From positions 74,115 through 138,114 of the forward strand of contig CALTUD010000004.1 in NCBI GenBank assembly GCA_943912335.1: a DNA stretch of 64,000 nt. The letters are read 5' to 3'. The position numbers were made by a program, and so were the translations under genes. The stretch's first letter is position 1. The number at the start of each line of letters is the position of its first letter. Under the pieces are notes generated by a model. That model did not search any database. It was not told the DNA's origin and saw nothing but the letters and a program-made list of their open reading frames with translations. Shown one piece after another: positions 1 to 64,000 of this stretch. The stretch is from an uncultured Acetobacteraceae bacterium. Lineage in GTDB: Bacteria; Pseudomonadota; Alphaproteobacteria; Acetobacterales; Acetobacteraceae.

Positions 1-1526
1 ACCGACGCGAAATCGTCGGACAGGCTCACGGGCGTCCGGAGCGACAGCACCGTGCCGGACGGCAGTACGTCTCCGGGCGGGATCGCGGCGCCCGCGCTGC
101 GCGCGAAGGCGCCGAGGCTGCCGATCATCGCATCCGACAGCAGCCGATCGGACGGTTCGGACAGGGCGTGGCCGGCGCCGTCCTGTCCGAAGACGAAGGC
201 GAGTTCTGCGGTATGCGGATCGCCGGGGGAGATGCCGGGCGCCATCGGCACCGGAAAATCGCGCACCGGGTCGTTCTGGCGGAATTCGGCCTGCAGCACC
301 GGAGCGTGCGGCGCCAGATTTGCGCGTAACGCCAGGGCCGGGCAGGCGAAGAACTCGTCCGTCAACACGGCGGCCAGGGTCTGCCCCGGCGATGCGTTCG
401 TCGTGGCCGGGTAGCGCTGTGCGATCAACTGCGCATCGGCGTCGCCGAACGCCGCGCGCAGCGTGGCCGCGTACTCCGTCGCCGTCAGCGCATGTCCCAG
501 CCGGTTCACGCCGTCGGCGATGAAGAAGGTTCCTTCGTCGCGATCGGTCAGCAGAACGGTCGGGACCGCCGCGAACGCACCGGTTTCCAGCGCCATGGCC
601 GGTGCGGTCGGGATCACCGCGCCGTCCACCACGGGGCCGACCGGCACGCCGCTCTTCAGCAGCGTGTCGACCGGTGCCGCGCGCAGACAGGCCAGCGTGT
701 CGTCGGCGTGCCGGCAGCCGGTCTCGTCAAGGATCGGCGCGTCCCGGCGTTCGGCGCGATCGAGCGATTCCGACGGCAGCGCGCCGGGGCTTTCGAGCGC
801 AACGGCCTAGAACAGGCCGCGCGCCGCTGGCGATACCATCTGTTCCACCACCGACAGCGCCCCGGCGGATTGGCCGAACAGCGTCACCCGATTCGGGTCG
901 CCACCGAACGCGGCCGCATTGGCGCGCACCCAGCGCAAGGCGGCCTGCTGGTCCAGCAGGCCGTAATTGCCGGAAACGTGTCGGGGGTCGGCGCGGTCCA
1001 GCAGCGGCGAGGCGAGGAAGCCCAGAACGCCAAGCCGGTAGTTCACCGTCACCACGATGGCATCGGCGCCTGTGGCCAGCCGGCCCCCGTCGTAATCCGG
1101 TCCCGCAGGGGCGCGGCCCGGCGCGCTGGCGCCGAACCGGAAACTGCCGCCGTAGAGGAACACCAGAACCGGTCGATGCGCCGGTCCGGGCCGGTCCGGC
1201 CGGAACAGGTTGAGGGTCAGGCAATCTTCGTTCGTGCTCGGCGTTCCCAGCGACGCGGTCTGGGGGCAGGCCGCGCCGTAGCGTGTGGCGGAAACGACGG
1301 CCCGATGCGCCGCGGGCGGGGCGGGCGGCGCGAAGCGGAGCGCTCCGACCGGGGGCGCCGCGAACGGAACGCCGAGAAACCGCGTCACCGTGCCGTCATC
1401 GGGACCCGTGACCGGACCTTCGCTGGTTTCGACCGGCGTTGCGTGCGCCGAGAATGGCGCCATCGCGAGCGGGACGAGGAAGACGACCGAGAGACAGGCC
1501 GGTCTCGCCAATGTCGGCACGCGCAT
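1..1526 (-). pseudogene. Carboxylesterase type B (para-nitrobenzyl esterase family), secreted, interrupted by an in-frame TAG at 807-809. The C-terminal half continues in frame to the window edge (partial gene).
   Basis: N-terminal 239 aa has a signal peptide and the FGGDPNRVTLFGQSAGA serine motif. Hand translation of the minus strand below the TAG continues as AVALESPGAL...GCRHADDTLACLRAAPVDTLL...VLLTDRDEGTFF (CLR and catalytic Glu motifs), so the reading frame is continuous apart from the stop. Confidence 0.65.
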
Positions 1527-1604
1527 CGGAACTCCATCGACGGTTGCCGGGCCTTGATGGTCGGCTTAGCCCGTACTGTCTGGAGCGAAGTGTAACGAAG
1601 CCGC

Positions 1605-2501
1605 TCAGGCGGATCTGCGACGGGACGATGCGGTCTTGGTTTTGCGTGAAGCGCCGGTCCGCCCGGCGGCTGCGGGCGATTTCGCCTTCCCGGCCTTCTT
1701 CGCTTTGCCGCCTTTTTTGTCGCCCAGGCTCTGGCGCAGAGCCGCCATCAGGTCGACCACGTTGCCGCGGTCTTCCTCCTCGTCCGGCAAGCTGAGATCC
1801 TCGCCTTTCAGCTTGGCCTCGATCACGTCGCGCAAACGTGCCTCGTAGCGATCTTCCATGTCGGCCGGATCGAATGTCGCCGTCTGGCGGTCGATCAGTT
1901 TCACCGCGAGCGCCACCATCTCCTTGTCCGGCGTGTCGTCGGGGATCGCGTCGAACAGCGTGTCCGGCGCTGCGATCTCGCGCATGTCGTGCAGCGTGTG
2001 CAGGACGATGCCCCTGCCCAGCGGCATCAGCGCCACGGCGCGCTCCCGCCGAGCGATGACGAGGCGAGACAGAGCGGTGCGTCCCGTCTTTGCGATCGCG
2101 GCGCGAAGCACAACGAACACGTCGTCTGCCTGGTTCTTCTCGGTGCCGTCCGGGACCAGGTAATAGGAGTTGTCGTAATAGACCGGGTCGATCGCGTCGC
2201 CGGGAACGAACTTCTCCACCGTCAGAACGGAGGAGCTGTCGATGCGGGCGCGCTCGAAATCGTCGTCGTCCAGCAGGACGTAATGATCTTTCTTGAACTC
2301 GAAGCCGCGTCGCAGCGAGCGGCGCGACAACTCCTCGTCCGTTTCCGAATCCTGCGTCACCATCCGCACGCGATTGCCGGTGTCGGGATTGATGAAGTGA
2401 AAATGGAGCGACTCGCTCGGCTGGCGGACGCTGTAGAGTGCCACGGGGCACGAAACGAGTGCCAAACGAAGCTGCCCGCGCCAGATGGGTCGTTCAGCCA
2501 T
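1605..2501 (-). CDS. ku: Ku protein (non-homologous end joining)
   Basis: MAERPIWRGQLRLALVSCPVALY N-terminus typical of bacterial Ku. ATG at 2499-2501. Overlaps the ligD stop by 8 nt. Lys-rich C-terminal tail. Confidence 0.85.
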   Translation of the reverse strand: MAERPIWRGQLRLALVSCPVALYSVRQPSESLHFHFINPDTGNRVRMVTQDSETDEELSRRSLRRGFEFKKDHYVLLDDDDFERARIDSSSVLTVEKFVPGDAIDPVYYDNSYYLVPDGTEKNQADDVFVVLRAAIAKTGRTALSRLVIARRERAVALMPLGRGIVLHTLHDMREIAAPDTLFDAIPDDTPDKEMVALAVKLIDRQTATFDPADMEDRYEARLRDVIEAKLKGEDLSLPDEEEDRGNVVDLMAALRQSLGDKKGGKAKKAGKAKSPAAAGRTGASRKTKTASSRRRSA

Positions 2502-5049
2502 GTTTACGTGCCCTTTTTTTGGACGGAGATTCAAGAGTCGGAAGATCACGTCTTGATGCGTCGAAATCTGCCCATGGATGGGCTTTCTGCCGTTTCAGTC
2601 GCTCCGGCACCGTCTGGATCGTATGCGCGTCGAAGCGCATGCCGGGCTTCAGTTCACGCCAGTGCAGCGGCGTCGCGACACCAGCGCCGGGGCGGGCACG
2701 CGGCGAGTACGAACACACGGCGGTACTGCCGAGACCGTTGCGAAGCCAGTCCACCAAGATGCGGCCCTTGCGGTCCTTCTTGCGTGTGGTGGCGACGTAG
2801 AGAGCAGGTTCGTCCTGTTCCATCCGTTCCGCGAACCGCCGGCACCAGACGCGCACCGTATCCCAATCGGCTGTCGTGCGGATCGGCGTGACCACATGCA
2901 GGCCCTTGCCGCCGGATGTGCGGCAGAAGGCGGTCAGTCCCAACGCCTTCAATCGTGCGCGGACGTCTTTCGCTGCCGCGACGATCTCCTTCGCGCCGAT
3001 GCCCTCGCCGGGGTCGAGGTCGAACACCAGACGGTCGGCATGCAGCGGATCGTCGCCGCCGGCGCCCCATGCGTGCAGTTCGATCGCGGCGATCTGGGCC
3101 GCCGCGACGAAACCGGTATCATCCTGCATCGCGACGAATGGCGCGCCATCCGCTTCGCCCTCTCGCAACGCGTCCGGCATGCCGCGGCCGAGATGTTTCT
3201 GGAAGAAATGGTCCCCTTCGATCCCGTCCGGGCAACGCACGAACGCGAGCGGCCGGCCGACGATCTCGGATGTGGCGTATGGCGCAACGGCCTGCCAGTA
3301 GAGGGCCAGATCGCGTTTGGTGATGGCCGGCCCGGTTTCGGTCTTCGGCCATAGCGCACGGTCCTGGTGCGTGAGGCGCTGTCCGTCGAACGTGTCCGTT
3401 TCTCGCACTTTGCCTTTTGCCACCACGACCGGGGAGCGAGGCCGTTCGGTATCGAGTTCTCGCCGGTCTTGTTCCACCTCCGGCGCGGCGCGCACCACCT
3501 CGGTAGCCGGCTTGTCCTCGCGCAAACCCAGGAAAGCGGCATGGCGCAGCATGCCGCCGCCGGTGAACCCTGCGAAACGGATCTCCGCCACCAGCTCCGG
3601 CCTGGTCCGGATCGTGCCGCGCGGCGGGGCTTCCGTGCCGAGCAGGGAAGGCGGCTGTTCCGTCCGGAGTGATTTGAGACGTTTCGACAGATCGGTCAGC
3701 ATGCGACCGGAGAATCCCGTGCCGCATCCACCGACGAAATGCAGCGCGCCGTCCGGATCGTGGAAACCGAGTTGCAGCGCGCCCAGACCGCGACGCGATC
3801 CTTTCGGCGGCGTGTAGCCGATCACCACGAATTCCTCGCGGTTCGCGCATTTCACCTTCACCCAGTCGTCGCCGCGCCCGGCGCGATAGGGCGCGCCTTC
3901 CCGCTTGCAGATGATGCCTTCGAGACCGATCGCGCAGGCTTCTTTCTGCACACGCGACGCCGTCTGCTCGAAATGCTCGCTGAAGCGCAGAAGCGTGTTC
4001 TCCGGCAGCAGCGATTCGAGCGCTGCGCGACGTTCGCGAAGCGGCAGCGGGCGAAGGTCGGCGCCGTCCCGATGCAGCAGATCGAAGGCGTAGTAGGTGA
4101 GTTTGCCGGTCTTGCCGGCGGACAGAGCGGATTGCAGCCGGGAGAAGGAAGAGCGGCCTTGCTTGTCCAGCGCCACCAGCTCGCCATCCAGCATCAGCGT
4201 GGTCGCGGGGAGCGTGGCGACCATGGCGGCGAGTTTGGGCAGACGATCGGTCCAGTCGAGGCCGTTGCGGGTGATGATCCGCACGTCGTCGCCATTCTTC
4301 CGGCACAGTATGCGATAGCCGTCGAACTTGATCTCGCTGATCCAGCCCGGGCCGGTGGGCGCCGTCTTCACCAGCCGGGCCAGTTGCGGCGCTTGGCTGT
4401 CCGGTAGCGTGTCGGAGCCGGTTTTGGGTTTGGCCGCACGGGAGCGGGGCGCGCTTTTTCTGGGCCAGCCGAGGGGCTTGGCCTCCAACGCCGCCGCGTC
4501 GGCGCCGGGTTGTGCCCGCTCGTCGCGCTCCTTGATCAGTAGCCAGCTTTCCCCGTTCTCGCGCCGTTTCGGCTTCAGCCGGACCAGCACGAACCCGCCA
4601 CGGAGCCGCTCGCCGTCGAGGGTGAATTTCAGCTCGCCCGCACCGAGCGCGGCTTCCGGGTCGTCCGAGACCGGCGACCATGTGCCGCGATCCCAGATCT
4701 CCACCGTGCCCGCGCCGTAATTGCCCTCGGGGATGGTGCCTTCGAACCCGGCATAGGAGACCGGATGATCCTCGACATGCATCGCCAGACGCTTATGCGC
4801 CGGGTCCATGGACGGGCCTTTGGGGACGGCCCAGCTCCAGAGCGCGCCGCCATGCTCGAGCCGGAAGTCCCAATGGAGGCGGGACGCGTCGTGTTTCTGC
4901 ACCACGAAGATCGGCTTTCCGGTCTGCTGACGCGATTCCGGTTCGAAATCCGGCTCGGGGGTTTGCCGGAAATCGCGCATCGCCCCGTAGCGCCTCGTGG
5001 CGTCGGTGTTGCTCGCAGCCTTTCGGGCGGGTTTGCGTGCCATTCGCAT
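2494..5049 (-). CDS. ligD: Multidomain ATP-dependent DNA ligase LigD (phosphoesterase, ligase, polymerase/primase order)
   Basis: N-terminal 3'-phosphoesterase motifs (RDFRQTPEP, HWDFRLE), ligase KxDG motif (EIKFDGYR), C-terminal Pol domain (GGKGLHVVTPI). Start is ambiguous (Met codons at 5124, 5088, 5049, 5043); 5049 chosen because it precedes the PE domain and avoids overlap with the divergent gene. Confidence 0.8.
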   Translation of the reverse strand: MRMARKPARKAASNTDATRRYGAMRDFRQTPEPDFEPESRQQTGKPIFVVQKHDASRLHWDFRLEHGGALWSWAVPKGPSMDPAHKRLAMHVEDHPVSYAGFEGTIPEGNYGAGTVEIWDRGTWSPVSDDPEAALGAGELKFTLDGERLRGGFVLVRLKPKRRENGESWLLIKERDERAQPGADAAALEAKPLGWPRKSAPRSRAAKPKTGSDTLPDSQAPQLARLVKTAPTGPGWISEIKFDGYRILCRKNGDDVRIITRNGLDWTDRLPKLAAMVATLPATTLMLDGELVALDKQGRSSFSRLQSALSAGKTGKLTYYAFDLLHRDGADLRPLPLRERRAALESLLPENTLLRFSEHFEQTASRVQKEACAIGLEGIICKREGAPYRAGRGDDWVKVKCANREEFVVIGYTPPKGSRRGLGALQLGFHDPDGALHFVGGCGTGFSGRMLTDLSKRLKSLRTEQPPSLLGTEAPPRGTIRTRPELVAEIRFAGFTGGGMLRHAAFLGLREDKPATEVVRAAPEVEQDRRELDTERPRSPVVVAKGKVRETDTFDGQRLTHQDRALWPKTETGPAITKRDLALYWQAVAPYATSEIVGRPLAFVRCPDGIEGDHFFQKHLGRGMPDALREGEADGAPFVAMQDDTGFVAAAQIAAIELHAWGAGGDDPLHADRLVFDLDPGEGIGAKEIVAAAKDVRARLKALGLTAFCRTSGGKGLHVVTPIRTTADWDTVRVWCRRFAERMEQDEPALYVATTRKKDRKGRILVDWLRNGLGSTAVCSYSPRARPGAGVATPLHWRELKPGMRFDAHTIQTVPERLKRQKAHPWADFDASRRDLPTLESPSKKRARKHG

Positions 5050-5108
5050 GCGGAACGTTCGCGGTTTCGAGGGGTTGCCCGGTTGCATGACGCCCCGGAC
5101 CGGGCAGG

Positions 5109-7352
5109 ATGCGCCCGTTCGCACTCGGACCTGAGGATGCCGCCTTGGACCACCTGCCAGAGACCTCCCTCCCGCACGACGAAGCCACTGCCGCGCGTCC
5201 GCCTCAGGACGGGTATCCGGTCGGCGCCAGTGCGATCCTGGCCGACCGGCGCCTCCATACGCTGAAATTCGGCGATCTGTTCGGGGTGTTCGACGGCACC
5301 GGCAACATCCTGACCGGTCCCGGCATCGCCGACGGGCTGTATTACCTCGACACCCGCCATCTCTCGTCGCTGTCGCTGTCGATCGCCGGGCAGCCGCCGA
5401 TCCTGCTCAGCGCCACCCTGCGGGAGAACAACGCCACGCTGAGCTGCGACCTCACCAACCCCGATCTGGTGCTGGACGGGCGCAAGGTCGATCACGACCT
5501 GCTGCATGTGCGGCGGACGCTGTTTCTGCGGCAGCAGACCTCGTTCGAGCGCATCCAGGTGCGCAATTACGACGTGGAGGAGCGCACGCTGACGGTGGAG
5601 ATCCGCTTCGCCGCCGATTTCGTCGATCTGTTCGAGGTGAGGGGCACGCCGCGCGCCAAGCACGGCCAGATGCGCCCGGCCGCGATCGACGGCGACACGG
5701 TTCTGCTGGGCTACGAGGGGCTGGACGAGCGACTGCGCACCACCCGTCTGCGCTTCGCACCGATGCCGGACCGGATCACCGCCGACAGCGCCTCGTTCAC
5801 CCTCACGCTCAAGCCGGGTCAGCGCCAGCTGATCCATGTGGAGGTGAGCTGCAATCCGGTCTCGAAGCCGGAACGGGGCGTCGCGGAGAGCTTCCTCTAC
5901 TCGCTGGTGGAGGCCAGGCGCGGCCTGCGCGTCTCGTCGTCGCGGGCGGCGGCGATCGCGTCTTCCAACGAGATCTTCAACGAGGCCATCCGTCGCTGCA
6001 TCTGCGACATCTACATGCTGCTGACGGAGAAGCCGGAAGGGCCCTACCCCTATGCCGGCGTGCCCTGGTACTCCACCGCCTTCGGCCGCGATGCGCTGAT
6101 CACCGCGTTGCAATGCCTATGGCTCGATCCGGCGATCGCGCACGGGGTCCTGAACTATCTGGCCCGGCATCAGGCCGACAAGGTCGATCCGGTTGCCGAT
6201 GCCGAGCCCGGCAAGATCCTGCACGAGGTGCGTCATGGCGAGATGGCGCAGCTGGGCGAGGTCCCGTTCCGGCACTATTACGGCAGTGTCGACTCCACGC
6301 CGCTCTTCGTGATGCTGGCCGGGGAATATCTCGACCGCACCGGCGACGTGGCCACGGTCGCGACTTTGTGGCCGCATATCGAGCGCGCGATCGGCTGGAT
6401 CGAGAACTACGGCGACCGCGACGGCGACGGGTTCGTGGAATACGGCCGCCGCAACAAGGACGGTCTGGTGAATCAGGGCTGGAAGGACAGCTTCGATTCC
6501 GTGTTCCATGCCGACGGCACGCTGGCCGAGGGGCCGATCGCCTTGTGCGAGGTGCAGGGCTACGTTTATGCCGCGCGGCGTGCCGCGGCTGCCATCGCGC
6601 AACGCATCGGGCACACGGCCTTCGCCGAGCGCATGACCGAGGCGGCCGAGCGCCTGCGCGTGGCGTTCAACTCCCGTTTCTGGATCGAGGAGCTCGGCAC
6701 CTACGCGATCGCGCTCGACGGCAAGAAGCAGCCTTGTGCCGTGCGATCCTCCAATGCCGGGCATCTGCTGTTCTGCGGCATCGTGCCGCCCGATCGTGCG
6801 GCACGCATCGTGTCCGGGCTGATGGGGCGCAACTTCTTTTCCGGCTGGGGCATCCGCACCATTCCGGCCGGCGAGGCGCGCTACAACCCGATGGCGTACC
6901 ATAACGGCTCGGTCTGGCCGCACGACAACGCCATCATTGCGCTCGGACTGGCGCGTTACGGTTTCAAGGACGAGGCGGCGCGTGTCTTCGGCGGCCTGTT
7001 CGACGCGGCGCTCTATGCCGATCTGCGCCGTCTGCCGGAACTGTTCTGCGGTTTCGCCCGGCAGCGTGGCGAGGGGCCGGTGAAGTATCCGGTGGCGTGT
7101 TCGCCGCAGGCCTGGGCTGCGGCGACCGTCCCCTCGCTGATGCAGGCCTCTCTCGGCATTCGCTTCGATCCGTTCACCGTCACCGTGCATTTCGAACGGC
7201 CGCGTCTGCCGCCGTTCTTGGACGAGGTGACGCTCTACAACCTGTCCGTGGGTGGGGCGAAGGTGACCGTGCATCTGCAGCGCGTCGGCACCGAGGTGGC
7301 GCTGAACGTGATCGAGCGTGATGGACCGATCAAGGTGCAGCTCACGAGCTGA
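5109..7352 (+). CDS. Amylo-alpha-1,6-glucosidase / glycogen-debranching-enzyme family protein (bacterial GDE N- and C-domains)
   Basis: 747-aa ORF with GDE-like motifs (HGEMAQLGEVPFRHYYGSVDSTPLFVMLAGEY; YHNGSVWPHDN). Divergent from ligD. Confidence 0.7.
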   Translation: MRPFALGPEDAALDHLPETSLPHDEATAARPPQDGYPVGASAILADRRLHTLKFGDLFGVFDGTGNILTGPGIADGLYYLDTRHLSSLSLSIAGQPPILLSATLRENNATLSCDLTNPDLVLDGRKVDHDLLHVRRTLFLRQQTSFERIQVRNYDVEERTLTVEIRFAADFVDLFEVRGTPRAKHGQMRPAAIDGDTVLLGYEGLDERLRTTRLRFAPMPDRITADSASFTLTLKPGQRQLIHVEVSCNPVSKPERGVAESFLYSLVEARRGLRVSSSRAAAIASSNEIFNEAIRRCICDIYMLLTEKPEGPYPYAGVPWYSTAFGRDALITALQCLWLDPAIAHGVLNYLARHQADKVDPVADAEPGKILHEVRHGEMAQLGEVPFRHYYGSVDSTPLFVMLAGEYLDRTGDVATVATLWPHIERAIGWIENYGDRDGDGFVEYGRRNKDGLVNQGWKDSFDSVFHADGTLAEGPIALCEVQGYVYAARRAAAAIAQRIGHTAFAERMTEAAERLRVAFNSRFWIEELGTYAIALDGKKQPCAVRSSNAGHLLFCGIVPPDRAARIVSGLMGRNFFSGWGIRTIPAGEARYNPMAYHNGSVWPHDNAIIALGLARYGFKDEAARVFGGLFDAALYADLRRLPELFCGFARQRGEGPVKYPVACSPQAWAAATVPSLMQASLGIRFDPFTVTVHFERPRLPPFLDEVTLYNLSVGGAKVTVHLQRVGTEVALNVIERDGPIKVQLTS

Positions 7353-7362
7353 TCATGCGCGG

Positions 7363-7395
7363 GAGGCGGTTCGCCCCAAGCTGGATCGCCTCCCG
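7363..7395 (+). terminator. GC-rich hairpin (GGGAGGCG...CGCCTCCC) 10 nt downstream of the GDE gene stop; possible terminator without a U-tract
   Basis: 8-bp perfect inverted repeat seen directly; no T-run follows. Confidence 0.3.
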
Positions 7396-7508
7396 ACCCG
7401 GATGATGGTCATCGAGCACACGACGGAGTGAACGGGGCGTTTCCGGCAAAACGCGTGGAATGAGCGGCGGATCGTCCTATCGTCCTTCCAAAAGAACGGG
7501 AGGCGGAC

Positions 7509-7937
7509 ATGACGATCGCATCGATCCTCGCCAACAAGAGCGCGACCACGATCAAGGTGGAAGCGGACACGCCGATCGGGGATGTCACGCGCATCCTCTA
7601 TGAGAACAATATCGGCGCAGTTCTGGTGATGCGGGACGGGGAACTGCTCGGCTTCCTGTCCGATCGCGGCATCACCCGGGCGATGGCGCAGAACCCGAAC
7701 GGGGTGCGCGCCATGCCGGCGGAAGCGGCGATGCGGCCCAGGCAGTTCGAGACCACGCCCTCCAGCAGCATTGAGGATGCGATGCGTCTGATGACCGATC
7801 ACCGCGTGCGCTATCTGCCGGTGTTCGAGGATGGCGCCCTGGTCGGCATCGTCTCGATCGGCGACGTGGTGAAGGCGCTGCTGGATCGGCAGACGGCCAC
7901 GGTGGAAAGCCTGACGGCTTATATCTCTCAGAACTGA
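7509..7937 (+). CDS. CBS-domain protein
   Basis: 142 aa with tandem CBS-pair pattern (GAVLVMRDGELLGFLSDRGI ... VRYLPVFEDGALVGIVSIGDVV). Confidence 0.8.
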   Translation: MTIASILANKSATTIKVEADTPIGDVTRILYENNIGAVLVMRDGELLGFLSDRGITRAMAQNPNGVRAMPAEAAMRPRQFETTPSSSIEDAMRLMTDHRVRYLPVFEDGALVGIVSIGDVVKALLDRQTATVESLTAYISQN

Positions 7938-8036
7938 CCGAGCGACCCGTCCCGGGGTGATCCGCACGGGAGCCGGATGTGGATGGTCGCATCCGGCTCG
8001 GCATGGCGGCTCTGCGCCGACCGGAAGAATGCGCAT

Positions 8037-8064
8037 TTGACATAGTGTTTCCTTGCACTAAATA
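8037..8064 (+). promoter_or_regulatory. Putative sigma-70-like promoter (TTGACA, 16-nt spacer, TAAATA) upstream of the TonB-dependent receptor gene
   Basis: Sequence read directly in a locally AT-rich stretch. The -10 element is weak. Confidence 0.3.
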
Positions 8065-8097
8065 CGTCATGCGATGATGTTATACATAAACACACCT

Positions 8098-10254
8098 ATG
8101 ATGCGTGGAATCGTGGCGGGAGCGGCGATGCTGATGCTGCCTGCCGTCGCCATGGGGCAGCAGGGGCTGCCAGCCGACACGCTCTTGTCCAAGCCGACCG
8201 GCAAGCAGAAGCAGGGATCTCGGCACTCGAAATCGGCCGCCGCGCCGCAGCAGCCGGAAACGGTGACGGTGACCGGCCAATCGGTGTCCCGACGGGTTGA
8301 AGGTGGTGCGCTGGGAACACGGTCCGACCTGGATACGCCTTTCTCGGCGCATACGGTGACGGCGGCCGAGTTGCAGGATCGTCAGGTGAAATCGTTGGCG
8401 CGCGTCTTTTCCCAGGATGCGTCCGTGGTGGCGAATGGCGACACCTATTCTTTCAATTCCTATTCGCAGACCGTGCGCGGCGTGCCGCTGGACGACTACA
8501 ATTCCTACAGGATCAACGGCGATCCGTTCTATATGACGACGGTGGAGCTGCCGTTGGAATCGTTCGAGGCGGTCCAGCTTCTCAAGGGCGCGTCCGGCTT
8601 CATGTATGGTTTCAACGCTCCTGGCGGCCTGATCAATTACGAGACCAAGAAGCCGACGGATCACCGTTTCACCAGCGCGGATCTCGGCTATTCATCGGAT
8701 GGTGTCTTCCAGCAGCACGTCGACACCGGCGGCCGTCTGCTCAACAACGTGTTCGGCTATCGGCTCAATCTGACGCATGAGCAAGGCCAGACCTACAACG
8801 GTTCGAACGTGCGACGTTATTCCGGATCGCTCGGCCTCGATGCGCGCATCACCGACGATCTGCTCTGGTACGGCAATCTGATCTACCAGGATCGCCGTGT
8901 CCGTGGCGGCGTCCAGGATTTCTATATCGGGGATCCGAACACATACACGGGCGGGCTGCCGAAAGCGATCAGCGGCACGACCAATCTTTCCGGCTATCCC
9001 GATCTGTTCTTCGACTCGCATGTCTTCTACGGACAAACCGGGTTGCGTTGGACCCTCTCACCGAACTGGTCGGCGCATGTGGACTACAGCAACAGCCGTG
9101 ACTGGCGCTCCTATAAATCGGAGTGGCAACCTCTGGACAACCGGAACGGTGACTACCAGGTCGCGCTGGATACCGATCCGCGCTCCTGGTCGCAGTACAA
9201 CCAGGTGCAGGCAATCGTCGAAGGGCATTTCCATACCTGGAGCGTGGAACATCAGCTCGTGCTCGGCGCAAGCTGGCAGGGTCTGAACAAGTATCTGCCG
9301 AACAACAACCTTTCGGACGTTCCGATCGGTCCGGAAAACCTGTATCGGCCGGTGATCATCCACGATTATCCGAGCCCGTTCGACAACACGGTGTTCCGCT
9401 CCTTCCATTCCGATCAGGAGGGCGTGTTCGCGAGCGACACGATGACGCTCGGCAAGGTCTCCCTTCTGGGCGGTGTTCGCTTCACCGATTATTTCGAAGA
9501 AGACTACGACGGGCAGGGCGGCAAGACGGCCTATACAGAGACGCCGATCACGCCGGTCGCAGCACTTCTGTATCATCCCTGGCGCGATACCACCCTGTAC
9601 GCGAGCTATGTTCAGGCCCTGCAGAGCGGGGGCACCGTCGCGGACAGCTACGTCAATGCCCGTGCCACGCTTCCGGTCGTGATGTCCGACCAGATCGAGG
9701 TGGGTGCCAAGCTCGAACGTCGCCGCTGGTCGCTCTCCGCTGCGATCTATCGGATCGAAGCCGGCGCGCAGTATGCGAACAGCGCCAACGTCTATGTCTC
9801 GAACGGCACGCAACGCTACGAGGGGATCGAGGTGAACGGGCATATGTCGCTGCCGCTCGGTCTGGTTCTGACCAACAACATCGCCTTCGAGCGCGCGACC
9901 TATCTGAAGACCGATCCCGACATCCAGGGGAAATCGGTGGAAGGCGTTCCCGGCGTACAGGACACGGTTCAGTTGACGGAGAATTTCAGCGCGGTGCCCG
10001 GTCTCAGCACCACGGCGGAAGTGCATGTCACCAAGCGGATGTGGGGCGATGATTTCAATACCTACCATATCCCATCGACGACGCTGTTGAACTTGCGCGC
10101 CAGCTACAAGTTCACGGCGGATCGTCACCCGGTCACCTTGCGCGCCGAACTCGATAACGTCGCCAATCTGCATTACTGGGGTTATCTGGCTTCGGATTAT
10201 TTCTTCGTCGGACCGCCGCGCACGCTGTTCCTGAACGCCAGCGTAGGGTTCTGA
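8098..10254 (+). CDS. TonB-dependent outer-membrane receptor (siderophore/metal uptake type)
   Basis: Signal peptide MMRGIVAGAAMLMLPAVAMG, plug and beta-barrel pattern, C-terminal aromatic (…NASVGF). About 720 aa. Confidence 0.85.
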   Translation: MMRGIVAGAAMLMLPAVAMGQQGLPADTLLSKPTGKQKQGSRHSKSAAAPQQPETVTVTGQSVSRRVEGGALGTRSDLDTPFSAHTVTAAELQDRQVKSLARVFSQDASVVANGDTYSFNSYSQTVRGVPLDDYNSYRINGDPFYMTTVELPLESFEAVQLLKGASGFMYGFNAPGGLINYETKKPTDHRFTSADLGYSSDGVFQQHVDTGGRLLNNVFGYRLNLTHEQGQTYNGSNVRRYSGSLGLDARITDDLLWYGNLIYQDRRVRGGVQDFYIGDPNTYTGGLPKAISGTTNLSGYPDLFFDSHVFYGQTGLRWTLSPNWSAHVDYSNSRDWRSYKSEWQPLDNRNGDYQVALDTDPRSWSQYNQVQAIVEGHFHTWSVEHQLVLGASWQGLNKYLPNNNLSDVPIGPENLYRPVIIHDYPSPFDNTVFRSFHSDQEGVFASDTMTLGKVSLLGGVRFTDYFEEDYDGQGGKTAYTETPITPVAALLYHPWRDTTLYASYVQALQSGGTVADSYVNARATLPVVMSDQIEVGAKLERRRWSLSAAIYRIEAGAQYANSANVYVSNGTQRYEGIEVNGHMSLPLGLVLTNNIAFERATYLKTDPDIQGKSVEGVPGVQDTVQLTENFSAVPGLSTTAEVHVTKRMWGDDFNTYHIPSTTLLNLRASYKFTADRHPVTLRAELDNVANLHYWGYLASDYFFVGPPRTLFLNASVGF

Positions 10255-10498
10255 AGACGCCTCGAAAGGCACGATCCGCCCCCGGAGAGGAACCTGCTCT
10301 GCCCTGTGGGGTCCGGCCGGACCGCGCCATGACGGCCGTTCCGATCCGGATCCCCGGGACGCCGTTCCTGGCCCTGTGATTCGAACCGGTTGCCCGCGTC
10401 CTGCCGCGCGGCGCTCGCGGAGGGCGGTTCGTATCTTGCCCGGCGCCTCGGGCCGGCACACCATCGCCGCTTCCGACGCTCCGGAGTGTTCCGTTTTG

Positions 10499-11125
10499 GT
10501 GCTGCACAGACGAACCTTTCTCGCCGCCGCTGCCATGGCGGGCCTGCCGATCGCAGGGTTGCGATCCGCACGCGCGACGGTTCCGGCCGGTGTGACGGCG
10601 GAAACGCTGCCGGAACACAGTTTCGGCGATCCGAACGCCAGGCTGGTGGTGCAGGAATGGTTCTCGCTCACCTGCACCCATTGCGCGCATTTCAGCGAGG
10701 TGGTGTTTCCCGAGATCAAGACTCGCCTGATCGACACGGGCAAGATCCGCTACACCTTCCATGACTATCCGCTGGATCGGCTCGCGCTGGCGGCGGCGAT
10801 GATCGCGGATTCCCTGCCGGAAGACCGCTATCTGCCGTTCATCGAGGCCCTGTTTTCCAGCCAGGATCGCTGGGCGTTCGACCGCTCGGCCGATCCGATC
10901 GCCCTGCTGCGTCGGAATGCGCTGCTGGCCGGGATGCCGGGCGCCGAGGTGGACGCCACGCTGCAGAACGACGCGCTGCGTCGGGCGATCGTGGAGAAGC
11001 AGGATCAGGCGACCAAGCAATACAACATCGCCGGCACGCCCACCTTCGTGTTCGGGCAGACCGTGCAGGCGATCGTGCCGGATTACGCGACCTTCGCGCG
11101 CTACGTCAGTGAAGCCGGAGGCTGA
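10499..11125 (+). CDS. DsbA-family thiol:disulfide oxidoreductase with Tat-type signal
   Basis: CTHC active site, thioredoxin fold motifs, RRTFLAAAAMAGLPIAG twin-arginine signal. No ATG upstream of the RR, so a GTG (10499) or TTG (10496) start is inferred. Confidence 0.7.
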   Translation: MLHRRTFLAAAAMAGLPIAGLRSARATVPAGVTAETLPEHSFGDPNARLVVQEWFSLTCTHCAHFSEVVFPEIKTRLIDTGKIRYTFHDYPLDRLALAAAMIADSLPEDRYLPFIEALFSSQDRWAFDRSADPIALLRRNALLAGMPGAEVDATLQNDALRRAIVEKQDQATKQYNIAGTPTFVFGQTVQAIVPDYATFARYVSEAGG

Positions 11126-12136
11126 TCAGAACACGCAGTTCACGGCGAGCTGCGGGCTGATCGTGCGCTGCTCGTCATGGCCGGAGACGGGCAGGGTGAC
11201 ACCGAGAATCGCGCCGAAGCGCGGCGACCAGCTCCATTCCAGCGCGGGGCCGACCGACCAGTCTCCGCTGGACGGGGCGCTACGGCGCACCGGGCTCCCG
11301 TCGGCGTCGATGCCGCGCAGGACGGCACCATCGGCCCAGCTGCGATAGAGATCGAGCGCCAGCACCCATTGCCGTGTCAGTCCCCATTCCACCGAGGCGC
11401 CCGCGTTGCCGAACGAGCCGGGGCGGGCGCGGCCGTGGAACCCAGCTTGCGTGCCGTAGGCGCTGAGGCCGGATACGGTCGCGGTGGACACGCGTATGCG
11501 CTCGGCGGCGAACACGCGCAGACGAACCGCGTGGCCGGAGACATGATAGGTCGACTGGCTGACGATGCCGGTGCGCAGGAACCAGGCGCCGGTGCCGACC
11601 CCGTCCTGGGCGCGTGCCAGGCCGTCGTAGCGGCCCGTGGGCGCGTTCACGCCGAGCGCCAGGGTCACGTTGGGGATCAGCCGCCGCTCGTTCGGGTCCA
11701 GCACGCGAAGCTCGAGCTCCACCGGAAGGTCGCCGAACTGCACGCCGCTGCTGGCGCGACGCCGGGCGAGCCCTTCTGTGAAGGCCGGCAGGGCGTAGAT
11801 CGAGAGGCGGTCGGTCAGCCCGTATTTCATCAGCGTCTGGCTGACCAGATCGTGCGCATGAGTGGTGTCGGGTTCGAGCCGTCCGTGCGAATCGAAGCGG
11901 CCATCGGCGTTGTTCAGCGCCAGATAGGGTTCGACCGCCAGCATCCCGGCCGCGGACTCGGCCGGCGAGGGGGAGAACAGCGAGCCGGTATACCACTGCT
12001 CCGGCGGGCTGGGGGACGGATCGGCGGCCAGAGCCGGAACCGGCACCAGGCACGACAGCAGCACGGGGGCGGCGTTCTGGGTCCGCCGGCCCGTGATCGT
12101 TCGCCGCTCCGCGTTCTGTCTGCGGTGCTGTGTCAT
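11126..12136 (-). CDS. Putative outer-membrane beta-barrel protein
   Basis: Signal-like N-terminus, alternating amphipathic strands, C-terminal ...AVNCVF. Start uncertain. Tail-to-tail with dsbA. Confidence 0.5.
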   Translation of the reverse strand: MTQHRRQNAERRTITGRRTQNAAPVLLSCLVPVPALAADPSPSPPEQWYTGSLFSPSPAESAAGMLAVEPYLALNNADGRFDSHGRLEPDTTHAHDLVSQTLMKYGLTDRLSIYALPAFTEGLARRRASSGVQFGDLPVELELRVLDPNERRLIPNVTLALGVNAPTGRYDGLARAQDGVGTGAWFLRTGIVSQSTYHVSGHAVRLRVFAAERIRVSTATVSGLSAYGTQAGFHGRARPGSFGNAGASVEWGLTRQWVLALDLYRSWADGAVLRGIDADGSPVRRSAPSSGDWSVGPALEWSWSPRFGAILGVTLPVSGHDEQRTISPQLAVNCVF

Positions 12137-12151
12137 GTTTCGGGCGATGCG

Positions 12152-12979
12152 CTAGAGGGCGGGCGCCGCCCCGCTCTCGTAGCGCGTCATGATCTCGTCC
12201 ACCGGACCGTCCGCGACGATGCGCCCGGCTTCGAGCCAGATCAGGCGGGTGCACCATTGCCGCAGAACGTCCGGCATGTGCGAGGTCAGCACCAGGATTT
12301 CCGCGCCGCGCACCACCGTTTCCAGACGGGCATGGGCCTTGTCGCGGAAGCGCGAGTCGCCGGCCATGAACCACTCGTCCATCAGCAGGATCTGCGGGGC
12401 GATGGCGGTGGCCAGACCGAAACCGAGGCGCACCACCATGCCGGAGGAGTAAAGCCGCACCGGGAGGTCCATGAACGGTCCGAGTGCTGCGAAACCCTCG
12501 ACGTCTTCTTCCAGCGCGCGGATGGCGGCAGCGTTGAGGCCGACATAGCGACCGCGCAGGGTGATGTTCTCGCGCCCGGTCAGGTCGAGATTCATCCCGA
12601 AATTGGTGTCGAGCAGGGTGTTGATCGAGCCGCCGGTATGGATGCGTCCGGCCACCGGCTCGTAGATGCCGCCCAGGACGCGGAGCAGGCTCGATTTGCC
12701 GGCGCCGTTGCGGCCGACGATGCCGAGCCGTTCGCCGGAGCGGATGGAGAAATTGAGGTCGCGCAGCGCCTGCACCACCACGCGCCGGGTGGCGTTCGGG
12801 TCGTCCGGCGTGCGTCCGGCGCGGCCGAGCGGACCGCCGACCTTGCCGGACACGCCGCTCAGCACCGTCTTCTTCAGCGAACGTGCGCCGCCGTGATAGA
12901 GTGGGAAGTCGAGCGACAGCGCCGTCACGTCGATGAACGCGCGCCCGCCGGGCGGGGCCTGGATAGGGTTGGTCAGCAT
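12152..12979 (-). CDS. ABC transporter ATP-binding protein, polysaccharide/O-antigen or teichoic-acid export type (Wzt/KpsT/TagH-like), short form without a C-terminal carbohydrate-binding domain
   Basis: Walker A GRNGAGKSSLL, signature LYSSGMVVRLGFG, Walker B ILLMDEW. 275 aa from the ATG at 12977-12979. Upstream part of the long ORF 12152..14374 is a frame artefact. Confidence 0.8.
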   Translation of the reverse strand: MLTNPIQAPPGGRAFIDVTALSLDFPLYHGGARSLKKTVLSGVSGKVGGPLGRAGRTPDDPNATRRVVVQALRDLNFSIRSGERLGIVGRNGAGKSSLLRVLGGIYEPVAGRIHTGGSINTLLDTNFGMNLDLTGRENITLRGRYVGLNAAAIRALEEDVEGFAALGPFMDLPVRLYSSGMVVRLGFGLATAIAPQILLMDEWFMAGDSRFRDKAHARLETVVRGAEILVLTSHMPDVLRQWCTRLIWLEAGRIVADGPVDEIMTRYESGAAPAL

Positions 12980-12984
12980 CCGGT

Positions 12985-13947
12985 TCAGACCCAAAACGCG
13001 ATGCGCGGACGGGCGCGCACGAACACACGCCACGACACGAGGCACAGCAGCGCGCTGTAGACCAGCGCCGCGACCCAGGTGAACGGCGTCGGCATCGTGC
13101 CCAGCAGCGGCGCGCGCACCACTTCGAGCAGGGAGTCGAACGGGTTGATCGGCAGCCACCAGGAGCGCTGGCCGAGCTGGGATGGCTTCCAGATCACGGG
13201 GGTGAGGTAATAGGCGATCTGCAGCAGGCTGCCGATGATCGGCGGCACGTCGCGGAAGCGGGCGCAGATCGCACCCAGCAGGTAGCAGGAGGCGGCACCG
13301 TCCAGCAGCCACAAGGCAAGGCCGGGCAGGCACAGAAAGCCTGTCAGCCCCGGCCATTGCCCGAAGATGGCGAACACCACCACCGGCACCACCACGTTGT
13401 GGCCCAGAACGATGACGTTGCGCACCACGGTCCGGATCACCTGCACGGTGAACGGCATGCGCATGGAGCGGATGGTCTGCTCGGCATCGATGAAGCTGTT
13501 GCAGGCTTCGCCGGCCAGGCCACCGATGCCGGCCTGCCAGAGGATCAGGGACAGAGCGAGGTAGGGCAGGTATTCCGCCAGGCCGATATGGAAAAGGGCA
13601 GCGTAGAGAAAGCCCATCGAGCCGACCATCACCGCACTGGACAAGGTCAGCCAGAGCGGACCCAGAGCCGATCCGCGATAGCGCAGCTTGATGTCGAGCC
13701 AGCCCAGGGTGAAGGCGAGGCGCCAGAGGGCGAGTCCGTCGCGAAGATCGGCGCGCGCGGCGAGGCCGCGTGTGCGGCGTCCGAGCCGGGCGTCGATCAG
13801 CATCTCTGGCATGGAATCGTGCGCGGCGCCGGCCAGGGCGGTCGCGGAGCCGGGGGATTCGACCGCCGTCACGGCCGCGTCGATCGGTCCGGCCGCATCG
13901 CGGTCCGGCTCGGGCGAAGGCTCCGTCACGGATGGCAGCGCGCTCAT
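12985..13947 (-). CDS. ABC-2 type transporter permease (Wzm/KpsM-like)
   Basis: Six predicted TM segments, typical ABC-2 N-terminal LWRLAFTLGWLDIKLRYRGSALGPLW. Start chosen at Met-57 of the ORF (13947); 13812 is an alternative. Confidence 0.7.
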   Translation of the reverse strand: MSALPSVTEPSPEPDRDAAGPIDAAVTAVESPGSATALAGAAHDSMPEMLIDARLGRRTRGLAARADLRDGLALWRLAFTLGWLDIKLRYRGSALGPLWLTLSSAVMVGSMGFLYAALFHIGLAEYLPYLALSLILWQAGIGGLAGEACNSFIDAEQTIRSMRMPFTVQVIRTVVRNVIVLGHNVVVPVVVFAIFGQWPGLTGFLCLPGLALWLLDGAASCYLLGAICARFRDVPPIIGSLLQIAYYLTPVIWKPSQLGQRSWWLPINPFDSLLEVVRAPLLGTMPTPFTWVAALVYSALLCLVSWRVFVRARPRIAFWV

Positions 13948-14148
13948 GGGCGCGGCGTAGCCGATCCGCTGTTGCCCGGCAATGGATTGCGCGGGGTGGG
14001 TGCGGGACGAACCGTGACGTTCCTGCGACGGATCTGGTCTTAAATTCGCCCAACAGATGGTTGATGTTGCGGCAGAGATGGAGCCACTGTAAGGCGGAGG
14101 AACGGTTTTCTCCACCTGAGCCTTGGCTGCCGGAGTTCAAGCAAGCCG

Positions 14149-15633
14149 ATGTCGCGACCTGCCTGCCGACCCACGTTCCGATCCGCCGCGGCGGCGAAAC
14201 GCGACCGCTCCGGCGTGGCGCGTGCAGCCTGCTCCGCCGTTCTACTGGCGCTTCTGGCTGCTTGCGCGGAAACCCCGTCGCAGCCGTCCATGATGCCGGT
14301 GGCGCAGGAAGCGGCGAAATACCGGGCGCATGCGCGCTCCTATTACGCGCCGCCCGGTCCGCCCGACGATCCATGGGGGCCGTATATTGAGGAAGCCTCG
14401 CGCAAGTTCGACGTGCCCGACACCTGGGTGCGCGCCGTGATCGGCCGCGAGTCGGGCGGTCAGCAGTTCAGCCGCAACGGTACGCTGATCACCTCGGGTG
14501 CCGGCGCCATGGGTCTGATGCAGCTGATGGCGCCGACCTATGACGATCTGCGCGCCCAGTATGGGCTTGGTGACGATCCGTTCGAGCCGCACGACAACAT
14601 CATGGCCGGCACGGCCTATATCCGCCAGATGTACGACATCTATGGCGCGCCCGGCTTTCTGGCCGCCTACAACACCGGGCCCGGGCGTCTGGACGACTTC
14701 CTGACCAAGAACCGGCCCTTGCCGCGCGAAACCCGGCAATACGTGGCCATCATCGGCCCGCAGATCGCCGGGATCTGGCCGAACAGCCGTTCGCAGGCCG
14801 ACCTGATGATCGCTGCTCATTCCGGCAGCGACGTGCAGTACGCGTCGGCTCAGACGCAGGACGAGACCAAGTCGGTCAGGCTGGCCTGGACCCGCCGGCG
14901 CGATCTGCAGCAGCCGAACGACCAGCCGATGCAGGTGGCCGAAGCGCCGGCGACGACCGGTGGCGCGGCACCGTCCTATATCAAGGACTGGCGCAGCATG
15001 AAGGCGCAGTCGCCTGCACAGGCCGCCGTTGCTACGCCGGTGGCACTCGCCGCCAACAGCCCGTCTTCCGTGAGCGCCGCCTGGGCCAGCCGCGGCATCG
15101 TGTCCCGCCCCGCCGCTTCGGTGGCGAGCGCACCGGTGCGTAACTGGACGCTGGCGCCGACCGACCAGCAGCACCCGGCCGCAATCGCCAGCGGTGATTC
15201 CAGCGGCCCGGATACGGCGGTCGCTCCCGTGCGGCTCGCCTCCGCTGAAATGCCGGCGCAGGACGACTCCACCGACACGCAGGCGGCGGCGCCTGCCGCG
15301 CGCAAGCCGCATTTCCAGCTCATCCGCCGCGCCATGGCCGAGCCGGCTCCGCTTCTGCGCGATGCGGGGCGCGGCCCCCGCAACTGGTCGGTGCAGGTCG
15401 GTGCCTTCAACACCCAGGCGCAGGCCAGTCAGGCTGCCGGCGCCGCGCGCTCGCGTGCACCAAGCCTGTCCGGCGCACAGGCTGAGATCGCCGGCGTCAA
15501 GCAGGGCCGCAACGGCCGGGTTTATCGCGCGCGCTTGACCGGCCTGTCACGCAATGATGCGATGGCGGCCTGCCAGAAGCTGTCGCGTGGCAGCGGTGCT
15601 TGCATGGTGGTGTCGCCCGATGCGCGTTCGTAA
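14149..15633 (+). CDS. Lytic transglycosylase (SLT domain) lipoprotein with C-terminal SPOR domain
   Basis: Lipobox LLALLAAC; SLT motifs GRESGG...GAMGLMQLM...AYNTGPG; C-terminal SPOR-like WSVQVGAF...YRARLTGL. Ala/Pro/Gln-rich linker between the domains. Confidence 0.8.
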   Translation: MSRPACRPTFRSAAAAKRDRSGVARAACSAVLLALLAACAETPSQPSMMPVAQEAAKYRAHARSYYAPPGPPDDPWGPYIEEASRKFDVPDTWVRAVIGRESGGQQFSRNGTLITSGAGAMGLMQLMAPTYDDLRAQYGLGDDPFEPHDNIMAGTAYIRQMYDIYGAPGFLAAYNTGPGRLDDFLTKNRPLPRETRQYVAIIGPQIAGIWPNSRSQADLMIAAHSGSDVQYASAQTQDETKSVRLAWTRRRDLQQPNDQPMQVAEAPATTGGAAPSYIKDWRSMKAQSPAQAAVATPVALAANSPSSVSAAWASRGIVSRPAASVASAPVRNWTLAPTDQQHPAAIASGDSSGPDTAVAPVRLASAEMPAQDDSTDTQAAAPAARKPHFQLIRRAMAEPAPLLRDAGRGPRNWSVQVGAFNTQAQASQAAGAARSRAPSLSGAQAEIAGVKQGRNGRVYRARLTGLSRNDAMAACQKLSRGSGACMVVSPDARS

Positions 15634-16162
15634 TCTCGTCGCCGCCGCGATCGGCGCGGTTGGACTTGCGGCAAGCGCGATGCCGGCCGAGGCGGCGCTT
15701 CCAGTCGGAGCCAAGGCACCGGATTTCACCATTGAGGCCACGCTGGCCGGCAAGCCGTTCCAGGCGTCGCTCGCCGCCATGCTGAAACACGGTCCGGTGG
15801 TGCTCTATTTCTATCCGAAGGCCTTCACCTCCGGCTGCACCGTGGAAGCGCACGACTTTGCCGAGGCTATGCCGCAGTTCAAGGCGTTGGGCGCGCAAGT
15901 GCTGGGGGTGTCGGAGGACGACATCGCCACGCTGAACAGGTTCTCGGTCAGCGAATGCCAAAGCGCATTTGCCGTGGGTGCGGATGATCACGGCAAGGTC
16001 GCCAAAAGCTACGACGCCACCTTGCCCCTGGTCGGCCTGTCCAACCGTACCTCCTATGCGATCGCGCCGGACGGTCGGGTCCTGGCCGCCTATACGGCGA
16101 TGGACCCGGATGGGCACGTCAGCCACATGCTCGACGCTTTGAAGCAGTTCAAGGCGCGCTGA
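15620..16162 (+). CDS. Secreted peroxiredoxin (Bcp/AhpC-TSA family thiol peroxidase)
   Basis: FTSGCTVEAHDF peroxidatic Cys motif. Signal peptide MRVRNLVAAAIGAVGLAASAMPAEA. ATG at 15620 overlaps the upstream stop by 14 nt. Confidence 0.8.
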   Translation: MRVRNLVAAAIGAVGLAASAMPAEAALPVGAKAPDFTIEATLAGKPFQASLAAMLKHGPVVLYFYPKAFTSGCTVEAHDFAEAMPQFKALGAQVLGVSEDDIATLNRFSVSECQSAFAVGADDHGKVAKSYDATLPLVGLSNRTSYAIAPDGRVLAAYTAMDPDGHVSHMLDALKQFKAR

Positions 16163-16510
16163 CACGTCACCATCAGGACGGGTGCGCTTCGCCCTCCTGC
16201 TCGCCGCCATCCTCCGCGTTTTGAATGTCCCGGGCTGACAGGACGGTCTTCTGTCGCGGTACGATGGGCTTCACAGCAATTCGCTGCGTCGCACGCTGAG
16301 CGGGCCGCGCGTCCGGTGGCGTGACCGGGGCGGCGGGAAGCACCGACGGAAGCAGGGTGTGATCGATGGTCTGCATAGCACGATCCCCAATCTAGAATTC
16401 CGTTGTGGAATATGGGGGGCTGCCATGCCGTCGGCATCGGGCGGTCCGATCACCAAAGCGGGATCAGACAGGAGACCCGGCCGGGTGAAAGCCGGCCGGG
16501 TGGACTGCTT

Positions 16511-16699
16511 TTAGTGGGTGGCCAGGCCGGTGTTGCCGGTCACGGCACTCTGTGTGGCGGTGGCGCCGCGCGACACGTCATGGCCGAGCGCGGAGGCGTC
16601 CTGGCCCATGCCGCTGACGGTGTTGCAGGCAGACAGGCCGACCGTCGCGACGGCCAGCAGGCCGACGGTGGCGAGAGCGCGGCAAGAAGCGGTGAACAT
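16511..16699 (-). CDS. Entericidin EcnA/EcnB-family small lipoprotein
   Basis: 62 aa. Lipobox LSAC followed by NTVSGMGQDASALGHDVSRGA, resembling the entericidin core (CNTARGFGEDIKHLGNSIS). Confidence 0.65.
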   Translation of the reverse strand: MFTASCRALATVGLLAVATVGLSACNTVSGMGQDASALGHDVSRGATATQSAVTGNTGLATH

Positions 16700-16879
16700 G
16701 AAAGGCTGCCTCCAGTTGTGAGTTTGTGTCGAAACGGCATCGGCGCCACCGAGGTTCCCGAGAGGCGGGGATCGCCGTCTTCTGTTGCGAAAAAGTGACG
16801 GCTGTGTCCCGGATACGCGAATTGCGCTCCAGCGATGTTGCAGTTAGGAACAAGTCGCAACTGAGTGGGTCATCCAAAC

Positions 16880-17896
16880 ATGCGCGTCTCGTTCCGGTCC
16901 AGGCTGTCCGCCTCCGTCCTGGCTATCTCCTTCGGCCTCGCCGGTGCCTCCACCGCCGCCCAGGCTGAAACGCTGACGCTCTACAGCGCCCAGCACAAGC
17001 AGATGGTCGATCAGGTGGTTGCCGCCTTCACCAAGGCGACCGGCATCGCCGTGCAGACCCGCTTCGGCGAGGCGCCGGAGATCGCGTCGCAGATCGTGCA
17101 GGAAGGCGCCGCGTCTCCGGCCGATGTCTACTTCACCGAGAACTCGCCCGAGCTGGTGTTGCTGGACGAAAAAGGCCTGCTGTCGCCCGTGGAGAAGTCG
17201 ACCCTGGCCCAGGTGCCGTCGCGCTTCAACGCCGAGACCGGCGACTGGCTCGGCGTGCTGGCGCGCGAGAACGTGCTCTGCTTCGACCCGCATCTGATCA
17301 AGGAAAGCCAGCTTCCTGCCTCGCTGCTCGATCTGGCCAAGCCGGAATGGAAGGGCAAGGTCGCGATCGCGCCGGCCGATGCCGATTTTCTGCCGCTGGT
17401 GGAAGCGATCGTGAAGCTGAAGGGCCGTCCGGCGGCGCTGGACTGGCTGAAGGCGATGAAGACCAACGCGCAGATCTTCGATGACGACGAGGGCGTGGTC
17501 GCCGCCGTGGATCGCGGCGCGGTCGCGACGGGCATCATCAACAACTACTACTGGGCTCGTCTGCACCAGGAGAAGGGCAAAGCGACCGTCGCCAAGATGC
17601 ATCATTTCGCCGGGCACGATGTCGGTGCGCTGATCAACGTGTCGGGTGCCGCTGTGCTGAAATCCTCCAAGCACCAGGACGCGGCGCAGCGCTTCCTCGC
17701 TTTCATGGTGAGCAAGCCGATGCAGACCGCGCTCGCCAGCGGCGACGTCGATTTCGAGTATCCGCTGGCGGCGGGGGTCAAGGCCAACCCGATCCTGAAG
17801 CCGTTCGACCAGCTCCAGCCGCCGGCGATCTCGATCAAGGATCTGGGCGACGATCAGGACGCGGCGAAGCTGCTGCGCGAGGCCGGTCTGCTCTGA
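16880..17896 (+). CDS. fbpA: Fe(3+) ABC transporter periplasmic substrate-binding protein
   Basis: Signal peptide, then ETLTLYSAQHKQMVDQVVAAFTKATGI...; FbpA/AfuA family. Confidence 0.85.
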   Translation: MRVSFRSRLSASVLAISFGLAGASTAAQAETLTLYSAQHKQMVDQVVAAFTKATGIAVQTRFGEAPEIASQIVQEGAASPADVYFTENSPELVLLDEKGLLSPVEKSTLAQVPSRFNAETGDWLGVLARENVLCFDPHLIKESQLPASLLDLAKPEWKGKVAIAPADADFLPLVEAIVKLKGRPAALDWLKAMKTNAQIFDDDEGVVAAVDRGAVATGIINNYYWARLHQEKGKATVAKMHHFAGHDVGALINVSGAAVLKSSKHQDAAQRFLAFMVSKPMQTALASGDVDFEYPLAAGVKANPILKPFDQLQPPAISIKDLGDDQDAAKLLREAGLL

Positions 17897-17922
17897 TCCC
17901 GGCTTTCGGTCCTGTCGCGACG

Positions 17923-19500
17923 ATGAGCAAGCGGGCGCGGGCGGTGAAAGCCGCCCGCGTTTCCGTGCGTCCGCCACGGCTTCTGCTTCTATGCGCCGCC
18001 GCCGCGACCGGAATCGTGCTGCTGCCTTTGCTGCTGACGGTGTGGCAGGCGACCGGCGCCGAGGATCCCGTGGCGCTACTCTGGCGTCCGCTGGTGGGCG
18101 AGCTGCTCGGCAACACCGTTACGCTCTGCGCCGCCACCGTGTCGTGCTGCGCCGTGATCGGCACCCTGTGCGCGTGGTTGATTGAGCGGACCGACCTGCC
18201 GGGCCGCAACGTGTTCGCCGTTCTGGCCGCCGTGCCGCTGGCGATCCCGCCGTTCATCACCTCCTATGCCTGGGTTTCGCTCAGCAGCGATCTGCAGGAT
18301 TTCGCCGGCGCGACCCTGGTGGTCAGCTCGGCCTATATGCCGCTGATCTACCTGCCCGTCGCGGCGGCCTTGCGCGGCATGGACCCGGCGATCGAGGAAA
18401 GCGGCCGCGTTCTCGGCCTCGGCCCGGTGCGGTGCTTCATCCGGCTGGTGCTGCCGCAGCTTCGCCCGGCGCTTCTGGGCGGGATGCTGCTGGTGGCGCT
18501 GAACGTGCTCGTGGAGTTCGGCGCCTTCGCTCTGCTGCGATTCCGCACCTTCACCACCGTGCTCTACGGCCAGTATCGCACCGGGCTGACCGGCCCGGAT
18601 TCGTCCCTGCTCGCCTGCGTGCTGATTGGGCTATGTCTGCTCTGCGTCGCGGCCGAGCTGCGCGTGCGTCGCGGCTCGGCCTATGCCTCGCTCACGCGCG
18701 GTGCGGCGCGTCGCCCGGTCAGGCATCGGCTGGGCTGGATGCGCTGGCCGGCGCTCGTCTTTCTGGTCGGCCTCGCCATCGCGACGCTGGGCGTTCCGCT
18801 CGGCATGATCGGGTTCTGGCTGTTCCAGCACAACAGTGCCGCCACCACCTCGGTCGGGGTGTCCTGGGGCGAGCTTCTGGCCTCGACCGGCGGTTCACTC
18901 GGCCTGGCGCTGAGCGGCGCCTTCGCCACCCTGTTGCTGGCCCTGCCGCTCGGCTTCCTGTCCGTCCGGTTCCCGGGACGCGCTTCGATGCTGCTGGAGC
19001 GCGTCGCCTATATGGGTCAGGGCGCGCCGGGGATCGTGGTGGCGCTGGCACTGATCACCCTGGCATTGAAGGTGCTGACCCCGCTCTACCAGTCGGCGCC
19101 GCTGCTCATCCTGGCCTATGCGATCCTGTTCCTGCCTTTGGCGCTGGTGAGCGTGCGCGCCGCGTTCGAACAGGCGCAGCGCAAGCTGGAGGATGCCGGG
19201 CGGGCGCTCGGCCTCGGTCCGGTCGCGGTCGCGCGTCGCATCGTCCTGCCGCTGGCCGCGCCCGGACTCGGCGCCGCGGCATCCCTGGTGTTCGCCGCCG
19301 TGGTGACGGAGCTGACCACCACGCTGCTGTTGTCGCCGATCGGCACGCGCACGCTGGCGACGGAGGTCTGGCAGGACACCACGACATTGGCTTTCGCCGC
19401 CGCGGCGCCCTATGCGGCGATGATGGTTCTGCTCTCGCTCTGCTCCACCTACGTGCTTGCGCGACGCTTCGGCCGCAGCGCCGGCATCGGGCCCGGATGA
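17923..19500 (+). CDS. fbpB: Fe(3+) ABC transporter permease (duplicated transmembrane domain)
   Basis: 525 aa, two repeated permease halves, EAA-like loops. Immediately follows fbpA. Confidence 0.85.
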   Translation: MSKRARAVKAARVSVRPPRLLLLCAAAATGIVLLPLLLTVWQATGAEDPVALLWRPLVGELLGNTVTLCAATVSCCAVIGTLCAWLIERTDLPGRNVFAVLAAVPLAIPPFITSYAWVSLSSDLQDFAGATLVVSSAYMPLIYLPVAAALRGMDPAIEESGRVLGLGPVRCFIRLVLPQLRPALLGGMLLVALNVLVEFGAFALLRFRTFTTVLYGQYRTGLTGPDSSLLACVLIGLCLLCVAAELRVRRGSAYASLTRGAARRPVRHRLGWMRWPALVFLVGLAIATLGVPLGMIGFWLFQHNSAATTSVGVSWGELLASTGGSLGLALSGAFATLLLALPLGFLSVRFPGRASMLLERVAYMGQGAPGIVVALALITLALKVLTPLYQSAPLLILAYAILFLPLALVSVRAAFEQAQRKLEDAGRALGLGPVAVARRIVLPLAAPGLGAAASLVFAAVVTELTTTLLLSPIGTRTLATEVWQDTTTLAFAAAAPYAAMMVLLSLCSTYVLARRFGRSAGIGPG

Positions 19501-19629
19501 GACGGGCGGGGCCGGAACCGTGATGGCCGAACCCGCTGTCGTTGTCGCCCACATCCTGGCTGAAGGATGGGGCATCTCGGCCCATCTTGGTGCAACCAAC
19601 CGCGCGTGGTGCGCTTCGGAACGGCTGTC

Positions 19630-20757
19630 ATGAACGCCTTCGACCTGTCTTCCCCTCCGGCGCTCGAGATCGACGGCGTTTGTCGCACATTCGGAGAGGA
19701 CGAGGTTCTGCGTGGCGTCGATCTGTGCGTGCGGCCGGGCGAGCTGGTTGCGATCCTGGGCGCGTCCGGCGGCGGCAAAACGACGCTGTTGCGCCTGGTG
19801 TGCGGGTTCGAGCGCGCCGATGCCGGACGCATCCTGATCGGCGGCGTTCCGGTGGACGATGCGAGCGGCAGACGCCGGATCCATGTGCGGCCGGAAAAGC
19901 GCGGAGTCGGCTACGTCGCACAGGATGGTGCCCTGTTCCCCCATCTTTCCGTTTCCGCCAACATCCTGTTCGGTCTCGAGCGGGCCCGGCGCAGCGGCGG
20001 GGCGGCGGAGCGGCTGGCGGCGCACATGCTCGAGCTGGTCGGACTGCCAGCGAGCTACGCCGACCGTTCGCCGCAGACCCTGTCCGGCGGCGAGCAGCAG
20101 CGTGTGGCACTCGCCCGCGCCCTGGCGCCGGAGCCGAGGCTGGTCCTGCTGGACGAGCCGTTTTCCGCACTGGATGCGGGCTTGCGTGCCGGGACACGCC
20201 GTGCCGTCGCCGATGCGTTGCATCAGGCGGGTGCGGCGGCTCTTCTGGTCACGCACGATCAGTCCGAGGCCTTGTCGATGGGCGACAGGGTCGGGGTGCT
20301 GCGCGATGGCAGGCTGGTGCAGGTGGCGGCACCCGCGTCGCTCTACCGGCGGCCGGTCGATGCGGCCCTGGCCAGCTTCGTGGGCGAAGCGGTGCTGATG
20401 GAAGGCTGGGCGCAGGGCCGCACCGTGTGCTGCCCGCTCGGCGTGGTGATGCTGGCGCCGGATTGCGAAGCCCGCACCGGCGCGGTGCGGCTGATGTTGC
20501 GTCCGGAGCAGATCGCGCTCGATCCGAATGCGCCCTGCCGCGCCACGGTCGAGACCGTCAGCTATTACGGTCACGATGCCGGCGTGGTGCTGCGATTGGT
20601 TGAAGGGCAGCGCGTGTCCGCCCGCATCGACGGCGGCGCCGGCTTCGCGCTTCAGCCCGGCTCCGTGGTGGGCGTCGTGGTGGTCGGGGACGCGGTGGCG
20701 TTTCCGGTTGCGGATCGACACGAGGCCGTGGTTGCCGCGGACGGGTCCGACTTCTAA
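19630..20757 (+). CDS. fbpC: Fe(3+) ABC transporter ATP-binding protein with C-terminal TOBE-like domain
   Basis: Walker A GASGGGKTTLL, signature LSGGEQQRVALARAL, Walker B LVLLDEPFSALD. Start at Met-22 of the ORF. Confidence 0.85.
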   Translation: MNAFDLSSPPALEIDGVCRTFGEDEVLRGVDLCVRPGELVAILGASGGGKTTLLRLVCGFERADAGRILIGGVPVDDASGRRRIHVRPEKRGVGYVAQDGALFPHLSVSANILFGLERARRSGGAAERLAAHMLELVGLPASYADRSPQTLSGGEQQRVALARALAPEPRLVLLDEPFSALDAGLRAGTRRAVADALHQAGAAALLVTHDQSEALSMGDRVGVLRDGRLVQVAAPASLYRRPVDAALASFVGEAVLMEGWAQGRTVCCPLGVVMLAPDCEARTGAVRLMLRPEQIALDPNAPCRATVETVSYYGHDAGVVLRLVEGQRVSARIDGGAGFALQPGSVVGVVVVGDAVAFPVADRHEAVVAADGSDF

Positions 20758-20767
20758 AGCGGAGTCC

Positions 20768-21520
20768 ATGCCCCGCCGCCCTGCGTTGTCCCTGTTGGTT
20801 CTGGTGGGTTTGGTTGCCGCCCCGGCCGCGCATGGGCAGCAGGCGAGCGACCCATCCCCGCCGACGCAGCCTCGGAAGAGTTCGAACGCGATCACCTTGT
20901 CGGTGCCGCAGAGCTACGATTTCTCGCAAAGCGTTTCTTCGTCGCCGAGTGCCGATCAGGCGCAGCGTTTGCGGAATGCGCCGCTGCCCGACCCGAACGC
21001 CGTGAAGAAGCCGTCCGACAGCCTGCACGATCCCAATACCGGCGCGGATACGACCCCGTTCGGGTCCGCCTATTCCTACGCCAATCCGCTTTACGGTCCG
21101 CAAGGGCCGGGCTCGGTGCAGAACGCGGCCTCCAAATCCGCCGCGACTCCGGCGCCGCAGGGCCTGCAATTCACCGTGTTCCAGTGGGGCTATCCGCGCC
21201 CGCCGATGCCCAAGGTGGCGGGAGAGGATCTGACCGCCGCGCCGCCGCCCGTGCCGGTGATCGATTTCGCCGTTCAGGCCGATGACAGCACCGTGCTCGA
21301 CGCCAAGGCCTCGGCCACCATCGGTCGTGCCGTGCAGGCCTATGGCCGCGCCGCTCTCACGCGCATCACCATCGAGCGCCCCGCGCATCGGCCGGAATGC
21401 TGCGCCCGGTATCCCGATCTGGTGCGTGCGGCCCTGATCGGCAGCGGCCTGAGCCCGGATCACCTGTTGCCCGGGCATCAGGTTCGTGTGGTGATGACCA
21501 CGCTTCCTGTGAAGAAGTAG
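20768..21520 (+). CDS. Hypothetical secreted Pro/Ser-rich protein
   Basis: Signal peptide MPRRPALSLLVLVGLVAAPAAHG, no recognisable domain. The longer ORF from 20528 overlaps fbpC and is taken as an artefact. Confidence 0.45.
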   Translation: MPRRPALSLLVLVGLVAAPAAHGQQASDPSPPTQPRKSSNAITLSVPQSYDFSQSVSSSPSADQAQRLRNAPLPDPNAVKKPSDSLHDPNTGADTTPFGSAYSYANPLYGPQGPGSVQNAASKSAATPAPQGLQFTVFQWGYPRPPMPKVAGEDLTAAPPPVPVIDFAVQADDSTVLDAKASATIGRAVQAYGRAALTRITIERPAHRPECCARYPDLVRAALIGSGLSPDHLLPGHQVRVVMTTLPVKK

Positions 21521-21561
21521 CGCTCTGGATTCGAGCGCCGTGCCGAGGAAAGTCCGAGCTC

Positions 21562-22362
21562 ATGGCGGGAACGATCAGAACCGGGATCGGCGGCTGGGTG
21601 TTCGATCCGTGGCGCGAGACCTTCTACCCGGCGGGCATGAAGCCGAAAGACCACCTGCGCCACGCCGCCTCCGTGCTGTCGGCGATCGAGATCAACGCCA
21701 CCTTCTATCGCACCCAGAGCGCCGACATCTTCCGGAACTGGGCGGCCGAGGTTCCGGACGGGTTTCGTTTCGCGGTCAAGGCGGCGCGGGGTGCGGCCCA
21801 ACGTAAGGATGCCGCCGAGGCGAGGCCGGCGATCGACCGCTTCCTTCGGTCCGGTCTTGCCGAACTGGGCGACAAACTCGGCCCCGTCCTGTGGCAGCTT
21901 CCAGTCGGGCGCAGATTCGATGCGGATCAGCTCGCAGCCTTTCTCGATCTGTTGCCGGATGGAATCGACGGTCTCGCGTTGCGTCACGCGCTTGAAGCGC
22001 AGCATCCGAGCTTCCTTGATCCTGCCGCCCTGACCCTGCTGAGCGAGCGCAACGTGGCGCTGGTCGGGTTGGACAAGGAGGGTGTCGAAACGCGCGCGCC
22101 GGTCACGGCCGATTTCGTTTATCTGCGCCTGCAGGGGACGCGATCCGGGGAACGGTTCGGATATTCCGGGGCGGAACTGGCACTCTGGGCGGACCGACTC
22201 GATGCGCTGTCGCGCGGCACGGTGCCGGATGCGATCGCCGTTGCGGGTGCGCCGCCGGTCCGGAAGCATGCCCGCGACGTCTTCGCCTTTCTCATCGCGG
22301 GCGCCAAGGAAACCGCGCCGGCGGCGGCGATGGAGCTGGCCCGGATCGCCGCCGCGCGCTGA
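21562..22362 (+). CDS. DUF72 (YecE-like) family protein
   Basis: MAGTIRTGIGGWVFDPWRETFYP... and FYRTQSADIFRNWAAEVPDGFRFAVK are DUF72 hallmarks. Confidence 0.8.
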   Translation: MAGTIRTGIGGWVFDPWRETFYPAGMKPKDHLRHAASVLSAIEINATFYRTQSADIFRNWAAEVPDGFRFAVKAARGAAQRKDAAEARPAIDRFLRSGLAELGDKLGPVLWQLPVGRRFDADQLAAFLDLLPDGIDGLALRHALEAQHPSFLDPAALTLLSERNVALVGLDKEGVETRAPVTADFVYLRLQGTRSGERFGYSGAELALWADRLDALSRGTVPDAIAVAGAPPVRKHARDVFAFLIAGAKETAPAAAMELARIAAAR

Positions 22363-22636
22363 CGGGACCGGAACATCGGGCGCATCCTCGGTCTGCTCGC
22401 AAGCGATGATGATCTTGTTTGCTTGATCGTTCGCTTTTTTCGTGATTTGGTAAAAACCGAAAGAGCGCGAACGGCGCCGTCGGTTGGGTTGGAGCGATTC
22501 TCGCGGGCAGGGCGGGGTTCGTCATCGCGTGACAGCGATGCGGGCCGTACGAACTGCCGCGTCCCCGACGCGCGGAACGCACTCCAGAACGCAAGCATCT
22601 CGTGGCGATAACGCGGGGGCTCTCGGGAGGTCGTCC

Positions 22637-23500
22637 ATGACATATTCAAGGTTGCAGGAGTTCGTCGCCGAACTGTTCGGCACGATGGTTCTGATCCTGT
22701 TCGGATGCGGGTCCGTCGCCATGGTGGTGTTGTTCCCCAATGCCGGTCCGGTGCCGCATGGCGGATACACCAACATCGTGCTGGGCTGGGGTCTGGCGGT
22801 GACGTTCGGTATCTATATTTCCGGCGCGACCAGCGGCGCGCATCTGAATCCCGCCGTGAGCCTGGCTCTGGCCGTGACGGGACGTTTCCCCTGGGCCAAG
22901 CTGCCGCATTACGTCGCCGGCCAGTTCGTGGGTGCGTTTCTGGGCGCGGCGGTTGTGTTCCTCGTCTATCATGCGCAGTGGATCACGGTCGATCCGGCGC
23001 TCGACCATACCACCGGCGTGTTCTCGACCTTTCCCGCCGTGCCCGGCTTCTGGCCGGCCTTCATCGACCAGGTGGTCGGCACCGCGATCCTTTTGGCTCT
23101 GATCCTTGCCGTCGGCGACAAGTTCAACATCCATTCGCCGTCCAATCTGGCGCCGATCGTGATCGGCCTGCTGGTCGTCGCTATCGGCATCTCCTGGGGT
23201 GGCATGCAGGGCTACGCGATCAACCCGGCGCGCGACCTCGGCCCGCGCCTGTTCGCCGTGGTGGCCGGCTTCAAGAACAACGGCCTGACCGACGGTTCCG
23301 GCATCTGGCTGCCCCCCGTCGTGGGCTCGCTGGTCGGCGGCGTTCTGGGTGCCGTGATCTACGATGTCTGCATCGGCCGTCCGCTTGCCGCCGCGCATGA
23401 CATGCGCAATCGCGCTGCCGGTATGGACCCGGATTATGTCGAGACTGGCGTGACGCCGATCGAGACTGCGCCTGCTGTCCAGACTCGTTTGAGCGCCTGA
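22637..23500 (+). CDS. glpF: Aquaglyceroporin (glycerol uptake facilitator, MIP family)
   Basis: Two NPA boxes (HLNPAVS, INPARD), six TM helices. Directly upstream of glpK. Confidence 0.9.
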
Positions 23501-23541
23501 ACGAAAAAACGAACAACAAAGAAACGTCCGAAGAAAGCTCG

Positions 23542-25044
23542 TTGACCATGCGCGACCATCTTCTTGCCTTCGACCAAGGCACCACCAGCTCCCGGGCCCT
23601 GCTGCTCGACCCCGAAGGCGGGATCGTCGCGGTGGCTCAGGCCGAGTTCCGCCAGATCTTCCCGCAGCCCGGCTGGGTCGAGCACGATCCGAACGAGATC
23701 TGGGCCACGCAGAGCGGTGTTGCTGCCGAAGTGGTGAACCGGGCCAACCTTCCGCTCGACCGGATCGCCGCGATCGGCATCACCAACCAGCGCGAGACCA
23801 CGATCGTCTGGGATCGCCGCACCGGGCAGCCGGTCTACAATGCGATCGTCTGGCAGGACCGGCGCACCGCCGGCCTGTGCGATCGCCTCAAGGCGGACGG
23901 TCTGGAAAAGACCGTGGAAGAGCGCACTGGTCTGGTGATCGACGCGTATTTCTCCGGCACCAAGGTGGCGTGGATCCTCGATCACGTCGACGGCGCCAGG
24001 GAGAAAGCCGAGCGTGGCGATCTCGCCTTCGGCACGGTGGATAGCTGGCTGATCTGGCGGCTGACCGGCGGCGCGGTGCATGTCACCGACGAGACCAATG
24101 CCTCGCGCACGCTGCTGTTCAACATCCATACGCGCGAATGGGACGAGGAGATGCTGCGTCATCTCCGCGTGCCGCGTTCCATGCTGCCGGAGGTGAAAAG
24201 CTCGTCCGAGGTCTATGGCGAGGCCACCGGCACGCTGGCCGGCATCCCCATTGCCGGCATCGCGGGCGATCAGCAATCGGCGCTGTTCGGTCAGATGTGT
24301 CACGAGCCCGGCACGGTGAAGAACACCTACGGCACCGGCTGTTTCATGCTGATGAATACGGGCAAGGATGCGGTTCCGTCGCGCAACAAGCTCCTGACGA
24401 CCATCGGCTGGCGTTATGGCGGCGAGACGCAATACGCGCTGGAGGGCTCGATCTTCGTCGCCGGTGCGGTGGTGCAGTGGCTGCGTGACGGTTTGAAGAT
24501 CATCCGCTCTTCGTCCGAAGTGGAGGCGCTGGCGGCATCCGTGCCGGATACCGGCGACGTCTATCTGGTGCCGGCTTTCGTTGGTCTCGGCGCTCCGCAT
24601 TGGGACCAGTATGCGCGCGGGTCGATCGTCGGCATGACGCGCGGCACCACCGATGCGCATATCGCGCGTGCCGCACTGGAAGGGATCGCGTTCCAGACCG
24701 TGGATGTGCTCCGCGCGATGGAGAACGATTCCGGCATCAGTCTGAAGGAGCTGCGCGTCGATGGCGGCGCGTCCAACAACAACCTGTTGATGCAGTTCCA
24801 GGCCGATCTGCTCGGCATCCCGGTGATCCGCCCGGCGAACGTGGAAACCACCGGTCTCGGCTCCGCATTCCTCGCCGGTCTCGCCGTTGGGATCTACAAG
24901 GATCTGAACCAGGTGCGTCAGCTCTGGAAGGCCGATCGCGTGTTCGAGCCGACCATGTCTGCCGATCGCCGGGAGGCACTGCATGCCCGCTGGCGTAAGG
25001 CGCTCGACCATGCTCGCTCCTGGGTGGAGCCGGACGCCGCCTGA
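23542..25044 (+). CDS. glpK: Glycerol kinase
   Basis: 500 aa with FGGY kinase motifs ([14 protein letters not shown]; [17 protein letters not shown]). Confidence 0.95.
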
Positions 25045-25247
25045 GGCGGAACCGGTCGAAATGATGTGGGGCGGGAGGAGCAATCCTTTCGCCCTTTTTT
25101 ATGCCTACGGTCTGCCAGCGACTCGGGTCTATCATCGTCGCGCAAGTCGTTCGGTGAAGGCGAGCGTTCATTGCTACCCAGAAGGATACAATTGCTGGGA
25201 TGTGCGCCCTCTCTTCCCGTTCGCGCGTCGGTGACGGTGTCGTCTGT

Positions 25248-25919
25248 TCAGGCTTCGGGACGCTCACCGAATCTGTTCCGGTGACCTGTTCCCGGAAGTA
25301 TGAGCAGCACGACCTGCAGAATCACATTCGCGATGGGCAACGTGAGCAGGAGAAGCCACCAGGCGCTCATGTCGCAGTCGTGTAGCCGCCGGGCATGCAC
25401 CGTCAACGTCGGCCAGAACAGAAGCAAGCCGAGAAACAGAAACGGGATGACGGAGTCGGTCGCAGCCGACATGGCGATAGGCTGTTCGGACAGGCTGCAG
25501 AGTCCGAGCGCGCCAGCAAACAATACGCAGAAAAGAGAGATCGGCAGAAACCATCGAAGACCGAAGTCTTTTCGCGAAAGCCGGCCCCGGAGCGATACCA
25601 GCGCCGCGTTCCGCCCGCGCCAAAGCGAACGGATGATGACGAAGCAGGTTGAGACGAGGATCGTCTCCAGCAGGAGGAATACCAGATTGAAAAGGACGGC
25701 GAACGACCCTACGGAGCTGTCATTGCCACCATCGAGTGAGATTCGTCTGACGACGGTCTGCATCAGGCCAACTTCCGGACCTCGAAGCACCGCCGCCGTC
25801 GCCAGAAAGGCCGCCGCAACCATGTAGGCGGCGACCCGTGGTGAACTACCGTGCGAGAGAGACCGCTCCACGCAAGCGGCACGCTCCGCATCTTCCACTG
25901 AAGCGTCGTTCGGCGTCAT
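25248..25919 (-). CDS. DUF805-family inner-membrane protein with an extended N-terminal membrane region
   Basis: C-terminal RRLHDCDMSAWWLLLLTLPIANVILQVVLLILPGT...NRFG matches the DUF805 signature. Lies in a ~1-kb segment of visibly lower GC. Confidence 0.55.
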   Translation of the reverse strand: MTPNDASVEDAERAACVERSLSHGSSPRVAAYMVAAAFLATAAVLRGPEVGLMQTVVRRISLDGGNDSSVGSFAVLFNLVFLLLETILVSTCFVIIRSLWRGRNAALVSLRGRLSRKDFGLRWFLPISLFCVLFAGALGLCSLSEQPIAMSAATDSVIPFLFLGLLLFWPTLTVHARRLHDCDMSAWWLLLLTLPIANVILQVVLLILPGTGHRNRFGERPEA

Positions 25920-26087
25920 GGTCGTTTCCCCAGCCGTCCGGTGAAGAAACGATCTTTGGAAGAGGAAGTTTGAGGCCGTGTCAGCATTCAGCCCGTCGGG
26001 GCGTTCTGCTCCATCGCTGTGTTGAATGCTATGATGGTCTTTCGGCGCCTCTCCGAACGACGTGGAGGCCAGATCAATCGATGCTGG

Positions 26088-27674
26088 TCAATGCGTGGCT
26101 AAGCTTGTCGAGCCCGTAGTCTCCTCCGCGGCGATCGCGCGCACCGCCTCGTCCACCGCCACGCGCTGCTCCTGCGTGAGCCTGAGACCCTGTTTGGTGC
26201 GACGCCACAGCACGTCCTCGCCGGTGCGTGCCCATTCGTGCCGGACCAGGTAACGCAGTTCAGCATCGGTCAGGTCGGCACCATGATCTCGGCCGAGATC
26301 GGCCATTGACTGCGCATTCCCCAGAACGATCGCCGCGCGTGTGCCGTAATGGCGCACCAGACGACGCAGCAGGCGTTGCGGCGCGAACGGGTAGCGCGAA
26401 GCCAGATCGCCGACCAGACGGTCATAGCCGTCGCGCGCGAAATCGCCGCCGGGTAAAGGAACGTTCGCGGTCCAGCCGGCGCGTCGTCCGTTGTGCGTTG
26501 CCGGCAGAAGCGGCTCGATCTTCGCCAGAACGGATTCCGCCAGGCGGCGATAGGTCGTGATCTTGCCGCCGAAGATGTTCAGCAGCGGCGGCTGACCCGG
26601 CTCCTGTTCCAGCTTCAACACGTAGTCGCGCGTTGCGGCGGAAGCAGAACCGCCCTTGCCTTCTTCGTCATCGGCGTAGAGCGGCCGCACGCCGGAATAG
26701 GTCCATACCACCATCTCCGGCGTGACCGGCTTGCGCAGATAGTCGCTGGCCGAGCGGCAGAGATAGTCGATCTCTTCCGGCGTGGCGCGGACATCGGCCG
26801 GATCGCCGTCGTAATCGCGATCTGTGGTACCGATCAGCGTGTAATCGGTCTCGTAGGGGATCACGAAGAAGATGCGCTTGTCGGCGTTCTGGAAGATGTA
26901 GCACTCGTCATGGTCGTAGAGGCGCGGCACGACGATGTGACTGCCCTGGACCAGACGCACGGGCGCACGCTTGTTCTCGCGCACCACCTGATGCACGACG
27001 CTATCGACCCACGGTCCCGCCGCGTTCACCAGCGCGCGGGCCAGAATGATCTCCTCTTCGCCGGTGTCTTCCGAACGCGTCGTGATGCGCCACAAACCGT
27101 TCTCGCGCACCGCCGATACGCAGGCGGTACGGGATCGCACGGTGGCGCCCAGCGATGCGGCGGCTGCGGCGTTCAACACGGTGAGGCGTGAGTCTTCGAC
27201 CCAGCAATCGGAATATTCGAATCCGCGCGTGAACTCGGGCTTCAAGGGCTTGCCGGTCTTGTCCGTGCGCAGATCGACCGAGCGCGTCGCCGGCAGACGC
27301 TTGCGACCGCCGATATTGTCGTAAAGGAACAAGCCGAGACGAAGCAGCCAACGCGGACGCAAGGCGGTATGGTGCGGCAGAACGAAGCGCAGCGGCCAGG
27401 CGATATGCGGCGCGATTCCCCAGAGCACCTCGCGTTCGCGCAGCGCTTCGCGCACCAGACGGAATTCGTAATATTCGAGGTAGCGCAGGCCGCCATGGAT
27501 CAGCTTGGTGGACGCAGACGAGGTGCCGGACGCGAAATCGCGTTTTTCGCACAGGAACACGCGATGGCCGCGTCCCGCCGCATCGCGGGCGATACCGCTG
27601 CCGTTGATGCCGCCGCCGATGATGGCGATGTCGTAGGGAGGAAGCAGGCTGCTCTTCTGCGGACTCACGTTCAT
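26088..27674 (-). CDS. glpD: FAD-dependent glycerol-3-phosphate dehydrogenase
   Basis: N-terminal FAD-binding fold YDIAIIGGGINGSGIARDAAGRG, 528 aa. In glycerol gene context. Confidence 0.9.
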   Translation of the reverse strand: MNVSPQKSSLLPPYDIAIIGGGINGSGIARDAAGRGHRVFLCEKRDFASGTSSASTKLIHGGLRYLEYYEFRLVREALREREVLWGIAPHIAWPLRFVLPHHTALRPRWLLRLGLFLYDNIGGRKRLPATRSVDLRTDKTGKPLKPEFTRGFEYSDCWVEDSRLTVLNAAAAASLGATVRSRTACVSAVRENGLWRITTRSEDTGEEEIILARALVNAAGPWVDSVVHQVVRENKRAPVRLVQGSHIVVPRLYDHDECYIFQNADKRIFFVIPYETDYTLIGTTDRDYDGDPADVRATPEEIDYLCRSASDYLRKPVTPEMVVWTYSGVRPLYADDEEGKGGSASAATRDYVLKLEQEPGQPPLLNIFGGKITTYRRLAESVLAKIEPLLPATHNGRRAGWTANVPLPGGDFARDGYDRLVGDLASRYPFAPQRLLRRLVRHYGTRAAIVLGNAQSMADLGRDHGADLTDAELRYLVRHEWARTGEDVLWRRTKQGLRLTQEQRVAVDEAVRAIAAEETTGSTSLATH

Positions 27675-27775
27675 CGGGACGTTCCTTGTTCCGCCCCATC
27701 CACGGCGCGGCTGTCAGCGCGTTTGATCGTTCGGACGATAAACTCAAACGAACCAAACGAACAAGGTTCCGCGTG

Positions 27776-28681
27776 TCAGCCTTGCGTGAGCGAATTCTCC
27801 GCGTCTGCGTCCACCTCGATCACCTCGACCCCGGCTTCCCGGCACAGAGCGCGCAGTGTCGGATCGGTCAGCCGGTCGGTTACCAGCATGTCGATTTCTT
27901 CCAGCCGGGCGATCCGAACGGGGGCAGCGCGAGTGAATTTGGAGGAATCCGTCACCAGCATCACGCGGCGCGCATTGTCGATGATCGCACGCGACACCTG
28001 AACTTCGCGCAGGTCGTAGTCCAGCAAAGCGCCTTCCTCGTCGATCGCCGAGGTGCCGATCACGGCCACGTCCGCTTTGAACTGCCGGAACGCATCCGCC
28101 GCCAGACGACCGACGATGCCGCCATCCGACGCGCGCAACGAGCCGCCGGCGACGATCACCTGGATGTCCGGATTGCGGCACAGTTTCAGCGCCACGTTCA
28201 TGTTGTTGGTGACGACCATCAGCCCGGTGCGGCCGGCAATCGCGCGCGCGACCTCCTCGGTGGTCGTGCCGAGATTGATGAATACCGACGCGCTTTCGGG
28301 GATCAGCGCCGCTGCCGCCTCGCCGATCCGGCGCTTCGCATCGGACGCCACCTGCTTGCGCGCATCGTAGGACAGGTTGGCGATACCCGACGCGATGATG
28401 GCGCCGCCATGGACGCGGGTGATGACCCCTGCATCGGCCAACTCGTTCAGATCGCGCCGAATGGTCTGCGGCGTGACGGTAAAGCGCGATGCCAGCTCCT
28501 CCACCGACAAGCGTCCGGAACCGCGAAGCAGGGATGCGATATCCTGCTGGCGGCGCGACAGGGAGCGGTCGAGTGCGGCGGCGGACGGCGTGCGATCGTC
28601 TGCGGAGGGCGCGCAGCCCTCGGGCCGGGGGGGCGGCTGAGGGTCGAATTCGTCGTCGATGGGGGGCGGAAAGTCGTTCAT
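27776..28681 (-). CDS. glpR: DeoR-family transcriptional repressor (glycerol-3-phosphate regulon repressor-like)
   Basis: HTH (LSVEELASRFTVTPQTIRRDLNEL) plus DeoR C-terminal sugar-phosphate-binding domain. Start taken at Met-36 (28681); upstream residues look like out-of-frame translation. Confidence 0.8.
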   Translation of the reverse strand: MNDFPPPIDDEFDPQPPPRPEGCAPSADDRTPSAAALDRSLSRRQQDIASLLRGSGRLSVEELASRFTVTPQTIRRDLNELADAGVITRVHGGAIIASGIANLSYDARKQVASDAKRRIGEAAAALIPESASVFINLGTTTEEVARAIAGRTGLMVVTNNMNVALKLCRNPDIQVIVAGGSLRASDGGIVGRLAADAFRQFKADVAVIGTSAIDEEGALLDYDLREVQVSRAIIDNARRVMLVTDSSKFTRAAPVRIARLEEIDMLVTDRLTDPTLRALCREAGVEVIEVDADAENSLTQG

Positions 28682-28821
28682 GATTTGCCCGGTATCATGC
28701 GCGAGAATCCTCCCCTCCGCCAAGGCCGGACCGCGACCGGAACGGCCTCCTGGTGTGGTTTCGACACGCTCTCTTCTGCATCGCACTTGCGAATGGCCCC
28801 TGCGCGACCCTAGATAGCAAC

Positions 28822-28975
28822 GAGACGTTCTCAGGGCGGGGTGTGATTCCCCACCGGCGGTGATTGTGCGGGCGACCGTGCATCAGCCCGCGAGCGCCCG
28901 CTTTCCTGGAAGCGGGGTCAGCAGATCCGGTGCGATCCCGGAGCCGACGGTATAGTCCGGATGAAAGAGAACGCT
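28822..28975 (+). promoter_or_regulatory. FMN riboswitch (RFN element)
   Basis: Conserved RFN cores read directly: TCTCAGGGCGGGGTG.ATTCCCCACCGGCGGT...AGCCCGCGAGCGCC...GGTCAGCAGATCCGGTG.GATCCCGGAGCCGACGGTATAGTCCGGATGAAAGAGAA. About 70 nt upstream of ribD. Confidence 0.9.
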
Positions 28976-29044
28976 GGCTGCGACGGTCCTTTCCCGCATG
29001 GGAAGGGCCGTGCGCGGCGAGCTGCGCCCTGGGTGTCGTCCGGT

Positions 29045-30121
29045 ATGGGACGGGATCGTGTTTTGAGTGCGGGTGCGGTGAACAGCCTGATCGACGAGCG
29101 GGACTTGACGGACGCCGTGGCGGCCGGCTTCACGGCTGCGATCGACGCTGCGTCGGTCTTTCTTGGCAATACCGCGCCCAATCCGCCGGTCGGCTGTGCC
29201 ATTCTCGACAGGCAGGGCCGTATCCTCGCCACCGGCAGCCATGAGCGCGCCGGCCTGCCTCATGCCGAGGCGGCGGCTCTGACCGTCTTGCGGGACAACG
29301 GGCAATGGGACGCGGCGCACACGCTCGTGGTGACGCTGGAGCCTTGCAACCATCGCGGCCGTACCGGTCCCTGCACCGAAGCCATTCTCCGTAGCCCCGT
29401 GCGGGAGGTCTGGATCGGCTGCTCCGACCCGAATCCGAACGTGTCCGGCCATGGTGCGACGCGTCTGGCGGAGTCAGGGCTCTCGGTACGAACGCTCGAC
29501 GGACATGGCCCGATCGCCCATCGCTGCGCCGCGCTGATCGCGCCGTTCCGGCGTCTCGCGGTCGAAAAGAAGCCCTGGATCACGATCAAGCAGGCGATCG
29601 ACCGCGGCGGCTCCATGACGCCGCCGGCCGGGCAGACCACCTTCACCTCGGAATCCTCCCTGCTGCTGGCGCATCGTCTGCGGCGCGCGACCGACGCGAT
29701 CGTGACCGGCACGGGCACGGTTCTGGCCGACCGGCCCGGCCTCGATGTACGCCGCCTGCCGGACCATCCCGGACGCCGCCGTCTGCTGGTGGTGGTGGGC
29801 AGCCGGAGCCTTCCGTCCGACTGGGTGGCGGCCGCGGAGGCACGGTTCATTCTGCGACGCGTGCCGGCGCCGGAGCTGGTGCCGGCTGTGCTGGCGGAAG
29901 CCGGCGCGATGTGGGCGATGGTGGAGGCCGGACCGGGCCTGCTCGCGTCTCTGGAAAAAGCCGGTTCGTGGAACGACCGGCTGGTGATCACGCGCGGCGC
30001 CGAAGGCGAGGCCGACCGGCTCGCTGTCGATGTCGCGGATGCGCGCGCGGCCTCGCCGCTCCTGCTCCTGCCGGAGCTGACGCGCCGTTTCGAGGAGGGT
30101 GCATGTTCTCTGGAATCATAG
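29045..30121 (+). CDS. ribD: Bifunctional riboflavin biosynthesis deaminase/reductase
   Basis: Zinc deaminase motifs HAEAAAL and LEPCNHRGRTGPC, plus C-terminal reductase domain. The ORF's N-terminal extension overlaps the riboswitch and was trimmed. Confidence 0.85.
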   Translation: MGRDRVLSAGAVNSLIDERDLTDAVAAGFTAAIDAASVFLGNTAPNPPVGCAILDRQGRILATGSHERAGLPHAEAAALTVLRDNGQWDAAHTLVVTLEPCNHRGRTGPCTEAILRSPVREVWIGCSDPNPNVSGHGATRLAESGLSVRTLDGHGPIAHRCAALIAPFRRLAVEKKPWITIKQAIDRGGSMTPPAGQTTFTSESSLLLAHRLRRATDAIVTGTGTVLADRPGLDVRRLPDHPGRRRLLVVVGSRSLPSDWVAAAEARFILRRVPAPELVPAVLAEAGAMWAMVEAGPGLLASLEKAGSWNDRLVITRGAEGEADRLAVDVADARAASPLLLLPELTRRFEEGACSLES

Positions 30122-30708
30122 AGCGGCTCGGCCGGATCCATCGCGTCACGCCGGGCGACGGCACCGTCCAGTTCGACGTGGAGACGGGTTTTCCCGACCT
30201 GTCTCTTGGCGAAAGCATCGCGGTGAACGGCGTCTGTCTCACCGTGACCGCGTTCGACGCGCAAGGGCGCATGTCGGTGTTCGTCAGCCCGGAAACGCTG
30301 CGGGTGACCGCGCTCGGCCGATTGGCAGAAGGGCACAGGGTCAATCTGGAACGCGCCGTCACCCCGTCCACGCGTTTGAGCGGGCATATCGTCCAGGGGC
30401 ATGTGGATGGCGTCGGCCGTCTGGACAGCGTCGAGCCGTCCGGCGAAGCGCGTGTGCTGCGCTTCGTTCTTCCGGCGCGCCTGCGTCGCTACTGCGTGGA
30501 GAAGGGCTCCATCACCCTGGACGGGATCAGCCTGACTCTGAACCGGATCGAGGAGCCCGAGGGCGAAGTCTTCGTCGTTTCCGTCACCATCATTCCGCAT
30601 ACCTGGGACCACACCACGCTGGGCGGTCTCGCCGTCGGCGATCCAATCAACGTGGAGATCGATGTGATCGCCAAATATGTCGAGCAGCTCGCGAGGATTC
30701 CCGCATGA
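30103..30708 (+). CDS. ribE: Riboflavin synthase alpha subunit
   Basis: MFSGIIE...GESIAVNGVCLTV lumazine-binding repeats. Overlaps the ribD stop. Confidence 0.9.
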   Translation: MFSGIIERLGRIHRVTPGDGTVQFDVETGFPDLSLGESIAVNGVCLTVTAFDAQGRMSVFVSPETLRVTALGRLAEGHRVNLERAVTPSTRLSGHIVQGHVDGVGRLDSVEPSGEARVLRFVLPARLRRYCVEKGSITLDGISLTLNRIEEPEGEVFVVSVTIIPHTWDHTTLGGLAVGDPINVEIDVIAKYVEQLARIPA

Positions 30709-31955
30709 CCGACTATCCGGACCGCATCGCGGCCGCGATCTCCGCTCTTCGCGCGGGCCGCATGGTGATCATGACCGATGACGAGGGGCGCGAGAACGAA
30801 GGCGACGTCGTGATGGCGGCGCAGCACGTCACCGCCGACGCCATCAACTTCATGGTGACGCATTGCCGCGGCCTCGTTTGTCTGGCGCTGGAGCCGGAGC
30901 AGGTGGACCGTCTTGGCCTGCCGCAGATGGTGCGCGACAATCGCGCCCCGCGTTCGACCGGCTTCACCGTGTCGATCGAGGCCGCCACCGGGGTCGAGAC
31001 CGGCATCTCCGCACGCGACCGCGCCCGCACCATCGAGGCCGCCGCATCGCCGCATGCGGTGCCGGCCGATATCGTGTCCCCGGGGCATATCTTCCCGCTG
31101 CGCTGCGTGCCCGGCGGCGTTCTAGCCCGCGACGGACATACCGAAGGGTCGGTGGATCTGCTGAAGCTGGCAGGGCTTTTGCCGTCCGCGGTGATCTGCG
31201 AGATCATGAGCGCCGACGGCAGCATGGCGCGCATGGCGGAGCTGGAAGAGTTCGGCGCCAGGCACGATCTGCCGATCGTCACCATTGCCGAACTGATCTC
31301 CTATCTGCGGGATCGGGAAACCGACTCGCCGACCGTGCAGCGCGGCGCCACCACGACGCTGCCGGTGGCGAACAGCGACACCGTGTTCGAGATGCGCGCT
31401 TATGTGGACCGCAATGGCGGCGAACATCTGGCGTTGATCAAGGGCGATCCGTCCGTGGCCGGAACACTGCCGCTGGTGCGTCTGCATTCCGAATGCGTGA
31501 CGGGCGACGTGTTCGGTTCTCTTCGTTGCGATTGCGGCACGCAGCTCCAGGCGGCGACGCAGCGCATCGCGCAGGCCGAGAACGGCATTCTGCTCTATCT
31601 GCGCGGGCATGAAGGCCGCGGCATCGGGCTCGCGAACAAGGTGCGGGCCTATGCCTTGCAGGATGAAGGGCTCGATACGGTGGAAGCGAATCATCGTCTG
31701 GGTTTCGCGGCTGATGCGCGCGACTACTCCGTGGCCGCCGCGATCCTGCGCGATTGCGGCGTCGGGCGTCTGGCGCTGCTGACCAACAACCCGGCCAAGA
31801 TCGCTGCCCTGGAAGGGCATGGCATCACCGTGGCGGAACGCGTGTCGTTGGAGATGCCGCATACCGCGCATAACGACCGCTACATGCGCACCAAGCGCGA
31901 CAGGATGGGCCATGTGCTGGCTGGCGACGAAACCGCCGGGCGCGCTGCGGAATAA
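30705..31955 (+). CDS. ribBA: Bifunctional 3,4-dihydroxy-2-butanone-4-phosphate synthase / GTP cyclohydrolase II
   Basis: DHBP synthase motifs (DDEGRENEGD) and GCH-II Cys cluster (CVTGDVFGSLRCDCG). ATGA overlap with ribE. Confidence 0.9.
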   Translation: MTDYPDRIAAAISALRAGRMVIMTDDEGRENEGDVVMAAQHVTADAINFMVTHCRGLVCLALEPEQVDRLGLPQMVRDNRAPRSTGFTVSIEAATGVETGISARDRARTIEAAASPHAVPADIVSPGHIFPLRCVPGGVLARDGHTEGSVDLLKLAGLLPSAVICEIMSADGSMARMAELEEFGARHDLPIVTIAELISYLRDRETDSPTVQRGATTTLPVANSDTVFEMRAYVDRNGGEHLALIKGDPSVAGTLPLVRLHSECVTGDVFGSLRCDCGTQLQAATQRIAQAENGILLYLRGHEGRGIGLANKVRAYALQDEGLDTVEANHRLGFAADARDYSVAAAILRDCGVGRLALLTNNPAKIAALEGHGITVAERVSLEMPHTAHNDRYMRTKRDRMGHVLAGDETAGRAAE

Positions 31956-31965
31956 GGACGAATCG

Positions 31966-32454
31966 ATGAGCACCAACACGCCCCGCACGAAGCCCGATCT
32001 CCGCTTCGCAACGCCACCGCGTCTCGCCATCGTGGTGAGCCGTTTCAACGAGGACGTCACCGACGGCCTGCGCCGCGGGGCGATCGAATGGCTGGGCGAG
32101 CACGACATCGCCGTGCGCGACGAGGATGTGATCGCGGCGCCCGGCGCCTACGAACTGCCGCTGATCGCGCAGTGCCTGGCCAAGACCGGGCGCTATCGCG
32201 GCGTGATCTGCCTGGGCTGCGTGGTGAAGGGCGACACGGCGCATTTCGAATTCATCAGCCTGGGGACGACGATCGGTCTGATGCAGGCGCAGCTCGCGAC
32301 CGACACGCCGATCGCATTCGGCGTCATCACCACCTACACCGACGCGCAGGCGATCTCTCGTTCGCGCGACGACGAGCACAACAAGGGCCGCGAAGCGGCA
32401 GCGGCGTGCGTGGAAACGATCGCGATCCAGGACCGGATCGCCGCAGGGGCATGA
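31966..32454 (+). CDS. ribH: 6,7-dimethyl-8-ribityllumazine synthase
   Basis: 163 aa, LAIVVSRFNEDVTDGL...GCVVKGDTAHFEF. Confidence 0.9.
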   Translation: MSTNTPRTKPDLRFATPPRLAIVVSRFNEDVTDGLRRGAIEWLGEHDIAVRDEDVIAAPGAYELPLIAQCLAKTGRYRGVICLGCVVKGDTAHFEFISLGTTIGLMQAQLATDTPIAFGVITTYTDAQAISRSRDDEHNKGREAAAACVETIAIQDRIAAGA

Positions 32455-32497
32455 AGACCAGGGCCGGAACGACGACACTCCGGCCCGTCCTCAGCGA

Positions 32498-34117
32498 CTA
32501 GACGTTTGCGCTGCCGGTCGTCCGCGCCGTCAGCGCGCCGAACAGGGCCTTGCCGTCCGGACGACCGAGCCCGGTGCAGGCGTTCCAGACCGGGCCGGCC
32601 TGATAACCGATCTGCGTGTTGGCCGGCTTGTTGTTGCCGCTGGTGATCTCGACCGTCAGCTTCCGGCCGATCTTGATCTGCCCGTAGAGAAAATCGGGCA
32701 GGAAGCCGACCGGAACCGCGGCCTTCTGGTTGATCAGCGCGGTGAGCCCGGCCCAGAGCGGCGCCACGGCGGAGGTGCCGCCGACCACTTCCTTCTTGCC
32801 TCCGACCACCACCAGGTAGCCGCTGCCAGGCGCCGCGTTGCCGGCGACGTCGGGCACGCCGCGCCCGTTGCGCCCGCCATTCACGCTGGGGGGCAGTGTC
32901 ACGGTGTTCTGGAACGCCGGAATGCCGAAAAGGTCGCTGATGCCGCCGCCGGTGCCGCCGCCGCCTTCGAGCGAATCGTTCCAGACCATTTCGGCCGAGA
33001 TCGTACTGCCGGACACGGCGATATGCGTGCCGCCGCAGCCGATCGCCCAGGGAGACGAGGCCGGAAAATCCACATGCGCCATGCCGTCATCGACGCCGTC
33101 GGTGGCGAGGCTGTCTCCGGACGCGACATAGACCGAGATGCCCATCGCCGCCGCGTCCTGCAGCGCGCTGTTCATCGCCGAAACCGCCTGCGCGCTCCAG
33201 GAACTTTCCGGGCCGCCCCAGGAGATCGAGATCACTGAGGGTTTGGTGGTGCCGTCATGCGCCGCCTGCGAGATGGCGTCGGAGAAACCGGCATCGGTGT
33301 TGGGCGCGAAATAAACCGCGATCTCCGCGCCCGGTGCGACACCGCCGGCGACCTGGATGTCGAGCGCCACTTCGCCATCCGCATCCGAGCCGGTCTTGTT
33401 GCGGGCGCCATCGACCGAAACCGCCACCACGCGCGGCGTCTTGAGGCCCATCGCCTTGAACGCGGTCTGATTGTCGGCTGCGGAATAGCCGCCGCCCAAC
33501 TCGATCAGGGCGATGGTCACACCCGTTCCGTCCACACCGGTCGGAAAATCGTAGAGCGTGGCGAGCTTGTTCGGCTCCAGCCCGCCGGGTTGCGCGGCAC
33601 GCGGACGGACGATGCGGGTATGGGCGATGGCGCGGTCGTCCAGCCCCAGCACGGATTCGACGATGCCGTGCAGCGCGTCCGGAAGATGCAGTTCGCCCGC
33701 ATGGCTGCGGAACGTTTCCGTGCCGGACTTGTAGAGTTCGAGCTTGGTGCCGAAGGCGGCCTCGATCGCACGCGGCGTGCCGGACACGCGCACCAGACGG
33801 CGGGCGGCCGAGCTTTCCAGTACGGTCAGCCCGTGCTGGTTGGCATAGTCGGTGAGCGCGCGGATATCGGGCCCGTAGAGCGTTTCGCGCGCATGTGCCA
33901 TCAGCTTGCGCCGCGCGTCGGGGTCGCCGAGCGTGTTCATCTTCGCGAACAAGGCGGTTTCGTCGCGTGGCCGGATGTTCAGGCTTGCCTCGATCACGTG
34001 CGCGTCCGGCACCGAGCCGGTGCAGACCGCATCGCGGGGCAAGGCGCGCGTGCTGCCGACGATGGGGCACAACCCTTTTCCGGGCTGAGCGGAAGCGATC
34101 TTCTGCGTGTCGGTCAT
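32498..34117 (-). CDS. S53 sedolisin/kumamolisin-like serine-carboxyl peptidase with pro-domain
   Basis: Pro-kumamolisin activation-domain-like N-terminus and catalytic region (GGTSAVAPLWAG Ser motif; DGEVALDIQ). No obvious signal peptide from the chosen ATG at 34115-34117; the upstream part of the ORF is Arg-rich frame noise. Confidence 0.75.
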   Translation of the reverse strand: MTDTQKIASAQPGKGLCPIVGSTRALPRDAVCTGSVPDAHVIEASLNIRPRDETALFAKMNTLGDPDARRKLMAHARETLYGPDIRALTDYANQHGLTVLESSAARRLVRVSGTPRAIEAAFGTKLELYKSGTETFRSHAGELHLPDALHGIVESVLGLDDRAIAHTRIVRPRAAQPGGLEPNKLATLYDFPTGVDGTGVTIALIELGGGYSAADNQTAFKAMGLKTPRVVAVSVDGARNKTGSDADGEVALDIQVAGGVAPGAEIAVYFAPNTDAGFSDAISQAAHDGTTKPSVISISWGGPESSWSAQAVSAMNSALQDAAAMGISVYVASGDSLATDGVDDGMAHVDFPASSPWAIGCGGTHIAVSGSTISAEMVWNDSLEGGGGTGGGISDLFGIPAFQNTVTLPPSVNGGRNGRGVPDVAGNAAPGSGYLVVVGGKKEVVGGTSAVAPLWAGLTALINQKAAVPVGFLPDFLYGQIKIGRKLTVEITSGNNKPANTQIGYQAGPVWNACTGLGRPDGKALFGALTARTTGSANV

Positions 34118-34713
34118 GTCTCGCCTCGACGTTCTGGATTCGTTCGATCGCCAGCATGACTGTCTCCAGCCGCCCCGTCCAGCAATCCCGGCAGCAACGC
34201 GCGGGCTGGGCGGGTGGTGCCCGGGCGTGCCGTTTCCAGCAGGATCATCCCGTCCATCAGCGCCAGAATGGTTTCCGCCGTGCCGTTGCCGCGCCAGGCG
34301 GGCAGGAGCCGGGAGTCGAGCCAGCCGATCCAGTTCTCCACCACGAAGGACGCCAACTGGTCGTAGGGCGCTTCGCCGCGTGCGCCTGCGGACACCACCT
34401 CCGTCCAGAGTCGCATCACCGGCGCCATGTCCGGTTTCTCCGATTGTTCGAGCAGGAACGTCACCAGCTTCCCGGGGGTGACGGGCGGCATGGCGTCCAC
34501 GCCACTCAGGCGCGACTGCAGGCCGGTGTTGATCCGGTGCAGCGTTTCGCGAACCAGCGCGTCCTTGCTGCCGAAATAATACAGCAGCATCCGGCCGGAG
34601 GTGCCGAGTTGCGACGCGAGACCGCGCAGGGCGAAGGCGCCCAGACCCTGGGCCAGGACGATGGGGCTGATCCGGTCGCACAGGGCGTCACGACGGTCGG
34701 GAAGGGTATCCAT
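34114..34713 (-). CDS. TetR-family transcriptional regulator
   Basis: N-terminal HTH (ISPIVLAQGLGAFALRGLASQLGTSGRMLLYYFGSKDALV). Its stop overlaps the peptidase ATG by 4 nt. Confidence 0.8.
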   Translation of the reverse strand: MDTLPDRRDALCDRISPIVLAQGLGAFALRGLASQLGTSGRMLLYYFGSKDALVRETLHRINTGLQSRLSGVDAMPPVTPGKLVTFLLEQSEKPDMAPVMRLWTEVVSAGARGEAPYDQLASFVVENWIGWLDSRLLPAWRGNGTAETILALMDGMILLETARPGTTRPARALLPGLLDGAAGDSHAGDRTNPERRGET

Positions 34714-34783
34714 GCCGATTTCTGTAGCACCCGTTACATCATCCAGGCTATGTAACGCATGTTTCATAACGGAGTCGAACGCC

Positions 34784-35170
34784 ATGCCGACGAAAACGCA
34801 GGTGCCGATGCTGGTCGGGATCGCGATCCTGTTCTGGGCCATCGCGACCGCGTCGATACGCTGGGTGCCTGGGTCGCTGACCGACCCGTTGCGTGGTTCG
34901 GTGCTGTTCGCGGTGAGTTTGCCAATCTGCTGGGGCTGCATCCGTTTCGTGCGCCGGTCGGCACGCTTGAGGCCGGAACAGATCCTGGCCGCGACGGTCC
35001 TGGTGGTCGGTGTCGCGAACCTGATCGACGCCGTCGCATTGCGCTGGGCGCCGTTTCTCTACGGTGCGGACGAGCGGGTGCTGCGCCTCGGTGCGTCCTG
35101 GCTGCTCTGGGGCTACGGCGTGACCCTGGTGATCGCGCTTGCGATGCGCCGCGGCTTGCCTGCGCGCTGA
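34784..35170 (+). CDS. Small integral-membrane protein (4 predicted TM helices), unknown function
   Basis: 128 aa, hydrophobic segments. Divergent from the TetR gene. Confidence 0.45.
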   Translation: MPTKTQVPMLVGIAILFWAIATASIRWVPGSLTDPLRGSVLFAVSLPICWGCIRFVRRSARLRPEQILAATVLVVGVANLIDAVALRWAPFLYGADERVLRLGASWLLWGYGVTLVIALAMRRGLPAR

Positions 35171-35595
35171 GAGCGGTTTCGTTCCGCGCCGTTCTCCGCG
35201 ACGATGCGGGTTTCGGCGGCTCCGGATGGCCGGGGGACACGCGCCGGGTGTGCGAGCATCAGACGGACTCGTCTGGGGGCCTATTCTTGCGTGCCGAGGC
35301 GACGATTTCGGTCGCGCATGGCGGTCTTCCCGGCGCGGTCCTCCGGGCGGCATGCCGCAGCAGCCGACGAGAAATAACGCGTGAAGACGAAGAATTTTCA
35401 CATCGATGCATCATGGCGGGTGACGCTACGGCGAGCAGGTCCGAGCGCTGTGTGAGCCGGTCCGGGCGCTCCCTGGCGGGGCTAAGACGGTTCACCGCTC
35501 GTCTGGACGATCGTGTTGATGTGTTTCAGCCTGCGCTCCTGTCGCAGCCGGCGAACAGAACCGGCGCGACACGGAGCGAAACGGAGGCGCCCGCC

Positions 35596-36792
35596 ATGCT
35601 GCATGATAAAATCGTCGTCGACCCGTCGAGAAGCGTGACGGCATACACCCACGCCGCTCTGGCGGATGTCACCCGGACGACCGGGCTTGGGGTTTCCGCC
35701 GCCCGTCACGCGGTGGAGGCTTTCGCCGCAACGCCAGCCGCGGCGCGCGAAACGACCGCCACGCCAGCCGCCGCGCATGCCTCGGCGGTTCCCGCCACGC
35801 AGGCCGCCGACTACGTCCTGGTGGCACAGGCGCAACAGGCAGCCCTTTCGCCCATCGTTTCGGAATTCCTCAACGGCGCCATCAGCGAATATGTGCTGGG
35901 CGGCGTGCCGGACGGCATGAAGCCGTTTCTGGTGAACGGACAGCAACTTACACTGTCCGACGACCTCAACGGCGCCTTCGCGCATACCTGGATCACCGCG
36001 GAACACCAGGTGCTGATCACCTTCTCCGGCACCACGCGCGGCGAGAACATCCTGGTCGATCCCGCAGCCAGCGTCGGCGGCCTGCTCAGCGATCTGACCA
36101 TTCTCCAGCAGAAGACCTCGTCTGCGCAGCTGGAGTCGCTCGGTTTCGCCAGGCAGGTTCTTGCCGAGGCGGCGAAGCAGGGCTTCGCGTCCAGTCAGGT
36201 CTTCGTCACCGGCCACTCGCTGGGCGGTATCGAGGCGGAATACGTGGCGCAGCAGACCGGCCTCGCCGGGATCGGCTTCGAGCCCACCGGCATCCGTCCG
36301 GATGCGACCGCGATCGGCACCGGCGGCAATTTCGTCAGCGTCGTCACAGATGGCGACCCGGTCGGCAATTACGGCTCCGACATCAAGGGCGAGCAGCCCT
36401 TCGCGCCCCGTTTCGTCGCGCAGGGCGGCCAGTTGCCGCATTACGGCACCGTGCTGCAGATCGGCGCCGCCTCCGATCAGGCCGCCTTGAGCAAGGTCGC
36501 CGCGCTGGTGGCGCCCGCTTTCTCCGGCGACAGCGCCACCTTCTCCCCGATCGACGCGCTGTTGCACCCGTTGAGCGTGGCGGCAGGTCTGGCCGGAGCC
36601 GCGGCCTTGATCGCGGAGTTTCATCTGCCGGCGGCGGAATACACGGATCTGGGCGTCACTCCGACCGGCGGTTTCCTGTCGCAGCTCCCGGACCGTCTCG
36701 GCGTCTCCCACGGCGCGGTGCTGCCAGTGGGCAACGACACGATCGCCCAGTTGCAGGGCTATATCGCAACACACGCCAACGTCGGCGTTTGA
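35596..36792 (+). CDS. Class-3 lipase-like alpha/beta hydrolase
   Basis: GHSLGG nucleophile elbow, about 398 aa, no signal peptide seen. Confidence 0.65.
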   Translation: MLHDKIVVDPSRSVTAYTHAALADVTRTTGLGVSAARHAVEAFAATPAAARETTATPAAAHASAVPATQAADYVLVAQAQQAALSPIVSEFLNGAISEYVLGGVPDGMKPFLVNGQQLTLSDDLNGAFAHTWITAEHQVLITFSGTTRGENILVDPAASVGGLLSDLTILQQKTSSAQLESLGFARQVLAEAAKQGFASSQVFVTGHSLGGIEAEYVAQQTGLAGIGFEPTGIRPDATAIGTGGNFVSVVTDGDPVGNYGSDIKGEQPFAPRFVAQGGQLPHYGTVLQIGAASDQAALSKVAALVAPAFSGDSATFSPIDALLHPLSVAAGLAGAAALIAEFHLPAAEYTDLGVTPTGGFLSQLPDRLGVSHGAVLPVGNDTIAQLQGYIATHANVGV

Positions 36793-36832
36793 GCGACGCG
36801 TGGGGGGAGGCGCGTCCTTCCCCCACGATCGG

Positions 36833-37471
36833 TCAGCGTTTCTGTCTGGCGGGCTGCGCCCTGTCGAACGCGTCCAGCGCCAGGGCATTCCGCTCAATCG
36901 CCAGAAGCGTCGGCGCCACGGTTAGATCGGCACCGAACACGCGCGACGCGGCCATGTGGCTGGCCAGACAGAGATCGGCGATGGTCGGCGTGTCGCCGTG
37001 GCAGAAGCGCCCGGTTTCCGCTTCCGCCGAAAGCCGGGCTTCGCCGATGCGGAGACCTTCGCCGAGCCAATGATGTAGCCAGCCGGTCTCGCCGGCCGGA
37101 TCGATGTCGAGGCGCTCGCGCAGGAAGCGCCGGACGCGCGGCACGATCAATGGATGATGGTCGGTCGCGAACAGGCCGGCGATGCCGCGTACGCGTGCCC
37201 TTCCGGCCGGATCCGAAGGCAGCAGAGGCGGTTCCGGATGGGTTTCCTCCAGATATTCCAGAATTGCCAGCGACTGGGTGAGGCGTGTGCCGTCCTCGAA
37301 CAGCACGGTCGGCACGACGCCCTGCGGGTTGAGAGCGCGGAACTCGGGTTGGTTCTGTTCGCCGCCATCGAGATCGACGAAGATTTCCCGGAACGGGAGC
37401 TGTTTGAGGTTGAGCGCAATTCGTACCCTGTAGGCGGCGGATGAGCGCCAGAAGCCGTGCATCTCGATCAT
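36833..37471 (-). CDS. maiA: Maleylacetoacetate isomerase / zeta-class glutathione S-transferase
   Basis: GST N- and C-domains with zeta-class N-terminus (LYGFWRSSAAYRVRIALNLK). Confidence 0.8.
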   Translation of the reverse strand: MIEMHGFWRSSAAYRVRIALNLKQLPFREIFVDLDGGEQNQPEFRALNPQGVVPTVLFEDGTRLTQSLAILEYLEETHPEPPLLPSDPAGRARVRGIAGLFATDHHPLIVPRVRRFLRERLDIDPAGETGWLHHWLGEGLRIGEARLSAEAETGRFCHGDTPTIADLCLASHMAASRVFGADLTVAPTLLAIERNALALDAFDRAQPARQKR

Positions 37472-37725
37472 GGTGTTTGTCTTCCTGTCGGATCAACGCA
37501 CGGACGGGAGGAAGGGTGGAACCGTGCCGGTACGCGGCCCCGACTAAAGCTTTGTTTAGAAGAACCGGCTCCTGCGCATTTTCCCGCTCGCCGCATGGAC
37601 CCGGGCGATGATGCGCCTCTCGGCATGGCCGCTCTTCGCCGGATCGCCTTGACGGAGCAGGGTGGCTCCTGAACGCTGCCGCCGAACGACCGAACGATGG
37701 CGGCCACGCCAGGGGAGATACAGGG

Positions 37726-40026
<2,301 letters not shown>

Positions 40027-40058
40027 TGTGATACGTTGACGCTACCATCTGCATGATG

Positions 40059-40096
40059 GTTTGTTTCATCCGCGAACGACAGCGGATGAAACAAAC
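40059..40096 (+). repeat. Perfect 15-bp inverted repeat (GTTTGTTTCATCCGC, 8-nt loop, GCGGATGAAACAAAC) between the maeB stop and the ssuC ATG
   Basis: Read directly. The 3' arm ends 1 nt before the ATG at 40097 and would contain the Shine-Dalgarno region. Confidence 0.6.
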
Positions 40097-40966
40097 ATGC
40101 TCGACAGGGTCTCCAGCCCGGCGGCGGTGATTGGCCGGCCTGTGTCGCGCCCGGCGCCGGTTCGGTCGGCGAGACGCAGCCCGGCGGGGGTGCGGAAGAC
40201 CGCCCGTCCGCTGCCCTTCCGCCGTTTCTGGTCCATCCTGCTGATCCTGGCGGTTTGGCAGGCGGCGTCCTCCGCAGGGCTGGTCTCGCCGGAAACCCTC
40301 GCCTCGCCGCTGCGCATTGCCCGCACCGCGTTCGACCTCACCCGCAGCGGTGTTCTGCCGCAGAATCTGCTCGTCTCCCTCGGCCGCGCCGGCAGCGGAC
40401 TGGCCATCGCCATCGGCGGCGGCATCGCTCTGGCCTTGGTCGCTGGCCTGTCGCGTATCGGCGAGGATGTGGTCGATGCGCCGATGCAGATGCTCCGCAC
40501 CCTGCCGGCTCTGGCTCTGGTGCCGCTGTTTATTCTCTGGTTCGGCATCGGCGAGACGCCCAAGATCGCCCTGGTGGCGCTGGGCGCGCTGATCCCGGTC
40601 TATCTCAATCTGTTCAAGGGCATCCGCGCGATCGACCCGAAACTGCTGGAGATGGGCCGCACGCTCGGCCTGTCCCGTTCGGCCGTGATCCGCAACATCG
40701 TCCTGCCCGGGGCATTGCCCGATCTGCTCACGGGCCTACGCTTTTCCGTCGGCATTTCCTGGCTGATGCTGGTGGTCGCCGAGCAGGTGAACGCGTCCAC
40801 GGGCATCGGCCATATGATGATGGACGCGCAGGATTTCCTCCGCACCGACATCATCTTGGTCGGGCTGCTGGTCTATGCGCTGCTCGGTCTGCTCAGCGAT
40901 CTCGCGGTGCGGATGCTGGAACGGCGCCTGCTGCGCTGGCGCCCGGTGGCGGGAGGCGTACGATGA
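40097..40966 (+). CDS. ssuC: Aliphatic sulfonate/nitrate/taurine-family ABC transporter permease
   Basis: Six-TM ABC permease with EAA-like loop. Genomic context with ssuB/ssuD/ssuA. A TTG alternative start at 40061 was not used. Confidence 0.75.
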   Translation: MLDRVSSPAAVIGRPVSRPAPVRSARRSPAGVRKTARPLPFRRFWSILLILAVWQAASSAGLVSPETLASPLRIARTAFDLTRSGVLPQNLLVSLGRAGSGLAIAIGGGIALALVAGLSRIGEDVVDAPMQMLRTLPALALVPLFILWFGIGETPKIALVALGALIPVYLNLFKGIRAIDPKLLEMGRTLGLSRSAVIRNIVLPGALPDLLTGLRFSVGISWLMLVVAEQVNASTGIGHMMMDAQDFLRTDIILVGLLVYALLGLLSDLAVRMLERRLLRWRPVAGGVR

Positions 40967-41664
40967 GCGGCGGCGTTTTCGTCGAGGGCCTCAGCCGCGC
41001 CTTCGGCGGCAATCGCGTCCTGGACGGGCTCGATCTGCAGATCCGTCCCGGCGAGTTCGTCGCCCTTTTGGGCCGCTCCGGCTCCGGCAAGACCACGCTT
41101 CTGCGCACTCTGGCCGGACTCGATCCTGTGGAGGAGGGCACCGTCTCCGTGCCGGAACAGGTCGCGGTGGTGTTCCAGGAGAGTCGACTGCTGCCGTGGA
41201 AGCGGGTGCGCGACAATGTGATGCTGGGCCTGGACGGCACGGATGCACGCGCCCGCGCCGAAGCGGCCTTGGGCGAAGTCGGTTTATCGCATCGGCTGGA
41301 CGCCTGGCCGCTTACCCTCTCGGGCGGCGAGGCTCAGCGCGTCGGCATCGCGCGCGCTCTGGTCCGTGCGCCAGAGTTTCTGATGCTGGACGAGCCCTTT
41401 GCCAGTCTCGACGCGCTCACCCGCCTACGCATGCACGCGATGGTGGAGCGCCTTTGGCGCGCCCATGGCTGCGCCGTACTGTTGGTGACGCATGATGTGG
41501 ACGAGGCGCTCACGCTCGGCGATCGCGCCGTGGTGCTGGATCGCGGCCGGATCAGAACCGTGCTGCCGTTGGAGATGGAGCGCCCACGTCGACACGACGC
41601 CGCTGATTTCGCGCGAGGGCGTCGCGTACTGCTCGACGCGCTGGACGTGGGCGAGGCGGTTTAG
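40963..41664 (+). CDS. ssuB: Aliphatic sulfonate-family ABC transporter ATP-binding protein
   Basis: Walker A GRSGSGKTTLL, signature LSGGEAQRVGIARAL, Walker B LMLDEPFASLD. ATGA overlap with ssuC. Confidence 0.85.
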   Translation: MSGGVFVEGLSRAFGGNRVLDGLDLQIRPGEFVALLGRSGSGKTTLLRTLAGLDPVEEGTVSVPEQVAVVFQESRLLPWKRVRDNVMLGLDGTDARARAEAALGEVGLSHRLDAWPLTLSGGEAQRVGIARALVRAPEFLMLDEPFASLDALTRLRMHAMVERLWRAHGCAVLLVTHDVDEALTLGDRAVVLDRGRIRTVLPLEMERPRRHDAADFARGRRVLLDALDVGEAV

Positions 41665-41786
41665 CGCCGGTCGGACCGGCGCGCGCGCACCGGAATCGCC
41701 TGCGGCCTCGGCCGCGCCGCTAGAACGAGCGGGATCATCGCCAGCAGGGCGGCGGCAACGAACGCGACCTGTTCCAACTGCTGCAT
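41661..41786 (-). CDS. Possible small (41-aa) membrane peptide ORF, stop-to-stop overlap with ssuB
   Basis: Hand translation gives MQQLEQVAFVAAALLAMIPLVLAARPRPQAIPVRARRSDRR. GGGAAG lies about 5 nt upstream of the ATG. Below the size cut-off of the ORF track, so very tentative. Confidence 0.2.
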   Translation of the reverse strand: MQQLEQVAFVAAALLAMIPLVLAARPRPQAIPVRARRSDRR

Positions 41787-41789
41787 GAT

Positions 41790-44700
41790 CGAATCTTCCC
41801 CATCTCGGAACACCTGCCGAACAGATTGCCCTAACGCGCCAGCCGATCAAGGGTTGTTTTCGGCATGAGACCGTTACGCAATACAGATGCGGACGGTTTA
41901 TCGTTACGGCTCATATGCGGGATTGCGAAGGGCGGGTGGATGATGCATCCGCCGTTCACTGTAATCGGCAAATCCGGCATGACCTTGGACCTCGAAACGT
42001 GATAGAGGGACTTTCAGCAGCGAGATTATTCTGGTTCACTGTCTGGCGCGACGTGAAAATATCCAGCCTCGCGTAATCTAGTCAAGACTGTAGATACTGC
42101 TTTAGCTCCAGGATCCGTTTTGTTCAGGTCCCGCTTTGCTTTGATATAAGCCACAATCTTCATCAGAATAAGTCTTTCGCTATTCGTGTTTACCTCTTGT
42201 CTATACTGCCTCATGCTAGTGTCTAGCATAAACCTCAGAAATAAAGAGCGCTTCTCAGTCTTGCTCAAAATCGCATGGGCAACATCGCCCCAGTTTTTGG
42301 GCTTAGATCTCAAAATCATGGCAAAATTGATGTACTGCTCAAAGCCTGACAATAATAGGTTCTGAGACATATATACAAAGACTTCGGCCAGTTTCTTTGA
42401 TCCCAGGACTTCAGTTGATTGATTTACTATTGAGGTAGGTATTACCGAAGCAACAAGTCCTGCTCGGTGCTGGGCATCAAATTCTATATCTGGATCATAC
42501 CTAATGCGATTTACGAAATTCATTTCGTTCCACGTAAATCTTTTCTGCTCGGCAATCAGAGGAGAAAATATAAAACCTATTCTCACGACAATCTTGGAAG
42601 CTTCTACGATTGCTTGGATAGCATTGACCTTCAGGCTACCTTCGACGTCGACAGCGTTGTTAATTGCGGTCATTAGTACTGATCTACTAAGTGTGACACT
42701 CTTTTCCCGTTCCTTGAAGTCCATTATAATAGTTGACTGTAATTCTGTCTTGCGTTCGGCTTCAATTGACCTCTTTAATTTGTCAATCTCGGGTATTGCA
42801 TCAGGACCTTGTTCGAGACTCTCAGTAATATCTTTCCAAATGGCTGCCTCGACCTCTTCAGAGTAAGTCCATTCTAACCTATCATACGGGTTTAAATCCC
42901 TAATATTATACTGATTATAAAATTCATCGATGGCGTCATTCAAACCTTTTGTCAGATTCTTCACAAGCTCTGTATTGTCTGCCGACAGACCACTAATAAC
43001 CTCGATAAGCCCTTCAACTTGCATGTGATCGTTATTTGCAAGGAATTCTTTCAAATCCTTCGGTCGATTTGCTACATATCTGCCTAGGAGATAGCTATAG
43101 AATAGCCTATAGCGAAATATATACACTGCATTGGACTTTTGAAGAACGCGACTGGCTGCTAAATCATTTAAGAGCGCAGACCAATCAAAGTTTATCAGAG
43201 TTCTAGACATGTATTTTGAGCAGAAAACTGCCCATTCAGTTTCGGTGAAGCTGACCATATCTTTTTTGTACAATGAATTTACAAATGAACTCAAAACATC
43301 AAGTTTGTTGTCTACGTTAAAGGAATCTCTGTAAGCATCGCCCGGCCTCCGTAACAGCTCTCTGATATATTTATCTATTATCTGAAGCCTACTAAGCGGA
43401 GCAAAGTCGCCTTCTCTATGAAGAATTGACAAGTACATTATTACATTTGTTGGAGTTAAAGGAATGCAAAGTTGCAGTAGGTCATTATATACCTTTTCTA
43501 CAACCCCCGATATATAGTCTTGATCGGCTGAGCCTGACATCTGGCGAGCTAATGTTCTAATGCCAGATCTATTTATGTTGCTGAGACGAAGAGAAATATA
43601 ATCTGCCTCATATGCATCGTCGTCATCTTGCACAGAAAAACTTTCAGTTTTAGTAAGTAATATAATTCTCTTAAACCGCTTTATCCCACGAATCTCTTTG
43701 AGAAGCCTCTCGTGATTAACACCGTCAAAGCCATCTAGTATGATGACTTCTTCTTTTATAGAGTCTGTAGAATTATAGCCAAGTTCCGATAGCAAGCGCT
43801 TTTGATAATTTGGAAGACTGTTTGCCTCCCTAAATATAGTTAAATGGCCAGATGTAGATAGTTGATTGGCTAAACGGCGACCTAATGTTGTCAATCCATA
43901 TTCGTGTGGAGCATGAATGACAAAGGACTTGTCGGAGACGACGATATCGTCGACGTTTAATGCATCAGGTTCTGATTCAAAGTCAGTTTCCAGCAGGGCA
44001 TTTGATGCAATTAGTCGAGGTTCGACGTAAAGAAGCTTATTCGCATAACCAACAAAAAGGTTTTGCGCCCACGGCTGTGGCTCAGAGTATATATCAACAC
44101 TCTCTTTTTCTATATCTTTGACAATACTCTCTACTGCACTATTCTCACCGTTAGATTTACGTGCTGGCATTTTTCGCAGCAGGTCTATCAGTTCGGAATG
44201 ATCTTGGAGGTTGCCGCTTTCATCCTTTTTGATACAGTAGAAGATTGGTCGGACTTTGTACTTACGCGAGAAACTGCGTCGCATTGTCAGTGATACCGGT
44301 TCCTCATCAGATCGGCCAATGAATGCAAAATGTCGATCATCGGAAGCTAGGTCACGTAAAGTCTCTTCCAGCCCTCTAGTAAGGAAAGGATCCTTGAAGC
44401 CGAAGCCAACTACAATAAGTCTTTGTGTACGAAAGAGGCCCTGTAGGAAGTTTACATTCTCTCTTACACCATAAAATCTGTTATAATCCTTTCCGGTAAA
44501 TATCATCTCCTCCGGAGCTGATGGAACCCCATGCCAATGCAGTATTGGTGGCGCCGAAACACTCAGGCTTTGCCCCTGAGTCCATCTGGATAGCTCGAAC
44601 CTCTCAGAACTACGGTGGGACTGGGGTAAGCTACTGAAGTAACGTACGTAAGCATTTGATAGGCCAGGATCATAGTTGAGAGTTATAAAACCTTGAAATG

Positions 44701-45250
44701 GAATTGCCATCAGTGATTCGTGCGCAACTGTACAGAGATCTGGCTTATTGAAGTAACTCGACAAAAGTGTACGAAACTTGTCAGTAAGTAGTGCCTCTTC
44801 CAGGCTGTCAGCAACATCCAACGGATCGTCTGCCATTTGTTGGAGTAGTGATGCAGCATCGTTCGAGTCTATGGCTCCGCTATCTTTTGCATGACTTATA
44901 ATGTTGTGAAGAATACCACCCCAAGTTGGTATCTGGGGAGCACTAGTGCCAGCGCCGGTAAATGCTAGAGCGTTATTAGACTGAATTGCCGCACATGCAT
45001 CTTGAAAGGCCGAACAATTGCCGGGGTATATATCCTCGCGCAACAGGCGCTTCAGGGCTTCATCCATGACGCTATCCCATACAGAAGTAGCTAAATAGGT
45101 TTGCTGAATGAGCAAGGGCGGCAACTCTCGCCTCCCGGCTCCACGTGATTTGTGACAATAGCATCATAACGATTCGCCATCTACGTGGCACGCGGGAAGC
45201 GAGCGATCGCCCTGCGTCAAAGCATATACAAAAGCGTCCCCCAACCCCTA
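41790..45250. other. Compositionally foreign AT-rich segment (about 35-40% G+C by eye against 65-70% flanks) inserted between the convergent 3' ends of ssuCB and ssuD; carries one large gene. No integrase, tRNA or flanking direct repeats seen.
   Basis: Abrupt GC drop is obvious in the raw sequence from ~42.0 to 45.12 kb, with transitional flanks. Codon usage of the enclosed ORF is AT-biased, unlike all neighbours. Confidence 0.75.
42026..45124 (-). CDS. Large (1032-aa) SIR2-like (sirtuin/NADase, SIR2_2-type) domain protein with extended C-terminal region; candidate single-gene anti-phage defence protein (DSR / SIR2-STAND-like)
   Basis: N-terminal SIR2 motifs: LAFTGAGTSAPQIPTWGGIL (GAG.S..P.W), FITLNYDPGL (TTNYD-type with catalytic Asn), ILHWHGV (HG with catalytic His), LIVVGFGFKDPFL. 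Downstream: FVIHAPHEYGLTTLGRRLA, IILDGFDGV, RIILLTKTE, then about 500 aa of helical sequence. TTG start at 45122-45124 with GGGAGG SD; the first ATG is at 45067. Confidence 0.8.
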   Translation of the reverse strand: MPPLLIQQTYLATSVWDSVMDEALKRLLREDIYPGNCSAFQDACAAIQSNNALAFTGAGTSAPQIPTWGGILHNIISHAKDSGAIDSNDAASLLQQMADDPLDVADSLEEALLTDKFRTLLSSYFNKPDLCTVAHESLMAIPFQGFITLNYDPGLSNAYVRYFSSLPQSHRSSERFELSRWTQGQSLSVSAPPILHWHGVPSAPEEMIFTGKDYNRFYGVRENVNFLQGLFRTQRLIVVGFGFKDPFLTRGLEETLRDLASDDRHFAFIGRSDEEPVSLTMRRSFSRKYKVRPIFYCIKKDESGNLQDHSELIDLLRKMPARKSNGENSAVESIVKDIEKESVDIYSEPQPWAQNLFVGYANKLLYVEPRLIASNALLETDFESEPDALNVDDIVVSDKSFVIHAPHEYGLTTLGRRLANQLSTSGHLTIFREANSLPNYQKRLLSELGYNSTDSIKEEVIILDGFDGVNHERLLKEIRGIKRFKRIILLTKTESFSVQDDDDAYEADYISLRLSNINRSGIRTLARQMSGSADQDYISGVVEKVYNDLLQLCIPLTPTNVIMYLSILHREGDFAPLSRLQIIDKYIRELLRRPGDAYRDSFNVDNKLDVLSSFVNSLYKKDMVSFTETEWAVFCSKYMSRTLINFDWSALLNDLAASRVLQKSNAVYIFRYRLFYSYLLGRYVANRPKDLKEFLANNDHMQVEGLIEVISGLSADNTELVKNLTKGLNDAIDEFYNQYNIRDLNPYDRLEWTYSEEVEAAIWKDITESLEQGPDAIPEIDKLKRSIEAERKTELQSTIIMDFKEREKSVTLSRSVLMTAINNAVDVEGSLKVNAIQAIVEASKIVVRIGFIFSPLIAEQKRFTWNEMNFVNRIRYDPDIEFDAQHRAGLVASVIPTSIVNQSTEVLGSKKLAEVFVYMSQNLLLSGFEQYINFAMILRSKPKNWGDVAHAILSKTEKRSLFLRFMLDTSMRQYRQEVNTNSERLILMKIVAYIKAKRDLNKTDPGAKAVSTVLTRLREAGYFHVAPDSEPE

Positions 45251-46459
45251 CCCCCGCCCCTCATGCGTCGGCGCCCCCACGTTCGCGATCATCTCCCCGA
45301 ACGGCCCGCCATGGTGCGCCGGCCCATAGCTGTTCCCCGTGGTCGCCCGCAGAGGCAGCTTGGGGAACACCAGCTCGGCGAAGCGGTAGCATTCCTCCAG
45401 ATGCGGGTAGCCGCTCAGGATGAAGCGGTCGATGCCCAGCGCCATGTATTCCTTCATGCGCGCAGCGACCTCGTCCGGGTTGCCCACGAGAGCGGTTCCG
45501 GCGCCGCCACGCACGAGACCGACCCCGGCCCAGAGATTGGGCGACACCACCAGATTGTCGCGGCCGCCTTTGTGCAGTTCGGCCATCCGTTGCTGGCCCA
45601 CGCTGTCGAATTTCGCGAACGCGGCCTGGGCCTTGGCGATGTCGGCCTCGTCCAGATGCCGGATCAGCGAGTCCGCCGCCGCCCAGGCTTCTTCCGAGGT
45701 TTCGCGCACGATCACATGCAGGCGGATGCCGAAGCTGAGCGTGCGCCCGCGCGCGGCGGCCAGTGCCCGCACGGCGTCGATCTTCTCTTTCACCGCCGCG
45801 GGCGGCTCGCCCCAGGTCAGGTAGACATCCACATGCTCGGCCGCGACTTCCTGGCCGACGCCGGACGAGCCGCCGAAATACAAAGGCGGGTAGGGGCGCT
45901 GCGCCGGCGGAAACAGCAGCTTGCCGCCCTTCGAGCGTAGGTGCCGCCCCTCGAAATCCACGGTGTCGCCGCGCATCAGCCGGCGCCACACCTCCAGATA
46001 TTCGGCGGTGGCCTCGTAGCGCGACGCGTGGTCGAGGAACACGCCGTCTCCGGCCAACTCGGTCGGGTCGCCGCCCGTCACCACGTTCACCAGCAGGCGC
46101 CCGTTGCTCAGCCGGTCGAACGTCGCCGCCATGCGCGCGGTCATGGACGGCTCGCTCAGTCCGGGACGCACCGCGACCAGGAAGCGCACGCGCTGCGTCA
46201 GCGGGATCATCGACGACGCTACGACCCAACTGTCCTCGCAGCTTTTCCCGGTCGGCAACAGCATGCCGAAATAGCCGAGTTCATCGGCGGCGCGGGCGAT
46301 CTGGCTCAGATAGTTCAGCGTCACATGGCGCGCGCCGATCTGCGAGCCGAGATAACGCCCGTCGCCATGGGTGGGCAGGAACCAGAGCACGTCGCATTCC
46401 GTGGCGCCGCCGGAGGAGGCGAGGGGCCTGTGATCCACGGGAAGGATGGTGTCGGGCAT
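45248..46459 (-). CDS. ssuD: FMNH2-dependent alkanesulfonate monooxygenase (LLM-class flavin-dependent oxidoreductase)
   Basis: Luciferase-like monooxygenase motifs. Start at Met-31 of the ORF (46457-46459). Adjacent to ssuA/ssuCB. Confidence 0.85.
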
Positions 46460-46576
46460 GAGCACGCTCCTGCGGCGGCAGACCGTAAAGAACGATCGTT
46501 CGTAGTGATTGACGCCGAGGAGACTGGACCGCAATCGTGGATAATGCAAAGCACGTGGTCTCGATGGAGTCCGCCC

Positions 46577-47515
46577 ATGCTTTCACGACGCAACCTTCTC
46601 GGCGCCGTTCCGGTTCTTCTGACCGCGGGCGCCGCGCTCGCCGCCGGTGCGCCGCGCACCATCCGGATCGGCTATCAGCGCTACGGCACGTTGATCCTGC
46701 TGAAGCACACCGGATTGCTGGAGAAGGCGCTAGCCGGCACCAACGTGTCCGTTGCCTGGAGCGAGTTCGCCGCCGGCCCACAGCTTCTTCAGGCGCTCAG
46801 TGCCGGCGCGGTGGATTTCGGTATCACCGGCGATGCGCCGCCGATCTTCGCCCAGGCCACCAGCAACCAGATCGTCTATGTCGGGCATGAGCCGGTCGCG
46901 CCGTTCGGCGAGGCGATCATCGTGCCGGAATCGAGTCCGATCCGCGATGTGGCCGGCCTCAAGGGCAAGCAGGTGGCGCTCAACCGCGCGTCGAACGTGC
47001 ATTGGCTGCTGCTCGCCGCGCTGACCAAGGCCGGGCTGACCATGGCCGACATTCAGCCGGTGTTCCTGGTGCCCGGCGCCGCGCGTCCGGCCTTCGACAG
47101 CGGCCGCATCGATGCCTGGGCGATCTGGGACCCGTATCTCTCCGCCGTTCAGGCGGCCAAACCCACACGCGTGCTCACCTGGGCCGATGGCGTGGTCGGC
47201 AACCGGCAGTTCTTCCTGGCCGAGCGCGGTTTCGCCGCGAAGAACCCGGATCTGATCCCGATCCTGCTGCAGCAGATCGCCGCGGCGGATGCATGGAGCG
47301 AGGCACATAAGGCCGAGGCAAGCCAGTATCTCGCCACCGATACCGGCCTGCCTCTGCCCGTGGTGCGCAAGGCGCTGGACCGGCTCACGTACGGCGTCCA
47401 GCCGATGACGCCGGACGTGGTGGCCGAGCAACAGCGCATCGCGGACGCGTTCCTGGCGCAGCATCTTCTGCCCGGAAAGATCGTGGTGGCGGATGCCGTG
47501 TGGAAAGCGCCTTGA
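46577..47515 (+). CDS. ssuA: Aliphatic sulfonate ABC transporter substrate-binding protein with Tat signal
   Basis: [25 protein letters not shown] twin-arginine signal; NMT1/SsuA-TauA-like SBP fold. Alternative ATG at 46544. Confidence 0.8.
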
Positions 47516-47680
47516 TGAACTGAAGCGGGAGGGTCTTCTTTTTCTGAAGAAAAAGAAGCAAAAAGGCTTCTATCCGTTTGGTTGATTGCTGATCGATTGA
47601 CTCATTACCAAACGGACAAAAGTTCTTTGGTTCTTTCTTTCAAGAAAGAACAACTCTTACTTTTTCTCCGAACCACTCCT
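47516..47680. repeat. AT-rich intergenic region with three hairpins (CTTCTTTTTC-tgaa-GAAAAAGAAG; CCGTTTGGT...ACCAAACGG; GTTCTTTC...GAAAGAAC followed by a T-run on the minus strand); probable convergent terminators
   Basis: Inverted repeats read directly. Lies between ssuA (+) and the SDR gene (-). Confidence 0.45.
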
Positions 47681-48558
47681 CAGCCCACGCCGAAATACCC
47701 CGGCTCTGCCAGATCGGTCAGCAGATCCGGCCCGGTCGGCACCCAGCCCAGGCGCGACGCGGTGTCCGCGCCGGTTGCCGCCATGTTGGTGCCGGCAAAC
47801 GCCGCCATCCAGCCAAAATGCTCCGGTGCGCATGCGTCCACCGGAACGCCCAGCGCCCGTCCGATCGCCTCCGCGATGCGGCGAAACGGCACGCCCTCCT
47901 CGGCAATCGCGTGATAGACAGGCTGCCGCACCCCGTCTTCCAGCGCCAAACGGAACAGGCGTGCCGCATCGGTGCGGTGCGTCGCCGCCCAGCGTATGTC
48001 CGTGTTCTCGACGAACGCCGAGACGCCGGTCTGCCGCGCCAGCGCCGCCAGCATCGGCACGAAGCCGTGGTCGCCGAGACCGTGCGTCGTTGGGGGCAGC
48101 CGTACCGTTCCGGCCGCCAGGCCCTTCGCCACCAGGGCCCGCGCCGCCTGCTCCGAACGCCGCGGAAAGCCGTGATCGTCCGGATGGCGATCAGCCTCCG
48201 TCGCCGGACGGTCCCGTGTCAGCATGGCGACGCCGGAGGTCACCAAAAACGGCTTCCCGGGCGAAAGCGCTTCGCCGATCGCCTCGATGGCGCGCCGATC
48301 CTGCGCGCAATTCTCGGCGAAACGGCTGAAATCATGGTTGAAGCCGAGATGCGCCACGGCGTCGGCACCGGCTGTGGCGTCGCGCAGCAACGGCAGGTCG
48401 TCGAGCGTGCCGTGCAGCACCTCCGCGCCGGTCGAGGCAAGAGCGGCGCCCTTTTCCGCTGAGCGCGACAGGCCCAGCACCTTATGGCCGTGCGACAGAA
48501 GCTCCTGGACCAGAGCGGAACCGACGAAACCCGTGGCTCCGGTGATGAAAACGCGCAT
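47680..48558 (-). CDS. NAD(P)-binding NmrA/SDR-family epimerase-like protein
   Basis: Rossmann motif MRVFITGATGFVGSALVQELLSHGHKV. 292 aa from the ATG at 48556-48558. Confidence 0.8.
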   Translation of the reverse strand: MRVFITGATGFVGSALVQELLSHGHKVLGLSRSAEKGAALASTGAEVLHGTLDDLPLLRDATAGADAVAHLGFNHDFSRFAENCAQDRRAIEAIGEALSPGKPFLVTSGVAMLTRDRPATEADRHPDDHGFPRRSEQAARALVAKGLAAGTVRLPPTTHGLGDHGFVPMLAALARQTGVSAFVENTDIRWAATHRTDAARLFRLALEDGVRQPVYHAIAEEGVPFRRIAEAIGRALGVPVDACAPEHFGWMAAFAGTNMAATGADTASRLGWVPTGPDLLTDLAEPGYFGVG

Positions 48559-48661
48559 GGGTTCGATCCGTGCTTGTTGATGCGCGGACCGTCGATCTTC
48601 CCGTCGCCTGGGAAAAGTCTGGACCTTATACTGGTATGACCCCTGCCAGGATCGGACCCGA

Positions 48662-49516
48662 ATGCCCGACGGATCAATCGGCACCACGCGCGATAACGGC
48701 CTCGGCAGCTTCCTGCGCGACCGCCGCACCCGGCTCGATCCGGCTGCTTTGGGCATCGCGACGGGCGGTCGCCGCCGGACGCTTGGCCTGCGTCGCGAGG
48801 AGGTGGCGCAGCGCGCCTGCATCAGCGTCACCTGGTATACGCTCCTGGAACAGGGGCGCGGCGGGCCGCCGTCGTCCGAGGTGCTGGGGCGGGTGGCGCG
48901 GGCCCTCGCGCTGAGCGACGCCGAGCGCGAACACCTGTTTCTGATCGGCCTCGGCCATCCACCCGAGATACGTTACCGTCCGTCCGATGGCATGACGCCG
49001 CGCCTCCAGGCGGTGCTGGACGCGTTCCCGCGCAGCCCGGCGCTACTCCGCACCGCGTGCTGGGACGTGATCGGCTGGAACCGGGCGTCTTCCGTGATCC
49101 TCACAGACTACGCGACCCTCAGGCCGGAAGAGCGCAACGTTCTGCGGCGCCTGTTCCTGCAACCGACGGTCCAGGCGCGGCAGCACGATTGGGACGCTTT
49201 GTCTCGTTTCCTGGTCGGCAGTTTCCGTGCCGATATCGTCCGCGCCGGTGCCGAAGCGGCGGCGGCGCCTCTGGTGGAGGAGCTGTGCCGAAAAAGTCCG
49301 GTCTTCGCGCGTTTATGGCAGGACCGGACGGTTCTGGCACAAGGCGAAGGCACCAAGCGTCTGCGCCATCCCGCGATCGGCGAGATCGCGCTGGATTACT
49401 GCTCCTTTGCCGTGGACGGCCGGCCCGACCTGTCCATGCTGGTCTACAATCCTGCTTCGGCGGACGACGCGTCGCGGATCAACCAACTTCTGGCTGATTC
49501 CTCAGTCCTCGGCTGA
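48662..49516 (+). CDS. XRE-family HTH regulator with MmyB-like ligand-binding domain
   Basis: N-terminal HTH (LRDRRTRLDPAALGI...LRREEVAQRACISVTWYTLLEQGR) and MmyB-like C-terminal domain. Divergent from the NmrA/SDR gene, a common pairing. Confidence 0.7.
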   Translation: MPDGSIGTTRDNGLGSFLRDRRTRLDPAALGIATGGRRRTLGLRREEVAQRACISVTWYTLLEQGRGGPPSSEVLGRVARALALSDAEREHLFLIGLGHPPEIRYRPSDGMTPRLQAVLDAFPRSPALLRTACWDVIGWNRASSVILTDYATLRPEERNVLRRLFLQPTVQARQHDWDALSRFLVGSFRADIVRAGAEAAAAPLVEELCRKSPVFARLWQDRTVLAQGEGTKRLRHPAIGEIALDYCSFAVDGRPDLSMLVYNPASADDASRINQLLADSSVLG

Positions 49517-50170
49517 AGCCCTCCAGCCGCAACGACCCAAGGCGTCCCGCATGTGCGGTGGCGGCGGCGCGGTCGCGGCGACGGGTGGATCGAGCGGCAG
49601 GGCGATCGACCGCGCCAGCAGATGCAGGCCGCTGCCGGTTTTTCCATAGATCGGGTCGCCCAGGATCGGCAGGCCGAGCTGCGCGCAATGCACACGCGCC
49701 TGATGGGTGCGCCCAGAAAGAAGCTCCAGCTCCAGCCAGCAAAGCCCAGGCGCCGTGCCCATCACCTGCCACCGTGTGCGCGCCGGCTGTCCCTTCGGGT
49801 CCACACGCATGCGCCAGCCGCTCTTGTCGCTGTGCTTGAGCAGAGGCGCGTCGATCTCGCCGGAAGATGCTTCCGGCACGCCGGACACCACCGCCCAGTA
49901 GCGTTTCCCGGCGCGGCCATCGGCGAAACAGCTCTGCGCCTCGATCAGCGCCGTCTTGCGCAGCGCCACCAGCAGGCAGCCGGCCGTGTCGGTGTCGAGC
50001 CGATGAGCCAGCCACGGGCCGTCCTTCCTGCGCGACAGCAGCGGAAACCAATCCTCGACCGACGCCCCGCCGCGCGGGCCGGGATGTACCGGCAGACCGG
50101 CCGGCTTGTTCAGCACGACGAAGCGCCTGTCCTCGAACAGGCGCGCGGGGAGGGGCGGCAGGCTCAGCCG
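49502..50170 (-). CDS. RluA-family pseudouridine synthase (start codon unresolved)
   Basis: FVVLNKPAGLPVHPG and HRLDTDTAGCLLVA catalytic-Asp motifs. No in-frame ATG upstream of the domain; the 5' end abuts or overlaps the MFS gene's 3' end. Confidence 0.65.
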   Translation of the reverse strand, partial: RLSLPPLPARLFEDRRFVVLNKPAGLPVHPGPRGGASVEDWFPLLSRRKDGPWLAHRLDTDTAGCLLVALRKTALIEAQSCFADGRAGKRYWAVVSGVPEASSGEIDAPLLKHSDKSGWRMRVDPKGQPARTRWQVMGTAPGLCWLELELLSGRTHQARVHCAQLGLPILGDPIYGKTGSGLHLLARSIALPLDPPVAATAPPPPHMRDALGRCGWRASAED

Positions 50171-51396
50171 CGTTTCGCGCCGCGCGGCGCGTCCAGATTG
50201 GGCAGGAACGCGGTCAGGATGCCGATCGCCGGCAGGAAGGCGCAGACATCGTAGACGAACACGATGCCCTTGGCGTCCGCCAGCATGCCCAGCAGGGCCG
50301 CACCCAACCCGCCCATGCCGAACGCCACGCCGAAGAACAGGCCGGACACCATGCCGACGCGCCCAGGCAGCAACTCCGTCGCATAGACAAGGATGGCGGA
50401 GAACGCCGAAGACAGGATCAGCCCGATCACCGCACTCAGAACGATCGTCGCGGTCAGCCCGACATGCGGCAGCAACAGGCTGAACGGCAGAACGCCCAGG
50501 ATCGACACCCAGATCACGCTCTTGCGGCCGATCCTGTCGCCGACCGGGCCGCCGATGAAGGTGCCTGCCGCCACCGCGCCCAGGAACACGAACAGATCGG
50601 TCTGCGCCGCCTGCACGGACATGCCGAAACGGTGGATCAGGAAGAAGATGTAGTACGAGGAGAAGCTGGCCAGATAGAAATACTTGGAGAACACCAGCGC
50701 GATCAGCACCGCCAGCGCCCCGGCGATGCGTCCGCGTCCCAGCGCCACGTGATGCGCCCGCGCCCGCGCCACGAGAGGCGGCTGGCGCGCATACCAGCGC
50801 CCGACCCCGGCCTGGAGCGCCGACCCCAGCAGGGCCAGCAGACAGAACCACGCCAGGCTCGGCCGGCCCAGAGGCAGCACGATGAACGCGGCCATCAGCG
50901 GTCCCAGCGAGGTGCCGAGATTGCCGCCCACCTGGAACAGGGATTGCGCGTATCCGAACCGGCCGCCCGACGCCATCCGGGCGATGCGCGACGATTCCGG
51001 GTGGAAGATCGACGAGCCGATGCCGAGCAGCACCGCACCCAGCAGCAGATGCGGATACGTCCCGGCCAGAGCCAGCGTCAGCAATCCGAACAGCGTGAAC
51101 ACCATGCCGACCGAGAGCGACCAAGGCAGCTTACGCCGGTCCGTATAGTGTCCGATCAGCGGTTGCAGCAGCGACGCCACGATCTGATAGGTCAAGGTCA
51201 GGTAGCCGATCTGCCCGAACGACAGCGAGAAATCGCTCTTCAGCTGCGGGTAGATCGCTGGAAGCAGGGCCTGCATCGAGTCGTTGAGCAGGTGACAGAA
51301 GGTGACGGTGAGCAGGATGGCCGTGGCGGCATCGGCCGGCCGAATGGCCGGGGCCAACCCTGCCGGCATCGTTCCTGCGCTGTTCGGTGTCGCCAT
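50164..51396 (-). CDS. MFS transporter (fosmidomycin-resistance Fsr-like family)
   Basis: 12 predicted TM segments, MFS motifs (GHYTDRRKLPW). Confidence 0.8.
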   Translation of the reverse strand: MATPNSAGTMPAGLAPAIRPADAATAILLTVTFCHLLNDSMQALLPAIYPQLKSDFSLSFGQIGYLTLTYQIVASLLQPLIGHYTDRRKLPWSLSVGMVFTLFGLLTLALAGTYPHLLLGAVLLGIGSSIFHPESSRIARMASGGRFGYAQSLFQVGGNLGTSLGPLMAAFIVLPLGRPSLAWFCLLALLGSALQAGVGRWYARQPPLVARARAHHVALGRGRIAGALAVLIALVFSKYFYLASFSSYYIFFLIHRFGMSVQAAQTDLFVFLGAVAAGTFIGGPVGDRIGRKSVIWVSILGVLPFSLLLPHVGLTATIVLSAVIGLILSSAFSAILVYATELLPGRVGMVSGLFFGVAFGMGGLGAALLGMLADAKGIVFVYDVCAFLPAIGILTAFLPNLDAPRGAKRG

Positions 51397-51533
51397 CGCA
51401 CGCGGCCTCCATCGTCCCGAACCGCCTTAGCAGGGGGTGGGCGCGCGCGGATACCGGCTTTGCCGCATGGGTGCCAGCAAAACGACGATCCGGCATCGGG
51501 CGCCGTGACTAGGCGCCCGGCCGATCGCGGGGG

Positions 51534-51746
51534 TCAGGCCACGTTCTGCCCGTCGCCCGGCTTCAGAATGCCGCTGCCGTCGAACGACAGCTTGGAATGG
51601 GCCGCCACCCAGTTATCCGCCTCGTTCTCGGTGTCGAACTCCTCGACGATGCCGCCCAGCGCGTTGCCGCCGGTGGCACGCACGCCGAAGCGGCCGTTCT
51701 CGAGCGGCACCACTTCCAGAACCGGAGATCCATCGAACAAAGCCAT
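51534..51746 (-). CDS. Small hypothetical protein (70 aa)
   Basis: ORF with plausible composition (MALFDGSPVLEVVPLENGRFGVRATGGN...). No recognisable domain. Confidence 0.3.
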   Translation of the reverse strand: MALFDGSPVLEVVPLENGRFGVRATGGNALGGIVEEFDTENEADNWVAAHSKLSFDGSGILKPGDGQNVA

Positions 51747-51940
51747 CGCACGCCTCGCATTGCGGAGAACCGGCCTGTGCCGGATCGCGCGTTCCAACGA
51801 GCGTCGGGCGTTCGGGATGCCTGCGTGAGGCCGATGGCAGCGTAAATGACCGCGAATACACGCACCGGGCCGGGGCGAAGCGGCCGAGGGGCCCGGATCG
51901 CAGCCGCTTTACGTGCCCGATGCGGGTCCCGGCGCCCGTT

Positions 51941-53416
51941 TCAGTGCGCCCGATGCGCCGCCGCGGCGGCGTTCTGCTCCGCCACCGTCACCGGCAGCGG
52001 ATCGGGCAACTGCACGTCCTGCCAGCCGGCCCCCATCGCGGTGTAGAGTCCGATCGCGTCCTGCATCCGCGCCAGTTCGCCCAGCACGGCGGCGTTCTCG
52101 CCCTCGTAGGCCAGCCTCTCCGCGGTCAGCACGTCGAGAAAGCCGCTCAGGCCGGCGGCATAGAGGCGCCGGGCACGCTCCATCGCCAGCGCATCGTCCC
52201 GTGCGGCGTCATGCAGCGTCCGCGCCCGGATGGCGTCGTTGTTGTAGGCGACCAGACGGTCCTCCACCTCGCCGAAGGCGTGCAGAACCGTGTTCTGATA
52301 GGCTAGGCGCGCCGCTTCCGCTTCGGCCCGGGCGCCGCGCACCTGAGCCTGCAGGCTGCCGCCGTGATAGACCGGGAAACTCGCCTGGAGCAGCGCCGAC
52401 CAGACCAGGCTGCTGGCGGTCATCAGCTCGTGGATCATGCTCGACATGGGCGTGAACGACAAAGGCACGCTGAAGGACGGGTAGAGCTGCGCGATCGCGA
52501 CCCCGATGCGTGCCGTGGCCTGCGCGAATTGCCGTTCCCGCGCGCGGATATCGGGCCGGTTGGCGATCACGGTGGACGGCAGCGCCACCGGCAGGGCCGG
52601 AACCTCGGGCATCGGTGCAGGCTGGGCCAGCTCCGACTCGTAGGTGGCCGGAAGAGCGCCGGCCAGCAGGGCGATGGCGTGCGAAAGCTGCGCGATCCGG
52701 GTCTGTAGCGGCTGCAACGTCGCTTGTTCGGTTTCGAGCTGCGCCTGAGCCTGCGCCACCGCCAGAGTCGTGCCGAGCCCTTCGGCGTAGACCTTCTGCG
52801 TCAGCTTCAGGGATTCGTCGGCGGCGGCGATGTTCTTCTGCGCGATCACGACCTGCTGCTGGGTCACGCGCAGCGTGCAGTAATCGGTCGCGACCTCGGC
52901 CAGAGCGGAAATCAGCGTGCCGCGCCGCTCCTCCACACCGGCGGCGACGGCGGCATCCTGCGCTTCCACCGAACGGCGGATGCGGCCGAACAGGTCGACC
53001 TGCCAGCTCACCGTCGTGCCGTACTGCCAAAGACGGTTATCGGACGAGATGCCCGGCAAAGGCGGATATTGCAGCGTGGTGCTGTATCTCTGGATACCGG
53101 CCGAACCCAGCACATCCACTTGCGGGCGAAGCTGCGCCTCGATCTGGTCGCGCAGATCGCGCGCTGCCAGCAGCTTCTCCGACTGGATGCGGATGTCGTA
53201 ATTGCCGCGGATGGTCTGTTCTATCAGACGGTCGAGCATCGGATCGTGGAAGCTGGCCCACCATTGCCGCATCTGTGTTTCGGTGCGGCTCAGCTCTTCC
53301 GGCGTGGCCGCATGCTCGCTCCAGTTCGCGGGCACCACCGTATCCGGCGCGCGATAGGCCGGGCCGACCTTGCAGCCGGTCAGCAGCGCGACCAGGGCGA
53401 AGGGAATGCGCTTCAT
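51941..53416 (-). CDS. Efflux outer-membrane factor lipoprotein, NodT family
   Basis: Lipobox LLTGC, two OEP repeats, about 490 aa. Confidence 0.85.
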   Translation of the reverse strand: MKRIPFALVALLTGCKVGPAYRAPDTVVPANWSEHAATPEELSRTETQMRQWWASFHDPMLDRLIEQTIRGNYDIRIQSEKLLAARDLRDQIEAQLRPQVDVLGSAGIQRYSTTLQYPPLPGISSDNRLWQYGTTVSWQVDLFGRIRRSVEAQDAAVAAGVEERRGTLISALAEVATDYCTLRVTQQQVVIAQKNIAAADESLKLTQKVYAEGLGTTLAVAQAQAQLETEQATLQPLQTRIAQLSHAIALLAGALPATYESELAQPAPMPEVPALPVALPSTVIANRPDIRARERQFAQATARIGVAIAQLYPSFSVPLSFTPMSSMIHELMTASSLVWSALLQASFPVYHGGSLQAQVRGARAEAEAARLAYQNTVLHAFGEVEDRLVAYNNDAIRARTLHDAARDDALAMERARRLYAAGLSGFLDVLTAERLAYEGENAAVLGELARMQDAIGLYTAMGAGWQDVQLPDPLPVTVAEQNAAAAAHRAH

Positions 53417-53430
53417 CGCAGCCGTACCGC

Positions 53431-54348
53431 TCACAGATGATCCTGCAGCCAGCTCGACAGATGCACGCGATCCGACACTTCCGATCCCACGGCGACCGAG
53501 CAGGTCATGCCTGCCGACAGCACAATGCCGGCCGGAACGTCGTCGATATGGATACGCACGGGAATGCGCTGCGCCAGGCGCACCCAGGTGAAGACCGGAT
53601 TCACGTCCTGCAGGCCGAGCCGGTCGGGATTGCCGTTCTGATCGTTGATGCCGGCGGCGATGCTTTCCACATGGCCGCGCAGAAGCGGCTTAAAACCCAT
53701 CAGCTTGATCCGCGCCGGCTCCCCGGGCGCAACGCCGTGGATCTTGGTTTCCTCGAAATACCCGTTGACCCAGAAACTATCGCGATCGAGCACGGCGATG
53801 CGCGGCTGACCGGCATTCACATAATCGCCCACGCGCAAAGACAGATTCGTGACGTATCCGTTCACCGGCGAATACAGCGTGGCCCGTTGCAGATTGAGTC
53901 TCGCCACGTCGAGCGACGCCTGCGCCGCGTCCACCGCGGCGCGCTGGGTTTCGGCGACCGAATTGAACCGTTCCTGTTCTTCCGCCGAGACGATGCCGGC
54001 CAAACCGACGCGCCGCTTGGCGTCGGATTGACGCAGGCGCAGATCCTCCCTGGCGGCGGATAGCTTCGCCTCCGCTTCCGCGATCGCCAGACGGAAGCGC
54101 ACAGGATCGATCACGAAGAGCGGATCGCCCTTATGCACAAGCTGGTTGTCGTGCACCGGCACGGACACCACCGTGCCCGACACTTCCGGCGCGATGTCGA
54201 CCACATAGGCGCGCACGCGCCCGTCCCGCGTCCAGGGCGACACCATGTAGGTGCGCCAGAGCGACAGACCAAGCACGCAGCCGGCGCCGACGATGACGAG
54301 CGTCAGGACGAGGCGAACGAAAGAGCGAATCAGGGAAAGCGGCGACAC
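53431..54348 (-). CDS. HlyD-family efflux membrane-fusion protein (AaeA/EmrA-like)
   Basis: N-terminal TM anchor, coiled-coil, lipoyl/beta-barrel motifs. Confidence 0.85.
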   Translation of the reverse strand: MSPLSLIRSFVRLVLTLVIVGAGCVLGLSLWRTYMVSPWTRDGRVRAYVVDIAPEVSGTVVSVPVHDNQLVHKGDPLFVIDPVRFRLAIAEAEAKLSAAREDLRLRQSDAKRRVGLAGIVSAEEQERFNSVAETQRAAVDAAQASLDVARLNLQRATLYSPVNGYVTNLSLRVGDYVNAGQPRIAVLDRDSFWVNGYFEETKIHGVAPGEPARIKLMGFKPLLRGHVESIAAGINDQNGNPDRLGLQDVNPVFTWVRLAQRIPVRIHIDDVPAGIVLSAGMTCSVAVGSEVSDRVHLSSWLQDHL

Positions 54349-54361
54349 GAGCGTATCCGAA

Positions 54362-54556
54362 TCAGAAATACAGGACGAGAAGCGAAAGAATGCAGACGAA
54401 TAAAGCGACTTCCATCAGCGGAAGATGCCAGAGCCATTGCGCGAGCCCGCTACGCCAGATGACCACACGCAAGATCATCGTCAGCAGCACCGCCGCGAGC
54501 ACGTAGAGCACGATGGGCGCGAACAACACGCCGGACAGGTGCGATTCACTCAGCAT
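54362..54556 (-). CDS. DUF1656 small membrane protein (AaeX-like)
   Basis: About 65 aa, two TM. Position between the FUSC and HlyD genes as in aaeXAB operons. Confidence 0.55.
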   Translation of the reverse strand: MLSESHLSGVLFAPIVLYVLAAVLLTMILRVVIWRSGLAQWLWHLPLMEVALFVCILSLLVLYF

Positions 54557-56940
54557 GAGGCGTTTCCGGCATGAGGGGGTGATGTGGGTGTCCAACCCGC
54601 ACGCATGATCGGGCAGTCGCGACGGATCAGACCGTCGGCGTGCCGAATCAGCAGTGCCGCTTCATCGAGCAGGCCGCGCGCTTCGCGTCGCATGCGGTTG
54701 GCGGCGTCGTCGGCGGTTCGTGCGACCGGCACAGCCACGGCGGGCAGAGACGGACTCGGCTGGCTGGCTGGCGTCGTCGGTAGGCTCGGAGGCGTCGGAT
54801 CATGCGGCATGGCCGATGGATCGTCATCGACCCCGGGCGCCGTCGGATCGTCGGGCAGTGCCATCGGATCGGCATGGGCGGGCTCGGGGGCGATATCCGG
54901 CGTCACGACCGCAGCGTCCGGTTCGGCTGACGGGCTTTCCCGATCGAGCGGATCGGTGTCGATCTCGGCGTCGGCACCAGCGATGTCCGATACATCCGCC
55001 ATCGGCAAAGCGATCGCCGCCGTCGAGACCGCGTCGGCCGCCGCCTCGGGATCGCGCGACATGCGTCCGATGGCGGCAAGACCGTGATTCAGCGCGTCGC
55101 GCACGTCCTGCGGCAGATCGGCATGGCGGTGCAGGGTGCGGAGCGCCGCCACGGTGCGTCCCAGCGCCAGCACTAGATAGGCCGCGCGCGTCGTGCGTGG
55201 CCCGACGCCAGCCGGCAACTGCACCGAACGCTGCTCCAGACGCAGTACCTTCTGCATCTGCTGATCCTGCCAGATCTCGAACCGAACCGATGGCGTGCCG
55301 CGTCCGCGAAGGCCGCGCCGGGCGAAGCGCTCCACGGCGCGCGACAAGGAACCGCCGAACCGGCGTGCATCGCCGGACACGTCGGCCGGCAAAAGCACGC
55401 GAAACACCATCACCAGCAGAACCGGTCCGACGATGAACGAGAACAAGGTGTTCAGCAGCGAGATGTCGTCGAAGGTGATCGGGTTGTGGATGTTCACCAT
55501 GGCGCAGAAGAAGATCGCGAACCCTGTCGCCGCCAATCGCGTCGATGCCTGGGTTTGCAGCCAGATCCCCGGGGCCAGGCACAGGCACAACGAGAACGCC
55601 AGCAGCGGAAACCCGTCCACCTGCGGCAACAGCATCGACTCGCAGAAGAACGCCAGAGGCACCGCGAACAGCGTGCCGCCTGCGAACTGCATGCTCGCGC
55701 GCGAGGCCGACGGGTTGGTGGACAATAAACACGCTGCCGGGATCAGAAAGGCCAGCATCGACGGGCCGGACGGCCATTGCGAAACATACCAGAACAGCCC
55801 GGCGATGAACGTCACCAGGAAGCCGCGTATCGCGTTGCGTCCCGCCGCATGCCATTCCGGCAGGGGGCGCAAGCGGATGCGCCGCTGCGATTCACTGGCC
55901 GTGCGTGCATCTCCGGCCGAGTTCAGCGCCGCCAGCGTTCGCCGCAGCTCCGACACGAGCGTCCGTTCGTGCATCGTCACCAGAAGCGCGTCGCCGGTGC
56001 GGGCGTGATCGGCCAGAACGCTGAGCCTGTCTTCCGCTTCCTCGAGTTCCGCCGTCAGGGCGTGCAGATTGACCGAGCGATCTGCCACGCGCGTCATGCA
56101 GCGATGGGCGATCCGGCGCGCCTCGGTCGCTGCCGGCGAGCCCGATGCATCTCCGTGCACCGGTTCCACCGCAGAGAGCAGACCCAGCAGGCGCGACGCG
56201 GCGAGACGCATCGCATGACGCCTGCGACGCAGCGCATAGCTTTCCGCGGCACCGTATTCGATCGCCTCGTCCAATGCCGAGATCCGGCCCAGCAGAGCCG
56301 CCCGTGCGCGGGCGTCCTTCCCGTCGCTGCCTGCATCGTAGCGCACGCGCACGAACAGGGCGGCGAGATCGCGCAGGATCAGTTCGATGCTGTTGCCCAG
56401 CGCGGACGAACGCGGCAACACCGTGACCAGAAACACCAGAGCCGCGCTGACCAGACCGGTGGTCACCGCAGACACGCGCGACACGGCGTCGATGAAGATG
56501 TCGTCCGGCGCATGGAACGCGCCGGCACTGACGATGATGATGGTGTAGCCGGCCAGAACCGCGCTGTAGGCCTTGAAGAAGCGCAACAGCGTCGACACGA
56601 AACACGCCACGCCGATGCAGCAGCTCAGAACCACCGTGTAGAGCACGGGCGATTGCGCGAACCATGCCATCAGCGCCACCGCCGCCGCCGCGCCGATCAG
56701 CGTTCCCACCAGACGCCAGAAGCTCTTGCTGAGAATGGCGCCGTTGGTGGGCCCCGCCACGATCAGTACGGTCGTCACCGCCGAGAGCGGCGACTGCAAC
56801 TGCAAGGCGAAGGCGACATAGAGCGCGATACAGGCGGCCAGAAGCGTACGCACCACGAACGACAGGTTGCGTCGTTCCGTTTGCAGAATGTCCAAGACCG
56901 CGCGCATCGGCACGCCGCGTCCGGCCACATGACCACTCAT
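54550..56940 (-). CDS. FUSC-family (fusaric-acid-resistance / AaeB-like) efflux inner-membrane protein with Pro/Asp-rich low-complexity C-terminal tail
   Basis: Duplicated hydrophobic modules typical of FUSC. ATG at 56938-56940 overlaps the MarR stop (ATGA). About 797 aa. Confidence 0.8.
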   Translation of the reverse strand: MSGHVAGRGVPMRAVLDILQTERRNLSFVVRTLLAACIALYVAFALQLQSPLSAVTTVLIVAGPTNGAILSKSFWRLVGTLIGAAAAVALMAWFAQSPVLYTVVLSCCIGVACFVSTLLRFFKAYSAVLAGYTIIIVSAGAFHAPDDIFIDAVSRVSAVTTGLVSAALVFLVTVLPRSSALGNSIELILRDLAALFVRVRYDAGSDGKDARARAALLGRISALDEAIEYGAAESYALRRRRHAMRLAASRLLGLLSAVEPVHGDASGSPAATEARRIAHRCMTRVADRSVNLHALTAELEEAEDRLSVLADHARTGDALLVTMHERTLVSELRRTLAALNSAGDARTASESQRRIRLRPLPEWHAAGRNAIRGFLVTFIAGLFWYVSQWPSGPSMLAFLIPAACLLSTNPSASRASMQFAGGTLFAVPLAFFCESMLLPQVDGFPLLAFSLCLCLAPGIWLQTQASTRLAATGFAIFFCAMVNIHNPITFDDISLLNTLFSFIVGPVLLVMVFRVLLPADVSGDARRFGGSLSRAVERFARRGLRGRGTPSVRFEIWQDQQMQKVLRLEQRSVQLPAGVGPRTTRAAYLVLALGRTVAALRTLHRHADLPQDVRDALNHGLAAIGRMSRDPEAAADAVSTAAIALPMADVSDIAGADAEIDTDPLDRESPSAEPDAAVVTPDIAPEPAHADPMALPDDPTAPGVDDDPSAMPHDPTPPSLPTTPASQPSPSLPAVAVPVARTADDAANRMRREARGLLDEAALLIRHADGLIRRDCPIMRAGWTPTSPPHAGNASC

Positions 56941-57452
56941 GTCCGGTCGGTTCCGTCGCGCGTCGCGGTCATCGCCTGCTCGACCCGGTCCAGCACGGCG
57001 TTGCACCGGTCGAGATCGGACGCCGACACGTCCGCCAGCATACGCCGGCAAACGGCGGCGGCGCCTTTCTGCACGGCATGATGCAGCGCCATGCCGTCGG
57101 CGGTGATGTGCACGTGCTTGGTGCGGCGATCGAGCGGGTCCTCCGTGCGCGACACCAGGCCGTCGCGCTCCAGCTGATCCACCACGCGGGCGAGGGACGG
57201 GCCGTCCACCTCCAGCATCCGCGCCAGAACGCCCTGTCGCACCGGCTCGCCCAGCGTGCCGAGCAGCAGGATCGGTCGCCAGGAGGCGTCGGTCAGCCCG
57301 AACGGTTTCAGATCGGCGTCGATCTCCCGGCGCCATGCGAAGCCGAGACGCAGCAGGCGGCGCCCGAAGGCGATGCCCGGGTCCTCGCCCACCAGCCTGG
57401 GCTCTGCATCGGGTGCAGCGGCCCGATTCTCAGGATGATCGTTCGCATACAT
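56937..57452 (-). CDS. MarR-family transcriptional regulator
   Basis: Winged-helix MarR core (LTDASWRPILLLGTLGEPVRQGVLARMLEVDGPSLARVVDQLERDGLVSR). Alternative start at 57491. Confidence 0.8.
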   Translation of the reverse strand: MYANDHPENRAAAPDAEPRLVGEDPGIAFGRRLLRLGFAWRREIDADLKPFGLTDASWRPILLLGTLGEPVRQGVLARMLEVDGPSLARVVDQLERDGLVSRTEDPLDRRTKHVHITADGMALHHAVQKGAAAVCRRMLADVSASDLDRCNAVLDRVEQAMTATRDGTDRT

Positions 57453-57609
57453 ACGTTCCGGGAAAAGCGCGATCGGAGCCTCTGCTGTCAAGCAGTTCTT
57501 GCGCCGAGCTGTTCTGCTTTTCCCGGTAGCGGTTCAGTGCCTTCGGCGAAGGCAAGCGAAACGACGAGAAGATCTGCCGCGTCGCGGTGCTACATCGCGA
57601 TGGTGGCGA

Positions 57610-60423
57610 TCACTCCTCGTCCGCCGTCCGGCGGGTCAGCACCTCGCGACGCCCGACATGGTTGGCGGCGCTGACGATGCCTTCCTTCTCCATCTGCTCG
57701 ATCAGCTTGGCAGCGCGGTTGTAGCCGATCGACAGATGCCGCTGGATGAACGATGTGGACGCTTTGCCTTCGCGCGACACCAGCGCCACAGCCTGATCGA
57801 ACAGCCCGGTCTCGCCGTCGAAACCGCCGCCGTTCAGGCCGTTGCCGGAACCGCCACCACCGCCGGACGAACTGCCTTCGTCCTCGAACAAGGCGGTGAC
57901 CTCGTCCACATAGGCCGGCTCGCCCTGCTCCTTCAGATGGCGCACGACCTCTTCCACTTCGGCATCGCCCACGAACGGGCCGTGCACGCGGGTGATGCGT
58001 CCGCCGCCGGCCATGTAGAGCATGTCGCCCTGGCCCAGAAGCTGTTCCGCGCCCTGTTCGCCCAGGATGGTGCGGCTGTCGAACTTGGAAATCACTTGGA
58101 AGGAGATGCGGGTCGGGAAATTGGCCTTGATGGTGCCGGTGATCACGTCCACCGACGGGCGCTGCGTCGCCATGATCACGTGGATGCCGGCCGCGCGCGC
58201 CATCTGCGCCAGACGCTGCACCGTGCTCTCGATCTCCTTGCCGGCCACCATCATCAGGTCGGCCATCTCGTCGATCACCACGACGATGTAAGGCAGCGCC
58301 TCGAGAGACAGGTTCTGTTCCTCGAAGATCGGGCGACCGGTCTCGGGGTCGAAGCCCGTCTGCACCTTGCGCGTCATTGTCTCGCCGGAAGCGCGGGCGG
58401 CTGCGACACGCTCGTTGTAGCCGTTGATGTTGCGCACGCCGAGCTGGCTCATGCCGCGATACCGGCGCTCCATCTCGCGCACGGTCCATTTCAGCGCCGT
58501 CACCGCCTTGGCCGGATCGGTCACCACGGGCGTCATCAGATGCGGGATGCCGTCATAGATCGACAGCTCCAGCATCTTCGGATCGATCATGATCAGGCGG
58601 CACTCGTCCGGGCTCAACCGGTAGAGCAGGCTGAGGATCATGGAGTTGATGCCGACGGATTTGCCCGAACCGGTAGTGCCGGCGATCAGCAGATGCGGCA
58701 TGCGGGCGAGATCGGCATAGACCGGTGCGCCGGAGATGTCCTTGCCCAGAGCCAGGCACAGGCGGGCCGGATGCGCGTTCCAGTCGTCCGCGTCCAGCAG
58801 CTCGGAGAAGAACACGGTTTCGCGGCGGGCGTTCGGCACCTCGATGCCGATCACGTTGCGCCCCGGCACGGTGGCGATGCGCACGGCGGTCACGGACAGG
58901 GAGCGGGCAATGTCGTCGGCGAGACCGATCACGCGGGCCGAGCGGATGCCCGGCGCAGGCTCCAGCTCGTAGAGCGTGACCACAGGCCCGGCATGGATGT
59001 CGCCGATCGCACCTTGCACACCGTAATCCGACAGCACCGTTTCGAGCAGACGGGCATTCGCCTGCAGGCTTTCGTTGGACGGGCCGACGCTGTTGCGCGC
59101 GGGCGCCGGCTGCAACAAGGACAAAGGCGGCAGATGCCATCCGCCGAACGGCGCATGCAGGCTGGCGGACATGCGCGGCGCAGCGGACGGGGCCGCGTGA
59201 GGCTGGGCGGCATGCGGCGCGTCGTGTCGCATCGGCTCCGCACCCGCCTCTCCGCGTCCGCCGAGAAAGCGCGACAACATGCCCGAGCGCTGCTCGCGCG
59301 ATGCGGTGGGTTGCGGCATCGGCTGCGGCGCGGCGGTGGACACGGGACCGCCCAGACGAATGGTCGGCGCCTCCTCCTCCGTCCGCCCGGCGGACAGCTT
59401 GGCCGCGCGCGAACGCAGCGGCAGGATCGGTTGCTCTTCCGGCTCGTCTTCCGCGCTCGGCGGCATCACCCAGCCGCTGCGGCTCGGCAGAGCCGGCTTC
59501 GGTGCGGGTGCGGTGCTGCCGCCAGCGAAGGACGGTTCGCGACGATCCGCGCTGCGCCGGGTGCGCTTCGGCGCCCGCTCCGGTTCACGCGGATCGGCAC
59601 GCAACGTCAGGCCGGTGCCGGTGGCCGGTGCGGTCTGGCGCGCCGCGGCGGAGAACGGCGTGTCGCCTGGTAGGACATGGTCGAAATCGTCTTCGTCCTC
59701 CACCGGAGCGGCTCTGCCGGCGGAGAAACGGTCGCGCAGGCTGCGTCGGGATGCAGGCGCGCTCTTGTTGCGTCCGAGCCGCGCCGTGCGCCGTGCGCCG
59801 CGGCCCATGGCGCGCCACTCGCCTGCCGAAAGGCCAAGGCAAAGGGGGATCAGCACGACAGAAAGGACCACGCCGAGCAGCCACACAACCAGACCGCCGA
59901 CCGCGCCGAGCGCGCCCTGGCCCGCCGACAAGGCGAGCTGCGCCAGGGACAGCCCGACCGAACCGCCCGGCAGGTCCATTGCCGACCAACTCTGGTTCGG
60001 GGTGGGCGGCGAGACATGGAACAACAGCGGAATGCCGCCCAGCACCGAGGCCAGCACCGGCAGGGCGCAGATGATGGCGATCAAACGGACCGTCAGATTG
60101 CCCAGACCGCCATGCGACGCGATGCGCCATGCCCAGGCCAGCATGATCAGCACGGGCAGATAGCCGGCCAATCCGAGCGACTGAAGCACCAGATCGGACA
60201 AGGTCGCGCCGACGGAGCCCAGCAGATTATGTGCGGGCGCCGAGGTAGCGGTGTTGAACGAGGAATCGTTCGGATCGTAGGACAGGAGCGCGACCAGGGT
60301 GGCGATCGCCACCAGGGCGAGCGCCAGCCCGCCCAGCTCGGTCAAACGCCGGCGGATCAGGGATTGCAGTTCCGGGGACGCGAACCGCTCGGAGATGAGC
60401 CGGCTGCGATGGGCGACTTGCAT
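57610..60423 (-). CDS. ftsK: DNA translocase FtsK
   Basis: N-terminal TM domain, Pro/Ala-rich linker, motor domain with Walker [11 protein letters not shown]-terminal gamma (winged-helix) domain. Confidence 0.9.
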
Positions 60424-60556
60424 GGGCGCTGCTCCGGCCTTCCTTCGCGAACAGCGTCAATTATAGCCCGGAACCCATTGGCGCCAGAAGCTTCCTTTCC
60501 GGTGTGGCCCCGATTCGTTCCCGTCGACAGGATGGGACGCCGATTCGGGCCCCGGA

Positions 60557-61444
60557 TCAGAGCACCGGAACGCCGACCAATTTGGCCTTGGGTTCGGGTT
60601 CGACATGGATCGAGATCACCGCTTCACCGACCTCGTCGCGCAAGGCGGCTTCGAGCCGGTCGCAGATCTCGTGCGAGGCTTCCACCGTCATCAGCCCCGG
60701 CACCACGAGATGGAACTCGACGAAGGTCACGCTGCCGGCGGTGCGGCTGCGCAGATCATGCGCTTCGATCGCGCCCTCCGCGTTCTCTCCGATCACGCGT
60801 CGCAGGCGGTTCAGGCTGTCGGGGTCCTGCACCTCGTCCATCAGCCCGCCGACGGATTCGCGCAGCATCCGGTAGCCGACCCAGAGAATATGCAGTGCCA
60901 CCAGCGCCGCTACGGAAGCGTCGATGCGCAGCTCGCCGGTCAGGGGCACGAGGGCGAACGCCACCAGAACCCCGCCCGTGGTCCAGACATCCGTCATCAG
61001 ATGCTTGCCGCCGGCCGCCAGGGCAGGGGATTTCCAGCGTCGCCCGCAGCGCAGCAGCACCAGGGCCCAGAGCAGGTTGATCAGCCCGGCGGCGGCGTTC
61101 AGCCCGATACCCAGAAACGGCGTGGTCGGACGCCGGGGATGGTTCCAGCCGTCCCAGGCGCTGTGCAGGATCGCGGCCGAGGTCGCCAGAACCAGCGCGC
61201 CCTCCACCACAGCGCTCAGATATTCCGCCTTGTGATGGCCGTAGGGATGGTTGTCGTCTGGTGGCAATTCGCTGAACCAGAGCGCGGTCAGCGCGCCCGC
61301 CGCGGCCACCACGTTGATCACCGTTTCCAGGGCGTCGGAATACAGCGCCACCGAGCCGGTCAGCAGATAGGCGCCGGCCTTCATCGCCAGCACCACCACG
61401 CTGACGACCAGCGAGCACCAGCCGATCTTGATCGCCCGGCTCAT
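60557..61444 (-). CDS. Cation diffusion facilitator family metal efflux transporter
   Basis: Six TM plus cytoplasmic C-terminal domain; HPYGHHKAEY motif. Confidence 0.8.
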   Translation of the reverse strand: MSRAIKIGWCSLVVSVVVLAMKAGAYLLTGSVALYSDALETVINVVAAAGALTALWFSELPPDDNHPYGHHKAEYLSAVVEGALVLATSAAILHSAWDGWNHPRRPTTPFLGIGLNAAAGLINLLWALVLLRCGRRWKSPALAAGGKHLMTDVWTTGGVLVAFALVPLTGELRIDASVAALVALHILWVGYRMLRESVGGLMDEVQDPDSLNRLRRVIGENAEGAIEAHDLRSRTAGSVTFVEFHLVVPGLMTVEASHEICDRLEAALRDEVGEAVISIHVEPEPKAKLVGVPVL

Positions 61445-61638
61445 GCTGCGAGGGAAGCGGCGTGGTGATCTGGTGACGACACCGCACCGGCCGGGCCGTT
61501 CTTCGCCATGATGGCCATGCCTCTTCCGGGGTTGCGCTGCGGCTCTGCTAAGCGATCGGTCGAACGCATGCAACGGCGAACGATGGAGACCGGTGGAGAC
61601 GGGGGAGGCCGGGCGGCGGTCTCGTCTGATCGCGGCGT

Positions 61639-62556
61639 TCAGGCCGCCGGAACGACCGGGTCGGGTGTCTGCCGCCCCCGGGCGAAAGCGGTCGGAGACA
61701 TGCCTACGTGGCGGGTGAACGCGACGCTAAAGGTGCTCTGGCTACTGTAGCCGACACGACGGGCGATCTCGCCGACACCGGCCTCGCCGCTGCGCAGCAG
61801 ATCCCTGGCCAGAGCCATGCGCCAGCCGAGCAGGTAATCCATCGGGCTGATACCCACCTCGCGCCGGAACCCGTCGAAGAAGCTGGAGCGTGACAGGCCG
61901 CAGGCCCGCGCCAGAGCCGCCACCGTCCAGCCATGCCCCGGATCGCCGTGCAGCCTGCGCAGAGCGACGGCGATCTTCCGATTGGCGAGTCCGCGCAGCA
62001 GGCCCGGCGCCGCATCCGGCGCGGCTTCGGTCCGCAGAGCCTCGATCAGGAGCACCTCCAGAAGCCGCGACAGAACCACGTCCCGCCCGGGCCGCTCCGC
62101 GCGGGCTTCCTCGCTCAACAGCGATACCAGAACCGGCAGGCGCGGTTCGCCGCGCACCACCACCAGAGGCGGCAGCAGAGACACCAGCAGGGCAGCATCG
62201 TTCGAGGCGAACTGATAGTGGCCGATCAGCATCCGGGCGTTCGCCGGCCCCGGTTCGCCGACGCGATACAGGCCCGGCCCGATCTCTTCCGGCTCGTCCA
62301 GCCAACCGGATGCCGGTGGGTCCGGGCTCGTCACCGTGACCGCTTCGGTCATGGACAGAAGATGAAAATCGCCCTTCCGGAGGCTGATCGGCGTGCCGCC
62401 GTCCGGCGACAGAATGCATTCCCCGTCCAGCATCGCGCCATAGAACGGCGTGCCCAGCGGCGGCCGGACCGCCCAGCGCCCGGATGCGACGACCATCTTG
62501 GAGAACGCGGCGCTCGGCTGGAGCAGGCCGATCACCTGGGCGACCGGATCGGACAT
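61639..62556 (-). CDS. AraC-family transcriptional regulator
   Basis: C-terminal double HTH (WTVAALARACGLSRSSFFDGFRREVGISPMDYLLGWRMALARDLL). Confidence 0.8.
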   Translation of the reverse strand: MSDPVAQVIGLLQPSAAFSKMVVASGRWAVRPPLGTPFYGAMLDGECILSPDGGTPISLRKGDFHLLSMTEAVTVTSPDPPASGWLDEPEEIGPGLYRVGEPGPANARMLIGHYQFASNDAALLVSLLPPLVVVRGEPRLPVLVSLLSEEARAERPGRDVVLSRLLEVLLIEALRTEAAPDAAPGLLRGLANRKIAVALRRLHGDPGHGWTVAALARACGLSRSSFFDGFRREVGISPMDYLLGWRMALARDLLRSGEAGVGEIARRVGYSSQSTFSVAFTRHVGMSPTAFARGRQTPDPVVPAA

Positions 62557-62652
62557 GATTGGACGATCTCCAACGAAACACAGATTTTGAACCGTAGACC
62601 GTCCGGCCGACGCGGGCCAAGTCTGGTGGGGTCAACGATCCGGAGGATATTC

Positions 62653-63408
62653 ATGCCCACCGTTCTCATCACAGGTTGTTCCACGGGTTTCGGCCGGGAG
62701 ATCGCGCTCCATTTCCTTGAACAGGGATGGGAGGTCGTCGCCACGATGCGCGACCCGGCGGCGAGCACGCTGCCGCGTGCGGAGACGCTGCGCGTGCTTA
62801 GGCTCGACGTCACCGATGCCGACAGCATCGCCGCGGCGACGGCGGAGGCGGGCGCGATCGACGTTCTGGTCAACAATGCCGGGATCGGCTGGCTGAACGC
62901 CATCGAGGGCACGAGCCCGGACATGGTCCGACGCATTTTTGACACCAACACGATCGGCGTCGTGGCGACGATGCAGGCGGTGTTGCCCGGCATGCGCGCA
63001 CGTGGCAGCGGCGTCATCGTCAACGTCAGTTCGAGCGTGACCTACCGACCGCTTCCGCTCTTGTCGGTCTATCGTGCCAGCAAGGCGGCGGTGAATGCGC
63101 TGACGGAAAGCGCTGCGCTCGAATGGGCCCCGTTCGGCATCCGCGCATGCGTGGTCAATCCAGGTGCCGCGCCGGGAACGCAGTTCGGCGACACCGCGCG
63201 CGCGGCGATCAGCGCAAACGGCGGATTTCCGGATGCCTACAAGGCCTTCGCGGAACGGACGATCGCAAGTCTGCAGCATTCCATGACCGGCGACGTCACG
63301 GAATCCAGGGATGTAGCCGAAGCGGTGTTTCGCGCCGCTACCGATCCTGCCTGCCCGATGATCCTGCCGGCCGGCCAAGACGCGATCGCATGGTCGCGGG
63401 CGGGCTGA
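62653..63408 (+). CDS. Short-chain dehydrogenase/reductase
   Basis: TGCSTGFG cofactor motif, NNAG, YRASKAA catalytic motif. Divergent from the AraC gene. Confidence 0.85.
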
Positions 63409-63447
63409 AAGCCTCGAGGGTGACGGAAGAAAAAGGAGAACACGGCG

Positions 63448-63524
63448 TGGTGGAGCTGAGGGGAATCGAACCCCTGACCTCCTCATTGCGAACGAGGCGC
63501 TCTCCCAACTGAGCTACAGCCCCG
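63448..63524 (-). tRNA. tRNA-Ala (anticodon CGC)
   Basis: Folded by hand: acceptor GGGGCUG with G3:U70, D-arm GCUCAGUUGGGAGAGC, anticodon loop UUCGCAA, T-arm AGGGGUUCGAUUCCCCU, encoded CCA. Confidence 0.85.
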
Positions 63525-63653
63525 CCGTGCGGTGGCGGAACATAGCGAAGGGCACCCCTCTGTCAAGGGCGGCAAGTGACGGCGGGCTCGAATGTTGCGC
63601 CCGCGATGCGGCATCGGTAGCTTGCCGCCCCATCGTCGCATAAGGATAAAGCC

Positions 63654-63974
63654 GTGGTCACGGCCATCTTCGCCCTGTTGTTCCTGCTGATCCGGCTCTT
63701 CATCTACGTGCTGCTGGCGTCCTGCATCTTCTCCATGCTCTACGCCTTCAACGTGGTGGACACCCGCAACCGGCTGGTCCGCAACGTCGGCGAGTTCCTG
63801 TATCGCGTCACGGAACCGGTGCTGGCGCCGGTCCGGCGCGTGCTGCCGCAATTCGGCAACGTGGATCTGAGCCCGCTGGTGGTCTTGCTGGCACTGCAAT
63901 ATCTGCTGGTGCCGTTTCTCCGCACGATCGAGATCGCCATGATCACCCACACCGCGCCGCAGTTCTTCTCATGA
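63654..63974 (+). CDS. YggT-family small membrane protein
   Basis: 106 aa, YggT-like C-terminus (RRVLPQFGNVDLSPLVVLLALQYL). Confidence 0.65.
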   Translation: MVTAIFALLFLLIRLFIYVLLASCIFSMLYAFNVVDTRNRLVRNVGEFLYRVTEPVLAPVRRVLPQFGNVDLSPLVVLLALQYLLVPFLRTIEIAMITHTAPQFFS

Positions 63975-64000
63975 GGGTCGCGGTTCTCGTTCCCTGCTAC

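What the first reader, a model, noticed from the sequence alone, without database searches (positions are those of the whole stretch)
41790..45250. AT-rich foreign island inserted inside the sulfonate (ssu) locus
A ~3.4-kb stretch drops to roughly 35-40% G+C in a ~68% G+C replicon. The transition is visible by eye: runs such as ttattctggttcactgtctgg... and tgataccggttcctcatcagatcgg. It sits exactly between the convergent 3' ends of ssuCB (stop 41664) and ssuD (stop 45248), splitting a locus that is normally contiguous. It carries a single 3.1-kb gene. I see no integrase, transposase, tRNA or flanking direct repeats, so the mobilisation mechanism is not evident. The only local structure is an imperfect inverted repeat CCACGTGAT...ATCTACGTGG in the 120-nt spacer just upstream of the gene.
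Basis: seen in the sequence. Interest (0 to 1): 0.85.

Follow-up and report, generated by a model that had tools for sequence, protein, structure and literature searches.

The report
Foreign SIR2-NLR-like immune gene island
The AT-rich stretch is real foreign DNA carrying a single gene for a probable anti-virus "suicide" receptor (an NAD-destroying SIR2 enzyme fused to an NLR-like switch), sitting in a genomic slot that related bacteria fill with other defence or toxin genes; it is a rare, untested variant of a known kind of bacterial immune protein.

Summary
Window 41,850-45,150 runs at 37-50% G+C against 66.8 ± 2.5% elsewhere (lowest 1-kb window z = -11.6). It holds one intact gene, 42026-45124 (-), with GC3 0.40 against 0.80-0.88 in its neighbours. 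The gene lies exactly between the stop codons of ssuB (41664) and ssuD (45248).

The gene encodes a ~1,013-1,032-aa protein with four parts:
- A ThsA/DSR2-type SIR2 NADase domain with its catalytic Asn and His intact.
- A winged-helix unit of the "nSTAND4" type.
- An all-helical C-terminal domain.

The family is rare; the nearest relative is 46% identical. It is AT-rich in every GC-rich alphaproteobacterial host examined and is always a solo gene, often beside integrase, resolvase or prophage ends. Its C-terminal scaffold also occurs behind metallophosphatase, kinase and protease heads. It is distantly related to DS-8, a validated anti-phage protein. The Walker-A lysine is missing across the clade.

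Relatives never have ssuB and ssuD directly tail-to-tail. The slot holds a RES/Xre toxin-antitoxin pair, a 5.7-kb gene block or, in the nearest relative, an Avs2-like gene.

Verdict: a horizontally acquired defence gene in a variable hotspot, and a new variant of a known kind. Its function is inferred, not tested.

The parts
41665..45247 (.). Variable slot between the ssuB and ssuD stop codons. It is 3,583 bp with no homology to syntenic relatives. The low-GC part runs from about 41,760 to about 45,200.
   Evidence: Alignments to L002, L003, L004, L007, L011 and L016 lose homology at the two stop codons. No DNA match was found in the plasmid or phage collections.
42026..45124 (-). SIR2-STAND (NLR-like) gene. 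It is 1,032 aa from TTG 45124, which is preceded by GGGAGG 6 nt upstream. The database copy P0001 starts at ATG 45067 (1,013 aa). The stop codon is 42026-42028.
44168..45067 (-). SIR2 NADase-type effector domain (aa 1-300, P0001 numbering). GAGTS loop G38/G40; catalytic N131 = 44675-44677; H179 = 44531-44533.
43571..44035 (-). Nucleotide-binding-domain-like alpha/beta fold (aa 345-499). The degenerate P-loop is A-P-H-E-Y-G-L-T-T; the lysine position is L392 = 43892-43894. The Walker-B-like motif is VIILD445 = 43733-43735.
43070..43570 (-). Helical domain plus winged-helix domain (aa 500-666). It includes the conserved CIPLTPxN motif and the stretch matched by Pfam nSTAND_NTPase4 and NCBIfam DS8_antiphage.
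   Evidence: Pfam PF24406 matches aa 627-680 of the 1,032-aa ORF at 22.7 bits, below its gathering score of 27. NCBIfam DS8 matches 602-690. BLASTP to the canonical-Walker-A plasmid relative gives 7e-10 over this region.
42029..43069 (-). All-helical C-terminal domain (aa 667-1013), the presumed sensor.
   Evidence: Model. No informative fold or sequence match was found. It is conserved behind four different N-terminal heads.
45141..45191 (-).
   Evidence: The consensus scan scores 9 of 12. The repeat is not above chance and is not conserved upstream of homologues.
45231..45247 (.). Native tail downstream of the ssuD stop that is still homologous to the nearest relative. It places the right junction between about 45,190 and 45,231.
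   Evidence: Local alignment with L001.
40963..41664 (+). Context: SsuB-like ABC ATPase, preceded by the SsuC-like permease at 40061-40966 and maeB at 37726-40026. This is native flank.
   Evidence: Pfam and NCBIfam best hits are SsuB/SsuC, below their equivalog cut-offs. The region is 78-85% identical and syntenic in relatives.
45248..46459 (-). Context: SsuD alkanesulfonate monooxygenase, with the SsuA-family binding protein divergent at about 46541-47515 (+). This is native flank.
   Evidence: NCBIfam gives 649 bits against a cut-off of 510. SsuA_fam gives 235 against 163.5. SsuD is 93% identical to E. trunci.

Best explanation
**What it is.** The island is a horizontally acquired single-gene immune cassette. 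It lies in a recombination-prone gap between two convergent core genes (ssuB and ssuD) of an Acetobacteraceae chromosome.

**The product.** The gene encodes an NLR-like receptor with four parts:
- an N-terminal SIR2 NAD+-hydrolase effector;
- a NACHT/NOD-type STAND oligomerisation module;
- a winged helix;
- a helical C-terminal sensor.

**Proposed mechanism (inferred).**
1. In uninfected cells the protein is held inactive.
2. A phage-derived trigger bound by the C-terminal domain drives NOD-mediated self-assembly.
3. Assembly brings SIR2 domains together and switches on NAD+ cleavage.
4. NAD+ collapse stops the infected cell and aborts phage replication.

**The P-loop.** Every member of the clade lacks the Walker-A lysine. 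Assembly is therefore probably not driven by canonical ATP binding or hydrolysis (inferred).

**How it arrived.** Arrival was most likely by homologous recombination through the conserved flanks, or by illegitimate insertion after transfer on an integrative element or prophage. It was not by a self-encoded recombinase (inferred).

**Shown versus inferred.** Shown: the foreign composition, the position, the domain architecture, the catalytic residues, effector swapping in the family, the mobile contexts of homologues, and the variability of the slot. Inferred: NADase activity, the anti-phage role, the trigger, and the insertion route.
For: - **Composition.** Gene GC3 is 0.40 against 0.80-0.88 in neighbours, z = -11.6.
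- **Slot.** Homology to relatives ends at both stop codons. The slot holds RES/Xre TA, other genes or an Avs2-like gene in relatives, and never this gene.
- **SIR2 domain.** Pfam SIR2_2 3.5e-16. The profile hits the solved NADases FAM118B, ThsA, DSR2 and KomC. N131 and H179 align with ThsA N112 and H152, and N131 is invariant, H179 nearly invariant, in the family.
- **Effector swapping.** The same C-terminal module occurs behind Metallophos (25 of 28), Pkinase and Trypsin heads, and behind DUF4062 on a plasmid.
- **Link to a validated system.** All 28 swapped relatives and the window protein hit the NCBIfam model of DS-8. DS-8 is a validated single-protein metallophosphatase-NACHT anti-phage system.
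- **Homologue contexts.** Homologues are solo, AT-rich (0.42-0.51 against 0.62-0.65) and sit at a prophage end or beside integrase, resolvase or transposase remnants.
- **Mechanistic precedent.** EfAvs5 (SIR2-NOD-sensor) depletes NAD+ after filamentation (PMC11897194).
Against: - No experiment exists on this protein or on any SIR2-headed member of the family.
- No other defence gene lies next to it in the window.
- PADLOC matches only the SIR2 part (ThsA and LmuA models). No Avs, DSR or bNACHT model matches.
- The window protein's nSTAND_NTPase4 and DS8 matches are below the curated cut-offs (22.7 against 27; 40.6 against 790).
- The Walker-A lysine is absent. The corresponding lysines are essential in EfAvs5 (K379A) and DS-8 (K375A). 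The NOD may therefore work differently or not at all.
- The trigger, the oligomeric state and the insertion mechanism are unknown.
- No same-species genome with an empty site was found.
Confidence: 0.7

Rival explanations
1. The protein is a conflict-system toxin that is not primarily anti-phage. It could be an NLR-like sensor aimed at plasmids or other mobile elements. Or it could be an addiction-type selfish gene that stabilises the DNA it rides on, filling the same niche as the RES/Xre toxin-antitoxin pair that relatives carry in this slot.
For: In five relatives the slot holds a RES/Xre TA module, a class whose toxins also attack NAD+ metabolism. Homologues sit on integrative elements and beside resolvase, ParA and T4SS fragments. 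The architecture alone cannot say what the sensor recognises.
Against: There is no antitoxin-like partner gene. The gene is solo in every context examined. The validated relatives of the scaffold and of the architecture (DS-8, Avs5) act against phages.
Confidence: 0.12
2. The gene is inert cargo. On this reading it is a recently transferred gene that is silenced or non-functional in this host. The lysine-less P-loop would mark a decayed NTPase, and the island would have no present role.
For: The Walker-A lysine is missing, while it is essential in Avs5 and DS-8. Strongly AT-rich DNA in a 67% G+C genome is a typical target for xenogeneic silencing (own knowledge). No neighbouring defence genes are present.
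Against: A 1,013-codon ORF stays intact in 42% G+C DNA. The lysine-less motif, with E389 and G391 invariant, is conserved across the clade at 35-46% identity and behind four different effector heads. That indicates selection on a changed function rather than decay. The SIR2 catalytic residues are intact.
Confidence: 0.1
3. The protein is a housekeeping or regulatory STAND protein. It would be a MalT-like signal-transducing switch whose SIR2 domain deacylates or ADP-ribosylates proteins, perhaps connected with the adjacent sulfonate genes.
Against: The composition is foreign, and the gene is absent from all 80 related ssu loci. Homologues have no association with ssu genes. The SIR2 domain groups with defence NADases (ThsA, DSR2, KomC, FAM118B), not with deacetylases. 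Swapping in phosphoesterase, kinase and protease heads is a conflict-system signature.
Confidence: 0.05
4. The island is an assembly or contamination artefact, a chimeric join of AT-rich foreign reads into a GC-rich contig.
For: The composition switches abruptly. Only one database copy of the exact protein exists. The encoding contig could not be retrieved.
Against: The junctions fall precisely in the intergenic gap between two intact convergent genes. The gene is complete, with promoter-like and Shine-Dalgarno-like signals. Six independent homologue loci show the same picture of an AT-rich solo gene inside GC-rich alphaproteobacterial DNA.
Confidence: 0.02

Closest known systems
Avs5 / AVAST type 5 (e.g. 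EfAvs5, SIR2-STAND)
DS-8 (DefensePredictor system; metallophosphatase-NACHT, WP_032203427.1)
   Same: It is a single-protein anti-phage system of about 1,000 aa with an effector-NACHT-C-terminal layout. The NCBIfam DS8 model matches the window protein at the same coordinates (602-690 to 602-690, E 6.9e-11). It also matches all 28 effector-swapped relatives of the family (best 1.6e-57).
   Different: The effector is a metallophosphatase, not SIR2. All scores are far below the equivalog cut-off of 790 bits. DS-8 has a lysine (K375) whose mutation abolishes defence, whereas this clade has none at the P-loop. I could not obtain the DS-8 sequence for a residue-level alignment.
ThsA, DSR2 and KomC (defence SIR2 NADases) and human FAM118B
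   Different: Those proteins use SLOG, HEAT-like or partner-protein sensors and have no STAND module. Only the first ~265-300 residues are comparable.
Inactive or degenerate STAND modules (iSTAND, iSTAND2; KpAvs8)
   Same: These are STAND scaffolds in conflict systems whose NTP-binding motifs have eroded yet which remain conserved (PMC8195603; PMC13581612).
   Different: iSTAND modules belong to multi-gene ternary systems with MoxR-vWA partners. This is a solo gene. No sequence relationship to iSTAND or Avs8 was tested here.
Defence hotspots between conserved core genes (cargo exchange without dedicated mobility genes)
   Same: The core flanks are the same while the conflict cargo differs between lineages. 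The cargo is RES/Xre TA, an Avs2-like gene or SIR2-STAND. No integrase or att site is present.
   Different: The slot is very small, with one or two genes. The evidence rests on a handful of MAGs and one isolate genome, and no population-level sample of one species is available.

Membership tests
SIR2_2-type NAD+-hydrolase domain (ThsA/DSR2-like) | Match to Pfam PF13289 above its gathering score | tested here: met
   60 bits against a cut-off of 24.5, E 3.5e-16, aa 146-294 of the 1,032-aa ORF.
SIR2_2-type NAD+-hydrolase domain (ThsA/DSR2-like) | Catalytic Asn and His at the positions of BcThsA N112 and H152 | tested here: met
   N131 aligns with N112. That position is Ala in 8BTO, which I take to be the N112A mutant. 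H179 aligns with the ThsA 'MHG' His. N131 is invariant and H179 nearly invariant in 22 homologues.
SIR2_2-type NAD+-hydrolase domain (ThsA/DSR2-like) | NAD+ cleavage activity | not testable with these tools
   This needs a biochemical assay.
STAND / NLR-like NTPase | NBD-HD-WHD fold followed by a sensor domain | tested here: met
STAND / NLR-like NTPase | Canonical Walker A GxxxxGK[ST] | tested here: not met
   The motif is A-P-H-E-Y-G-L-T-T, with L, G, A or S at the lysine position. 64 of 65 clade members lack a canonical motif. A distant plasmid relative keeps GVKEAGKT.
STAND / NLR-like NTPase | Walker B hhhhD | tested here: met
   VIILD445 is present and D445 is invariant. The following residue is G, N or S rather than D or E.
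Pfam nSTAND_NTPase4 (PF24406) | Match above the gathering score of 27 bits | tested here: inconclusive
   The window protein scores 22.7 bits, E 1.1e-4. Fourteen of 28 effector-swapped relatives match at E <= 1e-3, best 1.4e-8. Several SIR2-headed homologues carry a precomputed PF24406 hit. The 58-position model covers the winged-helix region only.
Avs5 (AVAST type 5) | Match to curated Avs5 models, with a functional Walker-A lysine | tested here: not met
DS-8 (NCBIfam NF053861 equivalog) | Score of at least 790 bits, with a metallophosphatase head | tested here: not met
   The score is 40.6 bits, over aa 602-690 only. The head is SIR2. The protein is a distant scaffold relative, not a member.
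Integrase-mediated genomic island | Integrase or recombinase gene, a tRNA or other att site, and flanking direct repeats | tested here: not met
   No tRNA lies within 18 kb. No significant flanking repeats were found. Both flanks are core genes collinear with relatives. Only a 7-nt direct match (ACGTGAT at 41997 and 45143) brackets the gene.
Variable defence/conflict hotspot | The same core flanks with different conflict-related cargo in related genomes | tested here: met
   RES/Xre TA occurs in L003, L004, L007, L011 and L016. An Avs2-like gene follows ssuD in L001. SIR2-STAND occurs here. L002 carries non-defence genes.

The most novel reading that the evidence does not exclude
The gene represents an uncharacterised clade of NLR-like immune receptors that has lost the Walker-A lysine clade-wide while keeping an otherwise conserved NACHT-like fold. 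The clade has SIR2, metallophosphatase, kinase, protease and DUF4062 heads on one scaffold. On this reading, assembly and effector activation are ligand-driven and independent of canonical ATP binding. The C-terminal helical domain would recognise a phage component not covered by the known Avs families. The persistent AT-richness of the family in GC-rich alphaproteobacteria might reflect host silencing that keeps a toxic NADase in check.
Probability: 0.25. Interest if true: 0.65.

Novelty: new variant of a known kind. Interest (0 to 1): 0.42.

Why it matters
- **Diversity of bacterial NLR-like receptors.** If the protein is an active immune receptor, it adds a SIR2-armed branch to the recently validated DS-8 scaffold.
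- **A natural test case.** It would show whether an NLR-like switch can work without the P-loop lysine, which is essential in its characterised cousins Avs5 and DS-8. That bears on how nucleotide binding is coupled to assembly in NLRs generally.
- **Cargo exchange in small gaps.** The locus shows that a tiny gap between two convergent housekeeping genes can act as an exchange point for conflict genes (toxin-antitoxin, Avs2-like, SIR2-STAND) without any resident recombinase.
- **Annotation.** The result turns a 'hypothetical/SIR2 family protein' into a specific, testable defence candidate.

Tried and rejected
- **Remnants of the relatives' cargo.** tblastn for RES/Xre in the window found none.
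- **Flanking repeats.** Direct and inverted repeat searches gave only chance-level matches.
It is not above shuffles and is not conserved upstream of six homologues.
- **Small ORF.** The GC-rich 50-aa ORF at 41661-41813 (-) has no Pfam hit and is not conserved in any of the 93 loci held at the time. The short DNA matches seen are chance-level GC-rich words.
- **RNA.** The 3' spacer RNA fold is not special (z = -0.36). Rfam found no family in 41,400-45,500.
- **Terminators.** The consensus scan found nothing above background.
- **DNA-level similarity.** The island has no match in the plasmid or phage collections.
- **Source contig.** The contig of P0001 is not on record.
- **Same-species contigs.** A degenerate ssuB 3'-end pattern gave 0 hits in metagenomes.
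- **DS-8 sequence.** The accession is not in the collections. tblastn with a metallophosphatase-headed relative found only more distant plasmid relatives.
- **Foldseek afdb50.** The library was not available.
- **Literature.** A search for 'nSTAND4' found nothing relevant.
- **Family assignments considered and rejected.** DSR1/DSR2 and ThsA (only the SIR2 domain matches). Avs5 membership (see the membership test).
Full report
**1. The observation**

A sliding 300-bp profile shows G+C falling from 0.67-0.70 (41,400-41,850) to 0.37-0.47 (42,000-44,850), then recovering to 0.63-0.68 by 45,150-45,450. Outside the island, 1-kb windows average 0.668 (sd 0.025). The lowest inside value is 0.382 (z = -11.6), and nothing else in the 64 kb comes close.

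The segment contains one long ORF, 42026-45124 on the minus strand. Its GC3 is 0.398, against 0.80-0.88 for maeB, ssuC, ssuB and ssuD.

- SsuD passes the NCBIfam alkanesulfonate monooxygenase cut-off (649 against 510 bits).
- An SsuA-family binding protein lies divergent from ssuD.
- The two ABC components have SsuC and SsuB as best hits, though below the equivalog cut-offs.

ssuB ends at 41664 and the ssuD stop is at 45248-45250, with the two genes convergent.

No tRNA lies nearer than 63,448. There are no convincing flanking repeats. No Rfam family is present. The island has no DNA-level relative in the annotated plasmid or phage collections.

Its perfect arm is only 6 nt, which 55% of shuffles of that spacer equal or exceed. 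No comparable motif occurs upstream of six homologues. It overlaps a weak sigma-70-like site but cannot be called a feature.

**2. What the slot looks like in relatives**

I used SsuD to fetch 80 related loci. The host is an Acetobacteraceae bacterium, with SsuD 93% identical to Endosaccharibacter trunci.

- **L003, L004, L007, L016 (and partial L011).** These Acetobacteraceae MAGs keep the same maeB-ssuC-ssuB> <ssuD arrangement. They have about 1.0 kb between the two stop codons.
- **Cargo in those MAGs.** The 1 kb is GC-normal and encodes an Xre/DUF2384 antitoxin and a RES-domain toxin.
- **L002.** The gap is 5.7 kb of ordinary GC-normal genes: a phosphoesterase, a PAS histidine kinase, a LuxR-type regulator and a bicupin.
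- **E. trunci (L001).** The genome is collinear with the window from 56,743 down to the ssuD stop and then diverges completely. What follows is a lower-GC stretch with a 1,536-aa ORF. That ORF matches the NCBIfam Avs2 model over its full length (E 1.8e-195, 652 bits, cut-off 1000).

Multiple alignments show that homology to the window stops at the two stop codons. On the ssuD side, 17 nt beyond the stop are still shared with E. trunci.

No trace of the toxin-antitoxin pair remains in the window. None of the 80 loci has the window's gene after ssuD. The textbook co-directional ssuD-ssuC-ssuB order is seen only in distant taxa, whose SsuC and SsuB are 45-63% identical to the window's.

But it does not split a normally contiguous locus. 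The gap is a small variable slot that repeatedly holds conflict-type cargo.

**3. The gene product**

*SIR2 domain.* Pfam finds a SIR2_2 domain (E 3.5e-16) and a sub-threshold nSTAND_NTPase4 match. PADLOC matches only the SIR2 part. NCBIfam gives a weak partial match to 'DS8_antiphage'.

A profile of 22 homologues hits only SIR2 NADases among solved structures: FAM118B, ThsA, DSR2 and KomC. The match covers the first ~265 residues. Residue by residue, N131 aligns with BcThsA N112 and H179 with the ThsA catalytic His. N131 is invariant and H179 nearly invariant in the family.

*STAND module.* An AlphaFold2 model (mean pLDDT 80.3) shows this layout:
- SIR2 domain, aa 1-300;
- a disordered linker;
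- an alpha/beta domain, aa 345-499;
- a helical domain;
- a winged helix, about aa 609-666;
- an all-helical C-terminal domain.

The protein is thus an NLR-like SIR2-STAND receptor.

**4. A clade-wide oddity**

Where the P-loop should be (strand 381-386, loop, helix 392-405) the sequence reads A-P-H-E-Y-G-L-T-T. E389 and G391 are invariant, but the lysine position holds L, G, A or S in every aligned member. Of 65 clade members that could be anchored, 64 lack a canonical Walker A. Metallophosphatase-headed members show the same pattern. The Walker-B-like VIILD445 is invariant.

A more distant plasmid relative (Klebsiella and Bacillus, 869 aa) keeps GVKEAGKT at a comparable distance upstream of the shared helical/winged-helix region. 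BLASTP over that region gives 7e-10. This supports reading the motif as a degenerated Walker A.

The assignment rests on fold position and spacing, not on a residue-level alignment. Precedents exist: the iSTAND modules (PMC8195603) and the degenerate motifs of KpAvs8 (PMC13581612).

**5. The family and its relatives**

*Rarity.* In 5.8 billion protein clusters only about 30 relatives were found. The nearest is 46% identical and the exact protein occurs once. A full HMM scan of 1.84 billion representatives gave 530 hits at E <= 1e-30, including fragments and proteins that match only the SIR2 part.

*Effector swapping.* The C-terminal ~680-residue module also occurs behind other N-termini. Of 28 such proteins, 25 have a calcineurin-like metallophosphoesterase head, one a protein kinase and one a trypsin-like peptidase. 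A Chryseobacterium plasmid has a DUF4062 head. Effector swapping on a constant sensor-switch scaffold is typical of immune receptors.

*Link to DS-8.* All 28 match the NCBIfam DS8 model (best 1.6e-57). DS-8 comes from the DefensePredictor study (PMC13092281). It is a single-protein metallophosphatase-NACHT system from E. coli that protects against phage. Defence is lost in D52A, N84A and K375A mutants. The window protein is therefore a distant SIR2-armed relative of a validated scaffold. It is not a DS-8 member (40.6 bits against a 790 cut-off).

*Functional analogue.* Avs5 is the closest functional analogue. EfAvs5 is SIR2-NOD-sensor, forms filaments and depletes NAD+. Its NOD is described as an nSTAND3-type NOD, and its K379 is essential (PMC11897194).

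**6. How the family travels**

In every locus examined the homologue is a solo gene and markedly AT-rich relative to its GC-rich host (0.42-0.51 against 0.62-0.65). The contexts are:
- among housekeeping genes in Sphingomonas;
- beside a resolvase in Microvirga;
- at the end of a prophage in Salipiger;
- next to resolvase, ParA and T4SS fragments;
- in an integrase/RepB-primase/AlpA element;
- directly beside a tyrosine integrase at the end of an IMG/VR viral contig.

These contexts suggest phage- and integrative-element-borne spread. In the window nothing of the vehicle remains. Entry by recombination through the conserved flanks, or by illegitimate insertion, is therefore inferred and not shown. 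A 7-nt direct match (ACGTGAT at 41997 and 45143) brackets the gene but is too short to interpret.

**7. Mechanism, confidence and rivals**

The best-supported reading is an abortive-infection receptor. The C-terminal domain senses an invader component. The NOD-like module self-assembles. Clustered SIR2 domains then hydrolyse NAD+. My confidence by component:
- the segment is foreign: about 0.97;
- the SIR2-NLR-like architecture: about 0.95;
- an immune, NAD+-depleting role: about 0.7.

Rivals are listed separately with their evidence: an anti-plasmid or addiction role, inert or silenced cargo, a regulatory sirtuin-STAND, and an assembly artefact. The missing lysine is the main internal argument against a simple 'works like Avs5' model. 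Its clade-wide conservation argues for an altered mechanism rather than decay.

**8. Verdict**

The content is a new variant of a known kind: a SIR2-armed, lysine-less NACHT-like receptor related to the DS-8 scaffold. It sits in a small defence/toxin hotspot. This is a solid, testable defence candidate of moderate interest, not a categorically new element.

Noticed in passing
L001:11217-18100 (Endosaccharibacter trunci NZ_JAMSKV010000004.1): Directly after the ssuD stop the nearest relative carries a lower-GC stretch (0.59-0.65 against 0.70). It contains a 1,536-aa ORF (13159-17769) that matches the NCBIfam Avs2 model end to end (E 1.8e-195, below the equivalog cut-off). It also contains several small ORFs with no Pfam hit. 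Synteny with the window ends exactly at the ssuD stop.
   Followed up: partly
L003:2900-3930 (also L004, L007, L011, L016): A GC-normal type II RES/Xre toxin-antitoxin pair fills the ssuD-ssuB gap in five Acetobacteraceae MAGs. A palindrome (GATCAGATGrTAC...TAGTATCATCTGGA) lies upstream of the antitoxin gene and is probably its operator.
   Followed up: partly
window 45107-45124: The long ORF starts at TTG 45124, which has a strong Shine-Dalgarno-like GGGAGG 6 nt upstream. The database protein starts 19 codons later at ATG 45067, which has only a weak GGGA upstream. The true start is uncertain.
   Followed up: partly
window 41997-42003 and 45143-45149: The heptamer ACGTGAT occurs in direct orientation just past each end of the gene. 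There are 12 occurrences on both strands in the whole 64 kb. It is too short to call an att or target duplication.
   Followed up: partly
window 41661-41813 (-): A GC-rich 50-aa ORF with a hydrophobic core lies between the ssuB stop and the AT-rich DNA. It has no Pfam hit and no conservation in any related locus. The GC-rich 41665-41760 stretch also has no counterpart in relatives, so its origin (native or imported) is unresolved. A short GC palindrome, CCGGTCgGACCGG, follows the ssuB stop.
   Followed up: partly
window 47516-47680: The AT-rich intergenic spacer (GC about 0.4) between convergent ssuA and the next gene holds two near-perfect palindromes: CTTCTTTTTCtgaaGAAAAAGAAG and GTTCTTTCTTtcAAGAAAGAAC. 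They look like bidirectional terminators. The spacer is about 130 nt longer than in E. trunci.
   Followed up: no
window 45205-45247 (-): A G-rich tract, GGGGCGGGGGTAGGGGTTGGGGG, lies immediately after the ssuD stop codon and is partly conserved in E. trunci. Its function is unknown.
   Followed up: no
L081, L082, L083, L084, L086, L089: Every homologue whose context could be read is 12-23 percentage points lower in G+C than its alphaproteobacterial host, although the homologues are only 35-46% identical to the window protein. The low G+C seems to be a lasting property of the family and not only a mark of one recent transfer.
   Followed up: partly
L091-L093 (marine metagenome contigs): A metallophosphatase-headed member of the same scaffold (P0191, 1,023 aa, P-loop EYGGST) sits as a solo gene right after lepA. 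It was seen on more than 50 contigs, including TARA Oceans samples.
   Followed up: no
L084:2082-4426: Next to one homologue lies a two-gene unit: a 265-aa ABC_tran/AAA_21-type ATPase plus a 516-aa protein with no Pfam hit. A GIY-YIG gene is also nearby. This may be another defence system.
   Followed up: no
L094 (Klebsiella grimontii plasmid pNY3A 338154-340763; similar in Bacillus cereus-group plasmids): An 869-aa metallophosphoesterase-STAND protein with a canonical Walker A (GVKEAGKT) is a distant relative of the scaffold. The tblastn match statistics for the Klebsiella and Bacillus plasmid copies are nearly identical (same query span, ~23% identity to the query).
   Followed up: no

What the first reader, a model, noticed from the sequence alone, without database searches (positions are those of the whole stretch)
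42026..45124. Single-gene SIR2-domain protein (1032 aa): candidate NAD-depleting anti-phage defence system of unrecognised C-terminal architecture
The N-terminal ~250 aa carry all four SIR2_2-type motifs with the catalytic residues intact: GAG.S..P.W (LAFTGAGTSAPQIPTWGG), TTNYD-like (ITLNYD), HG (ILHWHGV) and the LFiGYS.D-like strand (LIVVGFGFKDPF). From established knowledge, SIR2-domain proteins in defence islands act as abortive-infection NADases: ThsA, DSR1/DSR2, SIR2-HerA, SIR2-STAND/Avs-type, SIR2-Ago. DSR1 and DSR2 are single ~1000-1100-aa proteins with an N-terminal SIR2 and a long phage-sensing C-terminus. The remaining ~750 aa of this protein show no family I can name from the sequence. 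Together with the horizontally acquired, compositionally foreign context, it is a strong candidate for a stand-alone SIR2 defence gene whose sensor moiety is new. The AT-rich codon usage in a high-GC host also raises the question of whether it is expressed or was recently acquired.
Basis: partly seen in the sequence, partly recalled or inferred. Interest (0 to 1): 0.9.

Follow-up and report, generated by a model that had tools for sequence, protein, structure and literature searches.

The report
Lysine-less SIR2–STAND single-gene defence candidate
An AT-rich 3.4 kb insert in a GC-rich Acetobacteraceae chromosome carries one gene that fuses an NAD-destroying SIR2 enzyme to an NLR-like switch; this is a known type of anti-phage protein, but built on a rare scaffold that lacks the usual ATP-binding lysine.

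Summary
There is an intact ORF at 42026..45124 (-), with a likely ATG start at 45067 giving 1013 aa. It has a SIR2_2 head (Pfam E=3.5e-16) in which all four motifs are present and conserved across the family.

The scaffold is the Pfam nSTAND4 kind. It is remotely homologous to DS-8, an experimentally validated metallophosphatase-STAND defence protein. Close relatives carry metallophosphatase or trypsin-like heads in place of SIR2.

The Walker A lysine is missing (APHEYGLT). It is missing in 189 of 203 relatives, while 14 distant relatives keep GK[ST].

The SIR2 form is rare (about 20 clusters at 50% identity) and almost entirely alphaproteobacterial. In every locus it is a single-gene GC trough. 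In the window it starts about 165 bp past a synteny breakpoint with a close relative that has no copy at this position.

Verdict: a new variant of a known kind, most likely an abortive-infection NADase. It has not been tested experimentally.

The parts
42026..45067 (-). CDS of the SIR2-STAND protein. 1013 aa from the ATG at 45067; stop codon at 42026-42028.
   Evidence: ORF list and translation. The identical 1013-aa protein P0001 is in public collections. Full-length homologues are 33-46% identical.
45068..45124 (-). Possible 19-codon N-terminal extension if the TTG at 45124 is used. GGGAGG lies 6 nt upstream of that TTG.
   Evidence: Sequence read. Homologue N-termini favour the ATG.
44168..45067 (-). 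SIR2_2 NADase-type effector domain (aa 1-300). The inferred catalytic residues are N131 (44675-44677) and H179 (44531-44533).
44063..44167 (-). Low-confidence, poorly conserved linker (aa ~301-335).
   Evidence: pLDDT below 50 for residues 305-330. The alignment is gappy and variable here.
43568..44062 (-). Nucleotide-binding-domain-like alpha/beta core (aa ~336-500), with an invariant YxEP motif before it.
43889..43912 (-). Walker-A-equivalent loop APHEYGLT (aa 386-393). L392 occupies the canonical lysine position.
   Evidence: It lies between strand 381-386 and helix 392-405. It aligns column-for-column with G.[KR]E.GKT of distant relatives. 189 of 203 relatives lack Lys here.
43724..43747 (-). 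Walker-B-like strand VIILDGFD (aa 441-448). D445 is invariant.
42668..43567 (-). Helical domain 1, winged helix and helical domain 2 (aa ~501-800). Includes the Pfam nSTAND_NTPase4 signature at aa 608-661.
42029..42667 (-). C-terminal all-helical domain with one beta-hairpin (aa ~801-1013). Presumed sensor or autoinhibitory domain.
45125..45247 (-). Upstream intergenic segment with one sigma-70-like match (GTGCCA-17-TATGAT, 45191..45163). GC rises to host level at about 45200-45250.
   Evidence: This is a consensus match only.
41860..42025 (.). 3' flank of the foreign segment, with GC 0.54-0.56. Homology to the related genome KSS8 stops at 41859. It contains most of a non-conserved 49-codon ORF (41831-41980, minus strand).

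Best explanation
The gene encodes a single-protein, NLR-like abortive-infection system of the SIR2-STAND class.

Shown here:
- an N-terminal SIR2_2 domain with the NADase-type Asn and His
- a central STAND module (NBD-HD1-WHD-HD2) of the nSTAND4 kind
- a C-terminal helical domain

Inferred by analogy with Avs5, DS-8 and bacterial NACHT proteins:
- In uninfected cells the C-terminal and STAND part holds the protein in an inactive monomer or dimer.
- A phage-encoded protein or an infection cue, sensed by the C-terminal helical domain, releases the block.
- The STAND module then drives oligomerisation or filament formation, which brings SIR2 domains together.
- Activated SIR2 hydrolyses NAD+, starving the infected cell and the phage.

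Departure from the canonical scheme: the Walker A lysine is absent (GLT instead of GK[ST]), here and throughout the clade. ATP hydrolysis is therefore unlikely, and nucleotide binding, if any, must be non-canonical. The retained P-loop Gly and Thr, the invariant Walker B Asp and a conserved basic residue in the winged helix leave binding possible.

The gene arrived by horizontal transfer as a self-contained cassette of about 3.4 kb.
For: - SIR2_2 domain with conserved catalytic motifs. The closest folds are ThsA, KomC, AVAST5 and FAM118B, deposited as NAD+ hydrolase or NADase (ThsA, KomC) or as helical and filament assemblies.
- The same STAND-plus-C-terminus chassis carries metallophosphatase or trypsin-like heads in relatives. 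Effector swapping on a constant sensor chassis is typical of STAND defence proteins.
- The chassis is remotely homologous to DS-8. DS-8 protects E. coli from phage and needs both its effector and its NTPase residues (PMC13092281).
- In EfAvs5, filament formation activates the SIR2 NADase, and a phage protein triggers it (PMC11897194).
- Single-gene organisation: the GC trough equals the gene in all 16 loci and there is no conserved neighbour.
- Acquired DNA: synteny with strain KSS8 ends at 41859, and KSS8 has no copy at this position.
- The ORF is intact and 33-46% identical to homologues that keep the catalytic residues, which indicates purifying selection.
Against: - There is no experimental evidence for this protein or for any SIR2-headed member of the clade.
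- The Walker A lysine is missing. The equivalent lysines are required in DS-8 (K375A), EfAvs5 (K379) and bNACHT01 (K115), so the canonical switch cannot operate as described for those proteins.
- In the window the gene is not in a defence island. Its neighbours are metabolic and housekeeping genes.
- PADLOC recognises only the SIR2 domain.
- Three homologous loci look frameshifted.
- Whether the gene is expressed is unknown.
Confidence: 0.65

Rival explanations
1. This is a defence protein, but the SIR2 head is not a bulk NAD+ depleter. It might ADP-ribosylate or deacylate a target, or generate or degrade an NAD-derived signal, by analogy with the nucleotide-degrading role proposed for the metallophosphatase head of DS-8.
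Confidence: 0.12
2. The gene is a decaying or silenced passenger. The lysine-less P-loop marks a dead switch, and the AT-rich gene is transcriptionally silent in its GC-rich host, so it has no current function.
For: The Walker A Lys is missing. GC3 is 0.40 in a host with GC3 of 0.85. Three homologous loci carry many stops in the best single frame. Short-read metagenome contigs never span the 5' two-thirds of the gene.
Against: The loss of Lys is shared by about 190 diverged relatives that still keep an intact ORF of about 1000 aa, an invariant Walker B Asp, the P-loop Gly and Ser/Thr, and the SIR2 catalytic residues. That pattern indicates selection on a modified function rather than decay. 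The window ORF is intact (P about 3e-29 by chance).
Confidence: 0.1
3. It is a DSR1/DSR2-type protein: a SIR2 head with a long non-NTPase repeat sensor that binds a phage structural protein directly.
For: The size (about 1000 aa) and head are similar. Foldseek lists many DSR2 chains at E about 1e-8.
Against: The DSR2 matches have a whole-chain TM of about 0.22. The only well-superposed one is a 273-residue partial DSR2 chain (TMt 0.71), about the length of the SIR2 head. There is no DSR1 or DSR2 hit in PADLOC or NCBIfam for this protein. Residues 336-800 have a P-loop-type alpha/beta core plus the NLR HD and WHD.
Confidence: 0.03
4. It has a non-immune role, for example a stress- or metabolism-responsive NAD+ regulator or a selfish addiction module.
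For: In the window it sits among metabolic genes, not defence genes.
Against: The distribution is patchy, rare and horizontally transferred, and the gene has foreign composition. Effector swapping with a trypsin-like protease and a metallophosphatase and homology to validated DS-8 fit conflict systems. Some homologues lie next to an integrase, a reverse transcriptase or a CI-like repressor.
Confidence: 0.05

Closest known systems
Avs5 / AVAST type 5 (EfAvs5, PaAvs5): SIR2-STAND single-protein defence
   Different: The STAND clade differs: Avs5 is nSTAND3 (PF20720), and this protein is nSTAND4-like. There is no sequence-level match beyond SIR2. Avs5 has GxxxxGK[ST] and needs it, while this protein has GLT. 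Avs5 C-termini are TPR, Sel1 or PPR repeats, and no repeats were detected here.
DS-8 (DefensePredictor system 8, WP_032203427.1, E. coli): metallophosphatase-NACHT single-protein defence
   Same: The STAND and C-terminal chassis is homologous, and the size is similar (about 1000 aa). The NCBIfam DS8 profile matches this protein at the same positions (602-690, numbered on the 1032-codon ORF). In family members it matches up to profile position 986. The closest non-SIR2 relatives carry the DS-8-type metallophosphatase head.
   Different: The effector is SIR2, not a metallophosphatase. The score is 40.6 bits against the 790-bit equivalog cut-off. DS-8 needs K375, and this clade has no Walker A lysine. 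The DS-8 sequence itself could not be retrieved, so the K375-to-L392 equivalence is inferred from GK[ST]-bearing intermediates.
ThsA (Thoeris) and KomC SIR2 NADases
   Different: There is no SLOG domain, no ThsB/TIR partner and no KomA/B partners. Activation is presumably by the fused STAND module rather than by a small-molecule signal.
DSR2 / DSR1 defence-associated sirtuins
   Same: Single protein of about 1000 aa with an N-terminal SIR2 NADase.
   Different: There are no DSR profile hits.
Bacterial NACHT (bNACHT) and animal NLR proteins
   Same: The NBD-HD1-WHD-HD2 fold is shared. So is the modular layout of an N-terminal effector and a C-terminal sensor.
   Different: The NACHT Pfam model does not hit. 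The NACHT signature D[GAS]hDE reads DGFDG here and DNF.. in the family (definition). The Walker A Lys is absent.

Membership tests
SIR2_2 (Pfam PF13289) NADase-type sirtuin-like domain | Profile match above the gathering score | tested here: met
   60 bits against a cut-off of 24.5, E=3.5e-16, covering profile positions 3-141 of 141.
SIR2_2 (Pfam PF13289) NADase-type sirtuin-like domain | Catalytic Asn (TxNYD) and His (HG) present and conserved | tested here: met
   N131 and H179 are present, at least 90% conserved in the family, and aligned to the ThsA TTNYD and MHG motifs.
SIR2_2 (Pfam PF13289) NADase-type sirtuin-like domain | NAD+ hydrolase activity | not testable with these tools
   Needs biochemistry.
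STAND NTPase superfamily | P-loop alpha/beta core followed by a helical domain and a winged helix | tested here: met
STAND NTPase superfamily | Canonical Walker A GxxxxGK[ST] | tested here: not met
   The loop is APHEYGLT, with L392 in place of Lys. 189 of 203 relatives lack Lys.
STAND NTPase superfamily | Walker B acidic residue | tested here: met
   D445 in hhhhD is invariant.
nSTAND4 (Pfam PF24406) | Profile match above the gathering score | tested here: inconclusive
   The window protein scores 22.7 bits against a cut-off of 27. 24 of 25 family members match at E<=0.1, best 2.8e-9, and many carry a precomputed PF24406 hit.
NACHT (Pfam PF05729; Koonin-Aravind signature) | NACHT profile hit and the D[GAS]hDE motif after Walker B | tested here: not met
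   No PF05729 hit at E<=1. The motif reads DGFDG here and LILDNF.. in the family consensus. The signature is as defined in 10.1101/2022.07.19.500537.
Avs5 / AVAST type 5 | N-terminal SIR2 effector fused to a STAND NTPase in one protein | tested here: met
Avs5 / AVAST type 5 | NTPase of the nSTAND3 clade with a functional Walker A | tested here: not met
   No PF20720 hit and no Lys. PADLOC returns only ThsA and LmuA SIR2 models. The profile search of PDB sequences does not find 9jap or 9nc9. By contrast, an Avs5-like Mucilaginibacter protein (L016) does hit nSTAND3 and shares only the SIR2 domain with this protein.
Avs5 / AVAST type 5 | C-terminal TPR, Sel1 or PPR repeat sensor | tested here: not met
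DS-8 (NCBIfam NF053861 equivalog) | Score at or above the 790-bit equivalog cut-off | tested here: not met
   40.6 bits, over 89 residues (aa 602-690 of the 1032-codon ORF) only.
DS-8 (NCBIfam NF053861 equivalog) | N-terminal metallophosphatase effector | tested here: not met
   The head is SIR2_2. The metallophosphatase is present in the sister proteins P0028, P0029 and P0050 among others.
DSR1 / DSR2 | Family profile match and a non-NTPase repeat C-terminus | tested here: not met
   No Dsr1 hit in NCBIfam and no DSR hit in PADLOC. The C-terminus is a STAND module.
Thoeris ThsA | SIR2 plus a SLOG domain, with an adjacent thsB (TIR) gene | tested here: not met
   Only the SIR2 part matches. 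The neighbours are an ssuD-like gene and an ABC ATPase.
Anti-phage defence system (functional class) | Protects cells from phage | not testable with these tools
   Indirect evidence only: homology to DS-8 and architecture like Avs5.

The most novel reading that the evidence does not exclude
The lysine-less nSTAND4 clade comprises SIR2, metallophosphatase and trypsin-headed proteins, at least about 190 diverged members. It may be a natural lineage of NLR-like immune receptors that has given up the canonical ATP switch. Oligomerisation and effector activation would then be gated purely by ligand binding to the C-terminal helical domain, or by a non-canonical ligand in the remodelled P-loop pocket with its conserved Glu. 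In addition, the family's persistent AT-richness in GC-rich hosts may be maintained by selection, for example xenogeneic silencing that keeps a lethal NADase quiet until needed, rather than reflecting recent transfer.
Probability: 0.2. Interest if true: 0.7.

Novelty: new variant of a known kind. Interest (0 to 1): 0.5.

Why it matters
SIR2-STAND proteins (Avs5) and the DS-8 chassis each have experimental support as anti-phage systems. This gene joins the SIR2 effector to the DS-8-type (nSTAND4) chassis, a combination for which I found no description in the papers searched.

The whole clade lacks the Walker A lysine, which is essential in every tested relative: DS-8 K375, EfAvs5 K379 and bNACHT01 K115. 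If these proteins do defend cells, they are a ready-made natural test of whether an NLR-like receptor can switch without canonical nucleotide binding.

They would also extend known defence repertoires in Alphaproteobacteria, whose phages and defences are little studied.

If the proteins are inactive, the finding is an ordinary acquired gene.

Tried and rejected
- **PADLOC and NCBIfam scans.** They gave only SIR2-level hits or a weak DS-8 hit, so no named system can be assigned.
- **Exact look-up of P0001 on contigs.** Nothing was found. Cluster look-up gave no names.
- **Mobility signatures.** There are no convincing flanking direct or inverted repeats and no integrase in the neighbours scanned. 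The only tRNA is 18 kb away.
- **Partner genes.** The 41- and 49-codon ORFs downstream are not conserved in homologous loci, and the homologues' neighbours share nothing.
- **Empty site in the same population.** All metagenome contigs that reach the site carry the gene's 3' end. The related isolate KSS8 lacks the gene here, but its genome also diverges at that point, so it is a breakpoint and not a clean empty site.
- **DS-8 sequence.** A profile search with distant metallophosphatase relatives returned no E. coli member. The alignment of K375 with L392 is therefore indirect.
- **Co-loss of a winged-helix histidine with the lysine.** The family has F[RK][FY] in both Lys-bearing and Lys-less members, so this is uninformative. 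The sensor-1 position is not conserved.
- **Literature.** A search for 'nSTAND4' found no paper using the term.
- **afdb50 fold library.** It was unavailable.
- **DSR-like reading.** Rejected on fold evidence.
Full report
**Observation**

The minus-strand ORF 42026..45124 is real, at 1032 codons from a TTG. At the local base composition, an open frame of that length has a chance probability of about 3e-29. The public gene call (P0001, 100% identical) and all homologues begin at the ATG at 45067, giving 1013 aa. The TTG at 45124 is preceded by GGGAGG, so the true start is not settled. Residue numbers below use the 1013-aa form.

D133 is invariant, and T129, N131, H177, H179, G180 and the GFGFxDPF strand are at least 90% conserved. 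Pfam SIR2_2 scores 60 bits, E=3.5e-16.

The gene has GC 0.42 and GC3 0.40. The rest of the window has GC 0.667, and neighbouring genes have GC3 of about 0.85.

**What the remaining 700 residues are**

An AlphaFold2 model built on a 25-sequence family alignment has mean pLDDT 79.7. After a disordered linker (305-330) it shows:
- a strand (381-386), a loop and a helix (392-405), followed by further strand-helix units (409-414, 440-445, 467-473, 490-495), which is the layout of a P-loop NTPase core
- helical bundles after that
- a beta-hairpin winged helix (642-651)
- a long all-helical C-terminus

Foldseek against the PDB puts EfAvs5 (SIR2-STAND, 9jap_A) first at E=3.4e-12. DSR2 chains, NOD2, NLRP3, NLRC4, NLRP1, ThsA and SAMD9 follow.

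The architecture is therefore SIR2, NBD, HD1, WHD, HD2 and a helical C-terminal domain of about 210 aa. Only that last domain lacks a specific relative.

Pfam's nSTAND_NTPase4 signature (PF24406) falls on the winged-helix region. It is just below threshold in this protein (22.7 against 27 bits). It matches 24 of 25 family members, with best E=2.8e-9.

**Family and relatives**

The word-indexed search of 5.8 billion proteins found 29 relatives at 33-46% identity. Two of them (P0028, P0029) replace SIR2 with a calcineurin-like metallophosphatase while sharing the C-terminal two-thirds.

An exhaustive HMM search of 1.84 billion cluster representatives found three groups:
- about 20 full-length SIR2-headed clusters
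- about 25 metallophosphatase-headed clusters at 600-850 bits
- a further tier at about 200 bits that carries metallophosphatase or, in P0159, a trypsin-like protease head

In all, 475 representatives have E<=1e-30, fragments included.

NCBIfam's DS8_antiphage profile matches this protein weakly, at 40.6 bits over the same position numbers 602-690 counted on the 1032-codon ORF (aa 583-671 in 1013-aa numbering). In P0021 the match extends over 567-950, corresponding to profile positions 605-986. The metallophosphatase relatives score 130-205 bits. All are far below the 790-bit equivalog cut-off.

DS-8 is a single-protein metallophosphatase-NACHT system from E. coli (WP_032203427.1). It protects against phage, and the D52A, N84A and K375A mutations each inactivate it (PMC13092281).

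The chassis of the window protein is therefore a remote relative of an experimentally validated defence protein. The effector swapping among SIR2, metallophosphatase and protease heads is the pattern expected of STAND conflict systems, and such effector classes are listed for bacterial NACHT proteins in 10.1101/2022.07.19.500537.

**The P-loop**

The Walker A position reads APHEYGLT. It fits [GA]xxxxG-x-[ST] at the strand-helix junction, but L392 replaces the lysine.

In a local alignment, more distant metallophosphatase-nSTAND4 proteins have G.[KR]E.GK[TS] in exactly these columns (P0247-P0255, P0261, P0267, P0268, P0272, P0278, P0280). Several other subclades have SGLS/T or CGLS instead.

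An hmmalign census of 203 relatives gave Leu 114, Gly 30, Ala 24, Lys 14, Ser 11 and others 10 at that position. The P-loop Gly, the following Ser/Thr and the Walker B Asp (D445) are almost invariant.

A basic residue in the winged-helix F[RK][FY] motif is conserved in both Lys-bearing and Lys-less members. The sensor-1 position is not conserved.

The equivalent lysines are required for defence in three tested relatives: DS-8 (K375A), EfAvs5 (K379 binds ATP, Walker mutants lose defence, and the protein binds but does not hydrolyse ATP; PMC11897194) and bNACHT01 (K115). Inactive STAND domains in conflict systems have been noted before in computational surveys, as cited.

My inference is that hydrolysis is unlikely and that nucleotide binding, if retained, is non-canonical. 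I could not test this.

**Genomic setting**

MaeB in the window is 97% identical to that of Acetobacteraceae bacterium KSS8 and 86-87% identical to Lichenicola, so the host is an Acetobacteraceae alphaproteobacterium.

The KSS8 locus aligns with the window at 82-88% nucleotide identity up to window position 41859. It then continues with unrelated genes (M20 peptidase, secB) and has no SIR2 gene there.

GC falls at 41800-41900 and recovers at 45200-45250, just where the ssuD-like gene ends. The foreign segment is therefore about 41860-45250, which is essentially the gene with short flanks. I found no target-site duplication, terminal inverted repeat, nearby tRNA or integrase. A single sigma-70-like match lies upstream at 45191..45163.

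Other genes in the window are ordinary chromosomal ones: ftsK, a riboflavin operon by synteny, a TonB receptor, glpD-like, an efflux system and an MmyB-type regulator. The gene is not in a defence island.

**Related loci**

A scan of 185,579 species genomes returned 16 loci:
- 12 with SIR2-headed full-length matches
- 3 with metallophosphatase-headed matches in Sphingomonadales
- 1 with an Avs5-like SIR2-nSTAND3 protein in Mucilaginibacter, which shares only the head

All but two are Alphaproteobacteria. The exceptions are one gammaproteobacterial MAG (L002) and Mucilaginibacter, a Bacteroidota genus.

In every locus the gene is a GC trough of about 3 kb that coincides with the ORF. Gene GC is 0.36-0.49 in the 15 chassis loci, against flanks of 0.53-0.72; the Mucilaginibacter locus L016 is 0.30 against 0.41-0.44. 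GC3 is 0.35-0.56.

The neighbours differ from locus to locus: an integrase in L003, an S24-HTH repressor in L008, a reverse transcriptase in L009 and lepA in L013. This supports an autonomous single-gene unit.

Because these proteins are only 33-46% identical to each other, the shared AT-richness is not explained by one recent transfer. I leave it unexplained. The candidates are rapid turnover from an AT-rich gene pool, or selection, for instance through xenogeneic silencing.

**Mechanism and confidence**

Shown here: the domain composition, the conservation of the SIR2 catalytic residues, the STAND fold, the single-gene foreign cassette, and homology of the chassis to DS-8.

Inferred: sensing of a phage cue by the C-terminal helical domain, STAND-driven oligomerisation, SIR2 activation by proximity as in EfAvs5 filaments (PMC11897194), NAD+ depletion, and abortive infection.

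I put 0.65 on this overall. The rivals are:
- a different SIR2 chemistry (0.12)
- a dead or silent relic (0.10)
- a non-immune role (0.05)
- the DSR-type reading (0.03)

**Comparison and novelty**

The protein works like Avs5 but fails Avs5's membership features. It is not nSTAND3, it has no Walker A Lys, it has no repeat sensor, and there is no sequence match beyond SIR2.

It shares ancestry of the chassis with DS-8, but it has a different effector and scores far below the equivalog threshold.

It is not NACHT in the strict sense. There is no PF05729 hit, and the D[GAS]hDE motif reads DGFDG here and DNF.. in the family.

I therefore class it as a new variant of a known kind. It is a SIR2 effector on the nSTAND4 (DS-8-type) chassis, within a clade that has lost the canonical P-loop lysine. 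I found no paper describing this combination, but the library is incomplete.

**Limits**

- There is no experimental evidence for this protein.
- The DS-8 sequence itself was not available, so the K375-to-L392 equivalence rests on intermediates.
- Domain boundaries come from predicted structures.
- afdb50 was unavailable.

Noticed in passing
window 41860-45250; loci L001-L016 at the match coordinates: In all 16 related loci and in the window, the gene is a GC trough of about 3 kb that coincides with the ORF. In the 15 chassis loci, gene GC is 0.36-0.49 against flanks of 0.53-0.72, and GC3 is 0.35-0.56; the Avs5-like locus L016 is 0.30 against 0.41-0.44. The proteins are only 33-46% identical to each other. 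Persistent AT-richness across such divergence is unexplained.
   Followed up: partly
window 42229-45257; loci L019-L026 and L028-L032: Short-read metagenome contigs from at least five ENA samples are 99.97-100% identical to the window (nine of ten at 100%) but never span the 5' two-thirds of the gene. Contigs from the left end at 42229 (twice), 42276, 43012 and 43025. Contigs from the right begin at 45251, 45257 and 45666. Two independent assemblies stop within 7 bp of the GC boundary. This could reflect low coverage, or presence/absence or allelic polymorphism. There is no second copy of the gene in the window.
   Followed up: partly
window 41859; L027 position 14170: Synteny with Acetobacteraceae bacterium KSS8 (82-88% nucleotide identity from window position 29306 onward) ends at 41859, about 165 bp before the stop codon of the gene. 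KSS8 continues with an M20 peptidase, secB and other genes that are absent from the window. The gene therefore sits about 165 bp past a rearrangement breakpoint.
   Followed up: partly
L011:10001-13062, L012:1556-4551, L014:10001-13007: Three homologous copies (an Asaia MAG, an alphaproteobacterial MAG, and Methylobacterium sp. P31) have 26-39 stop codons in the best single reading frame. They are either frameshifted pseudogenes or carry assembly indel errors.
   Followed up: no
proteins P0159 and P0166-P0167 (not in the window): In P0159 the same lysine-less chassis is fused to a trypsin-like serine protease head (Pfam), making a third effector type besides SIR2 and metallophosphatase. P0166 and P0167 are of similar size (899-925 aa), but their heads were not scanned.
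   Followed up: partly
L016:9968-13483: A Mucilaginibacter SIR2-nSTAND3 (Avs5-like) gene of 1171 aa is also a sharp GC trough (0.28-0.30 against 0.41-0.44). The compositional pattern is therefore not restricted to the nSTAND4 chassis.
   Followed up: no
window 41831-41980 (-) and 41661-41786 (-): Two small ORFs of 49 and 41 codons are called in metagenome annotations between the defence gene and the ABC ATPase. Neither has a counterpart in the homologous loci.
   Followed up: yes
window 45125-45200 (-): A short inverted repeat, CCACGT ... ACGTGG, brackets the promoter-like -10 element (TATGAT) upstream of the gene. It was read by eye and is short enough to be chance.
   Followed up: no
alignment A1 against PDB sequences: The family profile detects human FAM118B, a SIR2-like filament-forming protein, at E about 1e-15. 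That is as strong as its hits to the bacterial ThsA proteins.
   Followed up: no
window 8074-10254 and 25248-25919: Milder GC dips (about 0.60) coincide with a TonB-dependent receptor gene and a DUF805 gene. Nothing related to defence was seen there.
   Followed up: partly

Follow-up and report, generated by a model that had tools for sequence, protein, structure and literature searches.

A SIR2-bearing relative of the DS-8 defence protein with an NLR-like module that lacks the Walker A lysine

The gene considered here is a solitary open reading frame (ORF) of low GC content on the minus strand of the window (the whole stretch of DNA analysed, 64,000 nucleotides). It occupies positions 42026 to 45124, opens with TTG and encodes 1032 amino acids. 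The true start is probably an ATG 19 codons downstream, at window position 45067, giving a protein of 1013 residues, because the database copy (P0001, 100% identical to the window protein) is 1013 residues long and residues 1-19 of the ORF have a pLDDT below 50 in the AF2 model. The gene has a GC content of 0.42, against 0.67 across the rest of the window, and is inserted amid ABC-transporter, monooxygenase and binding-protein genes. At the loci of homologues representing 12 species (the window's own gene excluded), the GC content of the gene was always 8-31 points under that of its own flanks. One homologue locus adjoins prophage tail genes and another a resolvase, and the three homologue loci examined for conserved neighbours had none. 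The gene has been horizontally acquired and is mobile. A search around it for island borders found no convincing flanking direct or inverted repeats, tRNA or integrase; a search of a phage collection gave no match, and in a plasmid collection the matches were to the SIR2 domain only, plus one DUF4062-nSTAND4 relative on a Chryseobacterium plasmid.

The protein follows a tripartite plan: an effector (SIR2, aa 40-320), a NOD (aa 365-685) and a presumed sensor (the helical C-terminal domain, aa 688-1020). Its features are as follows.

42026 to 45124, minus strand: whole ORF, TTG start, 1032 aa, solitary low-GC gene
44165 to 45007, minus strand: SIR2-like NADase effector, about aa 40-320, with predicted active-site residues G57-A-G59, N150, D152 and H198 apparently intact
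44012 to 44032, minus strand: conserved strand LYVEPRL (aa 365-371), which precedes the P-loop by about 40 residues
43580 to 43933, minus strand: predicted nucleotide-binding core, aa 398-515, in the order beta1, P-loop, alpha1, beta2, alpha2, beta3, alpha3, beta4, beta5
43886 to 43912, minus strand: degenerate Walker A, A405-P-H-E-Y-G410-L411-T412-T413 (canonical form GxxxxGK[ST])
43730 to 43750, minus strand: Walker B-like strand E459-V-I-I-L-D464-G465, the Asp kept and the second acidic residue gone
43649 to 43675, minus strand: beta4 strand FKRIILLTK, aa 484-492, at the sensor 1 position, a strand in the AF2 models
43325 to 43570, minus strand: helical domain, aa 519-600, opening with the near-invariant R519 and R523
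43445 to 43468, minus strand: GxP-like motif C553-I-P-L-T-P-x-N560, inside the helical domain
43070 to 43315, minus strand: winged-helix domain, aa 604-685, including the nSTAND_NTPase4 match (aa 627-680) and F670-[KR]671-Y672
42065 to 43063, minus strand: C-terminal all-helical domain with one beta-hairpin, aa 688-1020, the presumed sensor

The N-terminal domain is recognised by Pfam SIR2_2 (PF13289; E 3.5e-16, 60 bits against a cut-off of 24.5) and by the ThsA and LmuA SIR2 models of PADLOC, which matched nothing in the window protein outside this domain. ThsA also aligned weakly to it in the PDB sequence search, and Foldseek matched it to both ThsA and DSR2. Residues N150, D152 and H198, together with G57-A-G59, are invariant among SIR2-bearing homologues; the NADase domain is apparently intact, with the predicted active-site residues all present.

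Beyond the SIR2 domain, a preliminary description of this DNA had noted a degenerate triplet of P-loop NTPase-like motifs at 43640-43924. Translation of the minus-strand ORF places that span at aa 401-495, as had been given, with FVIHAPHEYGLTTLGRRLA at aa 401-419 (window 43868-43924), EEVIILDGFDGVN at aa 458-470 and RIILLTKTE at aa 486-494 (within window 43640-43675); CIPLTPTNVIMYL follows at aa 553-565. It is equally correct that the Walker A lysine is replaced by leucine and that the whole protein is without a GK[ST]. Compared with GxxxxGK[ST], APHEYGLTT has alanine for the first glycine and leucine for the lysine, and compared with hhhhD[DE] the strand VIILD464-G465 has glycine in place of the second acidic residue. 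A bare [GA]xxxxGx[ST] pattern is weak evidence, as its second copy in this protein, at aa 54, is the SIR2 Rossmann loop.

A pattern so common that it occurs twice in one protein might be a chance motif on a DSR1/DSR2-like scaffold without P-loop ancestry, or the decaying relic of an Avs-type protein that has become a pseudogene, and two further results could be taken the same way: DSR2 is among the Foldseek matches, and a profile search of PDB sequences gave no significant match. We consider this explanation very improbable. The PDB sequence searches were uninformative (the protein gave the weak ThsA SIR2 match and noise, the family profile nothing significant), and the fold was therefore established from structure. 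Modelled with AF2 (mean pLDDT 83.9), aa 365-700 show secondary-structure elements in STAND order: the three motifs sit on beta1/P-loop/alpha1, beta3 and beta4 of a confidently modelled P-loop alpha/beta core, and a helical domain (helices 519-530, 535-551, 558-571 and 579-591) and then a winged helix (helix-helix-hairpin-helix) follow directly. NLR/NACHT-like structures are the top fold matches of this central module, and the AVAST5 filament is the top Foldseek match of the full-length model, whereas the DSR2 matches stem from the SIR2 domain (8wyc_D, TM 0.70 over 273 residues). The triplet represents the real Walker A, Walker B and beta4 of a genuine NLR-type (STAND) module, and the alpha/beta core that the preliminary description had suspected is predicted along with its helical and winged-helix domains. 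The C-terminal domain is modelled with a pLDDT mostly of 80-94, and a Pfam search (E up to 1) found in it no TPR, other repeat or Pfam family.

The same explanation is opposed by the relatives. The ORF is intact over 1032 codons, and a close-relative set of about 95 homologues, at 34-55% identity, conserves the Walker A and B motifs throughout. G410 is 100% conserved in these relatives, position 412 is always threonine or serine, and D464 is kept in 99 of 100 sequences; the residue after it is N in 63, D in 17 and G in 7 of the 100 sequences of the close family, against 53% D and 44% N in more distant relatives that bear the lysine. Further invariant columns among the homologues are R519, R523, I554, P555, L556, T557, P558 and N560, and the CIPLTP segment is the family's most conserved motif; it lies where the GxP motif of STAND proteins lies, the likeness having been rightly seen from the sequence. 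Because so many relatives, at that distance, keep invariant motifs together with intact SIR2 sites, purifying selection rather than decay is indicated. The leucine itself is not conserved: position 411 is glycine (33), leucine (24), alanine (22), serine (9) or threonine (3), and lysine in none of the 95. The third motif had been placed correctly on the beta4 strand, but its K492 does not correspond to a conserved sensor-1 arginine, as position 492 is weakly conserved (R 27%, T 19% and K 18% among lysine-less relatives, basic in about 45%). With P-loop fold, profile homology over the full length to relatives with a canonical GK[ST], and conservation in lysine-less and lysine-bearing proteins alike, both a chance motif and a decaying pseudogene were rejected, and the coincidence that the preliminary description had allowed for is ruled against; the effector, pseudo-NTPase and helical-sensor architecture of Avs/STAND type that it had sketched is supported by fold and homologues.

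The distant homologues are DS-8-type metallophosphatase-STAND proteins that retain the canonical GK[ST] and hhhhDD. DS-8 (DefensePredictor system 8, WP_032203427.1, NCBIfam equivalog NF053861) is a validated defence protein of E. coli in which D52A, N84A and K375A each abolish protection (PMC13092281). Its K375 lies within GDEFCGKST, and the family profile aligns it with the L411 column (the DS-8 sequence used was the first 399 residues, from the supplementary table). An hhalign comparison of the family with the lysine-bearing metallophosphatase-STAND clade gave a probability of 100% and an E-value of 2.8e-56 over 801 columns, continuous to aa 1015, and set L411 against K412 of P0137, a member of that clade. 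Lysine-bearing relatives match the NCBIfam model DS8_antiphage from model position 1 to about 690 at 140-205 bits; the window protein reaches 40.6 bits, aligned over aa 602-690 only, against a cut-off of 790, and the model also aligns to positions 601-986 of homologues. None of the 214 relatives found by a profile search from 19 DS-8-like proteins reached the 790-bit DS-8 cut-off.

Two other collections hold the same superfamily. The Pfam domain PF24406 ('nSTAND_NTPase4') matches the window protein at aa 627-680 with 22.7 bits (E 1.1e-4; gathering cut-off 27), appears in the precomputed Pfam annotation of 12 of 29 homologues, and scores 28-38 bits in several distant relatives, all those tested being at or near the cut-off. 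In the profile comparison, homology of the family to proteins bearing PF24406 reached a probability of 100%. The PDC-S60 models of PADLOC match metallophosphatase- and DUF4062-bearing relatives at 154-394 bits and gave no match to the window protein itself. The superfamily is already described, as Pfam nSTAND4, PADLOC PDC-S60 and the validated DS-8. The literature consulted yielded no account of nSTAND4 proteins that lack the lysine or carry a SIR2 effector, and the main text of an eLife 2021 study names nSTAND1 and nSTAND2, not nSTAND4 (PMC8195603). The SIR2-bearing DS-8-like version is common in Alphaproteobacteria. In it, the PADLOC v2 and NCBIfam models applied catch only the SIR2 domain, or score far under their cut-offs. 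With this version, the recently validated DS-8 family gains a form that has a SIR2 (putatively NAD+-depleting) effector.

A simple neighbour-joining tree with midpoint root, built from the best 150 of 1245 matches and further proteins found by other searches (DS-8 itself is absent from it), sets a lysine-less clade of 109 leaves apart from a lysine-bearing clade of 45 leaves, with only 4 changes of state. This distance tree suggests that the Walker A lysine was lost once, anciently. The window protein falls in the lysine-less sister clade, whose examined matches form more than 100 clusters at 50% identity; by its placement there, the protein is a member of an old and diversified sister clade of the DS-8-type proteins. 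The N-terminus joined to this module is, across the relatives, SIR2, a metallophosphatase, trypsin-like or DUF4062 (the metallophosphatase being confined to relatives, P0028 and P0029 among them), and the lysine-less clade has swapped among these four effectors since the loss.

Erosion of the pocket in the lysine-less clade is confined to G405, K411 and partly D465. G410, T/S412, D464, R519, R523 and F-[KR]-Y are equally conserved in both clades (R523 in 98% of the lysine-less one), and so is [LI][YF]VEP. On the LYVEPRL strand P369 is invariant in the homologues and kept in 98% of the lysine-less clade, with Y366, E368 and L371 at 90% or more. In NLRs, a strand some 40 residues before the P-loop contacts adenine. 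By likeness to I351 of EfAvs5 (PMC11897194), we infer that LYVEPRL is a putative adenine contact. On the P-loop helix, the lysine-less clade conserves the pair [RK]416-R417 (R42/K25 and R66, respectively) more strongly than the lysine-bearing clade does.

In the lysine-less clade, Walker A has other residues in place of its lysine and its first glycine, and Walker B usually in place of its second acidic residue; the missing residues indicate that NTP hydrolysis has almost certainly been lost. We think it likely, on balance, that the window protein is an NLR-like anti-phage sensor in a single polypeptide, with a SIR2 effector, a non-hydrolysing STAND scaffold of nSTAND4/DS-8 type and a C-terminal helical sensor. 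By analogy with characterised systems, a phage-derived ligand would bind the C-terminal domain, and this binding would release autoinhibition; the STAND module would serve as a non-hydrolysing scaffold for oligomerisation, which would gather the SIR2 domains and so lead to NAD+ depletion and abortive infection. The gene would then most likely be a single-gene abortive-infection sensor. Against this reading as a whole, the Walker A lysine is essential in the validated relatives in which it was mutated, DS-8 and Avs5, and the window protein lies under the curated cut-offs of both PF24406 and the DS-8 model and has no PADLOC match beyond its SIR2 domain. Because the lysine is essential in those relatives, function without it calls for compensation, and as G410, T/S412 and D464 are strictly conserved the pocket may still bind something, so that 'pure scaffold' is perhaps too strong.

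It is possible, if clearly less probable, that the lysine-less module still binds ATP, ADP or a nucleotide-like ligand, with binding or exchange without hydrolysis acting as the switch, or that the pocket has been repurposed for another small molecule. The proposed contacts would be the backbone amides of the P-loop, Mg2+ held by T412, D464, the YVEP strand and basic residues, for instance R519, R523 or K/R671. Conservation of all canonical elements except G405, K411 and partly D465, at the level of the lysine-bearing clade, is consistent with such a pocket, as is the higher conservation of [RK]416-R417, a candidate for basic compensation of the lost lysine. The Walker A lysine normally supplies most of the binding energy for the beta and gamma phosphates, and position 411 is often glycine or alanine, neither of which could stand in for that contact; at 5 and 6 residues beyond 411, R416 and R417 are not obviously on the same face of the helix; and G410, T412 and D464 may have been kept for structural reasons rather than for a ligand. 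EfAvs5 provides a precedent, as it binds ATP, requires that binding and is without ATPase activity, an arginine of its winged helix contacting the phosphate (PMC11897194), and the PaAvs5 mutant E410Q is still functional. Against this, replacement of the lysine by alanine is null in DS-8 and in Avs5, whose defence is lost with K363A and with K379A. The Avs5 structure contains bound ATP.

Modules of this kind have also been proposed to act as receptors: Kaur et al. hypothesized a role in binding nucleic acid for eroded STAND modules, iSTAND and iSTAND2 among them (PMC8195603), and the conserved arginines R519 and R523 could suit a module that senses phage DNA or RNA directly. We hold this to be improbable here, for the DS-8-type proteins that bear the lysine conserve these arginines, and the remainder of the module, just as well, so that they are no novelty of the inactive clade; moreover, the large dedicated C-terminal domain, common with DS-8, is the more obvious sensor, the MoxR/vWA partner genes of iSTAND systems are absent from the window and from three homologue loci, and the similarity to DnaA/ORC is that of the generic AAA+/STAND core.

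In animals, plants and bacteria alike, the general view is that STAND and NLR receptors must bind nucleotide at the P-loop in order to switch on. Here a large, conserved and horizontally spreading clade does without a lysine that is essential in DS-8 and in two Avs5 proteins. Tentatively, an ancient and diversifying NLR-like clade may work without a bound nucleotide, or may read some other small molecule in what was once an ATP pocket. If that were true, the STAND 'switch' could be fully uncoupled from NTP, and the DS-8 clade and its lysine-less sister would form a natural matched pair for the role of the nucleotide in NLR activation: with lysine-bearing and lysine-less clades joined to homologous sensors, one may ask whether NLR-type activation can dispense with NTP binding, compensates for its absence or puts something else in its place.

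Among known systems, Avs5 resembles the window protein in its N-terminal NADase-type SIR2 effector. The Avs5 module is nSTAND3 (PF20720) with a canonical GxxxxGK[ST], and TPR, Sel1 or PPR repeats serve as its sensor; in the window protein, by contrast, there is no PF20720 match, no Walker A lysine and no detected TPR. Membership of Avs5 was rejected on these grounds (no PF20720 match, the missing lysine, no repeat sensor) and for the DS-8-type C-terminal domain. DSR1/DSR2 and ThsA likewise share the NADase domain of SIR2_2 type, including its catalytic Asn and His. Their C-terminal parts (SLOG in ThsA, HEAT-like helical in DSR2) are without a P-loop module, whereas the window protein has a NACHT-like one; the NCBIfam Dsr1 model and the PADLOC DSR models gave it no match, and a DSR1/DSR2 architecture was rejected on both counts, the NACHT-like NOD after the SIR2 domain and the absence of a Dsr1/DSR match.

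Inactive STAND modules have precedents. The iSTAND, iSTAND2 and inactive nSTAND2 modules of conflict systems keep the fold with their NTP-binding motifs eroded (PMC8195603), and KpAvs8 has degenerate Walker motifs (PMC13581612); the window protein resembles all four in this respect. Its family differs in being selectively eroded, at G405, K411 and D465 only. Furthermore, iSTAND and iSTAND2 are the third component of MoxR-vWA ternary systems whereas the window gene is solitary, and membership of such a system was rejected, with no MoxR AAA+ or vWA neighbours in the window or at three homologue loci. Avs8 is PD-lambda-4, whereas the PADLOC matches of the window protein are confined to its SIR2 domain.

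The closest likeness is to DS-8 and its relatives. As in DS-8, the protein is about 1000-1050 residues long, follows the tripartite plan and would constitute a single-gene system. It differs from DS-8 in its effector, SIR2_2 in place of a metallophosphatase with catalytic D52 and N84, and in its Walker A, APHEYGLTT in place of GDEFCGKST. With the DS-8-type relatives it has a homologous STAND module and C-terminal domain, the homology running from the strand that precedes the P-loop as far as the C-terminus, and the common signatures [LI][YF]VEP, xE[YF]G.T, R519/R523, IP.TP and F[KR]Y.

The motif triplet flagged in the preliminary description lies in the product of a single 1032-codon open reading frame, placed by the ORF listing at window positions 42026-45124 on the minus strand, and on translation the interval 43640-43924 corresponded to aa 401-495 exactly. 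The listed frame begins with TTG at 45124, and an ATG at 45067 lies 19 codons downstream. Because the identical database protein (P0001) is 1013 aa long and starts at this ATG, and because residues 1-19 are modelled as disordered (pLDDT <50 in the full-length model), the ATG at 45067 is the likely true start, and each residue number probably exceeds that of the actual protein by 19; the 1032-aa numbering is retained throughout. The four peptides quoted for the triplet and the segment that follows it were all confirmed in the frame:

aa 401-419, minus strand: FVIHAPHEYGLTTLGRRLA
aa 458-470, minus strand: EEVIILDGFDGVN
aa 486-494, minus strand: RIILLTKTE
aa 553-565, minus strand: CIPLTPTNVIMYL

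The Rossmann loop of the SIR2 domain (aa 54) also contains a [GA]xxxxGx[ST] pattern, so that the pattern alone is weak evidence. Three independent lines, namely predicted structure, motif conservation and homology to canonical relatives, together identify the triplet as a true P-loop module. Modelled using a 28-sequence family alignment, aa 365-700 form a P-loop alpha/beta core (mean pLDDT 83.9) followed by a four-helix domain and then a winged helix; the full-length model (pLDDT 79.1) finds the AVAST5 filament as its top Foldseek match in the PDB.

Predicted structural features of the window protein (domains from the full-length model, strands from the aa 365-700 model)
aa ~40-320, minus strand: SIR2 domain
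aa 324-349, minus strand: disordered linker
aa 365-685, minus strand: STAND module
aa 400-405, minus strand: beta1, then P-loop, alpha1, beta2 and alpha2
aa 459-464, minus strand: beta3, then alpha3
aa 484-492, minus strand: beta4
aa 509-514, minus strand: beta5
aa 688-1020, minus strand: all-helical C-terminal domain

Homologues were drawn from a word-indexed search (29 sequences) and from an exhaustive representative search (1245 matches at E <=1e-3, 94 at E <=1e-30), the latter yielding about 95 with the P-loop region. The three-motif region is kept across these close relatives: G410 is invariant, E408 is present in 92 of 95, position 412 is always T or S, D464 occurs in 99 of 100, R519 and R523 are near-invariant, and I554-P-L-T-P-x-N560 is invariant in the 29-sequence alignment. 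At about 95-118 bits the exhaustive search also reached metallophosphatase-STAND proteins whose motifs are canonical, such as GKPEYGKTTLL paired with hhhIDD. When the profile of the window family was compared with that of 19 such lysine-bearing proteins, the probability was 100% (E 2.8e-56); the alignment spans 801 columns, begins at the strand preceding the P-loop, reaches the C-terminus, and sets L411 opposite their Walker A lysine. Fold, conservation and homology thus support the overall interpretation proposed earlier, of a SIR2 effector joined to a degenerate STAND-like NTPase and a helical domain.

A scan of the whole protein found no GK[ST], in agreement with the preliminary description. 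Whether the leucine in its place is conserved has a divided answer: among the ~95 close relatives the position holds G (33), L (24), A (22), S (9), T (3) and one R, and never K, so the conserved feature is the absence of lysine, not leucine. STAND-module regions that were near-complete (154 in all, taken from the best 150 of the 1245 matches and further relatives) gave a neighbour-joining tree which divides, when midpoint-rooted, into two clades, and four state changes suffice by parsimony to explain lysine presence and absence.

Clades of the STAND-module tree
Lysine-less: 109 leaves, 2 exceptions; effectors SIR2, metallophosphatase, trypsin-like peptidase, DUF4062; position 405 A, S or T; 411 L, G or A; 465 N 49%
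Lysine-bearing: 45 leaves, 2 exceptions; effectors almost all metallophosphatase (2 leaves unclassified); position 405 G; 411 K or R; 465 D 53%, N 44%

Site by site, positions 405, 411 and 465 are the only systematic differences; the upstream [LI][YF]VEP strand, G410, T/S412, D464, R519, R523, the IPxTP motif and the winged-helix F-[KR]-Y are equally or more conserved in the lysine-less clade. As read from the alignments, the loss is selective and not a general erosion: it takes the residues most closely linked with hydrolysis and phosphate handling. K492, at the 'sensor 1' position of the third motif, fared less well, being R/K in ~45% of the lysine-less clade and unconserved in the lysine-bearing clade too. 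In the helix after the P-loop (aa 415-417, window 43874-43882), [RK]416-R417 (R42%/K25% and R66% in the lysine-less clade) is far less conserved in the lysine-bearing clade, and could be a basic patch compensating for the lost lysine.

With neither the Walker A lysine nor the second acid of Walker B in place, NTP hydrolysis by the module is very unlikely, and it is from sequence that we infer it to be 'catalytically dead'. Precedents exist in KpAvs8, an Avs protein whose Walker motifs are degenerate (PMC13581612), and in iSTAND modules, eroded STAND modules of conflict systems (PMC8195603). A serious though less probable rival is that the pocket still binds a ligand: G410, T/S412, D464 and the adenine-side strand are strongly conserved, and EfAvs5 binds ATP without hydrolysing it (PMC11897194). 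A role as nucleic-acid receptor, the idea put forward for iSTAND modules, is a possible but less favoured reading, since the active clade has the candidate basic residues too and the protein already possesses a dedicated sensor domain.

The SIR2 domain scores far over its Pfam cut-off and keeps G57-A-G59, N150, D152 and H198 invariant, which argues for a competent NADase. The protein's architecture and fold, its homology, the loss of the lysine, the intact effector site, the modular exchange of effectors and the mobility of the gene are shown. The most likely mechanism for a non-hydrolysing STAND module, drawn from analogy to DS-8, Avs5 and further Avs proteins, has four steps: the C-terminal domain would recognise a phage component, autoinhibition would be lifted, the STAND module would oligomerise, and the clustered SIR2 domains would hydrolyse NAD+, aborting infection.

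The gene has 42% GC versus 67% in the rest of the window, and is flanked by an ABC permease and ATPase pair and by a luciferase-like monooxygenase and NMT1-type binding protein, in what looks like a sulfonate-utilisation-type cluster. The low-GC insertion (~3.4 kb, window 41800-45250) splits this cluster; neither an integrase nor a tRNA was found at it, nor any clear repeat on its flanks, and the sole tRNA in the window, tRNA-Ala(CGC) at 63448-63523 on the minus strand, lies ~18 kb away and is unassociated. Homologue hosts are chiefly Alphaproteobacteria (Neorhizobium, Microvirga, Hansschlegelia, Rhizobium, Sphingomonas, Asaia, Methylobacterium, Erythrobacter and others). At 12 of 12 loci from 12 other species (L004-L015) the gene has 34-48% GC versus 56-71% in its flanks, the proteins sharing a mere 34-48% identity; repeated transfer or xenogeneic silencing are possible reasons for this persistent lack of GC amelioration. 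No neighbours are conserved across the homologue loci, whose settings include one just past prophage tail and lysis genes, one adjoining a resolvase and one amid housekeeping genes. Low GC relative to the flanks and unconserved neighbours are the signature of what would be a mobile, self-sufficient single-gene defence module.

The Salipiger mangrovisoli homologue P0022 (L002:1-7600) lies directly downstream of prophage tail-fibre (GpJ-like), amidase and small unknown genes, with a HicB antitoxin gene downstream, and may be prophage-borne defence cargo. On a Chryseobacterium plasmid (NZ_CP041688.1, 37587-39566), a 'DUF4062 domain-containing protein' aligns to aa 365-1013 at 22% identity; therefore plasmids, too, carry the STAND-plus-sensor module, there joined to a DUF4062 effector. 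In three metagenomic proteins (P0231, P0234, P0252; 676-757 aa) SIR2 (PF13289) and metallophosphatase (PF00149) occur together; as these effectors otherwise take turns on the nSTAND4 module, the proteins may have two effectors or consist of effectors alone.

Catalogues already list the superfamily, as nSTAND4, PDC-S60 and DS-8, and the concept of an inactive STAND module is not new. PF24406 ('Novel STAND NTPase 4') is carried, or nearly so, on the winged helix by the window protein and its relatives; the PADLOC candidate PDC-S60 is matched by the metallophosphatase and DUF4062 versions, and the window protein matches only SIR2 models in PADLOC. Avs5, the known SIR2-STAND family, has a different module, nSTAND3 (PF20720), whose lysine is canonical and essential (PMC11897194 among sources). 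Against NCBIfam NF053861 ('DS8_antiphage'), the lysine-bearing relatives score 140-205 bits from model position 1 to ~690, below the model's equivalog cut-off of 790 bits. DS-8 itself, a system of one protein (E. coli WP_032203427.1), was validated in the DefensePredictor study, in which D52A, N84A and K375A each kill defence (PMC13092281); K375 is the lysine of RIILIGDEFCGKSTILKK (within the first 399 residues, supplementary table). The window family's profile places K375 in the column of L411. What is new, as far as we could find, is a branch of the DS-8/nSTAND4 superfamily with a SIR2 effector, together with the recognition that it belongs to a lysine-less clade, large and conserved, that is sister to a system whose own lysine is experimentally essential.
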